IMG/VR virus record: IMGVR_UViG_3300045988_132972
DNA length: 46,194 nt
Direction: 5' to 3' (one strand)
From: a virus
Position numbers and translations under genes: made by a program. The notes beneath the pieces were generated by a model. That model saw nothing but the letters and a program-made list of their open reading frames with translations. It made no database searches and had not been told where the DNA came from. This document shows, piece by piece, positions 1 to 46,194 of this stretch. How positions within the stretch are numbered: position 1 is the stretch's first letter; each line of letters begins with the position of its first letter.

Positions 1-104
1 AAGGCGGCTGGCTTTGAGGTTGTAGGCACATATGCTAACCTTGACTGGTTCTCTAATATCTTAGATAGGGAAGCACTTACAGATAAGAAGTGGCTTGCTA
101 TCTG
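1..104. repeat. Terminal direct repeat, identical to 46091..46194 (circular closure or assembly overlap)
   Basis: Read base by base: AAGGCGGCTGGCTTTGAGG...TGGCTTGCTATCTG occurs at both window ends. Confidence 0.97.
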
Positions 105-699
105 GGGACCTGATAATTGTCCGGTAGATTGGGCTGAAATCTGGCAGGATAGTGCGGACGGTTGCATAGATGGTTCGTCTGCAAGGACAGACACAGACAT
201 CTATATGAATGAAGAGACATTTAATACTTATGCAAAGGCTAATACACCGGAATATGAGCCAGAAGAACCTATCCCAGAAAGAGATATAGAAGATGTGGGT
301 ACAATGTACCACGAAGGAAATCACGTTTGTTACAATAGAATCTATTATACAGCCGGCGACTGGACAGATGGAGCAACACCATATTATACAGATGGAGTTA
401 TAACACATGTATATAAAGGAACTAGACACCCTTACCTTATCGGTGATGGAACAGGATTTGTAGATGATAATTGTATTACAGGCCATTATGATGATGAACC
501 TAATGAAACACCACCAGAAGAACAGGAAGATGAGACAGAAGATGTAACATATACTACAGTGGAAACTGGGGAAGGTTTCTGGCAGGTTGCAGAAAGAGCA
601 TTGGGAGACGGTACGAGATATCTTGAATTAGCAGAGTTTAACGATATGGATATTAGTACACCGCTATATGCTGGTATGGAACTTAAACTCCCTAATTAA
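1..699 (+). CDS. Endolysin, 3' part (end of GH25 domain, acidic linker/middle region, C-terminal LysM); the 5' part is at 45704..46090
   Basis: Frame 1 is open from base 1 and runs into ORF 205..699. Base 1 corresponds to 46091, which is in frame with the ATG at 45704. The C-terminus YTTVETGEGFWQVAERALGDGTRYLELAEFNDMDISTPLYAGMELKLP fits LysM. Confidence 0.9.
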   Translation, partial: KAAGFEVVGTYANLDWFSNILDREALTDKKWLAIWGPDNCPVDWAEIWQDSADGCIDGSSARTDTDIYMNEETFNTYAKANTPEYEPEEPIPERDIEDVGTMYHEGNHVCYNRIYYTAGDWTDGATPYYTDGVITHVYKGTRHPYLIGDGTGFVDDNCITGHYDDEPNETPPEEQEDETEDVTYTTVETGEGFWQVAERALGDGTRYLELAEFNDMDISTPLYAGMELKLPN

Positions 700-720
700 T
701 TTTATAATCAAGGCTGAAAA

Positions 721-756
721 GGGGCATATTGCAAAAGCGATATGTCCCTTTTTTTA
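721..756 (+). terminator. Rho-independent terminator after the endolysin
   Basis: GGGGCATAT (721-729) pairs with ATATGTCCC (740-748, one G-U pair), followed by TTTTTTT. Confidence 0.75.
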
Positions 757-782
757 TTGTCCAAAAATATTTGTAAAAACTA

Positions 783-811
783 TTGACACAGTAGGCGATA
801 ACGACTATTAT
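783..811 (+). promoter_or_regulatory. Sigma-A-type promoter of the 917..1474 moron
   Basis: TTGACA (783-788), 17-nt spacer, TATTAT (806-811). Confidence 0.6.
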
Positions 812-839
812 ATAAATGCGGATAGGCGATAACGACTAT
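792..839. repeat. Two 17-bp direct repeats TAGGCGATAACGACTAT (792-808 and 823-839), operator-like
   Basis: Exact repeat with a 31-bp period. The first copy fills the -35/-10 spacer; the second lies just downstream of the -10. Confidence 0.85.
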
Positions 840-916
840 AAGAAAAAGGGTATATATGTTGTAAGAGAAAAAATACGGAATAATAAAAATGATGTATTAT
901 AAAGGAGAATGAGATT

Positions 917-1474
917 ATGACAAATATGGAAATTGTAAAAAAGATGGCAAAGTTAAACATATTATGTGCAAGGTACAGCGAAAGACATAACATAATAAAG
1001 TGTAAAACATGGAGAGATATAGACAGACTTATTACGGGCAATAAAATGACAATTAAGTATAAAGATGCTGCAGATGTTTTGTGTACTAATATATCTAAGA
1101 TGTGCGGTGCAAATGAATACTTGGTTAAAAGCGCTTTAGAATTAAAGGTGGAAATATATAACAGTGACATTAAAGATTTGAGATTCGGTCTTGAGCCACA
1201 GAGAAAGTTCTCAGATGAAGAAAATAAATTGGATCAGGAGTTAATTAAGCAGAAATTCTTTTATAACTCAGAAATGTTAGAGATAAAAGAAGCAGTAGAA
1301 ATTCTCGATGGAACTGTAACAGAAAGTGCTATTAAGCAAGCATGCCAGCAGGAACGTTTACTTAATACACAGAAGATAGGTAAAACGTGGCTTGTAAATG
1401 GACCTGAATGTAGAGCGTACTGGAACATCCCAGATCCATACATAAATGAATCCAAGGTGAATAGAGAATATTAA
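917..1474 (+). CDS. Hypothetical protein with a C-terminal excisionase/MerR-like HTH; moron between the lysis genes and the attachment region
   Basis: ORF track. SD AAAGGAG lies 9 nt upstream. The segment EIKEAVEILDGTVTESAIKQ...QKIGKTWLV resembles the short HTH_17-type motif. The gene has its own promoter and is flanked by terminators. Confidence 0.7.
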   Translation: MTNMEIVKKMAKLNILCARYSERHNIIKCKTWRDIDRLITGNKMTIKYKDAADVLCTNISKMCGANEYLVKSALELKVEIYNSDIKDLRFGLEPQRKFSDEENKLDQELIKQKFFYNSEMLEIKEAVEILDGTVTESAIKQACQQERLLNTQKIGKTWLVNGPECRAYWNIPDPYINESKVNREY

Positions 1475-1481
1475 GAAGTGT

Positions 1482-1530
1482 AAAATGATAGGGATACAGA
1501 TAATATGTAGCTGTATCCTATCATTTTATA
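1482..1530 (+). terminator. Long hairpin terminator after the moron
   Basis: AAAATGATAGGGATACAG (1482-1499) pairs with CTGTATCCTATCATTTT (1511-1527) with a one-base bulge. The T tail is short. Confidence 0.55.
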
Positions 1531-1593
1531 GCTTATTTATTACATTACTTTAAATTACATTATTGAATTGTGATAGCATACACATATAAATAG

Positions 1594-1743
1594 GTAGAAA
1601 AACAGTATATCTTATTGAAGTATGGTGGACCAGATGGCGAGCTTGGAGCATCAATGAGATATCTTTCACAGAGATATTCCATGCCATACAGGGAGGTTGC
1701 CGGATTGCTGACTGATATAGGCACGGAAGAATTAGAACATTGA
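1594..1743 (+). pseudogene. cotJC: Fragment of a cotJC / manganese-catalase-family gene (internal N-proximal ~45 codons only)
   Basis: The open frame reads VEKQYILLKYGGPDGELGASMRYLSQRYSMPYREVAGLLTDIGTEELEH then stop. This matches the conserved CotJC block ..YLIEQYGGADGELAAALRYLNQRYTIP..IGLLTDIGTEEFAHLE. There is no start codon or SD, and the similarity ends at ~1740, 40 nt from the integrase stop. Confidence 0.8.
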
Positions 1744-1765
1744 TGTTGTATGTGGTTGAAAATCC

Positions 1766-1793
1766 CCTGAAACTGCGGGTTTACAGTTTCAGG
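1766..1793 (-). terminator. Perfect 10-bp inverted repeat spanning the integrase stop codon (terminator or part of the att site)
   Basis: CCTGAAACTG (1766-1775), 8-nt loop, CAGTTTCAGG (1784-1793). On the minus strand it is followed by GGGGATTTTC. Confidence 0.4.
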
Positions 1794-3340
1794 AAAATCT
1801 CTAATCTAAAGGGATTATCAACATATCGACCTATTCCCGGAAGGGAAGGACTGTCATTATAATACATGATTTTGTCGATACATGATTTTAGAAGTGTGTT
1901 CTTGTCGGCGGCGGATATAGTGTCGTCGTCAAGTGCTTCAAGACATTCACGGAAGCGCACCAGGCGTTCCTGATAATCTACCAGCTGTGTTGTGGAAGAC
2001 TCTGCTTCATCAAGCTTCAGTTGTGCAATTGATATCTGTTCAGCAAGTTTTGCATTACGCACAACAAATTCTTCTTTGGTGTATATACCGTCCTCATAGG
2101 CGTCTTTCTGCCTCATATCTTTTTCTTTTAATTTCTTTAATTCGCCTTTAAGGTTAGTAATCATTGCTCTATGATATGCAATGTCTGTTTCGTCTTTATT
2201 GTTTACCTTGACTTCAAAATCTTCAATGGACTGTCTTAGAGTTTCCTTTACCCTGTCAATAACTGCATCATACATAACTGATTTAGTATGGCAGTTTGAT
2301 TGATTATTACACAAAAAGGAAACAGACACGGATCCATACTTTTTATCAACAGTACGCTTTCTTGACATTGCGTGTCCGCATGTTCCGCAATATAACAATC
2401 CGGCAAGAGGATTTAGAAGTTGAACATACCTCTTGATTCTTGGCGTTCTGTTACGCTTTGCCTTTGCAGCATAGAATAATTCATCACTTATTATTGCCGG
2501 GTGCTTACCAGGAACACTTATATATTCGCTCTGGCGGGGACGCGTCCTGACAATGGTATCATTCTCCCATTTCTTGATAGTTTTCCTTCTGTTCCAGACA
2601 ACTCTTCCGATATAGGTTTCATTAGCAATCATGCAGGATATGGCAGCAGGACTCCATTCAGCGGAGCGTCTTGGTTTATAGCCAGCCATATCAAGCGCAT
2701 GTGCGATACTCCTAAAACCGTAATCTTTATTAACATATAAATCAAACATAAGCCTGACGGCTTCTGCTTCTTCAGGAACAATCTCAAGAGTGTAATATTT
2801 TTCTTTTCCGGTACCGACACAGATTTTTCTATATCCGTATGGCGCGGAATTACCGATGAAGTTACCGGCTTTAACAGAAGCAATACGACCGCGATTAAGA
2901 ATCTTCTTCGTGTATTCCAGATAATCATTACCACGCGTTAATTCCATTTCAAAAAATTTCCTGTCGTATTCGTCGGATAAGTCGTATGTCTTAGGCGGCG
3001 TAATTACTGCAGTGTTGGTGTATCGAAGAGAATTGATTATGTGGCCACAATCCTGCAGGTCACCACGGGACAATCTTTGCGGTTCAACAACAAGCACGCC
3101 TGACACCAAGCCTGTCTCTAATATCTTCATTACATGCTGCATAACAGGACGGTCCTTAATTGTCTCTCCAGACACAACCTCTCTGTATATTCTGTCTTCC
3201 GGAATGCGCGCACCCCATTCTCTTACGGCGTATTCCTGCAGTATGTTCTCATGTCTGAAAAGCACTTCCTCAACGGTAGTTGCCGGATCATCTGACCGGG
3301 ACTTTCTTAAATAGATAATTACATGTTCAAAATCAGCCAT
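1781..3340 (-). CDS. Large serine recombinase (phage integrase)
   Basis: 519 aa. N-terminal resolvase-type catalytic motif IIYLRKSRSDD. Recombinase-domain motif APYGYRK...EEAEAVRLMFDLY. Zinc ribbon CGTCGH...CNNQSNCH. C-terminal coiled coil. SD AAGGAG precedes the ATG. Confidence 0.93.
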   Translation of the reverse strand: MADFEHVIIYLRKSRSDDPATTVEEVLFRHENILQEYAVREWGARIPEDRIYREVVSGETIKDRPVMQHVMKILETGLVSGVLVVEPQRLSRGDLQDCGHIINSLRYTNTAVITPPKTYDLSDEYDRKFFEMELTRGNDYLEYTKKILNRGRIASVKAGNFIGNSAPYGYRKICVGTGKEKYYTLEIVPEEAEAVRLMFDLYVNKDYGFRSIAHALDMAGYKPRRSAEWSPAAISCMIANETYIGRVVWNRRKTIKKWENDTIVRTRPRQSEYISVPGKHPAIISDELFYAAKAKRNRTPRIKRYVQLLNPLAGLLYCGTCGHAMSRKRTVDKKYGSVSVSFLCNNQSNCHTKSVMYDAVIDRVKETLRQSIEDFEVKVNNKDETDIAYHRAMITNLKGELKKLKEKDMRQKDAYEDGIYTKEEFVVRNAKLAEQISIAQLKLDEAESSTTQLVDYQERLVRFRECLEALDDDTISAADKNTLLKSCIDKIMYYNDSPSLPGIGRYVDNPFRLEIFLKL

Positions 3341-3394
3341 ATTATAACCACTCCTTAATTAAATATATTGAAAAAAGGGTATAAAAATAACACC

Positions 3395-3450
3395 TTGCAT
3401 GGAAGGTGTCTAAAATGGTATAATATAGCTTGCTTAAGGCGATTATACCA
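3395..3450. promoter_or_regulatory. Face-to-face extended -10 elements forming a 9-bp inverted repeat (TGGTATAAT / ATTATACCA) between int and the HTH gene
   Basis: Plus strand: TTGCAT (3395-3400), 18 nt, TGgTATAAT (3416-3424). Minus strand: TGGTATAAT is the complement of 3442-3450 and points toward int. Confidence 0.45.
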
Positions 3451-3503
3451 TAAGGGAAATCTTTTTGTTTTTAGATACCTCTTATGCTTGGTCGGATAAA
3501 AAG

Positions 3504-3535
3504 TCTCTGTCTGCAAACAGGGGCTTTTTATTTTT
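3504..3535 (+). terminator. Terminator-like hairpin with a T tract upstream of the 3592 HTH gene
   Basis: TCTCTGT (3504-3510) pairs with ACAGGGG (3517-3523, two G-U pairs), followed by CTTTTTATTTTT. Confidence 0.4.
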
Positions 3536-3591
3536 ACCCTGATATTATTAATTTAACCTATCCTTGTGCATAATAAGCACAGGAGGTGAAA

Positions 3592-3789
3592 ATGAAAATC
3601 CTTACCTGGCAGGCACGAAACGATAAGAGAATATCGCTTGTTAAACTGTCACAAATGACAGGTATAAGCAAGAGTACTCTTAATAATATTGAAAATGAAA
3701 AAGTTTCTCCTACCATGGCGGAACTGGAAGCCATTGCAAAAGCCCTTGATGTTAGAATAACAGACCTTTTCGATAGCGATTATAAGTAA
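3592..3789 (+). CDS. XRE/Cro-C1-family HTH regulator (65 aa)
   Basis: MKILTWQARNDKRISLVKLSQMTGISKSTLNNIENEKVSPTMAELEAIAKAL is a classic HTH_3 pattern. AGGAGG lies 5 nt before the ATG at 3592; the track's GTG at 3586 overlaps the SD. Confidence 0.85.
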   Translation: MKILTWQARNDKRISLVKLSQMTGISKSTLNNIENEKVSPTMAELEAIAKALDVRITDLFDSDYK

Positions 3790-3872
3790 ATTTCCATAAT
3801 TCTGGAAATATTATGCAAAAATGACAAAAATTATTGCATTAATGTTATAGTACAGAAAAGGGGGGCATGCAT

Positions 3873-3980
3873 ATGGATTATAAAAACCAAATAATCAAAA
3901 TGGTAAGTAACATTAATGAAGAGAGATATCTCAGATACATATATGTACTTATCAGAGAACTATTAGGCGAAGCTGTCTAA
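3873..3980 (+). CDS. Small hypothetical protein (35 aa)
   Basis: Found by hand: MDYKNQIIKMVSNINEERYLRYIYVLIRELLGEAV. SD AAAGGGGGG is upstream and a terminator follows directly. Confidence 0.5.
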   Translation: MDYKNQIIKMVSNINEERYLRYIYVLIRELLGEAV

Positions 3981-3984
3981 TAAT

Positions 3985-4015
3985 TAGCCGGGTGAAAAAG
4001 CCCGGCTATTCTTTT
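3985..4015. terminator. Bidirectional terminator between convergent genes
   Basis: TAGCCGGG (3985-3992) pairs with CCCGGCTA (4001-4008), followed by TTCTTTT. Confidence 0.75.
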
Positions 4016-4397
4016 AGTCAGAATTATGTAAATCATCAATACCACACAATTCTTTTGCTCTCTTCTCCAGGTACTGCCATTCTTCAACACTTAAATTAGA
4101 AAGTATCGAAATAAGCCTGTTCTTAAAAGAGTCTGATTCCTCATCAAGAAGCTGCTTAGTCAGTCTGGCAATATCCGCATTCCTATCAACAGGCAAGAAC
4201 ATTTCGCCGGTGCCGTTGCGCAGCCATTCCTCACTCACATTGAATTCTTTACACAAAACCTTAACTGATTGCTCTGAAAGATTTCTGTTTCCGTTCTCAA
4301 TCAATGAAATATAGTTTTTGGTTAAGCCTAGTTTTTCGGCGAATATGTCTTGCGACATTCCCAACACTTTTCGCAGGGCTTTAATTCGTTCGTTCAA
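4014..4397 (-). CDS. CI-like repressor, XRE-family HTH with a C-terminal extension
   Basis: MNERIKALRKVLGMSQDIFAEKLGLTKNYISLIENGNRNLSEQSVKVLCKEF. TTG start with SD AAAGGAGG 8 nt upstream. It faces a divergent promoter pair. Confidence 0.88.
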   Translation of the reverse strand: MNERIKALRKVLGMSQDIFAEKLGLTKNYISLIENGNRNLSEQSVKVLCKEFNVSEEWLRNGTGEMFLPVDRNADIARLTKQLLDEESDSFKNRLISILSNLSVEEWQYLEKRAKELCGIDDLHNSD

Positions 4398-4420
4398 ATT
4401 ACTTGCCTCCTTTCAAAGAT

Positions 4421-4449
4421 ACAATAACACCAAAATCACACAATGTCAA
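4421..4449 (-). promoter_or_regulatory. Leftward promoter of the repressor gene
   Basis: On the minus strand: TTGACA (complement of 4444-4449), 17 nt, TATTGT (complement of 4421-4426). Confidence 0.6.
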
Positions 4450-4469
4450 ACATTTTTAAATAAAATAGA

Positions 4470-4498
4470 TTGACATGTATAACAATGTGTGATATTGT
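4470..4498 (+). promoter_or_regulatory. Rightward promoter, mirror image of the repressor promoter
   Basis: TTGACA (4470-4475), 17 nt, TATTGT (4493-4498). The half-sites TCACACAATG (4436-4445) and CAATGTGTGA (4483-4492) form an inverted pair, one in each spacer. Confidence 0.6.
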
Positions 4499-4543
4499 AA
4501 TCATACAAAGTCAAACAGAAAGGAGAAAAGAACATTGCTATGT

Positions 4544-4574
4544 AAAGAGAAAGCCGTCGAAAAACTCCGACGGC
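4544..4574 (-). terminator. Terminator of minus-strand gene 4618..4944
   Basis: GCCGTCG (4553-4559) pairs with CGACGGC (4568-4574). The minus strand continues with TTTCTCTTT; there is no T tail on the plus strand. Confidence 0.65.
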
Positions 4575-4617
4575 TCCTTAATACAAATATAACCAGCAAC
4601 AAAAAGATAACTATTTC

Positions 4618-4944
4618 TTATTGTAATGAAGATTCAAAAACAGAAAGAAGCTTATTGATGGTAAAAAGATAATTTGCACATTCTTTCTTTACAGATGTAT
4701 CAACATTTAATTCACCAGAATTAATTAATTGCGCTGCTTGTAAAGAGCAATATATAATCCGCAACTCATTAGCGGAGAAATTATCTTCATGCTTTATAAG
4801 CTTAGTACCGGCTGAAACACAAAGTTGATAATTGATTTCAGCTTGTACATCACTTTGTTCAATATTGATAGAAGGAAGAATAGAAAGTGCATAAGTAATG
4901 GCTTTAATATCAGCTTCTGTCAAAGAATAAGAAAAGTTTTTCAA
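4618..4944 (-). CDS. Hypothetical protein (108 aa), independently promoted
   Basis: ORF track. A TTG start at 4944 sits 8 nt after AAGGAGG; the track's GTG at 4953 overlaps the SD. Confidence 0.65.
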   Translation of the reverse strand: MKNFSYSLTEADIKAITYALSILPSINIEQSDVQAEINYQLCVSAGTKLIKHEDNFSANELRIIYCSLQAAQLINSGELNVDTSVKKECANYLFTINKLLSVFESSLQ

Positions 4945-4996
4945 TTTTATCACCTCCTTGTTATATCATATCAGTTCCACGATAACTGACATACTT

Positions 4997-5005
4997 ATTA
5001 TAACA
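4997..5005 (-). promoter_or_regulatory. Extended -10 element TGTTATAAT for gene 4618..4944
   Basis: Complement of ATTATAACA. It lies 53 nt upstream of the start codon. Confidence 0.5.
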
Positions 5006-5025
5006 AAAAGGAAAGAAAAGGAAAA

Positions 5026-5057
5026 TTAAAAAAGCTGGTGCGGAAATCCGCACCAGC
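5026..5057 (-). terminator. Terminator of minus-strand gene 5132..5590
   Basis: GCTGGTGCGG (5034-5043) pairs with CCGCACCAGC (5048-5057). The minus strand continues with TTTTTTAATTTT. Confidence 0.8.
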
Positions 5058-5131
5058 CCTCAGAAAGGAGTGATAAATCATAATCGCCTTAGCAATCATA
5101 CTATTAATTTTAAACTTCATAGCCTCACATT

Positions 5132-5590
5132 TTATTTTTGAAGAGGCTTGCGACTGGTTAGCTGTAGCAATGGCTCTGGTAGACGGCATTTTCGTAATAG
5201 TATTCTGTAGTCTAAGAGGATAAGGTTAGACAACAAACCAAAGGAATAGTTAAGCTGATTTTCTGATTCAACACTGGAAAAACTTGAATCAATCCAAGTA
5301 GCGTACACTCTGTACACATTGCAATAACAATCTTGAGAGATTGTTTCGAGGTAATGAAGATTATTACTAAGAATGTCAAATATTTCTTTGATTTCTTCAA
5401 TACTCAAATCGGTAAGCTTTCTGGTTGAAAGCATTTTAGTGCAGTAAATACGATAAAAGGGAACATACAACTTATTAAGTCTTTCCATATCAATATCAAG
5501 CTTGAACATGGCTATATCCTTTTTGTGATTAAGGTACACAACGAAGAAAGTGCCGAACATAGCAATAATAGCTACGATATCTGAAAGCAT
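5132..5590 (-). CDS. Hypothetical membrane-anchored protein (152 aa)
   Basis: The ATG at 5590 follows AGAGGAGG. The N-terminus MLSDIVAIIAMFGTFFVVYL is a predicted TM helix. The gene has its own promoter and terminator. Confidence 0.7.
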   Translation of the reverse strand: MLSDIVAIIAMFGTFFVVYLNHKKDIAMFKLDIDMERLNKLYVPFYRIYCTKMLSTRKLTDLSIEEIKEIFDILSNNLHYLETISQDCYCNVYRVYATWIDSSFSSVESENQLNYSFGLLSNLILLDYRILLRKCRLPEPLLQLTSRKPLQK

Positions 5591-5641
5591 GGTATCACCT
5601 CCTCTGCTGTAATAATCAGTCCTGGTACGACTGTTATGGTT

Positions 5642-5650
5642 ATTATAGCA
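5642..5650 (-). promoter_or_regulatory. Extended -10 element TGCTATAAT for gene 5132..5590
   Basis: Complement of ATTATAGCA. It lies 52 nt upstream of the start codon. The leader contains the hairpin CAGTC..GACTG. Confidence 0.5.
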
Positions 5651-5694
5651 GAAGAGTAGACGAAACAACAGACAAGGAAAGAAAGGAGACTGCA

Positions 5695-6069
5695 GTGGAG
5701 ATTATATCTACAGATATCACTTTAAATACAAATGAAGAAAATACAGTTGTGCGCTTAGATCTGACGGAAGAACAGTACAAAGATATCATAGAAAAATATG
5801 GCACGAAACATGTAATTACAAGGACGTACAAAAAGATGCCATACGAACTTGATAATAAAAATCTTTTTTTTAAGTATGATATCCGCACAGAAGCACTTGA
5901 AAAATCAATATTAATTACAGAAGGATTGGCTACGGCTATCCAAAAAGCAATGTTAAAAAAAGGCGCCTTCCAGCTGGAATTAACATACAACCCAGAAGAC
6001 GCTATAGCCAGAGTGGCTATTTATCTCCCTGATGAATCAACTTTAAGTGACAATTGTCAGGAAGCTTAA
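5695..6069 (+). CDS. Hypothetical protein (124 aa)
   Basis: ORF track. GTG start 6 nt after AAAGGAG. Confidence 0.6.
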   Translation: MEIISTDITLNTNEENTVVRLDLTEEQYKDIIEKYGTKHVITRTYKKMPYELDNKNLFFKYDIRTEALEKSILITEGLATAIQKAMLKKGAFQLELTYNPEDAIARVAIYLPDESTLSDNCQEA

Positions 6070-6235
6070 GCGGTATGAGATATTCAGAACTTTCTAACTC
6101 AAACTGGATATGAAAGACATTATCCGGATAATGATAAGCACCTGTTACAGTCTGCTGATTAATACGCTCTATTATAGCGGCTCTTTCAGAAGCAGGTAAT
6201 TCTGATATCTCTATTTCGTAAATACTAAGCGACAT
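6017..6235 (-). CDS. Hypothetical protein (72 aa)
   Basis: ORF track. SD GAGAGGAGGGG. It is preceded by the duplicated 40-bp leader and overlaps the 3' end of 5695..6069 by 53 nt. Confidence 0.6.
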   Translation of the reverse strand: MSLSIYEIEISELPASERAAIIERINQQTVTGAYHYPDNVFHIQFELESSEYLIPLKLPDNCHLKLIHQGDK

Positions 6236-6241
6236 ATAACC

Positions 6242-6281
6242 CCTCCTCTCATATGTACTAGGGAATGGCGGTTCCCAGTGA
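6242..6281 (-). repeat. 40-bp leader cassette, copy 1 (5' UTR with palindrome plus SD)
   Basis: CCTCCTCTCATATGTACTAGGGAATGGCGGTTCCCAGTGA, 39/40 identical to 6811-6850. Confidence 0.9.
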
Positions 6282-6285
6282 GTTC

Positions 6286-6294
6286 ATTATAACA
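6286..6294 (-). promoter_or_regulatory. Extended -10 element TGTTATAAT for gene 6017..6235
   Basis: Complement of ATTATAACA. It lies 51 nt upstream of the start codon. Confidence 0.5.
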
Positions 6295-6345
6295 GAGGAG
6301 GAAAGAAAAGGAAAAAATTAAAAAGCTAGTGCAGAAAGGAGCAGC

Positions 6346-6504
6346 ATGGAAGCGAATGTATTTATTAAAACAGAAGAATGCGAAGCTTGCATAAAGGAAA
6401 TTGAAGAAGCTCTGGAAGAGTACAAGGAATGCGTTGATGAACTTAAGAAGTTAGAAACTGCTCAGGAAGGAGGAGTGACAGATGGAAATGCCATGCATGA
6501 TTGA
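6346..6504 (+). CDS. Small hypothetical acidic protein (52 aa)
   Basis: Found by hand: MEANVFIKTEECEACIKEIEEALEEYKECVDELKKLETAQEGGVTDGNAMHD. SD AAAGGAG lies 5 nt upstream. Confidence 0.5.
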   Translation: MEANVFIKTEECEACIKEIEEALEEYKECVDELKKLETAQEGGVTDGNAMHD

Positions 6505-6661
6505 CTTTAAAGATAAAAAGGTAGCGGATATTTGTTCAAGAATGCAAAAAGCATCTAAAAAAATCACAAGCGCGGCATACAAGCTGGAGTGGTTGTTTAT
6601 AGGAATGGAAACGGCTGCCGCAAACAAGGCGACAGCCACTAAAACTAATCGAGAGCGTTAA
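6482..6661 (+). CDS. Small hypothetical protein (59 aa)
   Basis: Found by hand: MEMPCMIDFKDKKVADICSRMQKASKKITSAAYKLEWLFIGMETAAANKATATKTNRER. SD GGAAGGAGGAG is upstream. It overlaps the previous ORF. Confidence 0.5.
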   Translation: MEMPCMIDFKDKKVADICSRMQKASKKITSAAYKLEWLFIGMETAAANKATATKTNRER

Positions 6662-6803
6662 GAATATTAACAACAAGAGTTGTGGTTGCCTCGATTAGCC
6701 TATTGATATCCCCAACAGTAGCCGGAGCATTTGAACTGGCGTTGCTTGGGTGTGCATTGCTGACAAATTGGTTAAGAGCCTCTTCTATAGCAGTTTTATC
6801 CAT
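6645..6803 (-). CDS. Small hypothetical protein (52 aa)
   Basis: The ATG at 6803 follows GAGAGGAGGA inside leader copy 2. Product MDKTAIEEALNQFVSNAHPSNASSNAPATVGDINRLIEATTTLVVNILNALD. The track's 205-aa version (to 7262) has no SD and is low-complexity antisense sequence. Confidence 0.6.
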   Translation of the reverse strand: MDKTAIEEALNQFVSNAHPSNASSNAPATVGDINRLIEATTTLVVNILNALD

Positions 6804-6810
6804 AATGTAT

Positions 6811-6850
6811 CCTCCTCTCATATGTACTAGGGAATGGCAGTTCCCAGTGA
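6811..6850 (-). repeat. 40-bp leader cassette, copy 2
   Basis: CCTCCTCTCATATGTACTAGGGAATGGCAGTTCCCAGTGA. Confidence 0.9.
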
Positions 6851-6854
6851 AAAC

Positions 6855-6863
6855 ATTATAGCA
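6855..6863 (-). promoter_or_regulatory. Extended -10 element TGCTATAAT for gene 6645..6803
   Basis: Complement of ATTATAGCA. It lies 52 nt upstream of the start codon. Confidence 0.5.
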
Positions 6864-6900
6864 GAGGGGATACAACAAGTATACGAAAGGAAGTGATTTT

Positions 6901-7056
6901 ATGTTGACAGTACAGGAGAAGCAGATAATTGAATCTTTAGCAGAGATTGTTCCAAGACTGCCAGACAGCCAGAAGCTGTACCTTCTTGGTGTAGGTGAGG
7001 GAATGGTCGTTATGTCTGAAAGACAGCAGAAGGAGAAAGAAAAGGTGATTGCATAA
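6901..7056 (+). CDS. Small hypothetical protein (51 aa)
   Basis: Found by hand: MLTVQEKQIIESLAEIVPRLPDSQKLYLLGVGEGMVVMSERQQKEKEKVIA. SD AAAGGAAG. Its stop overlaps the next start (TAATG). Confidence 0.55.
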   Translation: MLTVQEKQIIESLAEIVPRLPDSQKLYLLGVGEGMVVMSERQQKEKEKVIA

Positions 7057-7253
7057 TGAAAAAGAAAAGATATAAGAATCCGGAGAAGGCTCTGGAGACT
7101 GCTAAAAGGCTGTCTGAAAGACACAAGAAAGCATATGAAGTCTGGCCACATGGAGAGATTAAGGAAGTGTGGCCAGAAAGTAAAGAAGTTATGTGTATCA
7201 GATACGAATCCGGAACATGGTTTCATTATGATGCCGCCGGGAACTGGTGGTAA
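7056..7253 (+). CDS. Hypothetical protein (65 aa)
   Basis: ORF track. Translationally coupled to the upstream ORF. Confidence 0.6.
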   Translation: MKKKRYKNPEKALETAKRLSERHKKAYEVWPHGEIKEVWPESKEVMCIRYESGTWFHYDAAGNWW

Positions 7254-7306
7254 TAAGGACATTCAGGTAATTAATAAATTGTATTAAAGAATCAAGGAGA
7301 CGGCAC

Positions 7307-7474
7307 ATGGAGTATGTTTTAAAAAATACTACCGTATATGAGGACGGCAGCGTGGTCAATGTTCACTCTCCTATATTGACTCCGGAGGAAAGAGAACAGA
7401 GAGAAAAGCGCCTGCACAATGCAGCGGCGCAATTTGCAAGAAGCATAAAAACGGAAGAACTGCAAATGAGGTAA
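7307..7474 (+). CDS. Small hypothetical protein (55 aa)
   Basis: Found by hand: MEYVLKNTTVYEDGSVVNVHSPILTPEEREQREKRLHNAAAQFARSIKTEELQMR. SD AAGGAGA. Confidence 0.55.
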   Translation: MEYVLKNTTVYEDGSVVNVHSPILTPEEREQREKRLHNAAAQFARSIKTEELQMR

Positions 7475-7476
7475 TC

Positions 7477-8097
7477 ATGAAGAAATTATTAGAGATAATA
7501 CCACTTCTGATAGGTACATGTCTGTTAGTGGAAATGACAATAGAGGCTTTTACATATGATCCTGTCACTCCGGTTAATGTAGTGAATTATAACACTGTCT
7601 ATAACATCAAAGTCATTGTTCCTCATGAAACACCGGAATATACGGAAGCGAAGTTTGGTAATAATGCATTTTTAACACATATAGAAAGGATTGGAGAAAT
7701 GGGAACAAAGAGTACATATACAGGATACTGTTTATATTGCCAGCAGCAGGGAATGGTCACTGTTGAAGATGATGTGGCGAAAGAATATGAAGGCAGGGAC
7801 GAGGATTTCAGCGCATTTCTTAATGAAGAAGCAACGAAAATATGTAAATGCGAAGCTTCAAGAGCATGGTGGAATGTTGAAAGACGCGTAAGGAAAGCAG
7901 AAGCCAGATGTCTTGAGGTTGCGGATAGTGAATATATAGGAGAAGTATTGGAGTCTTCAGTAAGACCTATTATGAAAAGTGAATTTGACAGGCTCACCAT
8001 TAAAGATGGGGGAGTTACTTACAGTGTGTATCTGGATAATGACGAGAGAATTCATGTCAGGAGAGAATATAAGGTCACGGACGATAAAACGGAATAA
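7477..8097 (+). CDS. Hypothetical protein with an N-terminal signal/TM segment (206 aa)
   Basis: ORF track. N-terminus MKKLLEIIPLLIGTCLLV. SD GAGGT. Confidence 0.7.
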   Translation: MKKLLEIIPLLIGTCLLVEMTIEAFTYDPVTPVNVVNYNTVYNIKVIVPHETPEYTEAKFGNNAFLTHIERIGEMGTKSTYTGYCLYCQQQGMVTVEDDVAKEYEGRDEDFSAFLNEEATKICKCEASRAWWNVERRVRKAEARCLEVADSEYIGEVLESSVRPIMKSEFDRLTIKDGGVTYSVYLDNDERIHVRREYKVTDDKTE

Positions 8098-8297
8098 AAA
8101 AAGAGCTGCCGGAGAGCAGCTCAAACCAAGATAGACAAGCCGTGTAACGACTTAAATACATTATATTCTATTGTATTAATAAAGTCAAGAAAATCAATTA
8201 AATTATGGCTTTTTAAAAGCAAAAATAAATGCGGTCAAAGCCGCATAAAAACTTGATTGAAATAATTAACTTAAGAACCAGGAGAGACATTTTTAAT

Positions 8298-9074
8298 ATG
8301 CCATATGTAAAAGAGATATGTGTGGCAGGTAGCGTGGTAACGATAAGGAGATATCATACCCTTAGATATAACTGTAAGGGGGAAAAGAGAGAAAATAGAG
8401 AGAAGCCTACAACAGAGATGCAGAGGCTTATAAACGAGAGGGCGGCGACAAGAAAACTGGCAGCGTCAATGAATACGAATTGGCGGGACGATACAGGAAT
8501 GCTTGTTACATTCACTTACGCGAAAGATAAAAGACCGCCCACTGTGGAAGAAATGAATAACGATATACGCAACCTGCTAAAAAAACTCCGCAAGGAGCTT
8601 AAAGGTATAGCACCACTAAAGTATATATATGTCAAGGAAGTAGGAAAGAAAGGTGCGCACCATATTCATATGATTATGGATATATGCGATATGCAGATTC
8701 TAAAAAAATGCTGGCGAAAAGGACATGTTGACATTAAGCCACTTGACAGTGACAACGATTATACACGAATAGCAGAATACTTTATAAAGTATGCGAATAA
8801 AACCGAACAAGCATTAGGGGGGAGAATAGGCAAGCGCTGGAATTCTTCCCGTAACTTAAAAAAGCCGGTAATTATTAAAACAGTTGTAAATGCTTCAACA
8901 TTTGCTGGCAAATCAAGAAAGAACACTATCAGGAAATGGGAAGACCAGGGATATTACATGGTTGTAGGTTCGGAAGTATGCGGAACATCAGAATTAGGAT
9001 TTAAGTATTATGAAGTAAAATTCAGGAGGCGACAAAGTGATAAAGGTAAACATATACATAGGGGTATCGGCTAG
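8298..9074 (+). CDS. HUH-superfamily rolling-circle replication initiator (phiX174 A / P2 gpA type)
   Basis: Motif 1-like LVTFTY. HUH motif GAHHIHMIM. Two-tyrosine motif AEYFIKYANK (compare YVAKYVNK of phiX174 A). The start at M24 follows GGAGAG. Confidence 0.75.
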   Translation: MPYVKEICVAGSVVTIRRYHTLRYNCKGEKRENREKPTTEMQRLINERAATRKLAASMNTNWRDDTGMLVTFTYAKDKRPPTVEEMNNDIRNLLKKLRKELKGIAPLKYIYVKEVGKKGAHHIHMIMDICDMQILKKCWRKGHVDIKPLDSDNDYTRIAEYFIKYANKTEQALGGRIGKRWNSSRNLKKPVIIKTVVNASTFAGKSRKNTIRKWEDQGYYMVVGSEVCGTSELGFKYYEVKFRRRQSDKGKHIHRGIG

Positions 9075-9489
9075 AGGACCCGCAATAAAGAAACATGCAA
9101 GCTATATGTATGTGATAAAAGCCTGCATCAAAGATAAAGAGTGCATCAGGAACGGTAAGGGAACATTGGAAAATACAACAGAAAATCAGCTTACACTTAC
9201 AGCTATTGTCCACGCACTTATGAGATTTAATAAGGGGTGCGATATCTGTATTAATACATCTAATGAGCATGTACTTAACTCATGTCGTAATGCATGGCCG
9301 CAACAGTGGGCTAAGAATAACTGGGTGAAATCTAATGGAAGACAGGTCAAAAATGCTGAATTATGGCAGCAGTACTTAAATGTGAGCAGAATGCACAACA
9401 TAAGCTGGTCTGATGAAAAAGAACATGAATTCAGCAAATGGATTGATCATGAGCTTAAAAAGATGGAGGCGGAATATGTCAGGGTATAA
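9037..9489 (+). CDS. RNase HI-like protein with a degenerate active site
   Basis: TENQLTLTAIVHALMRF and WAKNNWVKSNGRQVKNAELWQQY align with E. coli RNase HI TNNRMELMAAIVALEAL and [23 protein letters not shown]. The D10, E48 and D70 equivalents read G, T and S. GTG start after AGGAGG. Confidence 0.7.
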   Translation: MIKVNIYIGVSARGPAIKKHASYMYVIKACIKDKECIRNGKGTLENTTENQLTLTAIVHALMRFNKGCDICINTSNEHVLNSCRNAWPQQWAKNNWVKSNGRQVKNAELWQQYLNVSRMHNISWSDEKEHEFSKWIDHELKKMEAEYVRV

Positions 9490-9673
9490 GGAAGAACAAA
9501 TCAAAGAGAAACTTGACAGACTTGAATGGCTTCGTGAGGCGATTATATCTTATAGCCCCAATAATACCGTAGAAAATACGAACATGAGAGTTTACAACCT
9601 CACAGAAGTAACAGGACATATTGCAAAACTTAAGCGGGAATTATACGAATGCCAGAATCCGACTACATTTTAA
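9476..9673 (+). CDS. Hypothetical protein (65 aa)
   Basis: The internal ATG of track ORF 9413..9673 lies 6 nt after GGAGG. Confidence 0.6.
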   Translation: MSGYKEEQIKEKLDRLEWLREAIISYSPNNTVENTNMRVYNLTEVTGHIAKLKRELYECQNPTTF

Positions 9674-9693
9674 AAGGTCAAAAAGACGCAAAC

Positions 9694-9710
9694 CCGCATA
9701 AAATCAGAAT
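9694..9710 (+). promoter_or_regulatory. Box CCGCATAAAATCAGAAT, copy 1
   Basis: Exact 16-17-nt match to 18060-18075 and 18131-18147. It is intergenic, ahead of the 9825 gene block, and is followed by the hairpin TGGAGTA..TACTCCA. Confidence 0.6.
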
Positions 9711-9824
9711 TGGAGTAGCATTTTACTCCAAAACTATCTACATGATACTTATTTATCTAAGTATATATCACAGTAACTATTAATCTGGCAGCAGTCCTCC
9801 CACTATGGGAGGAGAAAGGAGAAC

Positions 9825-10142
9825 ATGAGCGCAAGCATATTACAGAACACTAAAGAATGCTTTTTATGCCGCCTGGAAGCGGAAGAAAATGGTATATACA
9901 TACAACTTCCTTCCGGTGGACTTGAAAAACATCATGTTATGCATGGTACAGCTAATCGCAAAATGTCAGAGAAGTACGGATTGACCGTGTATCTTTGCCC
10001 CAAGGACCATAGAACAGGCAAAAAGGCAGTACATAACTGCCGGGAAACGGATTTGAAATTAATCTGCATTGCTCAAAAGAAATTTGAGGATATACACGGA
10101 CATGATGAGTGGATGCGGGCATTTGGGAAAAACTATATTTAA
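9825..10142 (+). CDS. HNH-motif / zinc-finger nuclease-like protein
   Basis: CFLC...LEKHHVMHGTANRKMSEKYGLTVYLCPKDHR carries a Cys pair plus an HH...N...H arrangement. SD AAAGGAG. Confidence 0.55.
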   Translation: MSASILQNTKECFLCRLEAEENGIYIQLPSGGLEKHHVMHGTANRKMSEKYGLTVYLCPKDHRTGKKAVHNCRETDLKLICIAQKKFEDIHGHDEWMRAFGKNYI

Positions 10143-10158
10143 TCAAGGAGGGCAAGTC

Positions 10159-10416
10159 GTGAAGAACACATTAGGAGACTTAAACAATTATTTATTTGAA
10201 CAGCTTGATAAGCTGGGAGATGAAGATTTAACAGGAGACGAACTTGATTCAGAAATCAGGAGATCGGAAGCAATGGCAAAGGTAAGTGAGCAGATTATCA
10301 GAACCGGAGAACTGCAGTTCAAAGCTATGCAGCACATGGACGAATATGGATACGACAGACCGAAGGCAATTCCTGAAATGCTTGAGGTTCGCCCTCATCA
10401 GGGGGGGAGTAAGTAA
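10159..10416 (+). CDS. Hypothetical protein (85 aa)
   Basis: The GTG at 10159 lies after AAGGAGGG, within track ORF 10069..10416. Confidence 0.6.
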   Translation: MKNTLGDLNNYLFEQLDKLGDEDLTGDELDSEIRRSEAMAKVSEQIIRTGELQFKAMQHMDEYGYDRPKAIPEMLEVRPHQGGSK

Positions 10417-11219
10417 TGAAGTGGCCGGAGGAAGTTGTCAGATGGCTGCATGATAATGTACCAGGAAGAACAACAAAACAGGTGACTGAATTAATTAAGC
10501 AGCAAGGCTTTGAAGAAAAGTACGAAATAATATTCACCGAGGACAATATCAAGGGAGCGAAAAACAGATACCACATTAAAAGCGGAACAACCCCAGGATT
10601 TCCTAAAGGGCGTTCTCTTAAATATCCTTCGGAAATGCGGGAATATATCCGCAGCATTACTCCGGGAAGAACTAAAAATGAGATTGCAAAGATGGTGTCT
10701 GAACATTTTGGGATAGAATTCACATATGCAATGTGCAAAGGATACATGGCAAGAAATGACTTACGCTGCAGCAATGATGGCAGATTCCCTAAAGGTAATG
10801 TTCCTTACAACAAAGGCAAGCATATGAGTAAAGAACAATATGAGAAATGCAAGGACACTATGTTCAAGAAAGGCAATATCCCGGCTAATCGCATGAAAGT
10901 TGGTGAATATACTCATACTACAGACGGATACCTGATAAGGAAAGTTAAGGAAGAAGGTAGCCAGAGAGAACGATTTGAATTTGTTCACCGGGCAACCTGG
11001 GAGAAATACAATGGTCCTATTCCCAAAGGGAAAAAGATTATATTTCTTGATAATAACAAGGACAATTGCGATATATCCAATCTGGCGCTTGTTGATGGTT
11101 CGGAACTTTTGCAATTATCAAGAAAAGGATTCAGATCTGACGAGGCAGAATTAACAAAGGCTGGCTTACTTACGGTTAAGTTAAATGCAAAGGTAAAATC
11201 TGTTAAGAAAAAGAGGTAA
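10416..11219 (+). CDS. HNH_3-type (homing-endonuclease-like) protein
   Basis: FVHRATWEKYNGPIPKGKKIIFLDNNKDNCDISNLALV matches the HRLVWE..GPIP.G..V.H.DGNK.NN...NL.L pattern, although the His of the H.DGN position reads F. Confidence 0.7.
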   Translation: MKWPEEVVRWLHDNVPGRTTKQVTELIKQQGFEEKYEIIFTEDNIKGAKNRYHIKSGTTPGFPKGRSLKYPSEMREYIRSITPGRTKNEIAKMVSEHFGIEFTYAMCKGYMARNDLRCSNDGRFPKGNVPYNKGKHMSKEQYEKCKDTMFKKGNIPANRMKVGEYTHTTDGYLIRKVKEEGSQRERFEFVHRATWEKYNGPIPKGKKIIFLDNNKDNCDISNLALVDGSELLQLSRKGFRSDEAELTKAGLLTVKLNAKVKSVKKKR

Positions 11220-11221
11220 CA

Positions 11222-11347
11222 ATGAAAGAATTTTTAATTTTAATGGCGCTTATTCCTATAGGCTGTGCAGTGGCAGCAGGTTTTCTCTTGGTTGTATGCT
11301 ATATCATCAAAATTATCAGATACATAATAGACAGAGAGGAGAAATAA
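11222..11347 (+). CDS. Small membrane peptide (41 aa)
   Basis: Found by hand: MKEFLILMALIPIGCAVAAGFLLVVCYIIKIIRYIIDREEK. Tightly packed between neighbouring genes. Confidence 0.45.
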   Translation: MKEFLILMALIPIGCAVAAGFLLVVCYIIKIIRYIIDREEK

Positions 11348-11521
11348 ATGGGAATAGCAAAGACAGATTGCATTTTCATTCAGATAAAACATAGAGAATG
11401 CAGGGCATTACGGAAGCTGTACTGTTCAGCATGCGAAGATGGTAAATGCAATTTTTATAAGTCCACAAGAGATTATAACGAGGACGGAACTAAGAAAGAT
11501 AATAAATGGGAGGGTGTATGA
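11348..11521 (+). CDS. Small Cys-rich protein (57 aa)
   Basis: Found by hand: MGIAKTDCIFIQIKHRECRALRKLYCSACEDGKCNFYKSTRDYNEDGTKKDNKWEGV. Start and stop are coupled to the neighbouring genes. Confidence 0.5.
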   Translation: MGIAKTDCIFIQIKHRECRALRKLYCSACEDGKCNFYKSTRDYNEDGTKKDNKWEGV

Positions 11522-12114
11522 GTAGATTAACAACTCACAAAAAGGTTGAGGAAATGTCAATGATGGAATTAGCACATAATTGTTGCTATGCAGATGGAAA
11601 GCGTAACGCCAGATACAGAGATTACAATTTAGACATTGACAGTAGGCAGCTTGCAAGAAATCTTATGAAAGATATTTGCAATGTAGATTTAACTGATTTA
11701 TCAGATGAAGAATTTGAGGAATATATGGGTTCTATGCTTCAGTATGAAATAGATAGTACAGTAGGATTATTAGCTGTGTTTTATCGTAACTTATGGGCTA
11801 TGGCCAGATTAAGAGAAAAACTGCAGGCTTATGAAGACTTAGACGAAATAGGATACTTGACATGGACTCCGGTAACAGAAAAGGCTCCTGGCGAGTCCTG
11901 CAATGTTCCTAACCTTTTATTATCGTTCTCTGAACCATATATAATAATGGCGGGAAGATATGAGATCAATAAAGACGGTGAAGGACATTTTTACTTAAGA
12001 GATGAAAAGACACCTTGTGAATCAAAGGGATTACATGTTAATGCCTGGTTAAAAATGTTACCTCCGTATGAGGAGCTAGTGAGTGTAAGCAAAAATTTTG
12101 ATGTTAGGAGGTAA
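11518..12114 (+). CDS. Hypothetical phage protein, DUF551-like C-terminus
   Basis: ATGA overlap start after GGGAGG. The C-terminal segment WTPVTEKAPGE...AWLKMLPPYE resembles DUF551. Confidence 0.65.
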   Translation: MSRLTTHKKVEEMSMMELAHNCCYADGKRNARYRDYNLDIDSRQLARNLMKDICNVDLTDLSDEEFEEYMGSMLQYEIDSTVGLLAVFYRNLWAMARLREKLQAYEDLDEIGYLTWTPVTEKAPGESCNVPNLLLSFSEPYIIMAGRYEINKDGEGHFYLRDEKTPCESKGLHVNAWLKMLPPYEELVSVSKNFDVRR

Positions 12115-12118
12115 AGAT

Positions 12119-12520
12119 ATGTGGCACATAACAAGAGAAGATGGAAGCGGCGTTGATTTAATAAATAACGCAGCATTGATGTTATATCTGAATACTGGTG
12201 ATGAAGCTGATTTTAACGAAATAATATCAATCGAAAAGATTACTAAGACGGTCACAGAAAATGTAAAACCGGAAGAGGTTAAGCGTTCTACATGGCAGCA
12301 GTTCAGAGAATGCGGAATGCTGTGGTGGATTAATATGATCTTACATACATTTGGCTGGTCCATTGTTTTAGCATTAGACGGAGATATAGTCAAAGATGCA
12401 TATCCGGCAAGAGTAAAATTCCGTGGATTTTCTACAAAAAATAATACGGAAGGATACATAAAAGTTAGCCAGTACATGAAAGAAAATGCAGGAATCTTAC
12501 TTGAAGAGGCAAAAGAATGA
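12119..12520 (+). CDS. Hypothetical phage protein (133 aa)
   Basis: The ATG at 12119 lies after TAGGAGG. Confidence 0.7.
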   Translation: MWHITREDGSGVDLINNAALMLYLNTGDEADFNEIISIEKITKTVTENVKPEEVKRSTWQQFRECGMLWWINMILHTFGWSIVLALDGDIVKDAYPARVKFRGFSTKNNTEGYIKVSQYMKENAGILLEEAKE

Positions 12521-13120
12521 AAGACTGGACAGGAAACGGGAACAGCATTTACAAGACCTTAGGGGCGTCTAATCACACGGAAAAGGAAAGACAGAAAAAT
12601 GATTATTATGCGACAGAACCACATGCGACAGAACTTTTATTAGAAAAAGAGAAATTTTCTTCAAATATATGGGAATGTGCATGTGGGGGGGGGTCACATT
12701 TCTGATGTTCTTAAGAAAAATGGATACACAGTACATAGCACAGATTTGATTAATCGTGGATATGAAGGAACTGTGTGTGAAGATTTTCTTAAAACAACTC
12801 ATGTGAATGTAATGGATATAATAACTAATCCTCCGTATAAATTCGCAAGGGAATTCGTCGAACATGCTCTTGATATTTCTATCCAGGGAATAAAGATTGC
12901 AATGTTTTTAAAACTTCAATTTTTGGAAGGAAAAGCAAGAAGAAAACTGTTTGACGAGAATCCACCCAGGGTAATATATGTTTCAAGCGGAAGGCTGTTA
13001 TGTGCAAAGAATGCTGAATTTGAAAAAATGAAAGCTGGCGGAGGTTCAGCTGTTGCGTATGCATGGTTTATCTGGGAAAAGGGTTATAAAGGAGATACGG
13101 TTGTTAAGTGGATTAATTGA
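12517..13120 (+). pseudogene. SAM-dependent DNA methyltransferase (NPPY type), reading frame interrupted at a G9 tract
   Basis: ORF 12517..12705 ends ..WECACGGGSHF. ORF 12677..13120 reads ..GGGHISDVLKKNGY...DIITNPPYKF. Removing one G gives a continuous WECACGGGHISDVL (motif I) through NPPY (motif IV). Confidence 0.85.
12685..12693 (+). repeat. Homopolymeric G9 tract
   Basis: Counted directly: tgtGGGGGGGGGtcac. Confidence 0.95.
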
Positions 13121-13134
13121 GAGGAGAATAATCT

Positions 13135-13431
13135 ATGAAGAAGAAATTTTTAGTAGTTATATTAGGTTTGATATTATGCGTGGGAATGGTAGGGTGTACC
13201 GATACAGGTGGCTTTAAAGACCATGACAAACATTCAAAATTGATTGGAATTGAGGGCGAGGAAGATTTGTATTATTACTCTACAACTCATATTGTTTACA
13301 TAACATTTTATGAAGGTGTAGGAGGACAATATGGATATAGCTACGGCTATATGGCGCCGTATTATTCAGAAAGCGGTAAATTATGTATTTATGACACTGA
13401 AAATAAAGCTATTATTGAAATAGGAGAATAG
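13135..13431 (+). CDS. Putative lipoprotein (98 aa)
   Basis: MKKKFLVVILGLILCVGMVGCTD is a signal peptide with a lipobox-like MVGC. SD GAGAGGAG. Confidence 0.75.
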   Translation: MKKKFLVVILGLILCVGMVGCTDTGGFKDHDKHSKLIGIEGEEDLYYYSTTHIVYITFYEGVGGQYGYSYGYMAPYYSESGKLCIYDTENKAIIEIGE

Positions 13432-13434
13432 ATA

Positions 13435-13869
13435 ATGCGGAAAACTATTCCTAAAAAGATCAGAAAAATTGTGTATCAAAAATACAATGGCCATTGTGCA
13501 TATTGTGGCTGTGAGATACCGGAAAAAGGATTTAATGTAGACCACCTTCATTGTTTAAGAAATTATGAGCATACCGAAGAATTTACGGGTATAGATGTAC
13601 ACGATATAAGCAATATGATGCCAGCTTGCGGCTCTTGCAATCGATACAAGGCAACGATGGATTTAGAGACATTTAGGGAACAACTACAAAAAATACCAGA
13701 CAGGCTAAAAAGGGATGTGTGTACTTACAATATCGCTGTGAGGTTTGGTATGGTTCAGGAAAAACGAGAGCCAATAAAATTTTACTTCGAAAAAATGAAA
13801 GAAACAGGAACGGCAGAAGTCACAGGAAAAGAATTTCAAGTCCGAATACATAATAAGTGGATTAATTGA
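13435..13869 (+). CDS. HNH endonuclease
   Basis: CAYCGC...NVDHLHC...NMMPACGSCNRYK is an HNH motif with flanking Cys pairs. Confidence 0.85.
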   Translation: MRKTIPKKIRKIVYQKYNGHCAYCGCEIPEKGFNVDHLHCLRNYEHTEEFTGIDVHDISNMMPACGSCNRYKATMDLETFREQLQKIPDRLKRDVCTYNIAVRFGMVQEKREPIKFYFEKMKETGTAEVTGKEFQVRIHNKWIN

Positions 13870-14103
13870 GAGGTAACAAGTGTTTAAATTATTTAGAAAG
13901 GAATAACGAATCCTCGGTAAACCGAGGTTGCTAAATAAAGATGTTAAAGATTTAGTTGTAAAGTGTGAAATAGTAGCGTTGATGATTCGATAAGGTGGAA
14001 TTTGAAGTAGCGCAGTTATACGGTAATCGGTAATTGAGTTTCAGACCATTGGCACGGGAAGTCGATTCACACTATCCACGCACAGGATTTGTAGCGTGGT
14101 GTT

Positions 14104-14865
14104 ATGAAAAAAGATTATAAGGTGTGTTGGTTATCTGCAGGAGTTTCAAGCTTTATTGCAGGATATTTGAACGATACAGCCATATTCACAGATGGAGAAG
14201 GAAAGGAATACAGGAGGACTCCGATTGATGAATGGATATATATTGATATAAAGGACCAGCACCCTGATAGTATGCGATTTATAAGGGATTGTGAAAAAAT
14301 AATAGGTAAGAAAGTAACGATTCTTAAATCTGACAGGTTTAATTGCGTCGAAGATGTTATTAGAAAGTACAAGTTCATAAATTCAGAGCATGGCGCACCT
14401 TGTACAGGGATGCTAAAGAAAGCAGTAAGGAAGAAGTGGGAAAATGAACATAAAGAACACACTTTAACCTATGTTTGGGGAATGGATCTTAACGAGAAAA
14501 ACAGGGCGGAAAGATTAAATACAAATTTTCCTGAACAAATGCATGAGTTTCCATTAATTGATTTGATGCTTAAAAAACAGGATTGCCACGCTATTGCAAA
14601 TAGAATGGGAATATCCAGACCGCTTATGTACGAATTGGGCTATCAGAACAATAATTGCATAGGTTGTGTAAAAGGCGGAATGGGTTACTGGAATAAAATA
14701 CGGAAAGATTTTCCAGAAGTATTTGAAAGCAGGGCAAAGTTAGAAAGAGAAATAGGCGCAACCTGTATTAATGGCACATTTTTAGACGAATTAGAACCTG
14801 ACAGGGGAAGAATAGAAGACGAAATCAGCACAGATTGCGGAATTATGTGTTACTTGAACCTATAA
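14104..14865 (+). CDS. PAPS-reductase-like (PP-loop ATP pyrophosphatase superfamily) protein, P-loop partly degenerate
   Basis: N-terminal VCWLSAGVSSFIAGYL versus the SGGKDS consensus. CIGCVKGG near the C-terminus. Weak SD. Preceded by a 234-nt non-coding gap. Confidence 0.6.
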   Translation: MKKDYKVCWLSAGVSSFIAGYLNDTAIFTDGEGKEYRRTPIDEWIYIDIKDQHPDSMRFIRDCEKIIGKKVTILKSDRFNCVEDVIRKYKFINSEHGAPCTGMLKKAVRKKWENEHKEHTLTYVWGMDLNEKNRAERLNTNFPEQMHEFPLIDLMLKKQDCHAIANRMGISRPLMYELGYQNNNCIGCVKGGMGYWNKIRKDFPEVFESRAKLEREIGATCINGTFLDELEPDRGRIEDEISTDCGIMCYLNL

Positions 14866-14876
14866 AGGAGTTAGAT

Positions 14877-15068
14877 ATGACTTATAAAAAGTTGTTGAAA
14901 GAAGCTAAAAAGCATATACGAACAAGAATTATTGATTACAAGCCTGCTAGTAGTATACATATAGCTGGAATAAATGATAATAGCCAGATACCAAACGCAA
15001 TTATATGTTGGCTTAAAGATGGTTCACAGATAGTATATATTAGTGGCAAAATAGGAGGGAAAAAATGA
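14877..15068 (+). CDS. Hypothetical protein (63 aa)
   Basis: The ATG at 14877 lies after AAAGGAG, within track ORF 14835..15068. Confidence 0.6.
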   Translation: MTYKKLLKEAKKHIRTRIIDYKPASSIHIAGINDNSQIPNAIICWLKDGSQIVYISGKIGGKK

Positions 15069-15301
15069 GATTGATTGATGCGGATAAACTGAATTTTTCA
15101 GAACAACATTACAATAAAAGCCAGATGAAAGCGATTCTTGATTTTATTGATAATCAGCCAACAGCCTATGATGTTAATAAGGTTGTGAAACAATTAAAAG
15201 AAAGAAGCAAAGAGTTTAATTCTGGTTTGAGGTTGCATGGAAAACCGGAAAATATGCGTACTGAAGAAGCAATCGAGATAGTAAAGGCAGGTGGTTTATA
15301 A
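15065..15301 (+). CDS. Hypothetical protein (78 aa)
   Basis: ORF track. SD TAGGAGGG. Confidence 0.7.
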   Translation: MRLIDADKLNFSEQHYNKSQMKAILDFIDNQPTAYDVNKVVKQLKERSKEFNSGLRLHGKPENMRTEEAIEIVKAGGL

Positions 15302-15726
15302 TGCTAACATTGCCAATTCAGAAGAAATGGTATGATATGATTCTTTCAGGTGAGAAGAAAGAAGAGTATCGGGAAATAAAACAATATTACGAAACAAGAT
15401 TCCGGAATCTGTTCGGAGCCTTAACCATATATCCGTCAAGCATTTTTTCAAATAGAAGTAAATATGAGTTATTGCAAGGCGAGGAAGTACCAGAGGAGAT
15501 GAGGAAAGACAGGGTTCAGGAGATTATTTTTCGTAATGGTTATTCCAAGAATTCTAAAGCAATAAAAGCAAGATGTAGATTATGGATAGGAAAAGGTAGA
15601 CCAAAGTGGGGAGCTGAACCAGATAAACAGTACTATGTTTTAGAAATCCTGAGTGTTGAAAAACTGGCAGCAGACCAAAATGTTTTACATAAGGAAGGTG
15701 ATTCATGTGGACCGGATATTAAATAA
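15301..15726 (+). CDS. ASCH-domain protein
   Basis: IQKKWYDMILSGEKKEEYREIK matches the ASCH N-terminal pattern. Confidence 0.65.
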   Translation: MLTLPIQKKWYDMILSGEKKEEYREIKQYYETRFRNLFGALTIYPSSIFSNRSKYELLQGEEVPEEMRKDRVQEIIFRNGYSKNSKAIKARCRLWIGKGRPKWGAEPDKQYYVLEILSVEKLAADQNVLHKEGDSCGPDIK

Positions 15727-15994
15727 ATGCCCTAAGTGTGGCAGCAAGTTACAATTCAGTAATTTAATGCAATTTACGCGGGACTACACAATTAAGAGGA
15801 ATGGCAGGTTATCCGTAAAAAGCACTAGATCTGATGATTGCCCTATGGACGCATCATTTGTTGCGTACATCTCATGCGACTTTGTTACAAATTGTGACGG
15901 AGAATATAAAGATTATGAGAGAAGAATACAAGTATATAGCCAAGATGGCGTAATGATGTATGACGAAAAATTTTTTGATAGGAGAACAGAATGA
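15707..15994 (+). CDS. Zinc-ribbon protein (95 aa)
   Basis: The GTG at 15707 lies after AAGGAAGG. Contains the CPKCGS motif. Confidence 0.55.
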   Translation: MDRILNKCPKCGSKLQFSNLMQFTRDYTIKRNGRLSVKSTRSDDCPMDASFVAYISCDFVTNCDGEYKDYERRIQVYSQDGVMMYDEKFFDRRTE

Positions 15995-16284
15995 GCAGAA
16001 TATATATTAGTGGACCTATAACAAATGTTGACCATTACATGGAAAGATTTTGTGATGCAGAGAAACGATTAAGAGAGCAGGGATACAGCGTAATGAATCC
16101 GGCCAGAATATTGAAATGCATGCCTCCTGATACCACATATAAGGAATTCATGCAAATGTCAATTACTATGTTAAAAATGTGTGATCAAATATATATGCTT
16201 AAAGGCTGGGAAAAGTCATGCGGTGCAAATCAGGAATATGGATACGCGCTGGCATGTGACATGATTATAGAGAGAGAGGTGTAA
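15991..16284 (+). CDS. DUF4406 / nucleoside 2-deoxyribosyltransferase-like protein
   Basis: MSRIYISGPITNVDHY..F..AEKRLREQGYSVMNPA matches the IYISGPMTG...F..A...L...G..V.NP pattern. Confidence 0.65.
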   Translation: MSRIYISGPITNVDHYMERFCDAEKRLREQGYSVMNPARILKCMPPDTTYKEFMQMSITMLKMCDQIYMLKGWEKSCGANQEYGYALACDMIIEREV

Positions 16285-16286
16285 GT

Positions 16287-16631
16287 GTGGAAGGACCATT
16301 TAATGACAGAGAATATATGCTGCTCCGTTCTGCAATTGCAAGGGAACAGGAAGCGTGTTCAACAGTTGAAGAGGAAGGAGAACTGACAGCCATTCTTAAA
16401 GACATAGAAGACAAGATATATTATATGCAGCACCCTGATGAAAAGGTTGCTGTGTGCGCAATACAAGGTTTTGCCACAGACTGCAGTCTGGCCATATCGG
16501 AAGAAATTGTTAATGTGCAGAATAATGCTGAAATAGCAGAGAATGCAAGAACGGGATACAGATTTGGGCTGGGAGTAGCCAGGAGCATTGTAAGAAAACT
16601 TGAAGAAAAGGCAACAAAGCGCAGGGAGTAA
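16287..16631 (+). CDS. Hypothetical protein (114 aa)
   Basis: ORF track, GTG start. Confidence 0.6.
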   Translation: MEGPFNDREYMLLRSAIAREQEACSTVEEEGELTAILKDIEDKIYYMQHPDEKVAVCAIQGFATDCSLAISEEIVNVQNNAEIAENARTGYRFGLGVARSIVRKLEEKATKRRE

Positions 16632-16634
16632 AGT

Positions 16635-16925
16635 ATGATAGACGAAAAATTTACAAGAGAATGTGCAGATGTATATTGTATAGCATTTGAGCAGGCACGC
16701 AAGCGGTGCAATAATGATGTTTTATCTATGCAGGCAGCACAGACAGTTTTACAGGTTCATGTTGCGGTCCACTGTAAGCCAGAAGAAAGACAGATAAAAG
16801 CTGCAGAAGAAGTTGCAGAACGCAGGGCAGAAGAAAAAATTTTGAAGAGCATGCAAAAACAATATAAGAAGATGCAGGAGGAAAAAGTTGAACAGGACAA
16901 GAAAAGTAAAGGAGAGACGGAATGA
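16635..16925 (+). CDS. Hypothetical protein (96 aa), Lys/Glu-rich C-terminus
   Basis: ORF track. SD GGGAG. Confidence 0.65.
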   Translation: MIDEKFTRECADVYCIAFEQARKRCNNDVLSMQAAQTVLQVHVAVHCKPEERQIKAAEEVAERRAEEKILKSMQKQYKKMQEEKVEQDKKSKGETE

Positions 16926-17088
16926 GTTTGCAGGCGTTCCAACCCTGACAATATGCCAGAGCATCCAACTACTAATCAACGAACTGGCTGAGAGAGATAT
17001 TTACATAAAAGATTTTGACAACAAGGAGAAAAGTCTTAAGCAAATACAGTATATAGGCGGTAAATTGTATTACCTGTCAGAAGAATAG
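16888..17088 (+). CDS. Hypothetical protein (66 aa)
   Basis: The TTG start lies 8 nt after AGGAGG. It overlaps the upstream gene by 38 nt. Confidence 0.5.
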   Translation: MNRTRKVKERRNEFAGVPTLTICQSIQLLINELAERDIYIKDFDNKEKSLKQIQYIGGKLYYLSEE

Positions 17089-17096
17089 GAGCAAAT

Positions 17097-17600
17097 ATGG
17101 ATAAGACGAAAGGGCTTTCAGACGAGGCAAGAATCCTTGATGATTTTTTGAAGCAATATAGAGTATGCATTAACAGAAAACGCGCATTAGAAGCAAGAGA
17201 ACAGGACATTATAAGAGAATTTGATATGCCTCTTAATGCACCGGTTAACGATGGAATGCCGAGGGGTTCAGGAGAAAACCTCGGCGCCGCCTCTCTGCCT
17301 TTACAGCTTGATGAAATTCAGACGAGAATCAAAGAGTCAATAAAAGAATGTACTAAGGCATATTTGAAGGTTGATGATGTTATATCTTATCTGGGAGAGA
17401 ATACAACAGAACGAGCTATTTTGGAAAGAAAATACATAGACCGCCAGGGCTGGGCTGATATATGCAAAATGGAAATGTTGTCAAAAACTCCAGCCACTCA
17501 GTATTGGCGTAATGGTTTATATACTTTGTTAGAATTCGCCAGGGTGCAAATGATTGTTATGGAGCATAAAAAGATTATGGAGAAGAGAATATATGGATAA
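17097..17600 (+). CDS. ArpU/RinA/DUF1492-like late-gene transcriptional regulator (sigma region-4-like HTH)
   Basis: The C-terminus ERAILERKYIDRQGWADICKMEMLSKTPATQYWRNGL resembles region-4-type HTH regulators found upstream of Firmicutes phage packaging genes. The gene is the last long one in the early block. Confidence 0.5.
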   Translation: MDKTKGLSDEARILDDFLKQYRVCINRKRALEAREQDIIREFDMPLNAPVNDGMPRGSGENLGAASLPLQLDEIQTRIKESIKECTKAYLKVDDVISYLGENTTERAILERKYIDRQGWADICKMEMLSKTPATQYWRNGLYTLLEFARVQMIVMEHKKIMEKRIYG

Positions 17601-17928
17601 CATGACGATTTGTGAGAAACACAGAGAATATCAACATATTTTTTATCTTGAAAAAATGTTAAAAGAAGCAGGATACCCGTATTTTTTTAATTTTAACCGT
17701 GATTATCCGGATATTATCTGGGGTAAATATGAAATGCAAATCGATATAGAGCAACGCGCAGGATTTAAAAAGCCTATGTTAGAAATTTTTTGCGACGGCG
17801 GGCTATTAAAACTTTGTGACTACAGAGAGAACCAGACGCCGGAAACGGCACAAGGAAAATTTTGTGACGGGCTTACATCTGAAGACTGCATGCAGATCAT
17901 AGAAAAAATTTTTAAAAAACATAAATAG
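17593..17928 (+). CDS. Hypothetical protein (111 aa)
   Basis: The ATG at 17593 lies after GGAGAAGAG, within track ORF 17554..17928. Confidence 0.6.
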   Translation: MDNMTICEKHREYQHIFYLEKMLKEAGYPYFFNFNRDYPDIIWGKYEMQIDIEQRAGFKKPMLEIFCDGGLLKLCDYRENQTPETAQGKFCDGLTSEDCMQIIEKIFKKHK

Positions 17929-18006
17929 CACACCATAGCACCGCACAGAATGTTAATATAATCATGACTGATATGGATATCAAAACTGCACGATTTACCC
18001 TCTTAG

Positions 18007-18036
18007 AGGACGGACTTCAAAAGCCCGTCCTTTTTC
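18007..18036 (+). terminator. Terminator of the early plus-strand block
   Basis: AGGACGG pairs with CCGTCCT, followed by TTTTT. Confidence 0.8.
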
Positions 18037-18059
18037 GTGTTAAAAATTCGGGCTTAACA

Positions 18060-18075
18060 CGCATAAAATCAGAAT
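18060..18075 (+). promoter_or_regulatory. Box CGCATAAAATCAGAAT, copy 2
   Basis: Exact repeat; see 9694 and 18131. Confidence 0.6.
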
Positions 18076-18130
18076 GTGAGAGGGATTTTGTTAATAAAAT
18101 GTGGAAAAGTACAGGGAAATGTTAAGAAAT

Positions 18131-18147
18131 CCGCATAAAATCAGAAT
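18131..18147 (+). promoter_or_regulatory. Box CCGCATAAAATCAGAAT, copy 3
   Basis: Exact repeat 71 nt after copy 2. The flanking sequences are also similar (GAGAGGGATTTTGTT versus GGGGAGATTTTTTGT). Confidence 0.6.
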
Positions 18148-18311
18148 ACGGGGAGATTTTTTGTGACAGGATTTTTGGATAATTTTTTGACTGGGCATGA
18201 CCAGGTAATTGGCAGCAGTTTTTGACAGCCTGGGTACATAGTCGCATGTATGCCGAGATACATGGTCGCATGTCCTGCCTGAAAATAAATAGACACATGG
18301 CAGCGGATAAT

Positions 18312-18333
18312 AAAAAGCCCGCTGGGGCGGGCT
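18312..18333 (-). terminator. Terminator of the minus-strand accessory operon
   Basis: GCCCGC (18317-18322) pairs with GCGGGC (18327-18332). The minus strand continues with TTTTTATTA. Confidence 0.75.
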
Positions 18334-18338
18334 ATATC

Positions 18339-18509
18339 TTATAATTCGTGAAGTTTTTGTGCAAGTTCAGATGTTGCATGTTCTATACTTTCACCGTTGT
18401 TTACGCTTTCATATGCTTCTTTTATCAGCTTTGCTTCCTGTTCATTTACAACAAGCTTCCCGTTTTCCATTTTATACCCCTTAGGGATATTTGATACATT
18501 TTTTGTCAT
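18339..18509 (-). CDS. 56-aa protein resembling the first ~50 residues of a serine-recombinase 'recombinase' domain
   Basis: The ATG at 18509 lies after AGGAGGCAGCC. IPKGYKMENGKLVVNEQEAKLIKEAYESVNNGESIEHATSELAQKL follows the P.GY....g.L.i.e.EA..v..if..y..G.s...ia..L pattern also present in the integrase at 1781..3340. Confidence 0.6.
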   Translation of the reverse strand: MTKNVSNIPKGYKMENGKLVVNEQEAKLIKEAYESVNNGESIEHATSELAQKLHEL

Positions 18510-18568
18510 GGCTGCCTCCTGGTTAAATTTTGTGACACTATTATAATATATAATGTGCATCATGTATA

Positions 18569-18985
18569 TTATAAAAACGACATAAACAACTCATTATCAC
18601 CGGCATAATCAGAAATAAATTTTTCAGCTTCTTCATATGCGCTGCATGTGAACACGGTTTTATATGATGATTTTTCAATGACTTCAATTTTCATGTCGGA
18701 AACTTTTTTGACGCCGTCGCTATCTACAAAAAGCCCGTCGGAATCGTATTCGTTTAATTCAATGTAATATTCATTCACGGCGAAATAAGCACCGCCTGAG
18801 TTGCTTAATTCCTGAATACTCGTTTTATATTTTGAAAGCTCTTTTTCTGCGTCTTCCAGAGTGTCAAATGACTTTATTGTTTCAGGCACTACATCAAGCG
18901 CACCAACAGCACAACCGCAATTAATATTCTTTCTGTCTGCAAACTTAATTTCAACATCTTTTCTTAAAATTTCATACTTTCTCAT
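18569..18985 (-). CDS. Hypothetical acidic protein (138 aa)
   Basis: ORF track. SD AAGGTGA, preceded by a GC hairpin. Confidence 0.7.
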   Translation of the reverse strand: MRKYEILRKDVEIKFADRKNINCGCAVGALDVVPETIKSFDTLEDAEKELSKYKTSIQELSNSGGAYFAVNEYYIELNEYDSDGLFVDSDGVKKVSDMKIEVIEKSSYKTVFTCSAYEEAEKFISDYAGDNELFMSFL

Positions 18986-19031
18986 AACTTTTCACCTTCG
19001 CGCCATCTGGCGCGCCTTTCTTAAAATATTT

Positions 19032-19568
19032 TTATTCCCATGATTTTTTAGCAACATCTTTTTCAAAAACTGCGCTGCTGTGTTCCTTTGCCAGCTCTTC
19101 AAATTTTTTGAATGCCTGGCGCCTTTCTGATCCGGCAAATGTAAGCCGGTCTTTTTCCACTTCGTGGCCGTCCGTAAGATTTACAGAGTAAAATATTATA
19201 TAATACGCAACTTTACCGCCGTATTTTTTGACACGCTGCAATAATATTTTTTCACGGGTTGGGGAAGTAGCAAGATAATTATATCTATTAACAAGCCCCA
19301 TCTTGTAAGCCTTAAGCATTGCAATATTTTTTTCAAGCCTTTGGATATCTGCATCAGCTCTGGCCATGTTCCGCACAACCTCATCACATGTGTATATTTT
19401 TGACGGGTGATTCTCAAAAATATGTATTGTGCGCTCTGCCGGCGATTCAGAATAAGAGCCATATTTTGTGAACAACTCCTTAAATAAATTTTCCTGCCTC
19501 TCCTTTGTGCAGGTGTCCGCATCAGGACACCCACAGCAAGGGATTTTTTTATTACAAATATCTATCAT
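19032..19568 (-). CDS. Hypothetical protein with an N-terminal Cys cluster (178 aa)
   Basis: ORF track. N-terminus CNKKIPCCGCPDADTC. ATGA start/stop overlap with the upstream J-domain gene. Confidence 0.7.
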   Translation of the reverse strand: MIDICNKKIPCCGCPDADTCTKERQENLFKELFTKYGSYSESPAERTIHIFENHPSKIYTCDEVVRNMARADADIQRLEKNIAMLKAYKMGLVNRYNYLATSPTREKILLQRVKKYGGKVAYYIIFYSVNLTDGHEVEKDRLTFAGSERRQAFKKFEELAKEHSSAVFEKDVAKKSWE

Positions 19569-20560
19569 GCGATTCTCACCTCCTTTAATGCTTCGCTTGG
19601 GTCTTCCTTGAAAATAAAGCTATGCGTAAATTTTGAATAGTAGCCGCCCAACTTCTTAATCTCATTGTTAAGCTTTATATAATTGTCACGGCTGAGATTA
19701 TCAAGCCACTTGACAAGATATATTTTTTCGCCGGTCTTTGTGTGTTGTGATTCCTGGACTGTGAAAGCCTCTCCACTTGTGCTTATCTGCTCCGGCTGTT
19801 CTGGAGTAGTTGCAGGTGTTGCGGCTGCACTCTTGATTCTTGCGGTCTTTGGTACAATCTGAACATTGTAACCGTTATCCTGGCAGCAACCGAAATAATA
19901 AAAATTAACATCAAAATAATCAATCTGACCGTCACAGTCGCTGTAATTGTAAGACTTAACAAATGCGTCAACATCATCAACAACCGCCTTTGTTGCCTCG
20001 TTTAATATCCTTGACCAACGGCTAGAAGATGCGTTTATAATCTCTTCTTTCTCTTCTCTTGAAGAATTAAGAAAATTCATAAAAGCGTCATTATCAAAAG
20101 TAAACAACCTCTTACCGATATTGTGGAAGTCCTCTTCTGTCAGGTCCTCAAAATATTTATATATTTCAATCGGGCTTTCTTTAAGGTCAACATGTAATTC
20201 CTGGCACATAGAAGCATAAGCGGTTCTAACACTGAATTTGTATGTTGGATATTGTTCTTTTATATACTTACGAACAATAACAGCTATTTCTTTGAGTGTT
20301 AAATTAGAATCGTAACGGCTGCCTTCCCAACCAAAAGCTGTATAAAAGTTTCTTCTTGTACCCTGGGCGGTCTCTTTCTTCTCCTCTTCTGTAATTGTCT
20401 GGTCCTTATTCTTCCAGATCCTGAATGCGATATCATATTCCTGGTTGATTTCCTGCATTGTTTCAAGATTTCCGCCGTTGTCTGGGTGATTCTTCTTAAG
20501 TAAATCTCTGTAAGTCTCTTTTAATTCCTTGTAGCTCTTTACATTCTTAAAATATCTCAT
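19565..20560 (-). CDS. J-domain (DnaJ-like) protein, 331 aa, with a large non-chaperone C-terminal region
   Basis: YKELKETYRDLLKKNHPDNGGNLETMQEINQEYD carries the HPD tripeptide in a J-domain helix II/III context. The ATG at 20560 lies after ACGGAGG; the track start at 20614 is upstream of the predicted -10. The C-terminus ..NNEIKKLGGYYSKFTHSFIF is a small K.LGG......F module. Confidence 0.8.
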   Translation of the reverse strand: MRYFKNVKSYKELKETYRDLLKKNHPDNGGNLETMQEINQEYDIAFRIWKNKDQTITEEEKKETAQGTRRNFYTAFGWEGSRYDSNLTLKEIAVIVRKYIKEQYPTYKFSVRTAYASMCQELHVDLKESPIEIYKYFEDLTEEDFHNIGKRLFTFDNDAFMNFLNSSREEKEEIINASSSRWSRILNEATKAVVDDVDAFVKSYNYSDCDGQIDYFDVNFYYFGCCQDNGYNVQIVPKTARIKSAAATPATTPEQPEQISTSGEAFTVQESQHTKTGEKIYLVKWLDNLSRDNYIKLNNEIKKLGGYYSKFTHSFIFKEDPSEALKEVRIA

Positions 20561-20602
20561 AATTAATACCTCCGTAAATGAATTTCGTTTATCTTTATCT
20601 GC

Positions 20603-20631
20603 AATATAAACCATTTTAATTTAGTTGTCAA
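20603..20631 (-). promoter_or_regulatory. Promoter of the J-domain operon
   Basis: Minus strand: TTGACA (complement of 20626-20631), 17 nt, TATATT (complement of 20603-20608). Confidence 0.6.
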
Positions 20632-20654
20632 TACATAAAATAAATTATTTTCGT

Positions 20655-20683
20655 TTGACTTTATGCGTAAAATAAATTAATAT
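20655..20683 (+). promoter_or_regulatory. Divergent promoter of the 20716 HTH gene
   Basis: TTGACT (20655-20660), 17 nt, TAATAT (20678-20683). Confidence 0.6.
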
Positions 20684-20715
20684 GGTTTATATTAAGAGAA
20701 AGGGGAACATATAAC

Positions 20716-20958
20716 ATGAATTATAAAATGACATTTGACTACACAGACAACAACCAGATAAAAGATAATTATAAAACACTGCTGAAATCAAAAGGCTTTA
20801 CAATGAAGAGGGCTTCTGAATTAATGGGGCTGTCAACTCCTCAGCAATTAAATAACAAATTTAATAATAAGCGTTTATCATTGGAAGACCTCGCGGCTGC
20901 TCTTGATGCCATAGGCTGTACACTCGAAATATCATTTAAAGAAAAGGCGGGGAATTAA
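20716..20958 (+). CDS. HTH DNA-binding protein (80 aa)
   Basis: LLKSKGFTMKRASELMGLSTPQQLNNKFNNKRLSLEDLAAALDAIGC is a Cro/C1-like HTH. SD AAAGGGGAA. Confidence 0.75.
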   Translation: MNYKMTFDYTDNNQIKDNYKTLLKSKGFTMKRASELMGLSTPQQLNNKFNNKRLSLEDLAAALDAIGCTLEISFKEKAGN

Positions 20959-21188
20959 ATCCCTGCCTCTGTTTCAAATTGTTCTATCTCTTCCCAGGTG
21001 AAACCTAAATTGTGCAATCTGTCCGCCTGATCAGCACAGAAGCAAGAAGCTTCAAAAGAAAAATCTCTTAAAAACAATCTGCAAGCTGTCTTGTAAGACT
21101 CTACAGCATTGGCCTTTATAAATTCGTCAATCTGTTCTTTATTCTTGAAATGCATCCCGTCTATGTAATAACCTTTGTACTGTTTCAT
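20955..21188 (-). CDS. Hypothetical protein (77 aa)
   Basis: The ATG at 21188 lies after GGAGGTGGG, within track ORF 20955..21197. Confidence 0.65.
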   Translation of the reverse strand: MKQYKGYYIDGMHFKNKEQIDEFIKANAVESYKTACRLFLRDFSFEASCFCADQADRLHNLGFTWEEIEQFETEAGI

Positions 21189-21200
21189 AATACCCACCTC

Positions 21201-21368
21201 CTAAAGTGTATTAGCAAATTCTATAACCTGCGCCTCGTTTAAATGATCCTTTACAACCTCATCACCTTTATATAATTCATATTCGTTTTCAATAGTTCCA
21301 AAGAATCCGTCAAACTGGTTATCTATATAATAACCATTATTCTCTAACTTCTTGATTGCGTCTCTCAT
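21201..21368 (-). CDS. Small hypothetical protein (55 aa)
   Basis: Found by hand: MRDAIKKLENNGYYIDNQFDGFFGTIENEYELYKGDEVVKDHLNEAQVIEFANTL. SD AAGGTGA, preceded by a GC hairpin. Confidence 0.55.
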   Translation of the reverse strand: MRDAIKKLENNGYYIDNQFDGFFGTIENEYELYKGDEVVKDHLNEAQVIEFANTL

Positions 21369-21416
21369 ATCTTTTCACCTTAGCCCCTCCGGGCTTCCTT
21401 TCCTGTTGTTGACTAT

Positions 21417-21445
21417 AAAATAATCTAATATTAGAATATTGTCAA
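21417..21445 (-). promoter_or_regulatory. Promoter of the 21368/21188 minus-strand pair, containing the operator TTGACAATATTCTAA
   Basis: Minus strand: TTGACA (complement of 21440-21445), 17 nt, TATTTT. The 15-mer at 21431-21445 is the exact reverse complement of 21763-21777. Confidence 0.55.
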
Positions 21446-21477
21446 GCGTTTTTATTCAAATTTTAGAATAATTTTAA

Positions 21478-21506
21478 TTGACTTTTAAAAATGCATATAA
21501 TACTAT
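21478..21506 (+). promoter_or_regulatory. Promoter of the 21539 HTH gene
   Basis: TTGACT (21478-21483), 17 nt, TACTAT (21501-21506). Confidence 0.45.
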
Positions 21507-21538
21507 TAATACAGAACCAAGAGAAAGGAGACGGCGCA

Positions 21539-21766
21539 ATGATAAAATACAAAGTTGATGTATTCCAGAAACTAAAAGAACACGGCTTCAATCAAGCAAG
21601 AATTCAAGGCGAGAAGCTACTACCGGCGCAGACAGTCCAAAATATAAAAGCAGGCAAAAGCATCACACTAGAAACACTAAATAAAATATGTATTATGTGC
21701 AAGTGCCAGCCTGGGGATATAATCGAAGTAATACCAACAGATCAAGAAAAAATAAAATATTATTGA
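21539..21766 (+). CDS. XRE/Cro-C1-type HTH regulator (75 aa)
   Basis: The ATG at 21539 lies after AAAGGAG. LKEHGFNQARIQGEKLLPAQTVQNIKAGKSITLETLNKICIMCKCQPGDIIE. Confidence 0.8.
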   Translation: MIKYKVDVFQKLKEHGFNQARIQGEKLLPAQTVQNIKAGKSITLETLNKICIMCKCQPGDIIEVIPTDQEKIKYY

Positions 21767-21791
21767 CAATATTCTAAAAATAGAATAATAT
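21763..21791 (+). promoter_or_regulatory. Promoter of the RelE-like operon, containing the operator TTGACAATATTCTAA
   Basis: TTGACA (21763-21768), 17 nt, TAATAT (21786-21791). Confidence 0.6.
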
Positions 21792-21838
21792 GCAATTGCT
21801 GAAAGAAAATAAGCCAATAGGCAGAAAGGAGAAAGCAA

Positions 21839-22078
21839 ATGCATATACAATACAAAAAGCAGGCAGTAAAATATATTAATACTTGCGATAAGCCAACAAA
21901 GAACAGGCTAAAAGAAGCTATTGAAAAACTCCCTCTTGGAGATGTAAAGAAATTATCAGGGTATGACAAAGAATACAGGCTTAGAGTTGGCGATATTCGC
22001 GTATTATTTACGATTGAAGACGAATCAATAATAATTAATAGTATTTTACCAAGAGGGCAAGCATATAAAAGAGTTTAG
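21839..22078 (+). CDS. RelE/ParE-family type II toxin
   Basis: 79 aa. KEYRLRVGDIRVLFTIEDESIIINSILPRGQAYK matches the ..R.RvGdYRiiy.i.d..i.i..i.hR..aY signature. Confidence 0.8.
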   Translation: MHIQYKKQAVKYINTCDKPTKNRLKEAIEKLPLGDVKKLSGYDKEYRLRVGDIRVLFTIEDESIIINSILPRGQAYKRV

Positions 22079-22090
22079 GAGGCGCAGAAA

Positions 22091-22276
22091 ATGAGCAAAG
22101 ACTTATTAAAAAATATTATTGACTTAATACCTGATGAAGACATTGACACAATATACAAGGTCGTTGTTAAATTCATACCAGAAGATAAGCCAACCCCGGA
22201 CGAAATAAAAGCGATTGAGGAAGCGAAAGAGGACAGCGGGGAATTGATAGACCATAACAATATTGACTGGAATTAA
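22091..22276 (+). CDS. Small acidic protein (61 aa), possible antitoxin partner
   Basis: ORF track. SD TAGGAGG. ..PTPDEIKAIEEAKEDSGELIDHNNIDW. A terminator follows directly. Confidence 0.6.
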   Translation: MSKDLLKNIIDLIPDEDIDTIYKVVVKFIPEDKPTPDEIKAIEEAKEDSGELIDHNNIDWN

Positions 22277-22289
22277 TCCAGAAATTCAA

Positions 22290-22313
22290 GGGCGGCATCA
22301 TTGCCGCCTTTTT
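22290..22313 (+). terminator. Terminator after the RelE module
   Basis: GGCGGCA pairs with TGCCGCC, followed by TTTTT. Confidence 0.8.
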
Positions 22314-22363
22314 AAATTCTATAATATCCCTGTCTCCTCTCTACCTTCACAACCTCAGGACAA

Positions 22364-22383
22364 CAGCAGACGGCACAGCCTCA
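22364..22383 (+). repeat. 20-nt repeat CAGCAGACGGCACAGCCTCA, copy 1 (copy 2 at 22822-22841; diverged copy at ~22499-22519)
   Basis: Exact match read from the sequence. Confidence 0.9.
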
Positions 22384-22472
22384 CGGCATAAGCTCTACCC
22401 TGGTCTATATACCGGAGAGGACAAAGCACAGCAGAAGAAGAGCAGCAGAGAACACAACCAGGAACAGCAGAA

Positions 22473-22491
22473 GCCAGACACACAGAAGCCA
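22473..22491 (+). repeat. 19-nt repeat GCCAGACACACAGAAGCCA, copy 1 (copy 2 at 22796-22814)
   Basis: Exact match. Together with the 20-mer it forms a ~55-nt bipartite repeat unit. Confidence 0.9.
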
Positions 22492-22609
22492 CACACAACA
22501 GCAGACGGCGACAGCTCCACCATATAGCCAGGAAGCAAGGAAGAAAGGAAGAGAATCAGGAAGCAAGACGGCATCAGCTCCGTTTACAAAACGATAAACG
22601 ATACACACA

Positions 22610-22660
22610 GAGCAGACAAAGAAGGTCAAGCGCCTTTTCTGTCTGCTCTTTCTGTTTCTA
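22610..22660 (+). terminator. Terminator-like hairpin in the middle of the T-depleted island
   Basis: GAGCAGAC (22610-22617) pairs with GTCTGCTC (22641-22648), followed by TTTCTGTTTCT. Confidence 0.5.
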
Positions 22661-22795
22661 TAGATCCATAACGGCAGCAGCTAGGCACAAGGGGGAGACC
22701 TGGCAGCAGGTAAGGAAGACAGGAAGAGAGAAGACACGGCCGGAGACGGCAGCAGACGCAGAAGGGACAAGGACAGCAACCACCACATAACAGCA

Positions 22796-22841
22796 GCCAG
22801 ACACACAGAAGCCAGGCATGGCAGCAGACGGCACAGCCTCA
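22796..22841 (+). repeat. Second copy of the bipartite repeat (19-mer at 22796-22814 plus 20-mer at 22822-22841)
   Basis: Exact matches to 22473-22491 and 22364-22383. Confidence 0.9.
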
Positions 22842-22964
22842 AGCCTCCGGAGGCTCTCCGATCCGGCTCAAAGCGACTACACGACTACCCAAAAGGTTAG
22901 ATTGAAAGTGCGTAGGTACTACCCAGCCCCACCCCCTATGCGGGTCGGAGAAAGGCGCATTAAT

Positions 22965-22986
22965 TCCGCCGATAAAATCAAAAAAT
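22965..22986 (+). promoter_or_regulatory. Degenerate copy of the CGCATAAAATCAGAAT box, ~105 nt upstream of terS
   Basis: TCCGCCGATAAAATCAAAAAAT versus TCCGC--ATAAAATCAGAAT. Confidence 0.35.
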
Positions 22987-23090
22987 AATTTCGCATTTCG
23001 TTACGCAATGGGGTAAAAAATGCATGTTAGCACGCAATAGCACTAGCGTTCATGATATTTTGATATTGTGAAAAAATATAAAAGGGGCTG

Positions 23091-23642
23091 ATTACTACGG
23101 CAGGAAGACCAAGAAAAAAAGAATTATGCGAATCAAAAGAAATTGCAGAATTGTTCGGTGTAACTGTGCGCAGAATTCAGCAGCTTACACAGGACGGGGT
23201 AATATCCAGCGTTCAGGTTAAGGGAGAGAGGGGAAGACGATATGAGAAAGACGAGACAGTTAAGACTTATATCAAGTACCTTTCCGACAAGGCAAATGGC
23301 AAAGCAACATCTAAAGGTGAAGCGGAATTGAAGGAACAGAAATTAAAAGTTGAAATAGCGCTGAAAGAATCTCAAAGAGATTTACATGTGTTGCGTACAG
23401 ATATTGCGGCAGGAAAGTATATAACCGTTGAAGAGGTTAAACTTGACTATAGCCGCTTTTTTGTTGCCTTCAAAAAATTTGCATTATCCCTTCCTAACAA
23501 GATTGCATGGCAGGTTGCCGGTTCTGTTGAACCGACAGAATTAAGGCGTATTGAAAACGAAATGCAACAGGAGGTAAAGAGGCTGCTTAATAGTTTCGTT
23601 GTATCTGCTGTTGTGGAACGGGAAAATGATGAGGAAGCCTAA
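23091..23642 (+). CDS. terS: Terminase small subunit (N-terminal winged-HTH), start codon uncertain
   Basis: The frame is open from 23082 and encodes ..KKELCESKEIAELFGVTVRRIQQLTQDGVI, a typical TerS/Nu1-like HTH. The first ATG/GTG/TTG in frame is the TTG at 23151, inside that HTH. ATT (23091) or CTG (23088) follow AAAGGGG. Confidence 0.7.
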   Translation: MTTAGRPRKKELCESKEIAELFGVTVRRIQQLTQDGVISSVQVKGERGRRYEKDETVKTYIKYLSDKANGKATSKGEAELKEQKLKVEIALKESQRDLHVLRTDIAAGKYITVEEVKLDYSRFFVAFKKFALSLPNKIAWQVAGSVEPTELRRIENEMQQEVKRLLNSFVVSAVVERENDEEA

Positions 23643-25443
23643 GAAACTATCTGTAACCCAGTATCAATACGACGCCTTGCAATTAATGCTGCCGCCTGAA
23701 CAAATCACGGTCTCTGAATGGGCGGGAAAATATAGAATGCTTGACTCTAAATCGTCTGCAATACCAGGACCGTGGAATAATGATATAACGCCATATCTTA
23801 CAGGCGTTATGGACGAGTTCAACAATTACGAAACATCTAAAATCATATTTGTTAAGCCTACTCAGGTGGGCGGAACAGAAGCTTTACAGAATATGATTGG
23901 CTATATTGTTATGCAGGACCCGGCACCAACAATGATTGTCTATCCTACAGAAACACTTGCTAAATCAATATCAGAAAACAGATTACAGCCAATGTTAAGG
24001 GCGACACCAGAACTGGCAAGAAGGTTTGATGAAAATTCACAGCTTCTTGAATTACAGTTTGACGGCATGTACTTAACATTGGCTGGTTCTAATTCTCCAT
24101 CAGGTTTAGCGAGTAAACCTATTCGTTTCGTGTTGATGGACGAGGTTGACAAATATCCGGGAACCAGTGGCAAGGAAGCTGATCCTATTAAACTTGCGAC
24201 AGAGAGAACGAAAACATTCCATGACAAGAAAATATATATAACAAGCACGCCAACTCTTAAGACTGGCCATATCTGGAAAGAAAAGGAAAGCGCAGATATA
24301 GAAAAACATTATTTTGTTCCATGCCCTCATTGCGGGGAGTACATAGAACTTAAGTTTTCTAATATCAGATTTCCGGACGAAGAAGGAATGACTTATGCCG
24401 ATAGAGCGGAATTTGCAACTTATATATGCCAGGAATGCGGCTGCGCAATAACTGATGCAGATAAAAACAATATGATACGGCATGGAGAATGGCGCATAGT
24501 ACGCCATAATACTCAATATGTCCGTTCTGTTGCATTTTGGATTAACACATTGTACAGCCCTTTCGTAAGATGGGCTGATATTGTGAAAGAATTCCTTACA
24601 ACAAAAGACGACCCGGATCTATTTCAGAATTTTGTAAACTCATGGCTGGCTGAACCGTGGGAAGATACAAAACTTAAGACAAGTGCAGAACTTGTACTTG
24701 AGAGGCAGACAGAACTGCCAGAGTATGTTGTTCCTTCATGGGCGAAAATATTAACTGGTGGAGTAGATGTTCAGGAAACCTCACTGTACTGGTCAATAAG
24801 AGCCTGGGGGGATTATCTCACCAGTCAGAATATTGCACACGGTCAGGTTCTATCATTCAATGATATTGATAACATTATGAACGCTGAATATCTCAATGAG
24901 AACGGCGAGCCTATGATTGTTAATTTATGCCTGGTTGATTCAGGAGACCAAACAGATATTGTGTACGACTTTTGCGCGACACATTCCGATTATGCATTAC
25001 CGGTGAAGGGTTCTTCTCATGCACAGCTATCAAATTATAAATTGAGCAAAATAAACAGGACTGACAGCCGGGCTATGGGTACAACACTTGTACTTGTAGA
25101 CAGTGGCGCTTATAAAGACATGATTGCTGGACGAATGCAGAGAGACAACGGGCGTGGAAGCTGGATGGTGTATTCTGGTTGCGATATGGAATATGCAAAA
25201 CAGGTTACAGCCGAGCATAAGGTTAATGTCAAACATGGCAACACTGTTAAGAAAGTCTGGCAGTTAAAAACAAGTCATGCAGATAATCACTATCTGGATA
25301 CAGAAGTGTATAACGCAGCGGCAGCAGATATATTAGGCGTTAGACAGCTTCATTTGATGAAAGAGGAAGATGTATCAGTTCCTGAATATAAGCCGCCGGA
25401 GGAACAATGGATTACAGAAAATGACAATTGGTTAGACCGATAG
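23626..25443 (+). CDS. terL: Terminase large subunit, lambda GpA family
   Basis: VKPTQVGGTE (Walker A-like), VLMDEVD (Walker B), CPHCGE...CQECGC zinc motif. ~605 aa. Confidence 0.92.
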   Translation: MMRKPKKLSVTQYQYDALQLMLPPEQITVSEWAGKYRMLDSKSSAIPGPWNNDITPYLTGVMDEFNNYETSKIIFVKPTQVGGTEALQNMIGYIVMQDPAPTMIVYPTETLAKSISENRLQPMLRATPELARRFDENSQLLELQFDGMYLTLAGSNSPSGLASKPIRFVLMDEVDKYPGTSGKEADPIKLATERTKTFHDKKIYITSTPTLKTGHIWKEKESADIEKHYFVPCPHCGEYIELKFSNIRFPDEEGMTYADRAEFATYICQECGCAITDADKNNMIRHGEWRIVRHNTQYVRSVAFWINTLYSPFVRWADIVKEFLTTKDDPDLFQNFVNSWLAEPWEDTKLKTSAELVLERQTELPEYVVPSWAKILTGGVDVQETSLYWSIRAWGDYLTSQNIAHGQVLSFNDIDNIMNAEYLNENGEPMIVNLCLVDSGDQTDIVYDFCATHSDYALPVKGSSHAQLSNYKLSKINRTDSRAMGTTLVLVDSGAYKDMIAGRMQRDNGRGSWMVYSGCDMEYAKQVTAEHKVNVKHGNTVKKVWQLKTSHADNHYLDTEVYNAAAADILGVRQLHLMKEEDVSVPEYKPPEEQWITENDNWLDR

Positions 25444-25453
25444 GAGGAACATT

Positions 25454-25675
25454 ATGGCAGATAATTCAACAAAGGAAATGCTTGACAATGTGAATGGCGC
25501 TATTAATGCGATTGCCAGCGGTGGTCAGAGCTACAAGATAGGCTCTAAGAGTTTAACGCGTGCAGACTTGAAGCAATTGTATGATATAAAAAACGATTTA
25601 ACGGCGCAGCTTGCAGCCCAGAACAATAACGGATTGTTCGACGACTGCTATGTTGCAGAATTTAGTGGAAGGTAG
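25454..25675 (+). CDS. gpW-like head-tail joining protein
   Basis: 73 aa between terL and the portal. QSYKIGSKSLTRADLKQLYDIKNDL parallels lambda gpW ..[23 protein letters not shown]. Confidence 0.7.
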   Translation: MADNSTKEMLDNVNGAINAIASGGQSYKIGSKSLTRADLKQLYDIKNDLTAQLAAQNNNGLFDDCYVAEFSGR

Positions 25676-25678
25676 CAT

Positions 25679-27154
25679 ATGGGATTTATAGACAGTATTG
25701 TTGCAGCAATATCTCCTAAGGCTGCATATGAAAGAGAAATATATAAAATTGCCGCTGATGGCTTGAGATCATTAGATAGTTATGATGCAGGTTCGTATGA
25801 GCATAATAACAGAAATTGGAATGTTACGAATGAATCGGCGGAAATAACTGACAGATACAGCAGAGATACTATCAGGGCAAGAGCCAGAGACCTTGAAAGA
25901 AATAGCGATATTATGAATTCCATCACATCTGCCTGGAAGAGAAATATCATAGGCAGCGGATTTATATTACAAGCAAAGACTCCGGACGCAGAACTTAATA
26001 AGCAGATTGAAAGAGCTTGGAAAAAGTGGTGTAAAAAACAGAACTGTGATGTTACGCAGACACAGAGCCTTAATCAGATGCTTAGAATGGCTGTGAACAG
26101 GAAAAAGGTAGACGGCGGAATCCTATTCATCAAGAGATACACCAACGGCGGAATGATACCATTCAAGCTGCAGGTGATTGAAGTTGACGAATTAGACACA
26201 ATGGCGACAGCACCGAAAAACAAAGGGAATAAGGTTGTTGGAGGCATAGAATACAATGCTTACAACGCACCTGTCGGGTATTTTATAAAACAATACGACA
26301 TTGACGGATACAACTTAAGTACTCCGGTATATGTTGAAGCTAAAAATGTTATATTCTATTTCAGCAAAAAAAGACCATCACAACTAAGGGAGATATCGGA
26401 TATGGCACCAACTATCCCTAGAATTCGCGATGTGAACGAATTCATTACGGCTGTATCGGTTAAGGAGAGAATATTAGCTTGCTTTGCAGTATTCATCAAG
26501 AGAATGCTTCCTACTCAAGGACTGAACGGAAGTATTGGCAGAGGAACAGGGGCAGATGGAAAACGCATGAGTTATGAAGGAAAGACAATCGCTCCTGGCA
26601 TGATGAAAGAACTTAATGCCGGCGATGAAATACAGGTTGCCAGTCCTGCAGGACAAAGCGCAGATGCCACAAGCTACACGAAGCTGGAACAGAGAATGAT
26701 AAGCGCAAGTCAGGGCTTAAGCTACGAAGCAACTAGTAGAGATATGGCTGAAAGCACATATTCATCAGCCAGACAGAATATTATTGAGGACGACCTTACA
26801 TATCAGGAAGATGTTGAATTGATAAAAGAAATTATAGATGAGATATACGAAACATTTGTAATTTCATTGGTGCTATCAGGAACTATCAATGTATCCGGAT
26901 TCTGGGAGAACAAAGATAGTTATTTCGACCATGAATGGATAAAGGAACCTAAGCCGTGGATAGATCCGGCTAAGGAATCTAATGCTAATAAAGTGGCATT
27001 AATGACAGGTCAGAAGACATTCAAACAGATTGCAGCGGAGAACGGACGCGACTGGAAAGACCAGATAGACGATATGGCAGAAGTTCTTAATTATGGCAAT
27101 GAAAAAGGAATAGACATGGGAGGTGTTATATTTGGAATACAGAAAAAAGAATGA
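25679..27154 (+). CDS. Portal protein, lambda family
   Basis: 491 aa. ..NRNWNVTNESAEITDRYSRDTIRARARDLERNSDIMNSITSAWKRNIIGSGF fits the portal_lambda pattern. Confidence 0.9.
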   Translation: MGFIDSIVAAISPKAAYEREIYKIAADGLRSLDSYDAGSYEHNNRNWNVTNESAEITDRYSRDTIRARARDLERNSDIMNSITSAWKRNIIGSGFILQAKTPDAELNKQIERAWKKWCKKQNCDVTQTQSLNQMLRMAVNRKKVDGGILFIKRYTNGGMIPFKLQVIEVDELDTMATAPKNKGNKVVGGIEYNAYNAPVGYFIKQYDIDGYNLSTPVYVEAKNVIFYFSKKRPSQLREISDMAPTIPRIRDVNEFITAVSVKERILACFAVFIKRMLPTQGLNGSIGRGTGADGKRMSYEGKTIAPGMMKELNAGDEIQVASPAGQSADATSYTKLEQRMISASQGLSYEATSRDMAESTYSSARQNIIEDDLTYQEDVELIKEIIDEIYETFVISLVLSGTINVSGFWENKDSYFDHEWIKEPKPWIDPAKESNANKVALMTGQKTFKQIAAENGRDWKDQIDDMAEVLNYGNEKGIDMGGVIFGIQKKE

Positions 27155-27740
27155 ATATCTTGAGCGTTCTATTACGGATTGTAATATTAGGCAGATTGAA
27201 GGGGAAGGAAACGAAAGAAAATTTGAGTTATCGTTTTCGTCAGAAAAGCCTTATATGAGATATTTTGGCAATGAAATATTATCACATGCGGACGGCGCGG
27301 TTGATTTAACAAGGTTAAATTCAATTGGCGTCGTTTTATTTAACCATAACAGAGATGTGATTGTAGGAAAGGTTTTAAAAGCGTGGGTCGAAGACAACAG
27401 AGGACATGCACAGATTGAGTTTGACACAGACGACGAGGCAGAAAAGATATATCAGAAAGTGCTTAATAAAACCTTGAGAGGAGTATCAGTTGGATACAAC
27501 ATTTCGGTCATAGAGAATGTACAGGACGGGGCGGTATCTTCTGACGGAAGATTTAAAGGACCATGTAAAATTGCTAAAAAATGGACGCCGTTTGAGATTT
27601 CTATTGTAAGCATTCCGGCTGATGAAACAGTTGGAGTAGGAAGAGCCTATGAAACAGAGGGAGTAAGCAGCTTCTATTATAACGAGAGGCAGCTCCAGAT
27701 AAATGAAAATCTTATATTAACAGGAGGTAAAGGATTATGA
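27132..27740 (+). CDS. Prohead serine protease, HK97 family (S78)
   Basis: VVLFNHNRDVIVGKV (His), LRGVSVGY (Ser), EISIVSIPADE. The TTG at 27132 lies 8 nt after GGGAGG. Confidence 0.85.
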   Translation: MEYRKKNEYLERSITDCNIRQIEGEGNERKFELSFSSEKPYMRYFGNEILSHADGAVDLTRLNSIGVVLFNHNRDVIVGKVLKAWVEDNRGHAQIEFDTDDEAEKIYQKVLNKTLRGVSVGYNISVIENVQDGAVSSDGRFKGPCKIAKKWTPFEISIVSIPADETVGVGRAYETEGVSSFYYNERQLQINENLILTGGKGL

Positions 27741-29293
27741 ATCTTAGACAAATGATTCTAAGACAGCAGGAACTTCTCTCGTTAGCAAGAAGCGAACACA
27801 GAGAATTATCTGCACAGGAACAGACAGAATTTGATAATTTAACAAGACAGATTGCAGCGGCAGCAGACGAACAGCCATCTGCCGGAGGACAGCCAGAGAC
27901 TGGAACAACACCGCCTGCTAACCAGGAAGGTGTTAGATCAGGCAGTATATCAACACCAGAAAATGACATTTCGCTTGAAAGAAGCAGATGCGCAGAAATA
28001 ACAAGAATGTGTCGCTCGCTTGGCGTTGATGATACAGTTATGGAAGGCTACATATCGGGCGGAAATTCAGTTGACAGCGTAAGGGAAGCAATCATGAATT
28101 CTATGATTGAAAACGGTTCGCCTATCAGCCAGAGAGGCAGTGCAGATGTTACGGTAGCGGAAGAGGATAAGTTCAGAGCGGCAGCTTCTGATGCGCTTTT
28201 ACTTAGAGCAGGATTGAATGTTGAAAAGCCGGCGGACGGCGCAAGAGATTTAAGAGGAATGTCGCTTAGAGATTTATATATCGAAGCTTCAAGTGCGGAC
28301 GAAAGAGGCAGATATATGAGAATGAGTGCTGATGATTTGTATGATTATGCGCAGAGAGATTTTGCTAATCCAACAGCAGCATTCCCAGCTATTCTTGATG
28401 ATGCAATCAATAAATCTATCAAGGAAGGCTATAATAAGGCAGCAGCTACATTTGATGCATGGGCGAGAGAAGGCTCGCTAAAAGATTTTAAGAAAACGGA
28501 TCATTATTACATTGCTGGCTCTGCTGGTGAATTCCTTGAAGTTCCTGAAAACGGAGAACTCAAGGCAGATTCTAGAACTGATACAAAGCTTCCACAGAGA
28601 CAGCTTAAGACCTATGGCCGTCAGTTCTCATTAACAAGACAGGCGTTTATCAATGATGATATTGATCTTATAATAGGCTTACCATCAAGATACTCTAAAG
28701 CGGCAAAGAAGACTATTAATAAGCAGTGCTATCAGATTCTTGTAAATTCACCTGCTATATACGACGGAGTGAAATTATTCGATAAGACACACGGTAACAT
28801 AATAACAACAGGAACAGGAGTTACTATGGAATCGGTACAGGCTATGATGCTTGCATTACAGTCACAGACCGACCAGGAAGGCGAAGTTATTGTTATCAGA
28901 CCAGCAACTATTGTTGTCCCTGTCGGAATGGCATTTGAAATGTATGCATTATTCAATAGTCCAACTATTAATACAGAGGGCAACACACAGGCTGTAAATC
29001 CACTTTACAGATATGCTAAATCTATTGATATCGTAGAAGATGCTACTATTAATGTTTTATGTGGTGGATTGGGAAATACAATGCCATGGTTCCTTATAGG
29101 AAACAAAGATGATGTTGAATTTATACAGGTTGATTACCTTAATGGCAATAAGACACCTATCATAAGAAGAGCTGAACAGATTGAAAAACTTAGTATCAGT
29201 TGGAATATTTACCTTGATTGGGGCATTACAGTACTTGATTATAGAGGTGCTGTTAAGAATCCGGGAAAGGTTATACAGAATCCTATTAAGTAA
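27737..29293 (+). CDS. Major capsid protein with an N-terminal coiled-coil (scaffold/delta-like) extension
   Basis: 518 aa directly after the protease. The N-terminus MNLRQMILRQQELLSLARSEHRELSAQEQTEFDNLTRQI is typical of HK97-type delta domains. Confidence 0.85.
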   Translation: MNLRQMILRQQELLSLARSEHRELSAQEQTEFDNLTRQIAAAADEQPSAGGQPETGTTPPANQEGVRSGSISTPENDISLERSRCAEITRMCRSLGVDDTVMEGYISGGNSVDSVREAIMNSMIENGSPISQRGSADVTVAEEDKFRAAASDALLLRAGLNVEKPADGARDLRGMSLRDLYIEASSADERGRYMRMSADDLYDYAQRDFANPTAAFPAILDDAINKSIKEGYNKAAATFDAWAREGSLKDFKKTDHYYIAGSAGEFLEVPENGELKADSRTDTKLPQRQLKTYGRQFSLTRQAFINDDIDLIIGLPSRYSKAAKKTINKQCYQILVNSPAIYDGVKLFDKTHGNIITTGTGVTMESVQAMMLALQSQTDQEGEVIVIRPATIVVPVGMAFEMYALFNSPTINTEGNTQAVNPLYRYAKSIDIVEDATINVLCGGLGNTMPWFLIGNKDDVEFIQVDYLNGNKTPIIRRAEQIEKLSISWNIYLDWGITVLDYRGAVKNPGKVIQNPIK

Positions 29294-29313
29294 TGGAGAG
29301 GAGGAAAGGAAAT

Positions 29314-29640
29314 ATGTCTAAAGCAATATATTGGCAGAGAGGTGAAGATCTTGATTACAAGAACGGAACATCTGATACAATCGAAGCAGGTTCTGTTGTA
29401 AGCCTCAAGACAAGAATAGCAATTGCTGGAATGGATATTAGACCTGGAGAAGTTGGTTCTATTCATGTTAAGAATGTTTTTAAGTTTGATAAAACAGATT
29501 CAGCAGAGATTCAGCAGGGTACAGCAGTATACTGGGACGGAAATGGAATCACAGCTACAGAAGGTTCTAATGTACCAGCCGGATATGCAGCATATGACTC
29601 TACAGCGGAAGATAACACGATTCTTGTGAATATCGGATAG
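29314..29640 (+). CDS. DUF2190-family head protein (decoration/cement-like)
   Basis: The ATG at 29314 lies after GGAGAGGAGGAAAGG. ..IRPGEVGSIHVKNVFKFDK....QGTAVYWD. Confidence 0.7.
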   Translation: MSKAIYWQRGEDLDYKNGTSDTIEAGSVVSLKTRIAIAGMDIRPGEVGSIHVKNVFKFDKTDSAEIQQGTAVYWDGNGITATEGSNVPAGYAAYDSTAEDNTILVNIG

Positions 29641-29648
29641 GAGGCAAT

Positions 29649-29975
29649 ATGACAGCAGCAAAGAAAGATATCAAGAGCAGCGCTAAAACCAGCGCTGCCA
29701 AACCTTTGGAAGATACTGTAACAGAAGACAGTATTGAAGATGTTATAACAGAAGACGGTATTGAAGATGTTATAACAGAAGACAGTATTGAAGATGTTAT
29801 AACAGAGGATAATGCAGAAGATACTCTGCGTGACGCGTCACCTGAACTGGGGCTTTACGCTAAAACCGACATTTTATACAAGTCTCGCAGATATGGTTTA
29901 GGAGACAAATTGCCTACTGATGAGCCAGAAATGATTGCGGCATGGTTGAGAGCAGAAACTGCAGAATGGAGATAG
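29649..29975 (+). CDS. Acidic repeat protein (108 aa)
   Basis: ORF track. Contains TEDSIEDVI x3 encoded by a 27-bp tandem repeat. Confidence 0.7.
   Translation: MTAAKKDIKSSAKTSAAKPLEDTVTEDSIEDVITEDGIEDVITEDSIEDVITEDNAEDTLRDASPELGLYAKTDILYKSRRYGLGDKLPTDEPEMIAAWLRAETAEWR
29721..29801 (+). repeat. 27-bp tandem repeat x3 (plus partial flanking units)
   Basis: ACAGAAGACAGTATTGAAGATGTTATA at 29721, 29748 (one A-to-G change) and 29775. Confidence 0.95.
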
Positions 29976-29976
29976 C

Positions 29977-30312
29977 ATGAATTTCAAGGAACAGTTGGCA
30001 CATGACAATAAAGTGGTATTTATGAACATTAATGAATTTGCGGAAATACATGATATCAACGGAAAAAAGGTGCTATGCATTATTGATAATAATGAGATGG
30101 TAGACAGGGAAAAAAGATATCAATATAAACGAAGTCTTTACGGAGATGGAATTTATCTGAAGGAAATTCTTTTTTATGTGAATGCCAGGGATTTTGGTCC
30201 ATTGCCAGCTATTGGGCGAAGCATGATATTTGACGGCAGAGCATACACAGTATCAGACGCAATCAATGAAGGTGGAATATACTCAATAAGCTTAGAGGCG
30301 AATAAGGTATGA
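29977..30312 (+). CDS. Putative head-tail connector/adaptor protein
   Basis: Called by position in the head-to-tail gene block. 111 aa. Confidence 0.5.
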   Translation: MNFKEQLAHDNKVVFMNINEFAEIHDINGKKVLCIIDNNEMVDREKRYQYKRSLYGDGIYLKEILFYVNARDFGPLPAIGRSMIFDGRAYTVSDAINEGGIYSISLEANKV

Positions 30313-30926
30313 TACAGTATAATGTTGATGTAGACGATTTAAGGCAGATAGAGAATGCACTTGGTATGTCTAAGGATAAAAGTAAACAAATTCTCAAATC
30401 TGCGATAAATTCTACAGAAAAAGAAACTACCAAGCTTCTGTCAGGAGAAGCTAATAAAAGATACTACATTAAGAAAACAAAGGTTGACAAGACTTTAGAC
30501 ACAAAGAAAGCTACTGTATCTAATCTTGAAGGCCTTATAACTTCTACTGGTGGCGTTAATGAATTGTACGATTTTCGCGTATCTCCTAAAGCATACAATC
30601 CACACAACAGACCAAGAACTGGTCATACTGGTAATGTAAACAGAGCCAACAGCCCTAAGAGACTGTACCTGCGTCCGGGCGCGACATTTGATAAATACAA
30701 AGCATTTGTTGTTCGATTCAAGAGCGGCCATGTTACTATAGGACAGCGTGTCCCTGGTAAAAGAATGAAATCAAACCCTAAAAAAGAGGCTGTAAAAGAA
30801 TTGCTTTCACCATCAACACCCACATTGCTCGGCAATGAGAAAGGGGTGTATGTCATAGTACAACCTCAGATGTATTCAATATTAGAAAAAAATATTGAGC
30901 AGCAGATACAGAGATTTCTTGGATAG
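30309..30926 (+). CDS. Putative head-tail joining / tail completion protein (GpZ-like position)
   Basis: Called by position. 205 aa. Confidence 0.45.
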   Translation: MIQYNVDVDDLRQIENALGMSKDKSKQILKSAINSTEKETTKLLSGEANKRYYIKKTKVDKTLDTKKATVSNLEGLITSTGGVNELYDFRVSPKAYNPHNRPRTGHTGNVNRANSPKRLYLRPGATFDKYKAFVVRFKSGHVTIGQRVPGKRMKSNPKKEAVKELLSPSTPTLLGNEKGVYVIVQPQMYSILEKNIEQQIQRFLG

Positions 30927-30935
30927 GAGCGGAAT

Positions 30936-31460
30936 ATGACACCATTAACAGTACAAATGTCTCTTATTGATGAACTAAAAGACATGTTTAAGGGATATGA
31001 ATATAAGAATGCTAAAGGGGACATGGTTCCTCTGAATGTGTATATGCAGGACACACCGATACAAAAATATACTCCTCCAGAGGAGTATAACGAAGAATAT
31101 AACGGATATATGGACGAAGAAGAAAGTGAAATCCCGGTGCCTTATATAATTGTAAGACTAAACAGCGGAGGCCATACAGGAAACTATGAAGACCCTAACA
31201 AAGTAAATATAGTGCTTATAGTATGTATATGGGACGACGGGCTGGATAATGAAGGACATATAAGCGTTATGAATATATTACAAAAAATATATGAGCGATT
31301 TGCGAAAGATAATAATTTGCGCAATATTGCAGTCTTTGACGGACAATGGAACTGGTTACGACAGGAGGATAATTATTATCCATTCTTTATCGGAGCTTGT
31401 ACATTGTCCTTTAATTTTGCCTTTGTAAGAAAGGAGACATATTATGACGACTACTGCTAA
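30936..31460 (+). CDS. Putative neck / tail terminator protein
   Basis: Called by position, upstream of the sheath gene. 174 aa. Confidence 0.45.
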   Translation: MTPLTVQMSLIDELKDMFKGYEYKNAKGDMVPLNVYMQDTPIQKYTPPEEYNEEYNGYMDEEESEIPVPYIIVRLNSGGHTGNYEDPNKVNIVLIVCIWDDGLDNEGHISVMNILQKIYERFAKDNNLRNIAVFDGQWNWLRQEDNYYPFFIGACTLSFNFAFVRKETYYDDYC

Positions 31461-31713
31461 GAAAAAAGAAGAACAGAAAGCCAACTTAATGTATATAGGA
31501 CCGACGATATCAGGCGTAGCCAGATATTCAACTGTATTCAAAGAAGGAGTGCTGCCGGACAGACTTAAAGAATGCGTAAAGGAATTCCCGGCAATGGCGA
31601 AGCTGTTAGTTAAAATTGAGGATATACCGGAGGCAATGAAGAAACTCAATGAAAAGAATAGCGTGCTGAGTACAATATGTACTCAGGTTAAGAATAAATT
31701 TAAGGAGGCTTAA
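31444..31713 (+). CDS. Hypothetical structural-module protein (89 aa)
   Basis: ORF track. SD AAGGAGA. Confidence 0.6.
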   Translation: MTTTAKKKEEQKANLMYIGPTISGVARYSTVFKEGVLPDRLKECVKEFPAMAKLLVKIEDIPEAMKKLNEKNSVLSTICTQVKNKFKEA

Positions 31714-31715
31714 TA

Positions 31716-33149
31716 ATGGCATACAATCATGGAATAGCGGTTTTAGAAAACCCTACAAGCGTACCAACACCGGCTGTTAATGATGGTGAAGTTCCTGTGA
31801 TTTTCGGAACGGCACCGATTAACCTGGCATCTGATCCGAGAGCAGCAACAAACAAATTGTTTTTGTGTAATACATTTGCAGAGGCACAGGCTGCAGTCGG
31901 ATATTCAGATGATTACGAGAATTATACATTGTGTCAGGCAATGGATTCATTTTTCAAGGTGTTTAAAATAGCACCTGTAATAATCTGCAATGTCCTTGAT
32001 CCAGACAAACATAAAACGGATTATTCGGAAGAAATTACTGTAATTGGAGAGCAGGCAGTATCAACTAAGAAAGGGATTTTACTTGATACGCTCACTGTTT
32101 CTAATGAAAGTACACCACTTGTCAAAGATACGGATTACACTGTGGAATTCAACGATAAAGGATATGTAGTTGTTACTGTAATTAAAGAGGCTGTATCTAA
32201 AGTCAAAATGACAGGGAAAGCAATTGACCCAAGTACAGTAACAGATATTGATATTATTGGTTCATATGATGCAGGAACTGGCAAGGAGACAGGAATTGAA
32301 CTTGCAAGAAGAGTATTTCCTACATTTGGAGTAAGAGTTAATTTTTTGCTCGCTCCGGGCTGGTCACAGATTCCGTCTGTTGGGCTTGCGCTTTCTGCTA
32401 AAGAGGAAAAGCTAAGCGGATTATTCAAATGCAGAGCTGTAATTGATATTGATACTAAGAAAGCAACAAAGTACACAGATGTAGAGAAAGTAAAGAAGGA
32501 TAGCGGATTTGCTTCTGAAGATATTGTTGTATGGCCAATGGTATCATATGGCGGCAAGGTGATGTATTATTCAGCAATTTATGCTGCTATGACATGCCTG
32601 TTAGATTACAACAATGGTTCAGTACCTAATATCTCACCATCAAATGAAGATATCAAGGTGAGCGCTGCTGTTATATATGACGGCACAGAAGTATGCCTTG
32701 ATATCACTCAGGCTAACGAACTTAACGCTGTCGGCGTTGTTACAGCGTTAAATCTTAACGGTGCATATAGATCATGGGGAAATAACACAGCGGCATACCC
32801 AGGCACAACAGATCCTAAGGATAGATGGATTTGCTGCAGAAGATTCTTTGACTGGTATTCAAACAGCTTCATTGCAACATACCTTGAAAAGGTTGACGAT
32901 CCAGGTAATTACAGACTTGTAGAATCTATAGTTGATTCAGAGAATGTAAGAGGGAACAGCCTTGTGTCACAGGGAAAGTGCGCAGGAGCAAAGATTGTTT
33001 ACAGCAAAGAGGATAACCCTGTAGGTAATATTGTTAATGGAAATGTAGTGTTCAGACAGTACATAGCACCATATACACCAGCAGAATATATCTTAGATAT
33101 CTTAGAGTTCGACCCAACAATGTTAGAAGCAGCGCTTGGAGGTGAATAA
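31716..33149 (+). CDS. Contractile tail sheath protein
   Basis: 477 aa. The N-terminus MAYNHGIAVLENPTSVPTPA...VIFGTAPI is typical of myovirus sheath proteins. The tube gene follows. Confidence 0.9.
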   Translation: MAYNHGIAVLENPTSVPTPAVNDGEVPVIFGTAPINLASDPRAATNKLFLCNTFAEAQAAVGYSDDYENYTLCQAMDSFFKVFKIAPVIICNVLDPDKHKTDYSEEITVIGEQAVSTKKGILLDTLTVSNESTPLVKDTDYTVEFNDKGYVVVTVIKEAVSKVKMTGKAIDPSTVTDIDIIGSYDAGTGKETGIELARRVFPTFGVRVNFLLAPGWSQIPSVGLALSAKEEKLSGLFKCRAVIDIDTKKATKYTDVEKVKKDSGFASEDIVVWPMVSYGGKVMYYSAIYAAMTCLLDYNNGSVPNISPSNEDIKVSAAVIYDGTEVCLDITQANELNAVGVVTALNLNGAYRSWGNNTAAYPGTTDPKDRWICCRRFFDWYSNSFIATYLEKVDDPGNYRLVESIVDSENVRGNSLVSQGKCAGAKIVYSKEDNPVGNIVNGNVVFRQYIAPYTPAEYILDILEFDPTMLEAALGGE

Positions 33150-33151
33150 TT

Positions 33152-33676
33152 ATGAGCATAGCAAATGTACCAGAGGTTATTAATAATTTCAATGTATATA
33201 ACAATGGAAATAAACTTATTGGAATTTCAGGTAGTCACACATTACCTAATTTTGATGCGATTACAGAAACTATGGCAGGAGCCGGAGTTCTTGGAGAGTA
33301 TGAAACGAGCATGGTAGGCAATTTCAGTTCTATGGAACAGGAATTATCTTTTGCAGTGCTTGAAAGCGACATGTTTGACCTTATGGATCCTACACAGCCA
33401 GTTGATATTACATTCAGAGCGTCGCAGCAGTCTACAGTAAAATCAACAGGAGCGCTTGATTATACAAGCATGAGAATTGTAGAAAGAGGACGCTTCAAAT
33501 CTTTTGAACCTGGAAAGATGGAAAGAGGAAAACAGATGGATGCAAAGCTTAAGTTCGAACTGTTCTACATTCTCATTGAGATTGACGGAAAAACAGTTAT
33601 CGAATATGACAAGCTGAATTCTGTATTTACTGTAAATGGAAAGGATTTACTTGAGAAAGTGAGGTCACAGTGCTAA
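33152..33676 (+). CDS. Tail tube protein
   Basis: 174 aa directly after the sheath. ..NNFNVYNNGNKLIGISG..LPNF...TE....AG.LGEYE is a P2 FII-like pattern. Confidence 0.85.
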   Translation: MSIANVPEVINNFNVYNNGNKLIGISGSHTLPNFDAITETMAGAGVLGEYETSMVGNFSSMEQELSFAVLESDMFDLMDPTQPVDITFRASQQSTVKSTGALDYTSMRIVERGRFKSFEPGKMERGKQMDAKLKFELFYILIEIDGKTVIEYDKLNSVFTVNGKDLLEKVRSQC

Positions 33677-34056
33677 TGGAATCAACAATTAAAAAAGATG
33701 TAAGTTTAGAAGCTACTGCCGTCGAGGTGGTAGCTTCTGATGTTTCAGAGGAAGAGAAAGACGATCTGTTAATTAAGCTTAAGAAGCCGTATATGTTTGA
33801 AAGGGTTGAGTATAAGGAAGTTGACTTAAGAGGCTTAAGAGACTTAAAGGCGTCGGACATGATTACGATTAACAACAGAATGAAGAGGAGATCAGGTGGA
33901 AGCATTGATGTAATGCCGGAAGTTACTCTTGAATACGCTGCAGAGATTGCGGCAATGGGTTCTAAACAGCCTGTTGAATTTTTTACTAATCTTCCAGCAA
34001 GTGAAAGTATGGCGGTTAAGAATGCTGTACTGGGGTTTTTGTTCGGCTCGGAATAA
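33676..34056 (+). CDS. Tail assembly chaperone (gpE/gpG analogue), zero-frame product
   Basis: Lies between the tube and tape measure genes. The ATG at 33676 lies 10 nt after GAGG. Confidence 0.8.
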   Translation: MESTIKKDVSLEATAVEVVASDVSEEEKDDLLIKLKKPYMFERVEYKEVDLRGLRDLKASDMITINNRMKRRSGGSIDVMPEVTLEYAAEIAAMGSKQPVEFFTNLPASESMAVKNAVLGFLFGSE

Positions 34057-34241
34057 ACCCAAATGATGCACCACAGCTTAGAAGAACGATTATAGAACTT
34101 TCGATAGCACTAAAAACAGGCATAGATTATTTTAATTCGCTTACATTGCAGGAATTATTAGAAATAATAAAGGAAGTGATTGAGATTGGCAGTGACAGGA
34201 AAAGAGTACAAACTAGCAATAAGAATAGCCGGCGTAATTGA
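33676..34241 (+). CDS. Tail assembly chaperone, predicted -1 frameshift fusion product (gpE+E'/gpGT analogue)
   Basis: The slippery run GGGGTTTTTG (34032-34041) lies 15 nt before the zero-frame stop. The -1 frame is open to 34241 and reads ..GINPNDAPQLRRTIIELSIALKTGIDYFNSLTLQELLEIIKEVIEIG. Confidence 0.6.
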
Positions 34242-37200
34242 CAAGTCCTACACTGCAAGTCTCGCCACGGCTAAAACACAACTTAATGCTAATGTTGCTG
34301 AAATTAATAAGAGTTTTACCAGCCTTGATAAAGGCTTTGACGCGACAATGAAAGTTGGCCAGAATTGTTTTAAAGCAATAGCGACGGCTTCTGGCGTTGC
34401 CGCTGCAGCTATTACAGCAGCAGCGGCAGCATCTATTGTTGCAGGTTCTAATTTTGAATCTGCATTTGCTGGAGTAAAAAAGACGGTTGACGCAACGGAA
34501 GAAGAGTACGCAATGCTGCGCCAGAATATTCTTGATATGTCAAAAGAGATTCCGTCCAGTGCATCAGAAATTGCTAATGTAATGGAGATTGCAGGACAGT
34601 TAGGAATCGCCACTGATTCATTAACGGAATTCACAAAGGTTATGATTAACCTGGGTGTGTCAACGAATTTAAGCGCGGAAGATGCAGCTACAGCGCTTGC
34701 TAAGTTTGCAAATGTTGTAAGCATGCCTGATTTTGACGAGAACGGAATAAGTAATTATGAAAGACTGGGTTCAGTTATTGTTGACTTAGGTAATAACTTT
34801 GCGACAACAGAACAGGACATTGTAACAATGGCAACAAGACTTGCTTCAACGGGAGATATTGTTGGATTGTCGGAAGCACAAATTATGGCGCTTGCAACGG
34901 CAATGAGTTCTGTTGGCATAGAAGCAGAGGCTGGCGGTTCTACAATGTCAAAATTGCTAAGAAAGATACAGTTAGCAGTCGAAACGGGTTCAAGTTCTTT
35001 ACAGGATTATGCAAGTGTGGCCAACATGACCGGAGAGGAATTCTCACAGGCATTTAAGGACGACGCCGTGGTTGCTTTATCTGCATTTATTGATGGACTT
35101 AACGACACGGAAAGAAACGGCAAATCTGCAGTTGCTATTCTGGACGATATGGATATCAAAGAGATAAGACTTACGAATACAATTCTTGCACTTGCTAATG
35201 CTTCTGGCGTTATGAGCAATGCAATTGACACTGCTAATAAAGCATGGGACGAAAATACGGCCCTTGCGATTGAGGCAGGGAAACGATATGAAACTGTAGA
35301 AAGTAAAATGCAGATAATGAAGAATGCATTTGTAGACCTGGGCATATCTGCATATGAGGATTTAAGAGAACCTCTTGTAGACGCAATAGGTTTTTCTACA
35401 GATAAGATTGAAGAACTGAATAAAAAGATAAGCGGTGCGAATGGTGTAAGTAAGTGGATTAACGATATAGGAACATCAATTCCTACTTTAAAGCGGAAGA
35501 TAACTACGAATGGCAAACCGATATTAACATTTTTTGACGGCTTAAAAGATGTTCTCGATTGGATTGTTAAACATAAATCAGCGGTTATTGGTTCAATAGA
35601 AGGAATTGCAACAGCATTAATTGCTTATAAAATAGCTTCTACGATATCACATATTGTAGCGGCTGCATCAGAACTTTCTACAGCCTCAATTGCTATTATA
35701 GCAATAACAACGGCTATAGCAGAATTATCAGCTATTTACTATACATACAAAAATATTGAAAGAGAAATGGCAAATAACAGCCTTAAGGAACACTTTGGAG
35801 ACATAGCTCTTACTCTTCAGGACTTGGAGAGAGTAGCGGGAAATATTGTTAATTCAGGAAATTTAACTGCTGTTGACAAGGCACTTGAAGCATTTGGAGA
35901 TTTGGACGATATTTCAGCAACAATGAAAGAGGCTACAAGTAAGCTGGATAAGCTTAATTGGAAAGTTTCTATCGGAATCAAGCTTAATCCTGATGAGCAG
36001 GAAGATTATAAGACAGCAATAAGTGATTATGTGACGGCGGCGCAAAACTACGCACAACAGTCACAATATGCAGTAGCACTTAATCTTTCAGTAGCGTTTG
36101 ATGAAAACGATGAAAACGGCGCTGATGTTGTATCTAAAGTAAATCAGTTTTACCAGGATAAATACGATAGATTATCAGAGCTGGGAACTAAGCTTAATGA
36201 GGCTGTAACAGATGCGTTCAATGACGGACTTCTTGATATCAAAGAAGCACAGACTATATCAAATATTCAGGCGGCAATGGCAGAAGTTGAGGAACAACTT
36301 GCAACAGGAGAGTTTGAAGCTAAAATGTCTGTACTTCAGCTAGATTATTCGGGAAAGGATTTGACAAGTGATGCATTCCAGAATCTTCAGGACGAATTAA
36401 ACAAGCAGATTGAGACTGCAACAGAATCATACAAAGAAGCTTATGTAAAGAACTTTGCATCGATTAAAGCTGCATATGAGGCAGGAGATTATCTGTCAGA
36501 CGAAGAATATAACAATGCTCTTGAATCTTTGAAAGAAAAGTACCTTGAAAATGTTTCAAACATTCAGCAGAAAGCAGCAGAGTTCCAGATGAATACTATC
36601 ACAGATGCGTACAGTGATGAAATAAGCGAGGCTAAGAAAAAGTGGGAAGATACACTTGATGAACAATTCGGAGAAGAATATGCGCAATCATGGGCGGAGA
36701 AATCTGGAGCCATGTGGCAGCAGGTATATGACACCATGTCTTCTACAGCGTATTTTGATTCTGCAGACAGAACAGCGATATCTAACCTTCTTGATGCATT
36801 AAAACCTACAATGGAAGAAATGCAGAATACTATTGATGAATATACGGCAGCAGGTAAAGAAGTACCTAAGGCATTATCTGATGGAATGAAGGACTATGAG
36901 GCTTTACTTGCATTAACTAACAGTACGGATTCTGTAATGAATGCAATAGGAGAATCTATTGCAAACACAGATAAATACGACGGCATTATGAATATGCTTG
37001 ATGAAAAAGGCATGAAAATACCGGAACAGGTTGCAACATCAATTCAGAATAATTCAGACAAAGCAAAAGATGCATGTACACAGTTATATGATGAGGTGAG
37101 CGAAACCTTGACACATTTGTTCTCTAAAGGAATAAGCGTAGATGCAGCAGTCAATCTTAATCTTAGTGCTGTATATGACAATTCAGGCAATTTAACTGGT

Positions 37201-37662
37201 CCATATAGCAATGACTATATAGAACAGAACAGCAAAATGAAGCTAAAATTGCCGGGACATGCTGACGGCGGAATATTCACTGATCCGCATATAGCAGCTT
37301 TCTGTGAGAATGGAATGGAATCTGTTATACCTATAGATGGAAGTGCTAATGCATTATCATTATGGGAAAAGACTGGTCAATTATTAGGGCTGAGTTTTAA
37401 CATTGAAAAACAGGGTGGTAGCAATGCAGTATCTATGTGGCAGCAAAGTAAGAATCTTATAGACATGAGTGGAAACTTTAACACTGATACACTGCACAGC
37501 CAGCCTAGCGGACCGGTAACAATTGAATATAAACCGACATTACAGTTTTATGGAGAAGCTCCAAGCAGTGAGGATATTCGGGACGCATTGAGTATATCTC
37601 AGAGCGAATTTGAAGAACTAATGGACAGGTATTTAAAGGAGAACGGAAGGAGTTCGTTCTAA
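34180..37662 (+). CDS. Tape measure protein
   Basis: 1160 aa, with Ala-rich helical and TM-like segments, at the canonical position. The exact start is uncertain (TTG 34180, TTG 34186 or GTG 34192). Confidence 0.9.
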   Translation: MRLAVTGKEYKLAIRIAGVIDKSYTASLATAKTQLNANVAEINKSFTSLDKGFDATMKVGQNCFKAIATASGVAAAAITAAAAASIVAGSNFESAFAGVKKTVDATEEEYAMLRQNILDMSKEIPSSASEIANVMEIAGQLGIATDSLTEFTKVMINLGVSTNLSAEDAATALAKFANVVSMPDFDENGISNYERLGSVIVDLGNNFATTEQDIVTMATRLASTGDIVGLSEAQIMALATAMSSVGIEAEAGGSTMSKLLRKIQLAVETGSSSLQDYASVANMTGEEFSQAFKDDAVVALSAFIDGLNDTERNGKSAVAILDDMDIKEIRLTNTILALANASGVMSNAIDTANKAWDENTALAIEAGKRYETVESKMQIMKNAFVDLGISAYEDLREPLVDAIGFSTDKIEELNKKISGANGVSKWINDIGTSIPTLKRKITTNGKPILTFFDGLKDVLDWIVKHKSAVIGSIEGIATALIAYKIASTISHIVAAASELSTASIAIIAITTAIAELSAIYYTYKNIEREMANNSLKEHFGDIALTLQDLERVAGNIVNSGNLTAVDKALEAFGDLDDISATMKEATSKLDKLNWKVSIGIKLNPDEQEDYKTAISDYVTAAQNYAQQSQYAVALNLSVAFDENDENGADVVSKVNQFYQDKYDRLSELGTKLNEAVTDAFNDGLLDIKEAQTISNIQAAMAEVEEQLATGEFEAKMSVLQLDYSGKDLTSDAFQNLQDELNKQIETATESYKEAYVKNFASIKAAYEAGDYLSDEEYNNALESLKEKYLENVSNIQQKAAEFQMNTITDAYSDEISEAKKKWEDTLDEQFGEEYAQSWAEKSGAMWQQVYDTMSSTAYFDSADRTAISNLLDALKPTMEEMQNTIDEYTAAGKEVPKALSDGMKDYEALLALTNSTDSVMNAIGESIANTDKYDGIMNMLDEKGMKIPEQVATSIQNNSDKAKDACTQLYDEVSETLTHLFSKGISVDAAVNLNLSAVYDNSGNLTGPYSNDYIEQNSKMKLKLPGHADGGIFTDPHIAAFCENGMESVIPIDGSANALSLWEKTGQLLGLSFNIEKQGGSNAVSMWQQSKNLIDMSGNFNTDTLHSQPSGPVTIEYKPTLQFYGEAPSSEDIRDALSISQSEFEELMDRYLKENGRSSF

Positions 37663-37673
37663 AAGGAGTATCA

Positions 37674-37874
37674 ATGGCTAAAACATATACAACAATGTCC
37701 GGCGATACATGGGATAGAATCTCAAGAGAGGTATATGGTTCAGAATCGTATACCTCGTTTTTGATGGCTAACAATCAAGACAAATTAGACACATTTGTAT
37801 TTTCGGCGGGTGAAAAACTTATCGTTGAGGATATTCCTGAAAAAACGAAAGTTCTACCAGATTGGAGGTCATAA
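37674..37874 (+). CDS. LysM-type tail protein (P2 gpX / XkdP-like)
   Basis: 66 aa. YTTMSGDTWDRISREVYGSESYTSFLMANN......AGEKLIV. Confidence 0.8.
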   Translation: MAKTYTTMSGDTWDRISREVYGSESYTSFLMANNQDKLDTFVFSAGEKLIVEDIPEKTKVLPDWRS

Positions 37875-39421
37875 TGGCACTCCCTAGATATGTCGAGGCA
37901 TTAATTAATTATGATGGTACAAGCAGACAGGTTATTACCGAGACAACGACAACGACAGAAGAAACAGAAAATACAGGGACATACACAGTAGAATCCGGAG
38001 ATACACTGTGGGGAATAGCGGATAGTTATTATGGTTCAGGAATCCGATACACAGAAATCTATGATGCGAATGCGGACATAATAGAAGCTGCAGCACAAGA
38101 TCATGGCTTTGACAGTTCAGAAGGCGGTCACTGGATATGGCCAGGCGAAGTATTTAGCATACCGGGCATAGGCGGTTCAGAAGAGATTACAACCACTACA
38201 ACAAGAGTGGAGGTTATAGGAGAGCCTATGCCAGAATTGGGAGATATGATTAAGGATAAATTATCAGCCTTGTCATATACAGATGTTGCAAGCGGGCAGT
38301 CTGATACTGCGAGCATTACAATTGCTGATATATCTAAGGATTGGCTTACAACATATTATCCAAAAAAAGGCGCTGAATTCACACTTGGGATAAAACTTAA
38401 CAATTGGAATAACACAGGTGACAGCAGCGAATGTAATTACGGAACATTTATCATTGATGATATTGCACCATCTGGAAGACCTCTGAAAGAAACAATTAGC
38501 ATGGTGAGTATGCCGTCTAATAATGACTTTAAAACATTGTCAAGAGATGATACATGGAAAGATACAACTATTAGAGATATTGCACAGGTGATAGCAGATA
38601 GAGCGGGAATAGAACTTTATTATGATGCGCCTGACATACAAATATCCGAAATGGAACAAAATAAACAGGTAGATAGTAGCTTTTTACTATCTCTATGCGA
38701 GAAGTACGGACTTGGAATGAAGATATACAATCACAAGATTGTAATATTTGATATTGTTGAATACGAACAGAAAGATAGCGTGTTGACTATTGATGAATCT
38801 GAAATTACAACATGGACGGGTTCAGACACAATAACAGGAACATATACAGGCGTAGAACTTGGATATTCAGATCCTGACAAAGATAACACGATTAACATAT
38901 TTATAGGGGAAGAAGGAAGAAAGTACTATCTTAATATACAGGCTTCAAGCGAATATGACGCACAACTGCAAGCTGCAGCGAAGGTTAATGAAGCAAACAG
39001 AAAAATGCTTACACTGTCTATAACAATGATGGCTAATCCTGACATTGTTGCAACGCAATGTATTGACATTACAGGGCTAGGAAGACTTAACGGTAAATAT
39101 TACATAGACAGCATCAAGCATGATATTACCAAAGGATACAGTCAAAAATTAACAGTACATAAAGTACAGGACCCAATAATAATATCTGCACCTGTATGTC
39201 AGGAAGAAGATACAACAGATAACAGTAATAATATTTATATCGTAGAATCCGGAGATACACTGTGGGGAATAGCGGATAATTATTATGGTTCAGGAATCCG
39301 GTACACAGAAATCTATGATGCGAATGCGGACACAATAGAAACTACAGCACAAGAACATGGCTTTGATAGTTCAGATGGTGGTCACTGGATATGGCCGGGT
39401 GAAGAACTGATTATACCATAG
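37874..39421 (+). CDS. gpD / XkdQ-like tail (late control D family) protein flanked by N- and C-terminal LysM domains
   Basis: The ATG at 37874 lies after GGAGG (TAATG overlap). The core ..DIAPSGRPLKETISMVSMPSNNDFKT..TTIRDIAQVIADRAGIELYYD is gpD-like. Both termini carry YxVESGDTLWGIADxYYGSGIRYTEIYDANAD. Confidence 0.8.
   Translation: MALPRYVEALINYDGTSRQVITETTTTTEETENTGTYTVESGDTLWGIADSYYGSGIRYTEIYDANADIIEAAAQDHGFDSSEGGHWIWPGEVFSIPGIGGSEEITTTTTRVEVIGEPMPELGDMIKDKLSALSYTDVASGQSDTASITIADISKDWLTTYYPKKGAEFTLGIKLNNWNNTGDSSECNYGTFIIDDIAPSGRPLKETISMVSMPSNNDFKTLSRDDTWKDTTIRDIAQVIADRAGIELYYDAPDIQISEMEQNKQVDSSFLLSLCEKYGLGMKIYNHKIVIFDIVEYEQKDSVLTIDESEITTWTGSDTITGTYTGVELGYSDPDKDNTINIFIGEEGRKYYLNIQASSEYDAQLQAAAKVNEANRKMLTLSITMMANPDIVATQCIDITGLGRLNGKYYIDSIKHDITKGYSQKLTVHKVQDPIIISAPVCQEEDTTDNSNNIYIVESGDTLWGIADNYYGSGIRYTEIYDANADTIETTAQEHGFDSSDGGHWIWPGEELIIP
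37988..38142 (+). repeat. Intragenic direct repeat, copy 1 (LysM-coding, ~155 nt, roughly 90 percent identical to 39242-39396)
   Basis: The first 37 nt, GTAGAATCCGGAGATACACTGTGGGGAATAGCGGATA, are identical in both copies. The offset is constant at 1254 nt with no indels. Confidence 0.9.
39242..39396 (+). repeat. Intragenic direct repeat, copy 2
   Basis: See 37988-38142. Confidence 0.9.
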
Positions 39422-39429
39422 GGGGCTTT

Positions 39430-39978
39430 ATGGAATTAAGAGTTGGCAGAGTAATTGAAATATATCCAGAAGAAGGCAAGGTTAAAGTAACATTTGAGGA
39501 TACAAATAATTCTTCACTTGCACTCCCAATGTTGACAATGAACAATGAATATATGATGCCGTCAATTGGCGCAAGAGTTATAACAGCTCATTTTGACAGT
39601 GGTAGCAGCAAAGGAGTTGTTTTAGGCACATATTATTATGATGGGAATATGCCTTCTGCATCTGCTGGATTCAGAAAAGATTTTGGGAATGGTGCTTATA
39701 TTTCGTCTGGTGAAGATGTAACAATAGGCGCTAAAAACGACATTGATTTTAGAGTAGGAAGTACCCTGACCTCTATTAAAACTATTATTCAAGAGATAAA
39801 TCAGATTAAGAGCGATTTAAAAGAAATGAATGATAAATTAAATGACATTGAGAAGACGGAAAATAAAAACACAGACAAGATAAAAAATATAGAAGAACGA
39901 ATTGCAAAACTAGATAATAGCGCCAAGATTGTTGCATTAGAGAAGAGAATTGAAGCTCTTGAAAAGAAGGGTGGTTGA
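39430..39978 (+). CDS. Baseplate spike / assembly protein V
   Basis: MELRVGRVIEIYPEEGKVKVTFED...LPMLT....MPSIGARVITAHFDSGSSKGVVLG is gpV-like, followed by a C-terminal coiled coil. Confidence 0.8.
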   Translation: MELRVGRVIEIYPEEGKVKVTFEDTNNSSLALPMLTMNNEYMMPSIGARVITAHFDSGSSKGVVLGTYYYDGNMPSASAGFRKDFGNGAYISSGEDVTIGAKNDIDFRVGSTLTSIKTIIQEINQIKSDLKEMNDKLNDIEKTENKNTDKIKNIEERIAKLDNSAKIVALEKRIEALEKKGG

Positions 39979-39980
39979 TT

Positions 39981-40376
39981 ATGGTAATAGGAAATCTTGG
40001 AGACCTTATTGTATTTGAGGTGAGCAGTGAAAAAATACAGACATTTAACTCATTAACAAGAAGTGTTAAGGGAAAGTGGACTACACATGACATAATAAGC
40101 AACAAACCTAAATCGGAGTTTTTGGGCGCTGATCTTAGCGATATCTCTTTTACTGTTACATTATCAGTGAATCATGGAGTGAAGCCCAGAGATACAATGG
40201 AACGAATAGAAGAGGCTGTAGAAAAAGGAGAACATTTTCCATTTGTCCTGGGTGGTAGATTGATAGGCGAAAATGATTGGAAAATTACTTCAGTTAGCGA
40301 GACATACAGCACAATTATTGCTGACGGGAAAATAGCTCAGGCTAAAGTAAATCTGACACTGCAGGAGTATGTATAA
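39981..40376 (+). CDS. P2 GpU-like tail protein
   Basis: ..FEVSSEKIQTFNSLTRSVKGKWTTHDIISNKPKSEFLGADLSDISFTVTL...LGGRLIGENDWKITS. Confidence 0.6.
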   Translation: MVIGNLGDLIVFEVSSEKIQTFNSLTRSVKGKWTTHDIISNKPKSEFLGADLSDISFTVTLSVNHGVKPRDTMERIEEAVEKGEHFPFVLGGRLIGENDWKITSVSETYSTIIADGKIAQAKVNLTLQEYV

Positions 40377-40385
40377 GGAGGCATT

Positions 40386-40688
40386 ATGGAAACAGTTATT
40401 GACATTAAAGATACTGGGTTTAGCCAGGAAGAAATTGAAGATATTAATAGATGTTTAACAACATTATATTCCGTAATTGCTGGGACAATGCCACTAGACA
40501 GAAATTTTGGCATCAATATAAATGAGATAATGGGATATCCAACAGAAGTTGCAAAGAATAAGTTATCTGTAGAGATTATCTCGAAAACCAGAATATATGA
40601 ACCTAGAGTAAGTGTATACAAGGTTGAATGCGAGACATTACAGGACGGGCAAATTAAGCCACACATTTATGTTAAGAAGGGAGAATGA
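40386..40688 (+). CDS. Baseplate protein W / gp25-like
   Basis: 100 aa. ..MPLDRNFGININEIMGYP...AKNKLSVEIISKTRIYEPRVSV. Confidence 0.8.
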   Translation: METVIDIKDTGFSQEEIEDINRCLTTLYSVIAGTMPLDRNFGININEIMGYPTEVAKNKLSVEIISKTRIYEPRVSVYKVECETLQDGQIKPHIYVKKGE

Positions 40689-40689
40689 T

Positions 40690-41832
40690 ATGGGAACTGT
40701 GACAGATAAATTTCCTGATATTAGTTTCATTAAAGATACTAAGGTTGAAGAATTATTAAGCCATATGATAAATGATTATCAGGACAAATATAAGGAAATA
40801 ACAGGAAAAGAAATATCCTTAGCAAAAGCAGACCCGTACAGGCTGATAATATACGCGTGTGCGCTTCAAATATATCAGGCAATGCAATATGCCGATAGAG
40901 CGGGGAAAATGAGTTTCTTAAAATATGCCAAAGGTGAATACCTTGACAATCTGTGTGCGTTGAAGGGAATTCATAGAATTGAATCAAAACCGGCGGTAAC
41001 TACTCTGGAATTCAGTATAAAACAACCTTTGGAATCTGCAGTAAGCATTCCGGCTGGAACACGCGCCACAAATGGAAATGATTTATTTTTCGCAACGGAC
41101 AAGTATGTTCAGATTGAAGCAGGAGAAACAAGCGCATCAGTCAATGCAACATGTACAACAGCAGGAACTTGCGGAAATGGCTTTGAAGATGGGGAGATTA
41201 ATGTAATGGTAAATAGCCTCCCTTACATTGTGTATGTTAGAAATACTACTCGGACAACGGGTGGATGCGATTTAGAAAGTGATGATTCATTAAGGGACAG
41301 AGCTTATAATGTCCCTAATTCATATTCAACAGCAGGACCTTCAGGGGCATATGAATATTATGTCAAACAGGTGGATTCAGGGATTGATGATGTTGTAATC
41401 AGGTCTGACACAGCCGGAGAAGTTGATATATTAATTACGGCAAACGGAGGAGCTCCAAGCGAAGATTTAATTAAACGCGTTACAGAAGCATTGAACGATA
41501 GAAGTATTAGACCTTTAACGGATAATATTAAGGTCAAAGCACCGAAACAACAGGCGTATGATGTATCATTAACTTATTTTATAGGAGAAGAAGATCAAGC
41601 TGCAGTATCAGCGATTCAAAGCAATGTAGAGTCTGCAGTAAAGGCATACAACAAGTGGCAGACAAAGAAGATAGGAAGGGACATAAACCCGTCATACTTA
41701 ATACAGAAAATCATGGAAGCAGGGGCAAAGAGAGTAAACATTAATGCTCCTGCTTTTCAAATGCTTGAAAACGATACGATAGCAAAGGCTGGTGATGTGA
41801 CAATTACATATGGAGGTGTAGAAGATGATTAA
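40690..41832 (+). CDS. Baseplate J-like protein
   Basis: The ATG at 40690 lies after GGGAGAATG. 380 aa, at the canonical position after W. Confidence 0.85.
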   Translation: MGTVTDKFPDISFIKDTKVEELLSHMINDYQDKYKEITGKEISLAKADPYRLIIYACALQIYQAMQYADRAGKMSFLKYAKGEYLDNLCALKGIHRIESKPAVTTLEFSIKQPLESAVSIPAGTRATNGNDLFFATDKYVQIEAGETSASVNATCTTAGTCGNGFEDGEINVMVNSLPYIVYVRNTTRTTGGCDLESDDSLRDRAYNVPNSYSTAGPSGAYEYYVKQVDSGIDDVVIRSDTAGEVDILITANGGAPSEDLIKRVTEALNDRSIRPLTDNIKVKAPKQQAYDVSLTYFIGEEDQAAVSAIQSNVESAVKAYNKWQTKKIGRDINPSYLIQKIMEAGAKRVNINAPAFQMLENDTIAKAGDVTITYGGVEDD

Positions 41833-42658
41833 TCTACAAGATGGTCATATAACAGATATTCTTCCTGAATATTTTAATAGCATGCCAGAGGTGCAGGCGT
41901 TAAGCTGCGCTATATCTAATGCATTATATAATCTGATTGAATACTGCAAAAGTACAAGTGTATATTCCAAAATAGATGTTGCAAACAGCCAGGTATTAGA
42001 TATGTTGGCCACAGAGTTAGATGCACAGTATTATGACACAGAACTTGATATTGCCGCAAAGAGGCAAATTGTAAAAAAAGCGCTTATATGGCATATGAGC
42101 GCCGGCACGCCCTCTGCGGTGGAAGAACTTATAACGGCAGTATTCGGAGAAGGAACAATTGAGGAATGGTTTGAATATGGAGACAATCCGTATTTTTTTA
42201 AAATCAAAACAAACGCAAAATTGACAGAAGATATTAACACCAGATTTAGCTCAATGCTTAAGAAGGTAATCAATACAAGGTCACATATAAGGGCAATTGA
42301 AATCCACAGGGAAGCCAATCAAACAATATATCCTTGTTTTGGTGCGATAACAATTTCTAAACCTGCCGCAATAATAGACGGATATAGCGAAAAACGAGAT
42401 ATGATATGCACAATAATTCCTGCTTTAGGCGAAAGTAAAATTACAAAACCACAAGCTGTATTAGAGGGCATAAACATTAAACATGATGATATCTTGGACA
42501 CTGCTTCTTATGGAATTGCGGCCATGCAAAAAACGATTATGCCAGAAATAAGAGAGTCTAAAAGAATTGAATCGGAAGCAATCATGCAGGCTATCACAGC
42601 GTCCTTTAATGTCGCTGATAGTATATATAAGAATACAATAAAAGAACAGGAGGAATAA
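41825..42658 (+). CDS. Tail protein I-like (P2 gpI / XkdU analogue)
   Basis: 277 aa after J. The N-terminus ..ITDILPEYFNSMPEVQALSCAI is typical. Confidence 0.7.
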   Translation: MINLQDGHITDILPEYFNSMPEVQALSCAISNALYNLIEYCKSTSVYSKIDVANSQVLDMLATELDAQYYDTELDIAAKRQIVKKALIWHMSAGTPSAVEELITAVFGEGTIEEWFEYGDNPYFFKIKTNAKLTEDINTRFSSMLKKVINTRSHIRAIEIHREANQTIYPCFGAITISKPAAIIDGYSEKRDMICTIIPALGESKITKPQAVLEGINIKHDDILDTASYGIAAMQKTIMPEIRESKRIESEAIMQAITASFNVADSIYKNTIKEQEE

Positions 42659-42660
42659 TT

Positions 42661-43260
42661 ATGCCACAATTGTTCAATAACGCTGTCCTGACAGACAAAG
42701 GAGCAAAGCTTCTTGTTAGGGCGCAGGCGGGAGAAATTAAACTGCAGTTCACAAGAATGGCAACGGGCAATGGAACATATACAGCATCAGAAAAAACGGT
42801 GCAGTCATTGCAGAAGGCAACAAAACTAAAAGCACAGAAAAACACTTATGCGTTATCAAGTATAAGCGTATATAGCGAACATTCTGTGAAGCTTACAGCA
42901 TTAATAACTAACTATGATCAAGTTAAAGAAACAATACTTGTGTCTGCAGGTTACTACATTAACGAGATAGGTATTTTTGCTAAACCGCAGGGCGCAGCGG
43001 ATACAGAAGAAGTATTATATTCAATTGCTGTAGTTGCGGGTGATACAGGTGATTTCATGCCGCCGTATAACGGATATAATCCGGCACAGATTGTACAGGA
43101 CTATTATGCAACGGTTGATAATAGCACCCAGGTTACAATTAAAACGGCGGGGGCGGCACTCTTAGCGGAAGATGCAAATGTGATTGTAGACGATAAAACT
43201 AAGGTGAAGTATAGGCTTGGAATTGAAGATGGGAATATGTACTATGTGGAGGTAGAATAA
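42661..43260 (+). CDS. Tail-collar fibre protein (DUF3751-like)
   Basis: MPQLFNNAVLTDKGAKLLVRAQAGEIKLQFTRMATGNG. Confidence 0.7.
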   Translation: MPQLFNNAVLTDKGAKLLVRAQAGEIKLQFTRMATGNGTYTASEKTVQSLQKATKLKAQKNTYALSSISVYSEHSVKLTALITNYDQVKETILVSAGYYINEIGIFAKPQGAADTEEVLYSIAVVAGDTGDFMPPYNGYNPAQIVQDYYATVDNSTQVTIKTAGAALLAEDANVIVDDKTKVKYRLGIEDGNMYYVEVE

Positions 43261-43263
43261 ATC

Positions 43264-44502
43264 ATGGCTAAAAAGGTAAACATTGCAAGACAGGACACTC
43301 TTGAAGAAGTACTTAATATTATCAAAACAGAGGCGGTATATGGCTTTATTGAACACAATGCAATATTAGCGCCTGGTACTAGAATTGAGTATATAGGTGC
43401 TAACAAAAACTACACGCCTATCACGATTACAAAAGGTGGAGGGTATTCACTGGGAGATTGGGGAGATTTTCCGTGGCTTAAAGCTAATAAGCCATATATG
43501 GTCAGATCAGATGGAACAGCAGACTACAGGCTGGACGAGAACGATTATACAAAAAAGGAAGATGGAACGGCATCAGATGTTGCAAATGCAGATTATGATG
43601 GCGGAGCATTTGCATGGGCGCAAAAGATATATAAGAGAGAATATACATCAGGAGACGACAGATATGTATTATTCAGGTTTGAGAAGGCAGATGGTTTTGA
43701 ACCTATAGGCTTTATTGATTCTGATAATAAAGAGCTTGAAGGCGTGTGGATTCCAATGTTCTACGGCTCTATCATAAGCGACAAAATGAAATGCATATCA
43801 GGAAATCAGCCAGTATATAATAAAAATACTTCTCAAGAAAAAGCTGCTATTGACGCTTTTGGTACAAGAGCAAAATTTTTCGGTGGATCGATTGTTAATA
43901 CATTGGTAGATTTAATGCTTATGTTTGGAAGAAACAGTGATTTACAGGAGGTATATGGAACGGGAAACTGCGGAGGACATGATGCAAGTCAGGAACCAAC
44001 ATATGGAGTTAAAAGAAATGCTGTTGTTAATGGCGGACAGTTCTATGGAACTAATGATAATACAAGTCTTAACAAGATATTCCACTCAATTGTATTAGGC
44101 TCATATAATCAATGGCTAAGAGATCCATATGTTATATGCGTAAATGGAGAACTGAAGGTTAGCAAGAATTATACATATGATATATCTGGCGCAAGCTATG
44201 AAACTACAGGAATTAAGTATTTGATTGATGATACTAACTGGCATTATCCAAGCAGATATGTTTCTGTTGCAGGATTTGGTTCGGTTCCAGAAATGCCATT
44301 TAAGGGAAGCACAAAGCTTGGAGGCTGTGATGGAATTATTGTTAGTGAGACAATAACGGCGCTTTCTCTCTTATTCGGTAGTTGTCACTATGGGTTTGCT
44401 ACAGGACCTCGTGCGCGTTTTTTGAGCTATACCGCTGGTACTGCGTACTGGGGCGTGGGCGCTGCTATTCTTCTCCTTCCGCCTGTCGGCATAGGTGCTT
44501 AA
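43264..44502 (+). CDS. Tail fibre / receptor-binding protein
   Basis: 412 aa. Called by position after the collar fibre. Confidence 0.6.
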   Translation: MAKKVNIARQDTLEEVLNIIKTEAVYGFIEHNAILAPGTRIEYIGANKNYTPITITKGGGYSLGDWGDFPWLKANKPYMVRSDGTADYRLDENDYTKKEDGTASDVANADYDGGAFAWAQKIYKREYTSGDDRYVLFRFEKADGFEPIGFIDSDNKELEGVWIPMFYGSIISDKMKCISGNQPVYNKNTSQEKAAIDAFGTRAKFFGGSIVNTLVDLMLMFGRNSDLQEVYGTGNCGGHDASQEPTYGVKRNAVVNGGQFYGTNDNTSLNKIFHSIVLGSYNQWLRDPYVICVNGELKVSKNYTYDISGASYETTGIKYLIDDTNWHYPSRYVSVAGFGSVPEMPFKGSTKLGGCDGIIVSETITALSLLFGSCHYGFATGPRARFLSYTAGTAYWGVGAAILLLPPVGIGA

Positions 44503-44568
44503 AGAGTGTCGAGAGGAAATGGTTTACATGCATAAATACTAAGAAAATTAAAAGGAGGCAAAATAAAC

Positions 44569-44832
44569 ATGAAACAGTGGAAAAAAGAAATATGCGATAC
44601 GCAGCCAGAGGAAGTACAGCTTATTGCGCCAGAATTATTAATGCAGCGTCGCAATATTAAAGTTGTAGAGCATGAAGCAACAGACAATATGGAAGCATAC
44701 ACTGATTACGAATGTGAAAGCAGGGAAATAAGTGTATCAGAGTATGAAATGATCAAAAGCGTTGAACAGATTAACACGGATAAAGCGATTGAAGATTACA
44801 CATTACAGCTCATGGAAGAGGGGGTATTATAA
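44569..44832 (+). CDS. Hypothetical protein (XkdW position)
   Basis: ORF track. SD AAAGGAGG. Confidence 0.65.
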   Translation: MKQWKKEICDTQPEEVQLIAPELLMQRRNIKVVEHEATDNMEAYTDYECESREISVSEYEMIKSVEQINTDKAIEDYTLQLMEEGVL

Positions 44833-44972
44833 TGAGTACATTTGCGGTTGTTCTTAAGAGACTATACTCAAAAGGAGAGGTAACAAAAGAACAGGTGAAA
44901 GAGAGAGTCACTAGCGGGAAGATAACAAAAGAAGATTATAAATACATAACCGGAGAAGATTATGCTAAGTAG
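44832..44972 (+). CDS. xkdX: XkdX-family protein (46 aa)
   Basis: Found by hand: MSTFAVVLKRLYSKGEVTKEQVKERVTSGKITKEDYKYITGEDYAK, matching the XkdX ..y..g..t.e.vk..V..g.IT.e.Y..ITGe.Y signature. Confidence 0.75.
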   Translation: MSTFAVVLKRLYSKGEVTKEQVKERVTSGKITKEDYKYITGEDYAK

Positions 44973-45141
44973 TATTGAAATTATTGATACACAGAACACA
45001 ATAATTAAGATGCAGTCTGAGATTATATATGATTTATTTGGACTGCTAAAGCAATATGTAAGCGTAGAAGAACTAGACAACATTCCTGCTATAAAAAAGA
45101 TAAATGATGTAGCGAGAATGAATGAAGAAATTGAATGCTAA
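44962..45141 (+). CDS. Small hypothetical protein (59 aa)
   Basis: Found by hand: MLSSIEIIDTQNTIIKMQSEIIYDLFGLLKQYVSVEELDNIPAIKKINDVARMNEEIEC. SD GGAGAAG. A terminator follows. Confidence 0.5.
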   Translation: MLSSIEIIDTQNTIIKMQSEIIYDLFGLLKQYVSVEELDNIPAIKKINDVARMNEEIEC

Positions 45142-45142
45142 A

Positions 45143-45175
45143 AGCTGGCCAGAATGGTCAGCTTTTATTGTTGTT
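45143..45175 (+). terminator. Terminator after the tail module
   Basis: AGCTGGCCA pairs with TGGTCAGCT (one G-U pair), followed by TTTATTGTTGTT. Confidence 0.7.
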
Positions 45176-45249
45176 AGGAGGTGCTTCTATGTACTATGAC
45201 GATTCATAGCTTTTACCTTGAATTAATAAAAAATAGGAGGATTGATAAT

Positions 45250-45702
45250 ATGGTAACATTAAAGACTATTTATATGGCGGCTGCACACAACAAAATAATT
45301 CAGCTTGTGATTATAGCGGTAATAGTAGACACATTGTTCGGTATGATGAGAGCGGCTAAAAGCCACGAACTTAATAGCTGCTTCGGTATTAATGGAGCAA
45401 TAAGAAAGTGCGGAATGATTTTTTCAATCATGTTTCTTGTGATGGTAGATTATATAACCGGATTTAATATGATTGGATTCTTGCCAGAGACCATAAGACA
45501 GCACATAGGGAATCAGATAGGCGTTTCAGGCTTTTTTGCATTGTTATACATTGCGTATGAGACAGTAAGCATATTAAAAAACATGGCCTTGTGCGGTCTG
45601 CCTGTAAAAAAATTATGGCTGTATGTTAAAACATTCTTGAGTAAATATACAGACGAATTGCCTGATGATGATGAACTTGCAGTGAATAAGGAGGAAAAGT
45701 AA
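45250..45702 (+). CDS. Holin (phage_holin_4-like, multi-TM)
   Basis: The ATG at 45250 lies after TAGGAGG. Three hydrophobic segments and an acidic C-terminal tail. Located directly upstream of the endolysin. Confidence 0.85.
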   Translation: MVTLKTIYMAAAHNKIIQLVIIAVIVDTLFGMMRAAKSHELNSCFGINGAIRKCGMIFSIMFLVMVDYITGFNMIGFLPETIRQHIGNQIGVSGFFALLYIAYETVSILKNMALCGLPVKKLWLYVKTFLSKYTDELPDDDELAVNKEEK

Positions 45703-45703
45703 T

Positions 45704-46194
45704 ATGAGTATTAGAGGAGTTGACATTAGCGATAACAACGGAACACTTAATTGGGACATTATCAAGGAACAGATTGATTTTGCAATTGTTAGAGTGGGAT
45801 ATGGCTCTAACTATGAATCGCAGGACGATAGACAGGCTGCGAGAAACATGCAGGAGCTTGAAAGGATAGGTAAACCGTATGCTGTATATCTTTACAGCTA
45901 TGCACTTAATGAAGAAGAGGCACATAGCGAAGCTGCACACATCTTAAGAATGATTGCTGGCTTTAATCCGGTATTAGGTATTTATATAGATATGGAAGAT
46001 GCAGACGGATACAAAGTAAGAAACAACAAAGATCCTCGTACAAATGGAGAAGCATATACTAGATATTGCCAGATCGTTATGGATGATTTAAAGGCGGCTG
46101 GCTTTGAGGTTGTAGGCACATATGCTAACCTTGACTGGTTCTCTAATATCTTAGATAGGGAAGCACTTACAGATAAGAAGTGGCTTGCTATCTG
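45704..46194 (+). CDS. Endolysin, 5' part (GH25 muramidase domain); continues at base 105 of the window
   Basis: MSIRGVDISDNNGTLNWDIIKEQIDFAIVRVGYGSNYESQDDRQAARNMQELERIGKPYAVYLYSY is the GH25 pattern G.D.S..QG.I.W......i.F..iR.gyG. The ORF runs off the window end. Confidence 0.9.
   Translation, partial: MSIRGVDISDNNGTLNWDIIKEQIDFAIVRVGYGSNYESQDDRQAARNMQELERIGKPYAVYLYSYALNEEEAHSEAAHILRMIAGFNPVLGIYIDMEDADGYKVRNNKDPRTNGEAYTRYCQIVMDDLKAAGFEVVGTYANLDWFSNILDREALTDKKWLAI
46091..46194. repeat. Terminal direct repeat, identical to 1..104
   Basis: See the feature at 1..104. Confidence 0.97.

What the first reader, a model, noticed from the sequence alone, without database searches (positions are those of the whole stretch)
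18312..20631. Opposite-strand four-gene accessory operon headed by a phage J-domain protein
Seen: a self-contained minus-strand operon has its own TTGACA-17-TATATT promoter (20603-20631) and terminator (18312-18333), inserted between the early block and the packaging genes. Gene 1 (19565..20560) has a clear J-domain with the HPD motif (LLKKNHPDNGG). This is followed by ~260 residues with no chaperone-type Gly/Phe or zinc-finger region, ending in a small K.LGG......F module. Gene 2 is start/stop coupled to it (ATGA overlap) and begins with a Cys cluster. Gene 3 is acidic. Gene 4 is a recombinase-domain mini-protein. A divergent HTH gene (20716) shares the control region. Established: J-domains recruit Hsp70/DnaK, and a phage-encoded J-domain protein (Rki of coliphage RB43) has been described, but they are rare in phages. 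Inference: the operon may retarget host DnaK toward phage or host clients, and it could be an anti-defence or host-takeover module.
Basis: partly seen in the sequence, partly recalled or inferred. Interest (0 to 1): 0.65.

Follow-up and report, generated by a model that had tools for sequence, protein, structure and literature searches.

The report
Phage J-domain polyvalent-type accessory operon
A temperate gut-Clostridia phage carries a small backwards-facing operon whose first protein joins a host-chaperone-recruiting J-domain to "LPD29", a domain of unknown function typical of invasion proteins of phages and conjugative elements, so it is probably a regulated tool for hijacking the host Hsp70 during establishment or counter-defence, which remains untested.

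Summary
In detail: promoter, terminator, four minus-strand genes, ATGA coupling, HPD motif, Cys cluster, acidic gene 3 and a divergent HTH gene are all present.

It is not a fixed four-gene unit.
- The conserved core is gene 1 plus gene 2. All 20 IMG/VR loci found with gene 2 have gene 1 immediately upstream with a 4-nt overlap. Of 78 gene-1 loci, 55 have gene 2 downstream. The two are fused into one ORF in three loci.
- Gene 3 is confined to this phage lineage.
- Gene 4 is a ~230-bp insertion absent even from the closest relatives.

Gene 1 is not "a J-domain plus 260 featureless residues". It is a J-domain with invariant HPD, followed by Pfam LPD29 (39 bits against a cut-off of 27). It ends in a ~65-aa module that recurs inside giant phage methylase/SNF2 "polyvalent" proteins.

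The same unit heads larger proteins ending in DNA methyltransferase, RadC, DUF6908-MuF_C or YodL. It also occurs in conjugative elements beside ArdC-primase, SSB, RadC and a relaxase.

My best reading is a class-C J-protein that recruits host DnaK for establishment or counter-defence. Its target is unknown and no function was tested. I rate it a new variant of a known kind, of moderate interest.

The parts
20603..20631 (-). Sigma-70-type promoter of the operon (TTGACA-17-TATATT)
   Evidence: 11 of 12 match, the best in the 4-kb scan. It lies about 40 nt upstream of the gene 1 start and GGAGG ribosome-binding site.
20603..20626 (.). Left arm of a 24-nt inverted repeat; overlaps the -10 and spacer of the gene 1 promoter (candidate operator)
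   Evidence: 22 of 24 positions complementary to 20670-20693. None of 300 dinucleotide shuffles reached 22; the maximum was 20.
20670..20693 (.). Right arm of the inverted repeat; overlaps the -10 and start region of the divergent HTH gene's promoter-like site (TTGACT-17-TAATAT, 20655-20683)
19565..20560 (-). Gene 1: 331-aa J-domain / LPD29 / C-terminal-module protein
   Evidence: ORF and ribosome-binding site. More than 881 full-length homologues. 3495 clusters at 50% identity. AF2 model with mean pLDDT 78.
20396..20560 (-). J-domain (residues 1-55; HPD at 20480-20488)
   Evidence: Pfam DnaJ E = 4.5e-4, 20.7 bits, below the gathering score of 27.8. The family profile hits almost only J-domains in the PDB, 23 of 25 matches up to E = 1. 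HPD and helix-II residues L13, K14, Y17, L20, L21 and K22 are invariant or nearly so. The model shows a helical hairpin, H10-24 and H32-52. BFVD J-domain matches at 1.4-1.9 A rmsd.
19841..20371 (-). LPD29 region (residues ~64-240), including a swappable segment at residues 131-192 and a highly conserved acidic/aromatic motif SYNYxDCDGxIDYFxVxFYYFGC
   Evidence: Pfam PF18847, 39 bits against a cut-off of 27, residues 89-148. Invariant columns. Cassette swap against the closest relatives: 19% identity in 131-192 against 98-100% in the flanks.
19577..19771 (-). C-terminal ~65-aa beta-beta-alpha-beta-beta module (xDTRDG...GGYYSxFxHxFxF)
   Evidence: It matches internal parts of giant polyvalent families phrog_15406 and phrog_11358. 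BFVD gives structural matches with probability 1.0 inside phage SNF2 and methylase giants. It is tandemly duplicated in 8 of 174 family members. No Pfam or PDB relative.
19032..19568 (-). Gene 2: 178-aa partner protein (optional N-terminal Cys cluster, long helix, beta3-alpha-beta domain), translationally coupled by ATGA
   Evidence: Always directly after gene 1 in 20 of 20 loci. Fused to gene 1 in L028, L146 and L148.
18999..19014 (.). G+C hairpin between genes 2 and 3, with no T-run on the operon strand
   Evidence: conserved in L009 and L014
18569..18985 (-). Gene 3: 138-aa acidic protein (pI 4.5), lineage-specific cargo
   Evidence: Its 24 homologues are all 70% identical or more. In every locus read it lies right after genes 1-2 in this phage lineage. 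No family match.
18540..18568 (-). Promoter-like site TATACA-17-TATAAT at the start of the gene 4 insertion
   Evidence: 10 of 12; it lies within DNA absent from L009 and L014
18339..18509 (-). Gene 4: 56-aa mini-protein resembling the start of the serine-recombinase 'recombinase' domain; recent insertion
   Evidence: PHROG 4e-7 and 8e-7. Absent from all 156 loci checked. The insertion is mapped. Unrelated to the window's integrase.
18316..18333 (-). Intrinsic terminator of the operon
   Evidence: stem conserved and loop variable in relatives
20716..20958 (+). Divergent 80-aa HTH gene, candidate regulator
   Evidence: HTH_3 22.6 bits against a cut-off of 23, plus other HTH families. PHROG transcription regulators. 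Conserved in relatives, though not always adjacent to gene 1.

Best explanation
**What it is.** This is a regulated accessory module of temperate phages of gut Clostridia. Its conserved core is a two-gene unit, gene 1 plus gene 2.

Gene 1 is a class-C J-domain co-chaperone. A minimal N-terminal J-domain is joined to an LPD29 domain and a small C-terminal module. Both are building blocks of the 'polyvalent' invasion proteins that phages and conjugative elements are proposed to deploy when they enter a new cell.

**Proposed mechanism (inferred, not shown).**
1. The LPD29 region, the C-terminal module and the gene 2 protein hold a specific client or site. This could be a host defence or DNA-handling complex, or the element's own DNA-protein intermediates.
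2. The HPD loop docks on ATP-bound host DnaK and triggers ATP hydrolysis.
3. DnaK then clamps on and remodels, disassembles or sequesters that client.
4. This favours establishment of the incoming or induced element, a counter-defence or takeover role.

**Other parts.** Gene 2 is an obligate partner in phages. Genes 3 and 4 are later cargo riding on the same transcript. The divergent HTH gene and the 24-nt inverted repeat spanning both promoters probably keep expression in check. To my knowledge, unregulated J-domains are toxic.

**What is shown.** The domain identities, conservation, gene coupling, fusions and genomic company.

**What is inferred.** DnaK binding, the identity of the client, the timing of expression and the biological role.
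For: **J-domain**
- HPD is invariant in the 26-sequence alignment, present in 120 of 120 close homologues and in 111 of 150 cluster representatives.
- The family profile hits almost only J-domains in the PDB: 23 of 25 matches up to E = 1, the other two being pyruvate dehydrogenase kinase at E 0.18-0.2. Matches include SV40 T antigens and DNAJA1.
- The model is a helical hairpin.
- BFVD matches to phage J-proteins have 1.4-1.9 A rmsd.
- RefSeq names plasmid proteins with the same J subtype 'J domain-containing protein'.

**LPD29.** The Pfam match is above the gathering score.

**Polyvalent kinship**
- The same J-LPD29-module unit heads 660-1061-aa proteins ending in DNA methyltransferase, RadC, DUF6908+MuF_C or YodL.
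- The C-terminal module is internal to giant phage methylase and SNF2 proteins.

**Company it keeps**
- A conjugative element with ArdC-N/Toprim, SSB, a ParE-like pair, RadC, the J-LPD29 gene, then a MobL relaxase.
- A type IV secretion neighbourhood.
- A Parabacteroides element with an N-6 DNA methylase.
- Adjacent Dam-like methylases.

**Gene 1-gene 2 link**
- 20 of 20 and 55 of 78 loci, with a 4-nt overlap.
- Fusion proteins in L028, L146 and L148.

**Arms-race signature.** There is a cassette swap in residues 131-192 between otherwise 98-100% identical proteins.

**Regulation**
- The inverted repeat matches 22 of 24 positions and no shuffle of 300 reaches that.
- HTH genes recur next to gene 1.

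**Literature**
- LPD domains are predicted facilitators of early invasion (PMC5512222).
- LPD29 genes occur in aca4 operons (PMC13551039).
- Leading-region islands mix anti-defence genes, methylases, SSB and toxin-antitoxin genes (PMC11541004).
Against: - No experiment or direct computation links this protein to DnaK or to any defence system.
- The Pfam J-domain score (20.7 bits) is below the curated cut-off (27.8).
- LPD29, the C-terminal module and gene 2 have no known activity and no significant structural relatives.
- No PADLOC match.
- In phages the module faces away from the lytic genes. That arrangement is also typical of genes expressed from the prophage, which would suit a host-benefit or exclusion function as well as an anti-defence one.
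- Conjugative-element versions lack gene 2, so the phage and conjugative roles could differ.
- The control region is not homologous in the closest relatives, so the HTH80/inverted-repeat pairing is specific to this phage.
Confidence: 0.5

Rival explanations
1. Prophage-expressed 'moron'. The opposite-strand operon is transcribed from the lysogen and protects or benefits the host. It might act through superinfection exclusion, abortive infection, or chaperone-linked sensing of incoming phages, rather than helping the phage invade.
For: - It has its own promoter and terminator and faces away from the flanking lytic genes. This arrangement recurs in most phage contigs.
- A ParE-like toxin pair and several small HTH genes lie alongside.
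- Host DnaJ has been implicated in phage sensing by bNACHT25 (PMC12169576), so a chaperone-immunity link exists.
Against: - The same protein unit sits among ArdC, SSB, RadC and relaxase genes in conjugative elements. It is also fused to methyltransferase, RadC and MuF_C domains, which are typical of offensive polyvalent proteins.
- No PADLOC family matches.
- The published association is with anti-defence operons.
Confidence: 0.2
2. Propagation helper. The J-domain brings DnaK to the element's own machinery. That could be a replication initiator or helicase loader, recombination intermediates, or large multidomain or virion proteins. This would follow the way DnaJ/DnaK act on lambda O-P-DnaB or P1 RepA, or the way Rki raises chaperone supply. 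No host-defence target would be involved.
For: - DnaK/DnaJ dependence of lambda, P1 and F replication is established (PMC8215388).
- The SV40 T-antigen J-domain supports viral replication (PMC13254874).
- The operon lies next to the replication block, which holds a replication-associated-protein family (REP_ORF2-G2P) and an HNH endonuclease.
- One conjugative locus has an HTH_36/DnaD protein nearby.
Against: - The family moves between unrelated phage types and conjugative elements with different replication systems.
- It is on the opposite strand from the replication genes.
- Its fusion partners are DNA-modification and anti-restriction-type domains, not replication proteins.
- The cassette swap suggests diversifying selection.
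Confidence: 0.2
3. The N-terminal helices are a degenerate J-like fold that no longer engages Hsp70. The protein would act purely through LPD29, for example as a DNA- or protein-binding inhibitor.
For: - The Pfam DnaJ score is below the gathering threshold, and only helices II-III are clear.
- A few family members have HPE, HSD, HLD or no motif at all.
- LPD29 also exists without the J-domain in Streptomyces, Cytophagales and others.
Against: - HPD, the following GG and the helix-II signature are invariant across proteins that are otherwise only 50-60% identical. That is hard to explain without selection for Hsp70 contact.
- Polyomavirus T antigens have the same HPD-x-GG motif and are among the best PDB matches. 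To my knowledge they are functional J-domains.
Confidence: 0.08

Closest known systems
LPD29-containing 'polyvalent' proteins of phages and conjugative elements (Iyer, Burroughs, Anand, de Souza, Aravind 2017, PMC5512222; Pfam PF18847)
   Same: - Gene 1 has an LPD29 domain above the Pfam threshold.
- It occurs in both phages and conjugative elements.
- Relatives are fused to methyltransferase, RadC, MuF_C and YodL domains.
- Its C-terminal module is shared with giant methylase and SNF2 proteins.
- The paper notes that solo forms occur near phage structural or type IV secretion genes.
   Different: - This is a short three-domain form expressed from its own regulated operon.
- Its head is a J-domain, which that paper never mentions (no occurrence of DnaJ, J-domain or Hsp70).
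- In phages it has a dedicated, translationally coupled partner, gene 2.
Rki (ORF 057w) of T4-like coliphage RB43 (Perrody et al. 2012, PMC3486835)
   Same: It is a phage-encoded class-C J-protein whose J-domain is joined to an otherwise unknown region. It is the only phage J-protein with experimental data.
   Different: - In a tblastn search of 50,697 GenBank phage records (E limit 1e-5), only three uncultured faecal contigs matched, so Rki's phages were not among the matches. Any relation is limited to the J-domain.
- Rki acts on sigma-32 through DnaK in E. coli. To my knowledge that circuit is not the heat-shock control of Clostridia.
- Rki is not linked to LPD29, to conjugative elements or to a partner gene.
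Polyomavirus large and small T antigens (J-domain with HPDKGG)
   Same: - A viral protein whose N-terminal J-domain is joined to a specific client-binding part.
- It uses the host Hsp70 to remodel host complexes and support replication.
- It has the same HPD-x-GG motif and is among the best PDB sequence matches (E = 1.7e-3 and 4e-3).
   Different: It is a eukaryotic virus protein with no similarity beyond about 35 residues. The resemblance is one of logic, not descent.
acr-aca type anti-defence operons (HTH-regulated)
   Same: - A strong promoter with an inverted repeat, next to a small HTH gene.
- Small genes of unknown function in a variable phage region.
- LPD29 genes have been reported in aca4 operons (PMC13551039).
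   Different: - Here the HTH gene is divergent rather than the last gene of the operon.
- No anti-CRISPR is recognisable.
- Kinship of this HTH to Aca4 was not tested.
Leading-region anti-defence islands of conjugative plasmids (Samuel and Burstein 2024, PMC11541004)
   Same: In the conjugative relatives the gene lies in a same-strand run of ArdC-N/primase, SSB, a toxin-antitoxin-like pair and RadC, just upstream of the relaxase. This is the mix described for such islands.
   Different: - oriT was not mapped here, so leading-region status is unproven.
- That study does not list J-domain or chaperone genes.

Membership tests
J-domain proteins (Hsp70 co-chaperones) | HPD tripeptide in the loop between helices II and III | tested here: met
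   H25-P26-D27 is invariant in 26 of 26 aligned sequences, present in 120 of 120 close homologues and in 111 of 150 cluster representatives.
J-domain proteins (Hsp70 co-chaperones) | Helical hairpin fold with a conserved basic/hydrophobic helix II | tested here: met
   The AF2 model has helices 10-24 and 32-52. L13, K14, Y17, L20, L21 and K22 are conserved. BFVD J-domain matches at 1.4-1.9 A rmsd. Helices I and IV are not clear.
J-domain proteins (Hsp70 co-chaperones) | Match to the Pfam DnaJ model (PF00226) at the gathering score | tested here: not met
   20.7 bits against 27.8 (E = 4.5e-4). However, the family profile finds almost only J-domains in the PDB: 23 of 25 matches up to E = 1, best 1.8e-4.
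J-domain proteins (Hsp70 co-chaperones) | HPD-dependent stimulation of Hsp70/DnaK ATPase | not testable with these tools
   This needs biochemistry or a genetic domain-swap complementation test.
Class A/B DnaJ chaperones | Gly/Phe-rich region, CXXCXGXG zinc fingers, DnaJ C-terminal client-binding domains | tested here: not met
   No DnaJ_C or DnaJ_CXXCXGXG match. The TIGR02349 match covers only residues 10-47 (13.9 bits against 377). The protein is class C.
LPD29 (Pfam PF18847) | Match above the Pfam gathering score | tested here: met
   39 bits against 27, residues 89-148. All listed homologues carry PF18847.
Polyvalent proteins of phages and conjugative elements (Iyer et al. 2017) | Several unrelated effector or adaptor domains in one polypeptide, drawn from a shared pool | tested here: met
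   Gene 1 has three modules. Relatives add methyltransferase, RadC, DUF6908, MuF_C or YodL domains. This member is at the short end, or is a 'solo' form.
Polyvalent proteins of phages and conjugative elements (Iyer et al. 2017) | Encoded by phages and conjugative elements | tested here: met
   Prophage and viral contigs. Conjugative elements.
Polyvalent proteins of phages and conjugative elements (Iyer et al. 2017) | Delivered with the DNA, or acting in the earliest phase of invasion | not testable with these tools
   There is only an indirect hint: some relatives carry a MuF_C domain or lie beside type IV secretion genes.
acr-aca anti-defence operon | HTH (Aca) repressor binding inverted repeats in the operon promoter | tested here: inconclusive
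   An inverted repeat matching 22 of 24 positions spans both divergent promoters, and a marginal HTH_3 gene lies adjacent. Binding was not tested. The HTH is divergent, not co-operonic. The control region differs in relatives.
acr-aca anti-defence operon | Encodes a protein that inhibits CRISPR-Cas or another defence system | not testable with these tools
   No match to known families.
Known anti-phage defence systems (PADLOC-DB 2.0) | Match to a defence-system protein model | tested here: not met
   No families matched the four genes or six neighbours.
Serine recombinase (gene 4) | Resolvase catalytic domain plus full recombinase domain | tested here: not met
   Gene 4 is 56 aa. Only PHROG matches cover the first ~45 positions of the recombinase domain. 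There is no Pfam match and no similarity to the window's integrase.

The most novel reading that the evidence does not exclude
J-LPD29 proteins may be a large, previously unrecognised class of mobile-element effectors. They would direct the host's own Hsp70 to dismantle or sequester a specific immune or DNA-surveillance complex. That would be a chaperone-hijacking counter-defence mechanism shared by phages and conjugative elements. In this reading the swappable segment at residues 131-192 sets target specificity, and gene 2 acts as adaptor.
Probability: 0.2. Interest if true: 0.85.

Novelty: new variant of a known kind. Interest (0 to 1): 0.55.

Why it matters
Only one phage J-protein, Rki, has been characterised according to a 2026 review (PMC13254874). 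The functions of the 'LPD' domains of polyvalent proteins are all unknown.

This family offers a handle on both.
- **A defined partner.** It joins an LPD domain to a module with a well-understood biochemical partner, DnaK, and a single-residue off switch (HPD to QPD).
- **Abundance.** It comprises 3495 clusters at 50% identity and 187 IMG/VR stretches, mainly in gut Clostridia, with distant members in Bacteroidales and Treponema.
- **Easily missed.** It scores below Pfam's J-domain threshold, so J-protein censuses based on that threshold would probably have missed it.
- **Barely represented in GenBank phages.** Only 3 of 50,697 phage records carry it, all uncultured.

If the DnaK-recruitment idea holds, the family would link chaperone hijacking to the establishment of phages and conjugative elements in the gut microbiome. 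It would also give a route to finding the client of LPD29.

If it does not hold, this remains an ordinary accessory operon of unknown function.

Tried and rejected
- **Foldseek, gene 1 model against the PDB.** Nothing below E = 0.16. The top match is a J-domain. CapZ, kinase N-lobe and YciH matches are insignificant.
- **Foldseek, gene 2 model against the PDB.** Nothing below E = 0.027. Weak PC4/Pur-alpha-like and EndoV matches were not taken as evidence.
- **C-terminal module against PDB sequences.** The profile found nothing. Pfam finds no family for it, alone or in ten relatives.
- **PADLOC.** No match for the four genes and six neighbours.
- **NCBIfam.** Nothing useful.
- **Rfam and tRNA scans of the window.** Nothing.
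- **Gene 4 as a copy of the phage integrase.** Rejected.
- **Search for relatives with the same left flank but no operon,** to show an insertion. All six relatives found carry it.
- **Rki-like sigma-32 mechanism.** Set aside. The resemblance is limited to the J-domain, and to my knowledge Clostridia do not use that circuit.
- **DUF3560 identity for the C-terminal module.** This was a lead from memory. The only support is a weak DUF3560 match in one fusion protein (P0160, E = 3e-4, below threshold). Not adopted.
- **Whether the C-terminal module or the DYF motif is Iyer's 'LPD30'.** Could not be decided, because no Pfam model is at hand.
- **Barriot et al. 2020,** the census of bacterial and phage J-proteins, is not held in the library.

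Full report
**1. What is in the sequence**

The window is a temperate tailed phage or prophage. It has a large serine recombinase at 1781..3340, a replication-associated protein, an HNH endonuclease, a gpA-type large terminase at 23599..25443, a lambda-type portal and a capsid protein.

Between the plus-strand early block and the packaging genes lie four minus-strand genes.
- Gene 1 is 19565..20560 (331 aa). The true start is the ATG at 20560 behind a GGAGG. The longer ORF from 20614 starts inside the promoter.
- Gene 2 is 19032..19568 (178 aa) and overlaps gene 1 by ATGA.
- Gene 3 is 18569..18985 (138 aa, pI 4.5, net charge -11).
- Gene 4 is 18339..18509 (56 aa, behind an AGGAGG).

The promoter TTGACA-17-TATATT at 20631..20603 matches 11 of 12 positions, the best match in the 4-kb scan. 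Promoter-like sites in general are not enriched there (21 against 15.3 +/- 3.7). The terminator at 18333..18316 has a 7-bp stem with 6 G-C pairs and a T-run. Its stem is conserved and its loop varies in relatives.

**2. Gene 1 is a three-part protein**

*J-domain, residues 1-55.*
- Pfam DnaJ matches at E = 4.5e-4 but at 20.7 bits, below the curated 27.8.
- A profile of 26 family members finds almost only J-domains among all PDB sequences. Of 25 matches up to E = 1, 23 are J-domains; the other two are pyruvate dehydrogenase kinase at E 0.18-0.2. Matches include Euglena NDUEG6 (1.8e-4), SV40 large and small T antigens and DNAJA1.
- H25-P26-D27-N-G-G is invariant, and the helix-II residues L13, K14, Y17, L20, L21 and K22 are conserved.
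- HPD is present in 120 of 120 close homologues and in 111 of 150 cluster representatives. Most exceptions are N-terminally truncated or lack the J-domain; a few carry HPE, HSD or HLD.
- The AlphaFold model (mean pLDDT 78) shows a helical hairpin at 10-24 and 32-52.
- The model superposes on phage J-domain proteins in BFVD at 1.4-1.9 A rmsd.
- RefSeq calls plasmid proteins with the same J subtype (54% identity over 46 residues) 'J domain-containing protein'.
- There is no Gly/Phe region, zinc finger or DnaJ C-terminal domain. The protein is a class-C J-protein.

*LPD29 region, residues ~64-240.*
- Pfam LPD29 (PF18847) matches at 39 bits against a cut-off of 27.
- Many columns are invariant, including an acidic/aromatic stretch, SYNYxDCDGxIDYFxVxFYYFGC.
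- The segment at residues 131-192 is swappable. The closest phage relatives are 98-100% identical to the window protein in residues 1-60 and 241-331, but only 19% identical in 131-192.

*C-terminal module, residues 264-328.*
- It has no Pfam or PDB relative.
- It matches internal parts of two giant PHROG families, phrog_15406 ('DNA methyltransferase', 2789 positions) and phrog_11358.
- It superposes with probability 1.0 on 63-69-aa pieces inside phage SNF2 and methylase giants.
- It is tandemly duplicated in 8 of 174 family members.

*Whole model.* It has no significant PDB match.

**3. The family and its company**

The word-index search gave more than 881 full-length homologues, all carrying PF18847. 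The exhaustive search gave 3495 clusters at 50% identity with E <= 1e-3, and 162 with E <= 1e-30. Hosts are mainly Lachnospiraceae and other Clostridia. Distant J+LPD29 forms occur in Treponema and Bacteroidales. LPD29 without the J-domain occurs in Streptomyces, Cytophagales and others.

The J-LPD29-module unit also forms the head of 660-1061-aa proteins that continue with other domains:
- a DNA methyltransferase (P0166, P0195, L147, L149);
- a RadC JAB domain (P0158, P0163);
- DUF6908 plus MuF_C (P0156, L025, L027);
- YodL (P0267).

Neighbours in other loci include Dam-like methylases with DUF4942, and DUF6908.

Three conjugative contexts were seen.
- In a set of conjugative elements the gene lies in a same-strand run of ArdC-N/Toprim primase, SSB, a ParE-like pair, RadC and the J-LPD29 gene, followed by small RHH-like genes, a MobL relaxase and ParA/ParB.
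- In L025 the 1052-aa form lies next to a type IV secretion ATPase and a lysozyme/C39 hydrolase.
- In a Parabacteroides element it lies near an N-6 DNA methylase and DUF4120/4121/4313 genes.

This is the pattern described for 'polyvalent proteins' and their solo domains (PMC5512222). That paper lists LPD29 as of unknown function, associated with LPD30, and never mentions a J-domain. A 2026 study found LPD29 genes in aca4-regulated operons and suggested an anti-defence role (PMC13551039).

**4. The operon is a two-gene core plus cargo**

*Gene 2.*
- It has few, fairly close homologues.
- Its linkage to gene 1 is very tight. All 20 IMG/VR loci found with gene 2 have gene 1 immediately upstream with the same 4-nt overlap.
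- Of 78 IMG/VR loci with gene 1, 55 have gene 2 downstream.
- The two are fused into one ORF in L028 (a 538-aa Pseudobutyrivibrio protein, read through), L146 and L148.
- The Cys cluster is optional. It is missing in the L018, L030 and L028 forms.
- The model (mean pLDDT 73.5) shows a disordered N-terminus, a long helix at 61-100 and a beta3-alpha-beta domain. It has no significant structural match.
- Conjugative-element versions lack gene 2.

*Gene 3.* Its homologues are all 70% identical or more. They lie right after genes 1-2 in this phage lineage.

*Gene 4.*
- It is absent from all 156 loci checked.
- In the closest relatives the gene 3 stop is followed directly by the shared terminator.
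- The window has an extra ~230 bp carrying gene 4, with its own promoter-like site at 18568..18540.
- Its resemblance to the start of the recombinase domain rests on PHROGs only. It is unrelated to the window's integrase.

The meaningful unit, genes 1-2, co-occurs overwhelmingly.

**5. Arrangement and control**

In most phage contigs, genes 1-2 plus zero to a few variable small genes form a short islet facing away from the flanking genes.

In the window, the 157-nt region between gene 1 and the HTH gene holds a 24-nt inverted repeat, 20603-20626 against 20670-20693. It matches 22 of 24 positions; no shuffle of 300 reached 22, and the maximum was 20. One arm covers the -10 and spacer of the gene 1 promoter. 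The other covers the -10 and start region of the HTH gene's promoter-like site.

This control region is not homologous in L008 and L009. There an extra 64-aa HTH_26 gene lies divergent from gene 1, with a different TTGACA promoter. Small Cro/C1-type HTH genes recur next to gene 1. Regulation by a small HTH protein is therefore a recurrent theme, but the specific pairing in this window is local.

I found no relatives with the same left flank that lack the operon.

**6. Mechanism**

*Shown.* A conserved J-domain is joined to two polyvalent-type modules. It has a coupled or fused partner, a swappable internal segment, regulated and oppositely oriented expression, and occurs in both phages and conjugative elements among methylases, SSB, RadC, ArdC and toxin-antitoxin-like genes.

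*Inferred.* As in other class-C J-proteins, such as auxilin, HscB and the T antigens (my own knowledge), the non-J part would select a client or site, and the J-domain would load host DnaK onto it. The company the family keeps points to establishment of incoming DNA or counter-defence.

I put about 0.5 on this overall picture. My confidence in the domain assignments and the two-gene core is higher, about 0.85.

*Rivals.*
- A lysogen-expressed moron or exclusion function: 0.2.
- A helper for the element's own replication or folding: 0.2.
- A degenerate J-like fold: 0.08.

No known defence family matches.

**7. Comparison and novelty**

Phage J-proteins are a known class. A 2026 review cites 137 phage genomes and 49 unique sequences, with only Rki characterised (PMC13254874; PMC3486835). 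LPD29 is a named Pfam domain. One homologue is already labelled 'molecular chaperone DnaJ' by NCBI.

Several things appear undescribed in the literature I could search:
- the J-LPD29 architecture as a large family shared by phages and conjugative elements;
- its dedicated partner gene;
- the gene 1-gene 2 fusions;
- the internal cassette swap.

The family is almost absent from GenBank phage records: 3 of 50,697, all uncultured faecal contigs. Hence my rating is a new variant of a known kind, with interest 0.55.

Noticed in passing
window 19985-20170 (gene 1 residues 131-192): Gene 1 is mosaic. The closest phage relatives (P0003, L009) are 98-100% identical in residues 1-60 and 241-331 but only 19% identical in 131-192. 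Other family members carry one or other version of the segment. It looks like a swappable specificity cassette inside the LPD29 region.
   Followed up: partly
window 18339-18568: Gene 4 and its promoter-like site lie on a ~230-bp insertion between the gene 3 stop and the shared terminator. The insertion is absent from the closest relatives, L009 and L014, and gene 4 was found in none of the 156 loci checked. The 56-aa product resembles only the first ~45 positions of the serine-recombinase 'recombinase' domain.
   Followed up: yes
window 21839-22276; L001 8080-8523: A ParE/RelE-like toxin gene (79 aa) and a following 61-aa gene recur within a few kb of J-LPD29 genes. This holds in several phage lineages and in conjugative elements (59% and 49% identity in L001-L004, L015 and L016). 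The pair may travel with the J-LPD29 gene or work with it.
   Followed up: partly
window 21491-21766: Homologues of this HTH_26 (Cro/C1-type) gene lie near gene 1 in 53 of the fetched loci. They include the gene directly divergent from gene 1 in L005 (32% identity). It may be the more general regulator of the module.
   Followed up: partly
window 18228-18273: Two tandem copies of a 22-nt direct repeat (GCCTGGGTACATAGTCGCATGT and GCCGAGATACATGGTCGCATGT) lie just beyond the operon terminator, between the convergent transcription units. They are conserved in L009 and L014. Function unknown.
   Followed up: no
window 18999-19014: A G+C-rich hairpin (CGCGCC-ATCT-GGCGCG) lies in the 46-nt gap between genes 2 and 3, with no T-run on the operon strand. 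It is conserved in relatives. It could be an RNA processing or stability element, or a partial attenuator that sets the ratio of gene 3 to genes 1-2.
   Followed up: no
L028 5995-7611; L146 4995-6581; L148 4995-6608: These are natural fusions of gene 1 and the gene 2 core (without the Cys cluster) into single 528-538-aa proteins, joined by an acidic linker.
   Followed up: yes
L164 4995-5441 (Clostridium tyrobutyricum plasmid NZ_CP047468.1): A 148-aa 'J domain-containing protein' has the same J-domain subtype (54% identity over 46 aa) but a different C-terminal part. It is encoded on a MOBQ plasmid near a TrbL gene. This J-domain type seems to be reused by other mobile-element proteins.
   Followed up: no
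window 22300-23150: The stretch upstream of the small-terminase-like ORF has only short Cys/Leu-rich ORFs that do not look like genes. It could be a non-coding packaging (cos or pac) region. Not examined.
   Followed up: no

What the first reader, a model, noticed from the sequence alone, without database searches (positions are those of the whole stretch)
22326..22960. Almost T-free, GC-rich, CAGCAG-repeat island between the accessory genes and terS
Seen directly: the plus strand has no T from 22411 to 22515 (105 nt) and only ~7 T in 22671-22840, in a genome that is otherwise AT-rich. GC content is clearly higher here than in the flanks. The hexamer CAGCAG (often as GGCAGCAG or ACAGCAGACGG) recurs at least 10 times. 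A bipartite ~55-nt unit occurs twice: GCCAGACACACAGAAGCCA at 22473 and 22796, and CAGCAGACGGCACAGCCTCA at 22364 and 22822, with a diverged copy near 22499. Purine tracts full of GGA lie at 22531-22570 and 22709-22735. A terminator-like hairpin (22610-22660) splits the island into two halves. A C-rich run CCCAGCCCCACCCCC sits at 22921-22935. No plus-strand ORF has a start codon, and the only minus-strand ORF follows from the absence of A on that strand. Hypotheses (inference only): (a) a cos/terminase-recognition array, since GpA-type terL, gpW and a lambda-type portal imply cos packaging and repeated TerS sites are expected next to terS; (b) a short leader transcript ending at 22660 that needs antitermination for late expression, analogous to lambda PR'-tR'; (c) a U-free, structure-poor RNA acting as a protein sponge, since GGA clusters resemble CsrA-type decoys. 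I know of no described phage element with this composition.
Basis: partly seen in the sequence, partly recalled or inferred. Interest (0 to 1): 0.75.

Follow-up and report, generated by a model that had tools for sequence, protein, structure and literature searches.

The report
T-free spacer beside phage cos site
The almost T-free island is real: it is the non-coding last ~0.6 kb of a gut prophage's packaged chromosome, just upstream of the cos cutting site, and its odd composition (not its sequence) recurs in many related phages, though its function is still unproven.

Summary
The plus strand has T-free runs of 105 and 76 nt; the longest elsewhere in the window is 38 nt. CAGCAG occurs 10 times, and there is a strong central hairpin.

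The island is non-coding and matches no Rfam family. It is not the terminase site. cos lies just to its right:
- a conserved 11-mer at 22912-22922;
- a predicted 12/13-nt cohesive end at 22943-22955;
- a cosB-like block up to 23009.

I mapped the cohesive end from a related 46-kb viral contig whose two ends repeat 12 nt. Three further contigs start at the same base.

A candidate activator-dependent late promoter sits at 23027-23069, downstream of cos. The island is therefore probably not the late leader in this phage.

A T-poor, purine-rich tract on the same strand lies within 800 nt upstream of cos in 18 of 28 non-redundant lineages, with unrelated sequence. An A-poor tract occurs in only 1 of 28. 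Across tracts from 16 lineages, the Shine-Dalgarno core AGGAG is the most depleted 5-mer. GGA and ARN motifs are not enriched.

My best reading (confidence 0.35) is a rightward-transcribed, untranslatable, unstructured U-poor spacer RNA. DNA-end and R-loop roles remain open.

The parts
22288..22311 (+). Intrinsic terminator of the upstream antitoxin-like gene (GGGCGGCA..TGCCGCC followed by TTTTT)
   Evidence: -18.3 kcal/mol, z = -4.7.
22304..22327 (+). Conserved left border CCGCCTTTTTAAATTCTATAAT, with a -10-like TATAAT at 22322-22327. This is a candidate promoter for a transcript of the first half; the -35 is poor.
   Evidence: A 17-18 nt block is identical in the sister lineage L049-L052 although the upstream genes differ. 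The promoter role is inferred.
22335..22608 (+). T-poor half 1, including the 105-nt T-free run 22411-22515. It carries the repeated motif CAGCAGACGGC(N1-2)CAGC(C/T)(T/C)C.
   Evidence: RNA folding is no better than shuffles, z +1.0 and +1.25.
22609..22659 (+). 17-bp hairpin followed by a U-rich tract; candidate intrinsic terminator ending the half-1 transcript
   Evidence: -27.6 kcal/mol, z = -6.5. The arms are essentially conserved across the 13 population copies.
22659..22664 (+). TATAGA, a -10-like hexamer that abuts the start of T-poor half 2
   Evidence: Read from the sequence. In at least 10 other lineages the 5' edge of the T-poor tract also abuts a TAnnnT-like hexamer. The function is inferred.
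22671..22905 (+). T-poor half 2 (6 T in 22671-22840; T-free 22712-22787), including the palindrome AGCCTCCGGAGGCT at 22842-22855
   Evidence: This is the 200-nt window with the strongest predicted RNA:DNA-hybrid advantage in the 46 kb, z = -3.9.
22912..22922 (+). GTAGGTACTAC, a conserved 11-mer 20-30 nt upstream of the cohesive end (cosQ-like position)
   Evidence: Conserved in Epona and in most related lineages; one sub-group has GGTACTTCC instead.
22943..22955 (.). Predicted cohesive-end sequence (cosN) GGTCGGAGAAAGG; the left end of the virion DNA starts here
   Evidence: The homologous 12-mer GGGCACGGAAGG is repeated at both ends of the 46,104-nt contig IMGVR_UViG_3300035365_000039. Three further contigs start at the same aligned base.
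22957..23009 (+). cosB-like block: A-tract plus TTTCGCATTTCGTTACGCAA. TTCGTTAC (22997-23004) lies exactly 39-40 nt after the cohesive end.
   Evidence: The spacing is invariant in 34 loci. A role in terminase binding is inferred from the lambda cosB position.
23027..23069 (+). Candidate activator-dependent late promoter: direct boxes TTAGCAC and ATAGCAC 10 nt apart, a 9-nt spacer, then TGATATTTT and TGATATTGT
   Evidence: The same architecture occurs in more than 20 lineages. It is the best hit of that profile in the whole window, but weak (E = 0.24). The same boxes recur at 17926-17942.
23091..23642 (+). terS (HTH, excisionase/MerR-like), probably with an ATT start

Best explanation
The island is the non-coding right-terminal ~0.6 kb of the virion chromosome of a cos-packaging temperate myophage of gut Clostridia. 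It lies between the early/accessory genes and cos.

It is not the terminase recognition site, and in this phage it is probably not the late-operon leader. Both of those lie to its right.

I think it is most likely transcribed rightward as one or two untranslated RNAs:
- RNA 1 would start after the TATAAT at 22322 and end at the terminator 22609-22659.
- RNA 2 would start after the TATAGA at 22659 and run toward cos.

On this reading, selection has removed two kinds of signal from the tract. The first is everything that needs U on the sense strand or A on the antisense strand: start and stop codons, -10 hexamers on either strand, terminator U-tracts, T-rich pause motifs and AU-rich RNase sites. 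The second is Shine-Dalgarno cores. The product would be a naked, purine-rich, structure-poor spacer RNA. The DNA would act as a signal-free buffer in front of cos. In sister lineages where the late promoter lies upstream of the tract, the tract would carry late transcription across cos.

Shown: the position relative to cos, the non-coding status, the conservation of composition across lineages, the SD-core depletion, and the promoter-like and terminator-like edges.

Inferred: that it is transcribed, and what the RNA or the buffer achieves.
For: - Position: cos is mapped immediately to the right.
- Conserved composition: a T-poor tract on the same strand lies within 800 nt upstream of cos in 18 of 28 non-redundant lineages, against 1 of 28 for an A-poor tract (median scores 108 against 21). 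The sequences cannot be aligned even between phages whose TerS is 87% identical.
- Non-coding: no 3-nt periodicity, no shared ORF, and no gene called in 9 of 10 metagenome copies.
- SD depletion: AGGAG is the most depleted of all A/C/G 5-mers against dinucleotide-preserving shuffles, 3 observed against 25.6 expected, z = -4.6. GGAGG is third, and 13 of 16 lineages have no AGGAG at all. The depletion holds whether the tract lies upstream or downstream of the late promoter.
- Edges: each T-poor half starts a few nt (half 2) or ~10 nt (half 1) after a -10-like hexamer, and half 1 ends in a strong hairpin plus U-tract. The 5' edges in at least 10 other lineages also abut TAnnnT-like hexamers, usually just after an intrinsic terminator.
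- Structure: predicted RNA structure is no better than shuffles.
Against: - There are no expression data.
- The -35 elements are poor, and the consensus scan did not call either promoter.
- Any T-poor segment must by definition begin after a T, so a -10-like hexamer at the edge is weak evidence in AT-rich DNA.
- SD-core depletion is the only signal specific to RNA. The tract's fixed side and polarity relative to cos, together with its variable position relative to the late promoter, fit a DNA-level function linked to the chromosome end equally well.
- Ten of 28 lineages lack a tract that reaches the score cut-off of 90; several of them have a shorter or weaker one. The tract is therefore dispensable for cos function.
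- 'Signal-free buffer' does not explain why the DNA is kept at all.
Confidence: 0.35

Rival explanations
1. A DNA-level element tied to the chromosome end. The tract is the last DNA packaged and, by analogy with lambda, the first ejected. Its T-poor strand is both the strand ending 3' at the right terminus and the 5'-to-3' strand in the packaging direction. It could help the translocating terminase recognise and stop at cos. It could also protect the entering or cos-cut right end from AddAB/RecBCD (Chi-like co-oriented motifs) or limit CRISPR spacer acquisition from that end.
For: - The side and polarity relative to cos are constant, while the position relative to the late promoter varies.
- The motif AGACGGC occurs 5 times in the island, all co-oriented. 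It occurs 9 times on the plus strand and once on the minus strand in the whole window. The sister lineage L051 has CAGCGGC, which contains AGCGG, 4 times.
- There is a mosaic recombination break at the island/cos border.
- My own knowledge, not tested here: lambda cosQ kinetics, Chi orientation in P1, and spacer acquisition from the cos end.
Against: - No single k-mer is shared across lineages beyond what composition gives; CACAG is only 85 against 46 expected.
- AGCGG, the B. subtilis Chi, is absent from this island, although it occurs 51 times on the plus strand and 7 on the minus strand in the window.
- A motif array does not explain the avoidance of T in the spacers, or the AGGAG depletion.
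- The distance to cosN varies from 0-42 to about 230 nt.
- Epona carries a Gam-like end-protection protein as well as a tract.
- The right ends of lambda, phi3626, Sfi21 and sk1 have nothing similar.
Confidence: 0.2
2. An R-loop-forming zone. A U-poor, purine-rich, unstructured, ribosome-free nascent RNA stays hybridised to its template beside cos. There it would prime DNA synthesis (ColE1/T4 style), open the cos region, or cap the DNA end.
For: - The two halves are the two most RNA:DNA-favouring 200-nt windows of the 46 kb for sense RNA, at -0.217 and -0.166 kcal/mol per nt, z = -3.9 and -2.8. The nearest-neighbour parameters were recalled from memory.
- All four compositional features (low U, purine-rich, no structure, no SD) favour hybrids.
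- G clusters sit at the 5' edge of many tracts.
- The phage encodes an RNase HI-like protein.
Against: - The energy result largely restates the composition.
- GC skew is about 0 in this window.
- No RNase H is annotated in Epona, which has a (weaker) tract.
- The window has its own Rep-like initiator.
- There is no experimental evidence.
Confidence: 0.12
3. A neutral by-product: low-complexity DNA generated by slippage or duplication of T-less seeds (CAG, CACAG, GGCAG) in a dispensable intergenic region, with no function of its own.
For: - Internal duplications of 20 and 42 nt.
- Dinucleotide bias toward the CA/AG/GC cycle of (CAG)n.
- Unalignable between sister lineages.
- Absent in 10 of 28 lineages.
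- C/T polymorphisms are common.
Against: - The same strand-specific composition persists at the same locus in lineages whose TerS is only 47-60% identical and whose hosts span about 38-60% GC.
- The tract is length-stable, and 90-100% identical to the window sequence, in 13 population copies.
- In a 38% GC genome a 105-nt T-free run should decay quickly.
- The specific depletion of AGGAG is not expected from slippage.
Confidence: 0.1
4. One reading: the repeated units are TerS/terminase recognition sites (a cosB-like array).
For: The island lies next to cos and terS, and the units are repeated and co-oriented.
Against: - TerS and the block downstream of cosN are conserved across lineages, while the island repeats are not.
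- The motif shared with the sister lineage (CGGCnnCAGCTCC) is unlike the conserved cosB-side repeats (ACGCAA).
- Many lineages with the same cos lack the tract.
Confidence: 0.05
5. One reading: the RNA is a sponge for CsrA, Hfq or another single-strand RNA-binding protein.
For: Within this window, runs of four or more ARN triplets cover 35 nt against 15 expected, and (AN)n runs of six or more repeats cover 36 nt against 12. Across lineages (AN)n runs of six or more are mildly enriched, z = 2.5.
Against: Across 16 lineages GGA (z -1.75), ANGGA (z -1.2) and ARN runs (z -0.15) are not enriched. No hairpin-loop presentation of GGA is predicted.
Confidence: 0.05

Closest known systems
Lambda-type cos region (cosQ-cosN-cosB) with a 12-nt cohesive end
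   Same: - TerL of the GpA type and a lambda-family portal.
- A 12-nt terminal repeat at both ends of a related full-length contig.
- A conserved element 20-30 nt upstream of the cut (the cosQ position).
- A conserved block at fixed spacing downstream (the cosB position), just upstream of terS.
   Different: The sequences are unrelated to lambda cos. Lambda has no T-poor tract upstream of cosQ. The polarity of the overhang and the binding of TerS are not tested.
Lambda PR'-6S RNA-tR' with Q antitermination, or HK022 put
   Same: In more than 20 related lineages an activator-type promoter is followed by a leader of about 100 nt and an intrinsic terminator upstream of cos and the late genes. In this window a copy sits at 17926-18036.
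   Different: The regulator gene next to it is a small sigma-70 region-4/DUF1492-like protein, not Q. No antitermination has been shown. The T-poor island is not that leader.
CsrB/RsmZ-type protein-sponge RNAs
   Same: A non-coding, repeat-containing stretch with GGA-bearing purine tracts.
   Different: GGA and ANGGA are at or below the dinucleotide expectation, there are no stem-loop-presented GGA motifs, and the sequence is not conserved.
Oriented Chi clusters near phage packaging ends (for example P1; from my own knowledge)
   Same: Short co-oriented motifs on the strand that ends 3' at the DNA end.
   Different: The motif differs between sister lineages, the known Firmicute Chi AGCGG is absent from the island, the host Chi is unknown, and T avoidance in the spacers is left unexplained.
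R-loop-prone regions (ColE1 RNA II origin, T4 oriF/oriG, immunoglobulin switch regions; from my own knowledge)
   Same: A purine-rich, U-poor, unstructured sense strand downstream of promoter-like elements, with the strongest predicted hybrid advantage in the window.
   Different: There is no positive GC skew here, no link to an origin, and no hybrid has been demonstrated.

Membership tests
Lambda-type cos site | Fixed virion DNA ends with a short cohesive overhang | tested here: met
   A related contig of 46,104 nt starts with GGGCACGGAAGG and ends with the same 12 nt. Three other contigs start at the same aligned base. This was shown for relatives and transferred to the window by alignment (22943-22955). 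The window's own virion ends have not been measured.
Lambda-type cos site | GpA-type large terminase and lambda-family portal encoded just downstream | tested here: met
   PF05876 and PF20454 (E = 1e-81 and 1e-70) and PF05136 (E = 6e-91).
Lambda-type cos site | The T-poor island itself belongs to the conserved cos recognition sequence | tested here: not met
   Sequence conservation starts at about 22910. The island cannot be aligned with sister lineages and no T-poor tract reaches the score cut-off in 10 of 28 lineages with the same cos.
Lambda-type cos site | TerS binds repeated sites (cosB) | not testable with these tools
   This needs EMSA or footprinting. Only the conservation of 22957-23009 supports a cosB role.
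Promoter-leader-terminator late control (lambda PR'-tR' type) | A late promoter followed by a short leader and an intrinsic terminator upstream of the late genes | tested here: inconclusive
   Present in relatives and at 17926-18036 in the window. The island hairpin at 22609-22659 is not preceded by that promoter type; the best profile hit is at 23024-23073, E = 0.24.
Promoter-leader-terminator late control (lambda PR'-tR' type) | A Q-like or RNA-based antiterminator | not tested
   No Q homologue was searched for. The adjacent regulator is sigma region-4/DUF1492-like.
CsrB-type sponge RNA | GGA/ANGGA motifs over-represented, typically in hairpin loops | tested here: not met
   GGA covers 45 nt against 40 expected in the window. 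Across 16 lineages z = -1.75 for GGA and -1.2 for ANGGA. The predicted structure is minimal.
Hfq distal-face sponge | Runs of (ARN)n triplets above expectation | tested here: inconclusive
   Enriched in this window (35 nt against 15) but not across lineages (z = -0.15). (AN)n runs of six or more repeats are mildly enriched (z = 2.5).
Known RNA families (Rfam 15) | A covariance-model match at or near the gathering score | tested here: not met
   No hit at gathering score in the window. Only chance-level hairpin hits appear at E up to 10. Ten related loci gave only one tRNA.
Protein-coding gene | A conserved ORF with 3-nt periodicity | tested here: not met
   No period-3 signal, while the terL control shows one. 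The open frames differ between lineages and lack start codons.
DGR template or variable repeat | A second near-identical copy differing at A positions, plus a reverse transcriptase | tested here: not met
   No second copy of any island segment exists elsewhere in the window. No RT turned up among the ORFs I scanned, but not every ORF was scanned. Epona has a DGR, but it is far from its tract.
Chi-site cluster | Several copies of the host Chi on the 3'-ending strand | tested here: inconclusive
   The motifs are co-oriented (AGACGGC x5), but the host and its Chi are unknown and AGCGG occurs 0 times in the island.

The most novel reading that the evidence does not exclude
The tract is a dedicated 'U-less' transcription unit placed at the chromosome end. 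Its RNA is built to remain as an RNA:DNA hybrid, or as naked single-stranded RNA, next to cos. If so, this clade of gut phages uses an R-loop or run-off transcript to prime late replication, to license cos cleavage, or to shield the first-entering DNA end. That would be a compositional rather than sequence-specific or structural nucleic-acid element. It would be invisible to homology and covariance searches.
Probability: 0.15. Interest if true: 0.8.

Novelty: new variant of a known kind. Interest (0 to 1): 0.55.

Why it matters
Three things follow if the reading holds.

1. The analysis places cos at 22912-23009 and predicts a 12/13-nt cohesive end. It also proposes the late-promoter architecture for a widespread, uncultured clade of human-gut Clostridia prophages. 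The portal protein of this phage is on record in 453 assembly blocks. Both results are directly testable with virome reads.

2. It exposes an element that is conserved only in composition and strand polarity: T-free, purine-rich and free of SD cores. Sequence homology, ORF calling and RNA covariance models all miss this class of feature. Gene callers can also mis-annotate it as a 220-aa ORF.

3. If the constraint acts on RNA, it would be a natural example of a 'ribosome-proof, terminator-proof' transcript. If it acts on DNA, it points to an unrecognised requirement at the last-packaged, first-ejected chromosome end.

Tried and rejected
- Rfam at gathering score and at permissive thresholds, on the window and on 10 related loci: nothing relevant.
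- tRNA/tmRNA scan: none.
- Coding potential: rejected. No 3-nt periodicity, no shared frame and no start codon.
- 10.5-nt helical phasing and 2-nt periodicity: absent, apart from a weak 10.5-nt signal in the window alone (z = 2.4).
- DGR or retro-element link: no second copy and no RT among the ORFs scanned.
- Local hypermutation: rejected. The 14% variable columns reflect a mosaic boundary. Island divergence matches the early region, and the break with the near-identical late region is at about 22907.
- Substitution spectrum as a test of selection against T: inconclusive. C/T differences are common, 214 against 274 A/G.
- CsrA and Hfq (ARN) sponge: not supported.
- Rho rut site: purine-rich, G at or above C in most lineages, and YC dinucleotides slightly depleted.
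- The TATAGAT at 22659 as the family's activator-dependent late promoter: rejected in favour of 23027-23069.
- TTCGTTAC as an ECF-type -10 element: left open. Its fixed 40-nt spacing to cosN fits cosB better.
- BLAST of the island against 50,697 phage records: only the cos block of Faecalibacterium phage Epona matched.
- Literature searches for a described equivalent: none found.
- Host identification: the genome-contig scan gave no close relative; the best TerS match was 62% identical.
Full report
**1. The observation**

- The plus strand has no T at 22411-22515 (105 nt) or at 22712-22787 (76 nt). The next longest T-free run in the 46,194-nt window is 38 nt.
- Only 6 T occur in 22671-22840.
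- The island 22326-22900 is A .35, C .28, G .25, T .11. The window is A .35, C .16, G .22, T .26. In effect T is replaced by C, and GC rises to 50-58%.
- CAGCAG occurs 10 times in the island and CTGCTG never.
- The 42-nt and 20-nt repeats are real.
- The hairpin 22609-22649 is very stable (-27.6 kcal/mol, z = -6.5) and is followed by a U-rich tract.
- The same island is found in 3 IMG/VR contigs and in 10 independent human-gut metagenome contigs of 67-375 kb, where the phage is integrated. It is therefore not an assembly artefact.

**2. What it is not**

- No Rfam family matches, at gathering score or at permissive thresholds, in the window or in ten related loci. There is no tRNA.
- It is not coding. 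There is no 3-nt periodicity, whereas the terL control shows one. The long open frames exist only because a T-free strand cannot contain stop codons on either strand. They differ between lineages and lack start codons.
- Gene callers left the region empty in 9 of 10 metagenome copies and produced a spurious 220-aa ORF in the tenth.
- No other part of the window resembles it, so it is not a DGR template or target.

**3. Where it sits: the cos site is next door**

The only similarity to a deposited phage is a block of about 100 nt (22910-23008) shared with an unannotated gap upstream of the methylase and terS genes of Faecalibacterium phage FP_Epona.

TerS relatives fetched from viral and genome collections share this block. 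Its form is GCGG|GGCGAGGAAGGCCCG, then 39-40 nt, then TTCGTTAC. It occurs in 34 loci with invariant spacing.

The cohesive end can be read from contig termini:
- Four independent viral contigs begin at exactly the same aligned base inside the block.
- One of them is 46,104 nt long. It starts with GGGCACGGAAGG and ends with ...GCGGGGCACGGAAGG.
- This 12-nt terminal repeat is what end-filled cohesive ends give.

Together with a GpA-type TerL and a lambda-family portal, this identifies the block as cos. In the window:
- the cosQ-like 11-mer GTAGGTACTAC is at 22912-22922;
- the predicted cohesive end is at 22943-22955;
- the cosB-like block runs to 23009.

The island is therefore the last ~0.6 kb of the packaged chromosome. 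By analogy with lambda (my own knowledge, not tested here), it is the last DNA in and the first DNA out.

**4. The late promoter**

In more than 20 related lineages the gene upstream of this region encodes a small sigma-70 region-4/DUF1492-like protein. The window's homologue is at 17097-17597, 32% identical, E = 3e-18.

These lineages share a distinctive promoter type:
- two direct 6-7-nt boxes 10-11 nt apart;
- 8-9 nt of spacer;
- TGnTAnnnT;
- a second TAnnnT 8 nt after the first.

The box sequence differs between lineages. This would fit co-evolution with the activator, but I did not test that. The promoter is usually followed by a leader of about 100 nt and an intrinsic terminator.

In the window the best match of this profile on either strand is 23024-23073, just upstream of terS and downstream of cos. 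The match is weak (E = 0.24). The boxes there are TTAGCAC and ATAGCAC. The same ATAGCAC boxes, with TGTTAATATAAT and a terminator, occur at 17926-18036, right after the activator operon.

In this phage, therefore, the island is probably not the late-operon leader.

**5. The comparative result**

Among 28 non-redundant lineages carrying this cos block:
- 18 have a T-poor tract within 800 nt upstream of cos, always on the same strand. The criterion is a max-scoring segment of at least 90. Typical tracts are 110-690 nt with 0-10% T.
- Only 1 has an A-poor tract. Median scores are 108 against 21.

The sequences are not alignable, even between the window lineage and L049-L052, whose TerS is 87% identical. 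Only a 13-15-nt motif, CGGCnnCAGCTCC, and the left border survive.

The tract lies upstream of the activator-type promoter in some lineages (for example L056, L059, L066, L094, L116, L128). It lies downstream of that promoter and its terminator in others (for example L053, L057, L064, L098, L099). In the window it is separated from the promoter by cos.

What is constant is the side of cos and the polarity. The right ends of lambda, phi3626, Sfi21 and sk1 have no such tract.

Within the population of this phage (13 copies) the island is stable in length. It is 2-10% divergent, like the early region, while cos and the late genes are 99.8% identical. The break is at about 22907. This is a mosaic boundary, not hypermutation.

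**6. What is selected**

- The tracts are 60-72% purine. They are enriched in CA, AG and GC steps and depleted in AA, CC and CG.
- No strong shared motif emerges. CACAG is the best candidate, at 85 observed against 46 expected.
- The sharpest signal is a depletion. Against dinucleotide-preserving shuffles of the tracts from 16 of these lineages, AGGAG is the most depleted of all A/C/G 5-mers (3 observed against 25.6 expected, z = -4.6). GGAGG is third, and GGAG is second among 4-mers.
- GGA, ANGGA and (ARN)n runs are not enriched. This removes the CsrA and Hfq sponge readings.
- The T-poor RNA is predicted to be essentially unstructured.
- In the window each half begins a few nt (half 2) or ~10 nt (half 1) after a -10-like hexamer (TATAAT 22322-27, TATAGA 22659-64), and half 1 ends at the hairpin terminator. 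In at least 10 other lineages the tract also starts right after a TAnnnT-like hexamer, usually just past an intrinsic terminator.

**7. Interpretation**

SD-core avoidance is hard to explain for DNA that is never transcribed, so I favour a rightward-transcribed, untranslated RNA (confidence 0.35).

Lacking U, such an RNA cannot contain start or stop codons, U-tract terminators or AU-rich RNase sites. The DNA cannot contain a -10 hexamer on either strand. The tract would be a signal-free, ribosome-free spacer in front of cos. In lineages where the late promoter lies upstream of it, it would carry late transcription over cos.

Two alternatives remain open:
- The constant polarity toward the chromosome end fits a DNA-level role equally well: help with packaging termination, or protection of the right end from AddAB or from CRISPR adaptation (0.2).
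- The combination of U-poor, purine-rich, unstructured and ribosome-free is exactly what favours persistent RNA:DNA hybrids. The two halves are the two most hybrid-favouring 200-nt windows of the 46 kb (the nearest-neighbour parameters were recalled from memory). An R-loop function is therefore a live and more novel possibility (0.12).

A neutral low-complexity origin (0.1) is disfavoured by the persistence of the composition across deep divergence and by the AGGAG depletion.

**8.

- Hypothesis (a) is right about cos packaging and about cos being nearby, but wrong in making the island the recognition array.
- Hypothesis (b) captures a real design principle of this phage family, but that module lies elsewhere in this window.
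- Hypothesis (c) is not supported.

The element appears undescribed. Its genomic role as the cos-flanking right-end spacer is now well anchored, but its mechanism is not. Strand-specific RNA mapping and virion-end mapping would settle most of the open points.

Noticed in passing
window 23079-23095: terS has no ATG, GTG or TTG upstream of its helix-turn-helix. An in-frame TAA at 23079-81 leaves only ATT 23091 (or CTG 23088) as the start, after the RBS AAAGGGG. The arrangement GCTGATTAC is conserved in the sister lineage. Automatic callers start the gene too late, giving 158 aa.
   Followed up: partly
window 17926-18036: A second copy of the activator-type promoter (ATAGCAC x2 spaced 10 nt, then TGTTAATATAAT), followed by a short leader and an intrinsic terminator (-20.6 kcal/mol, z = -3). 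It lies just after the sigma-region-4-like gene 17097-17597. About 4.3 kb of accessory genes (DnaJ/LPD29 protein, HTH proteins, ParE toxin pair) then separates it from the island.
   Followed up: partly
window ~22907 (13 aligned copies): A sharp mosaic boundary. To the left, the copies differ by 2-10%. From the cosQ-like 11-mer rightward they are 99.8% identical. This suggests recombination focused at or next to cos.
   Followed up: partly
related loci, e.g. L059, L056, L116, L057: The promoter boxes differ between lineages (TGAGACA, TTAGACA, CAGGACA, GGACTA, AAGTAC, ATGCAC, TAGCAC) while the extended -10 and the following TAGCGTGG stay constant. This looks like co-evolution of a sigma-region-4-like activator with its -35-region sites.
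   Followed up: partly
window, whole length: AGCGG, the B. subtilis Chi, occurs 51 times on the plus strand and 7 times on the minus strand, against about 29 and 11 expected from base composition. None lies in the island. The nearest copy to the left of cos is at about 22235.
   Followed up: no
window 8229-9486: A Rep-like replication initiator ORF (PHROG 3584/3419) overlaps the start of an RNase HI-like ORF (9037-9486; NF001236, E = 1e-19).
   Followed up: no
window 22312 (L239, L242, L046): A 10-nt tandem duplication, TTAAATTCTA, at the conserved left border of the island in three population variants.
   Followed up: no
L092 1910-1981; L110 and L234 upstream of cos: Some lineages with the same cos carry a tRNA gene next to cos (upstream of it in L110/L234, just downstream in L092). 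L110/L234 have no T-poor tract abutting cos (L110 does carry one at -715..-367); L092 has a short one at -112..-6.
   Followed up: no
L053, L057, L093, L096, L098, L099, L111 at about -95 from cos: A perfectly conserved 14-16-bp palindrome, (G)TTGCGACGTCGCAA(C), is embedded in the T-poor tract of one sub-group. It is probably a protein-binding site.
   Followed up: no
L128 -760..-560; L059, L066, L094, L116, L145 upstream of the tract: Arrays of CCGGAAAAAT / CCGGGAATTT-like motifs (up to 8 copies in L128) lie between the activator gene and the T-poor tract. The window has a single CCAGAAATTCAAGGGC at 22279-22294.
   Followed up: no
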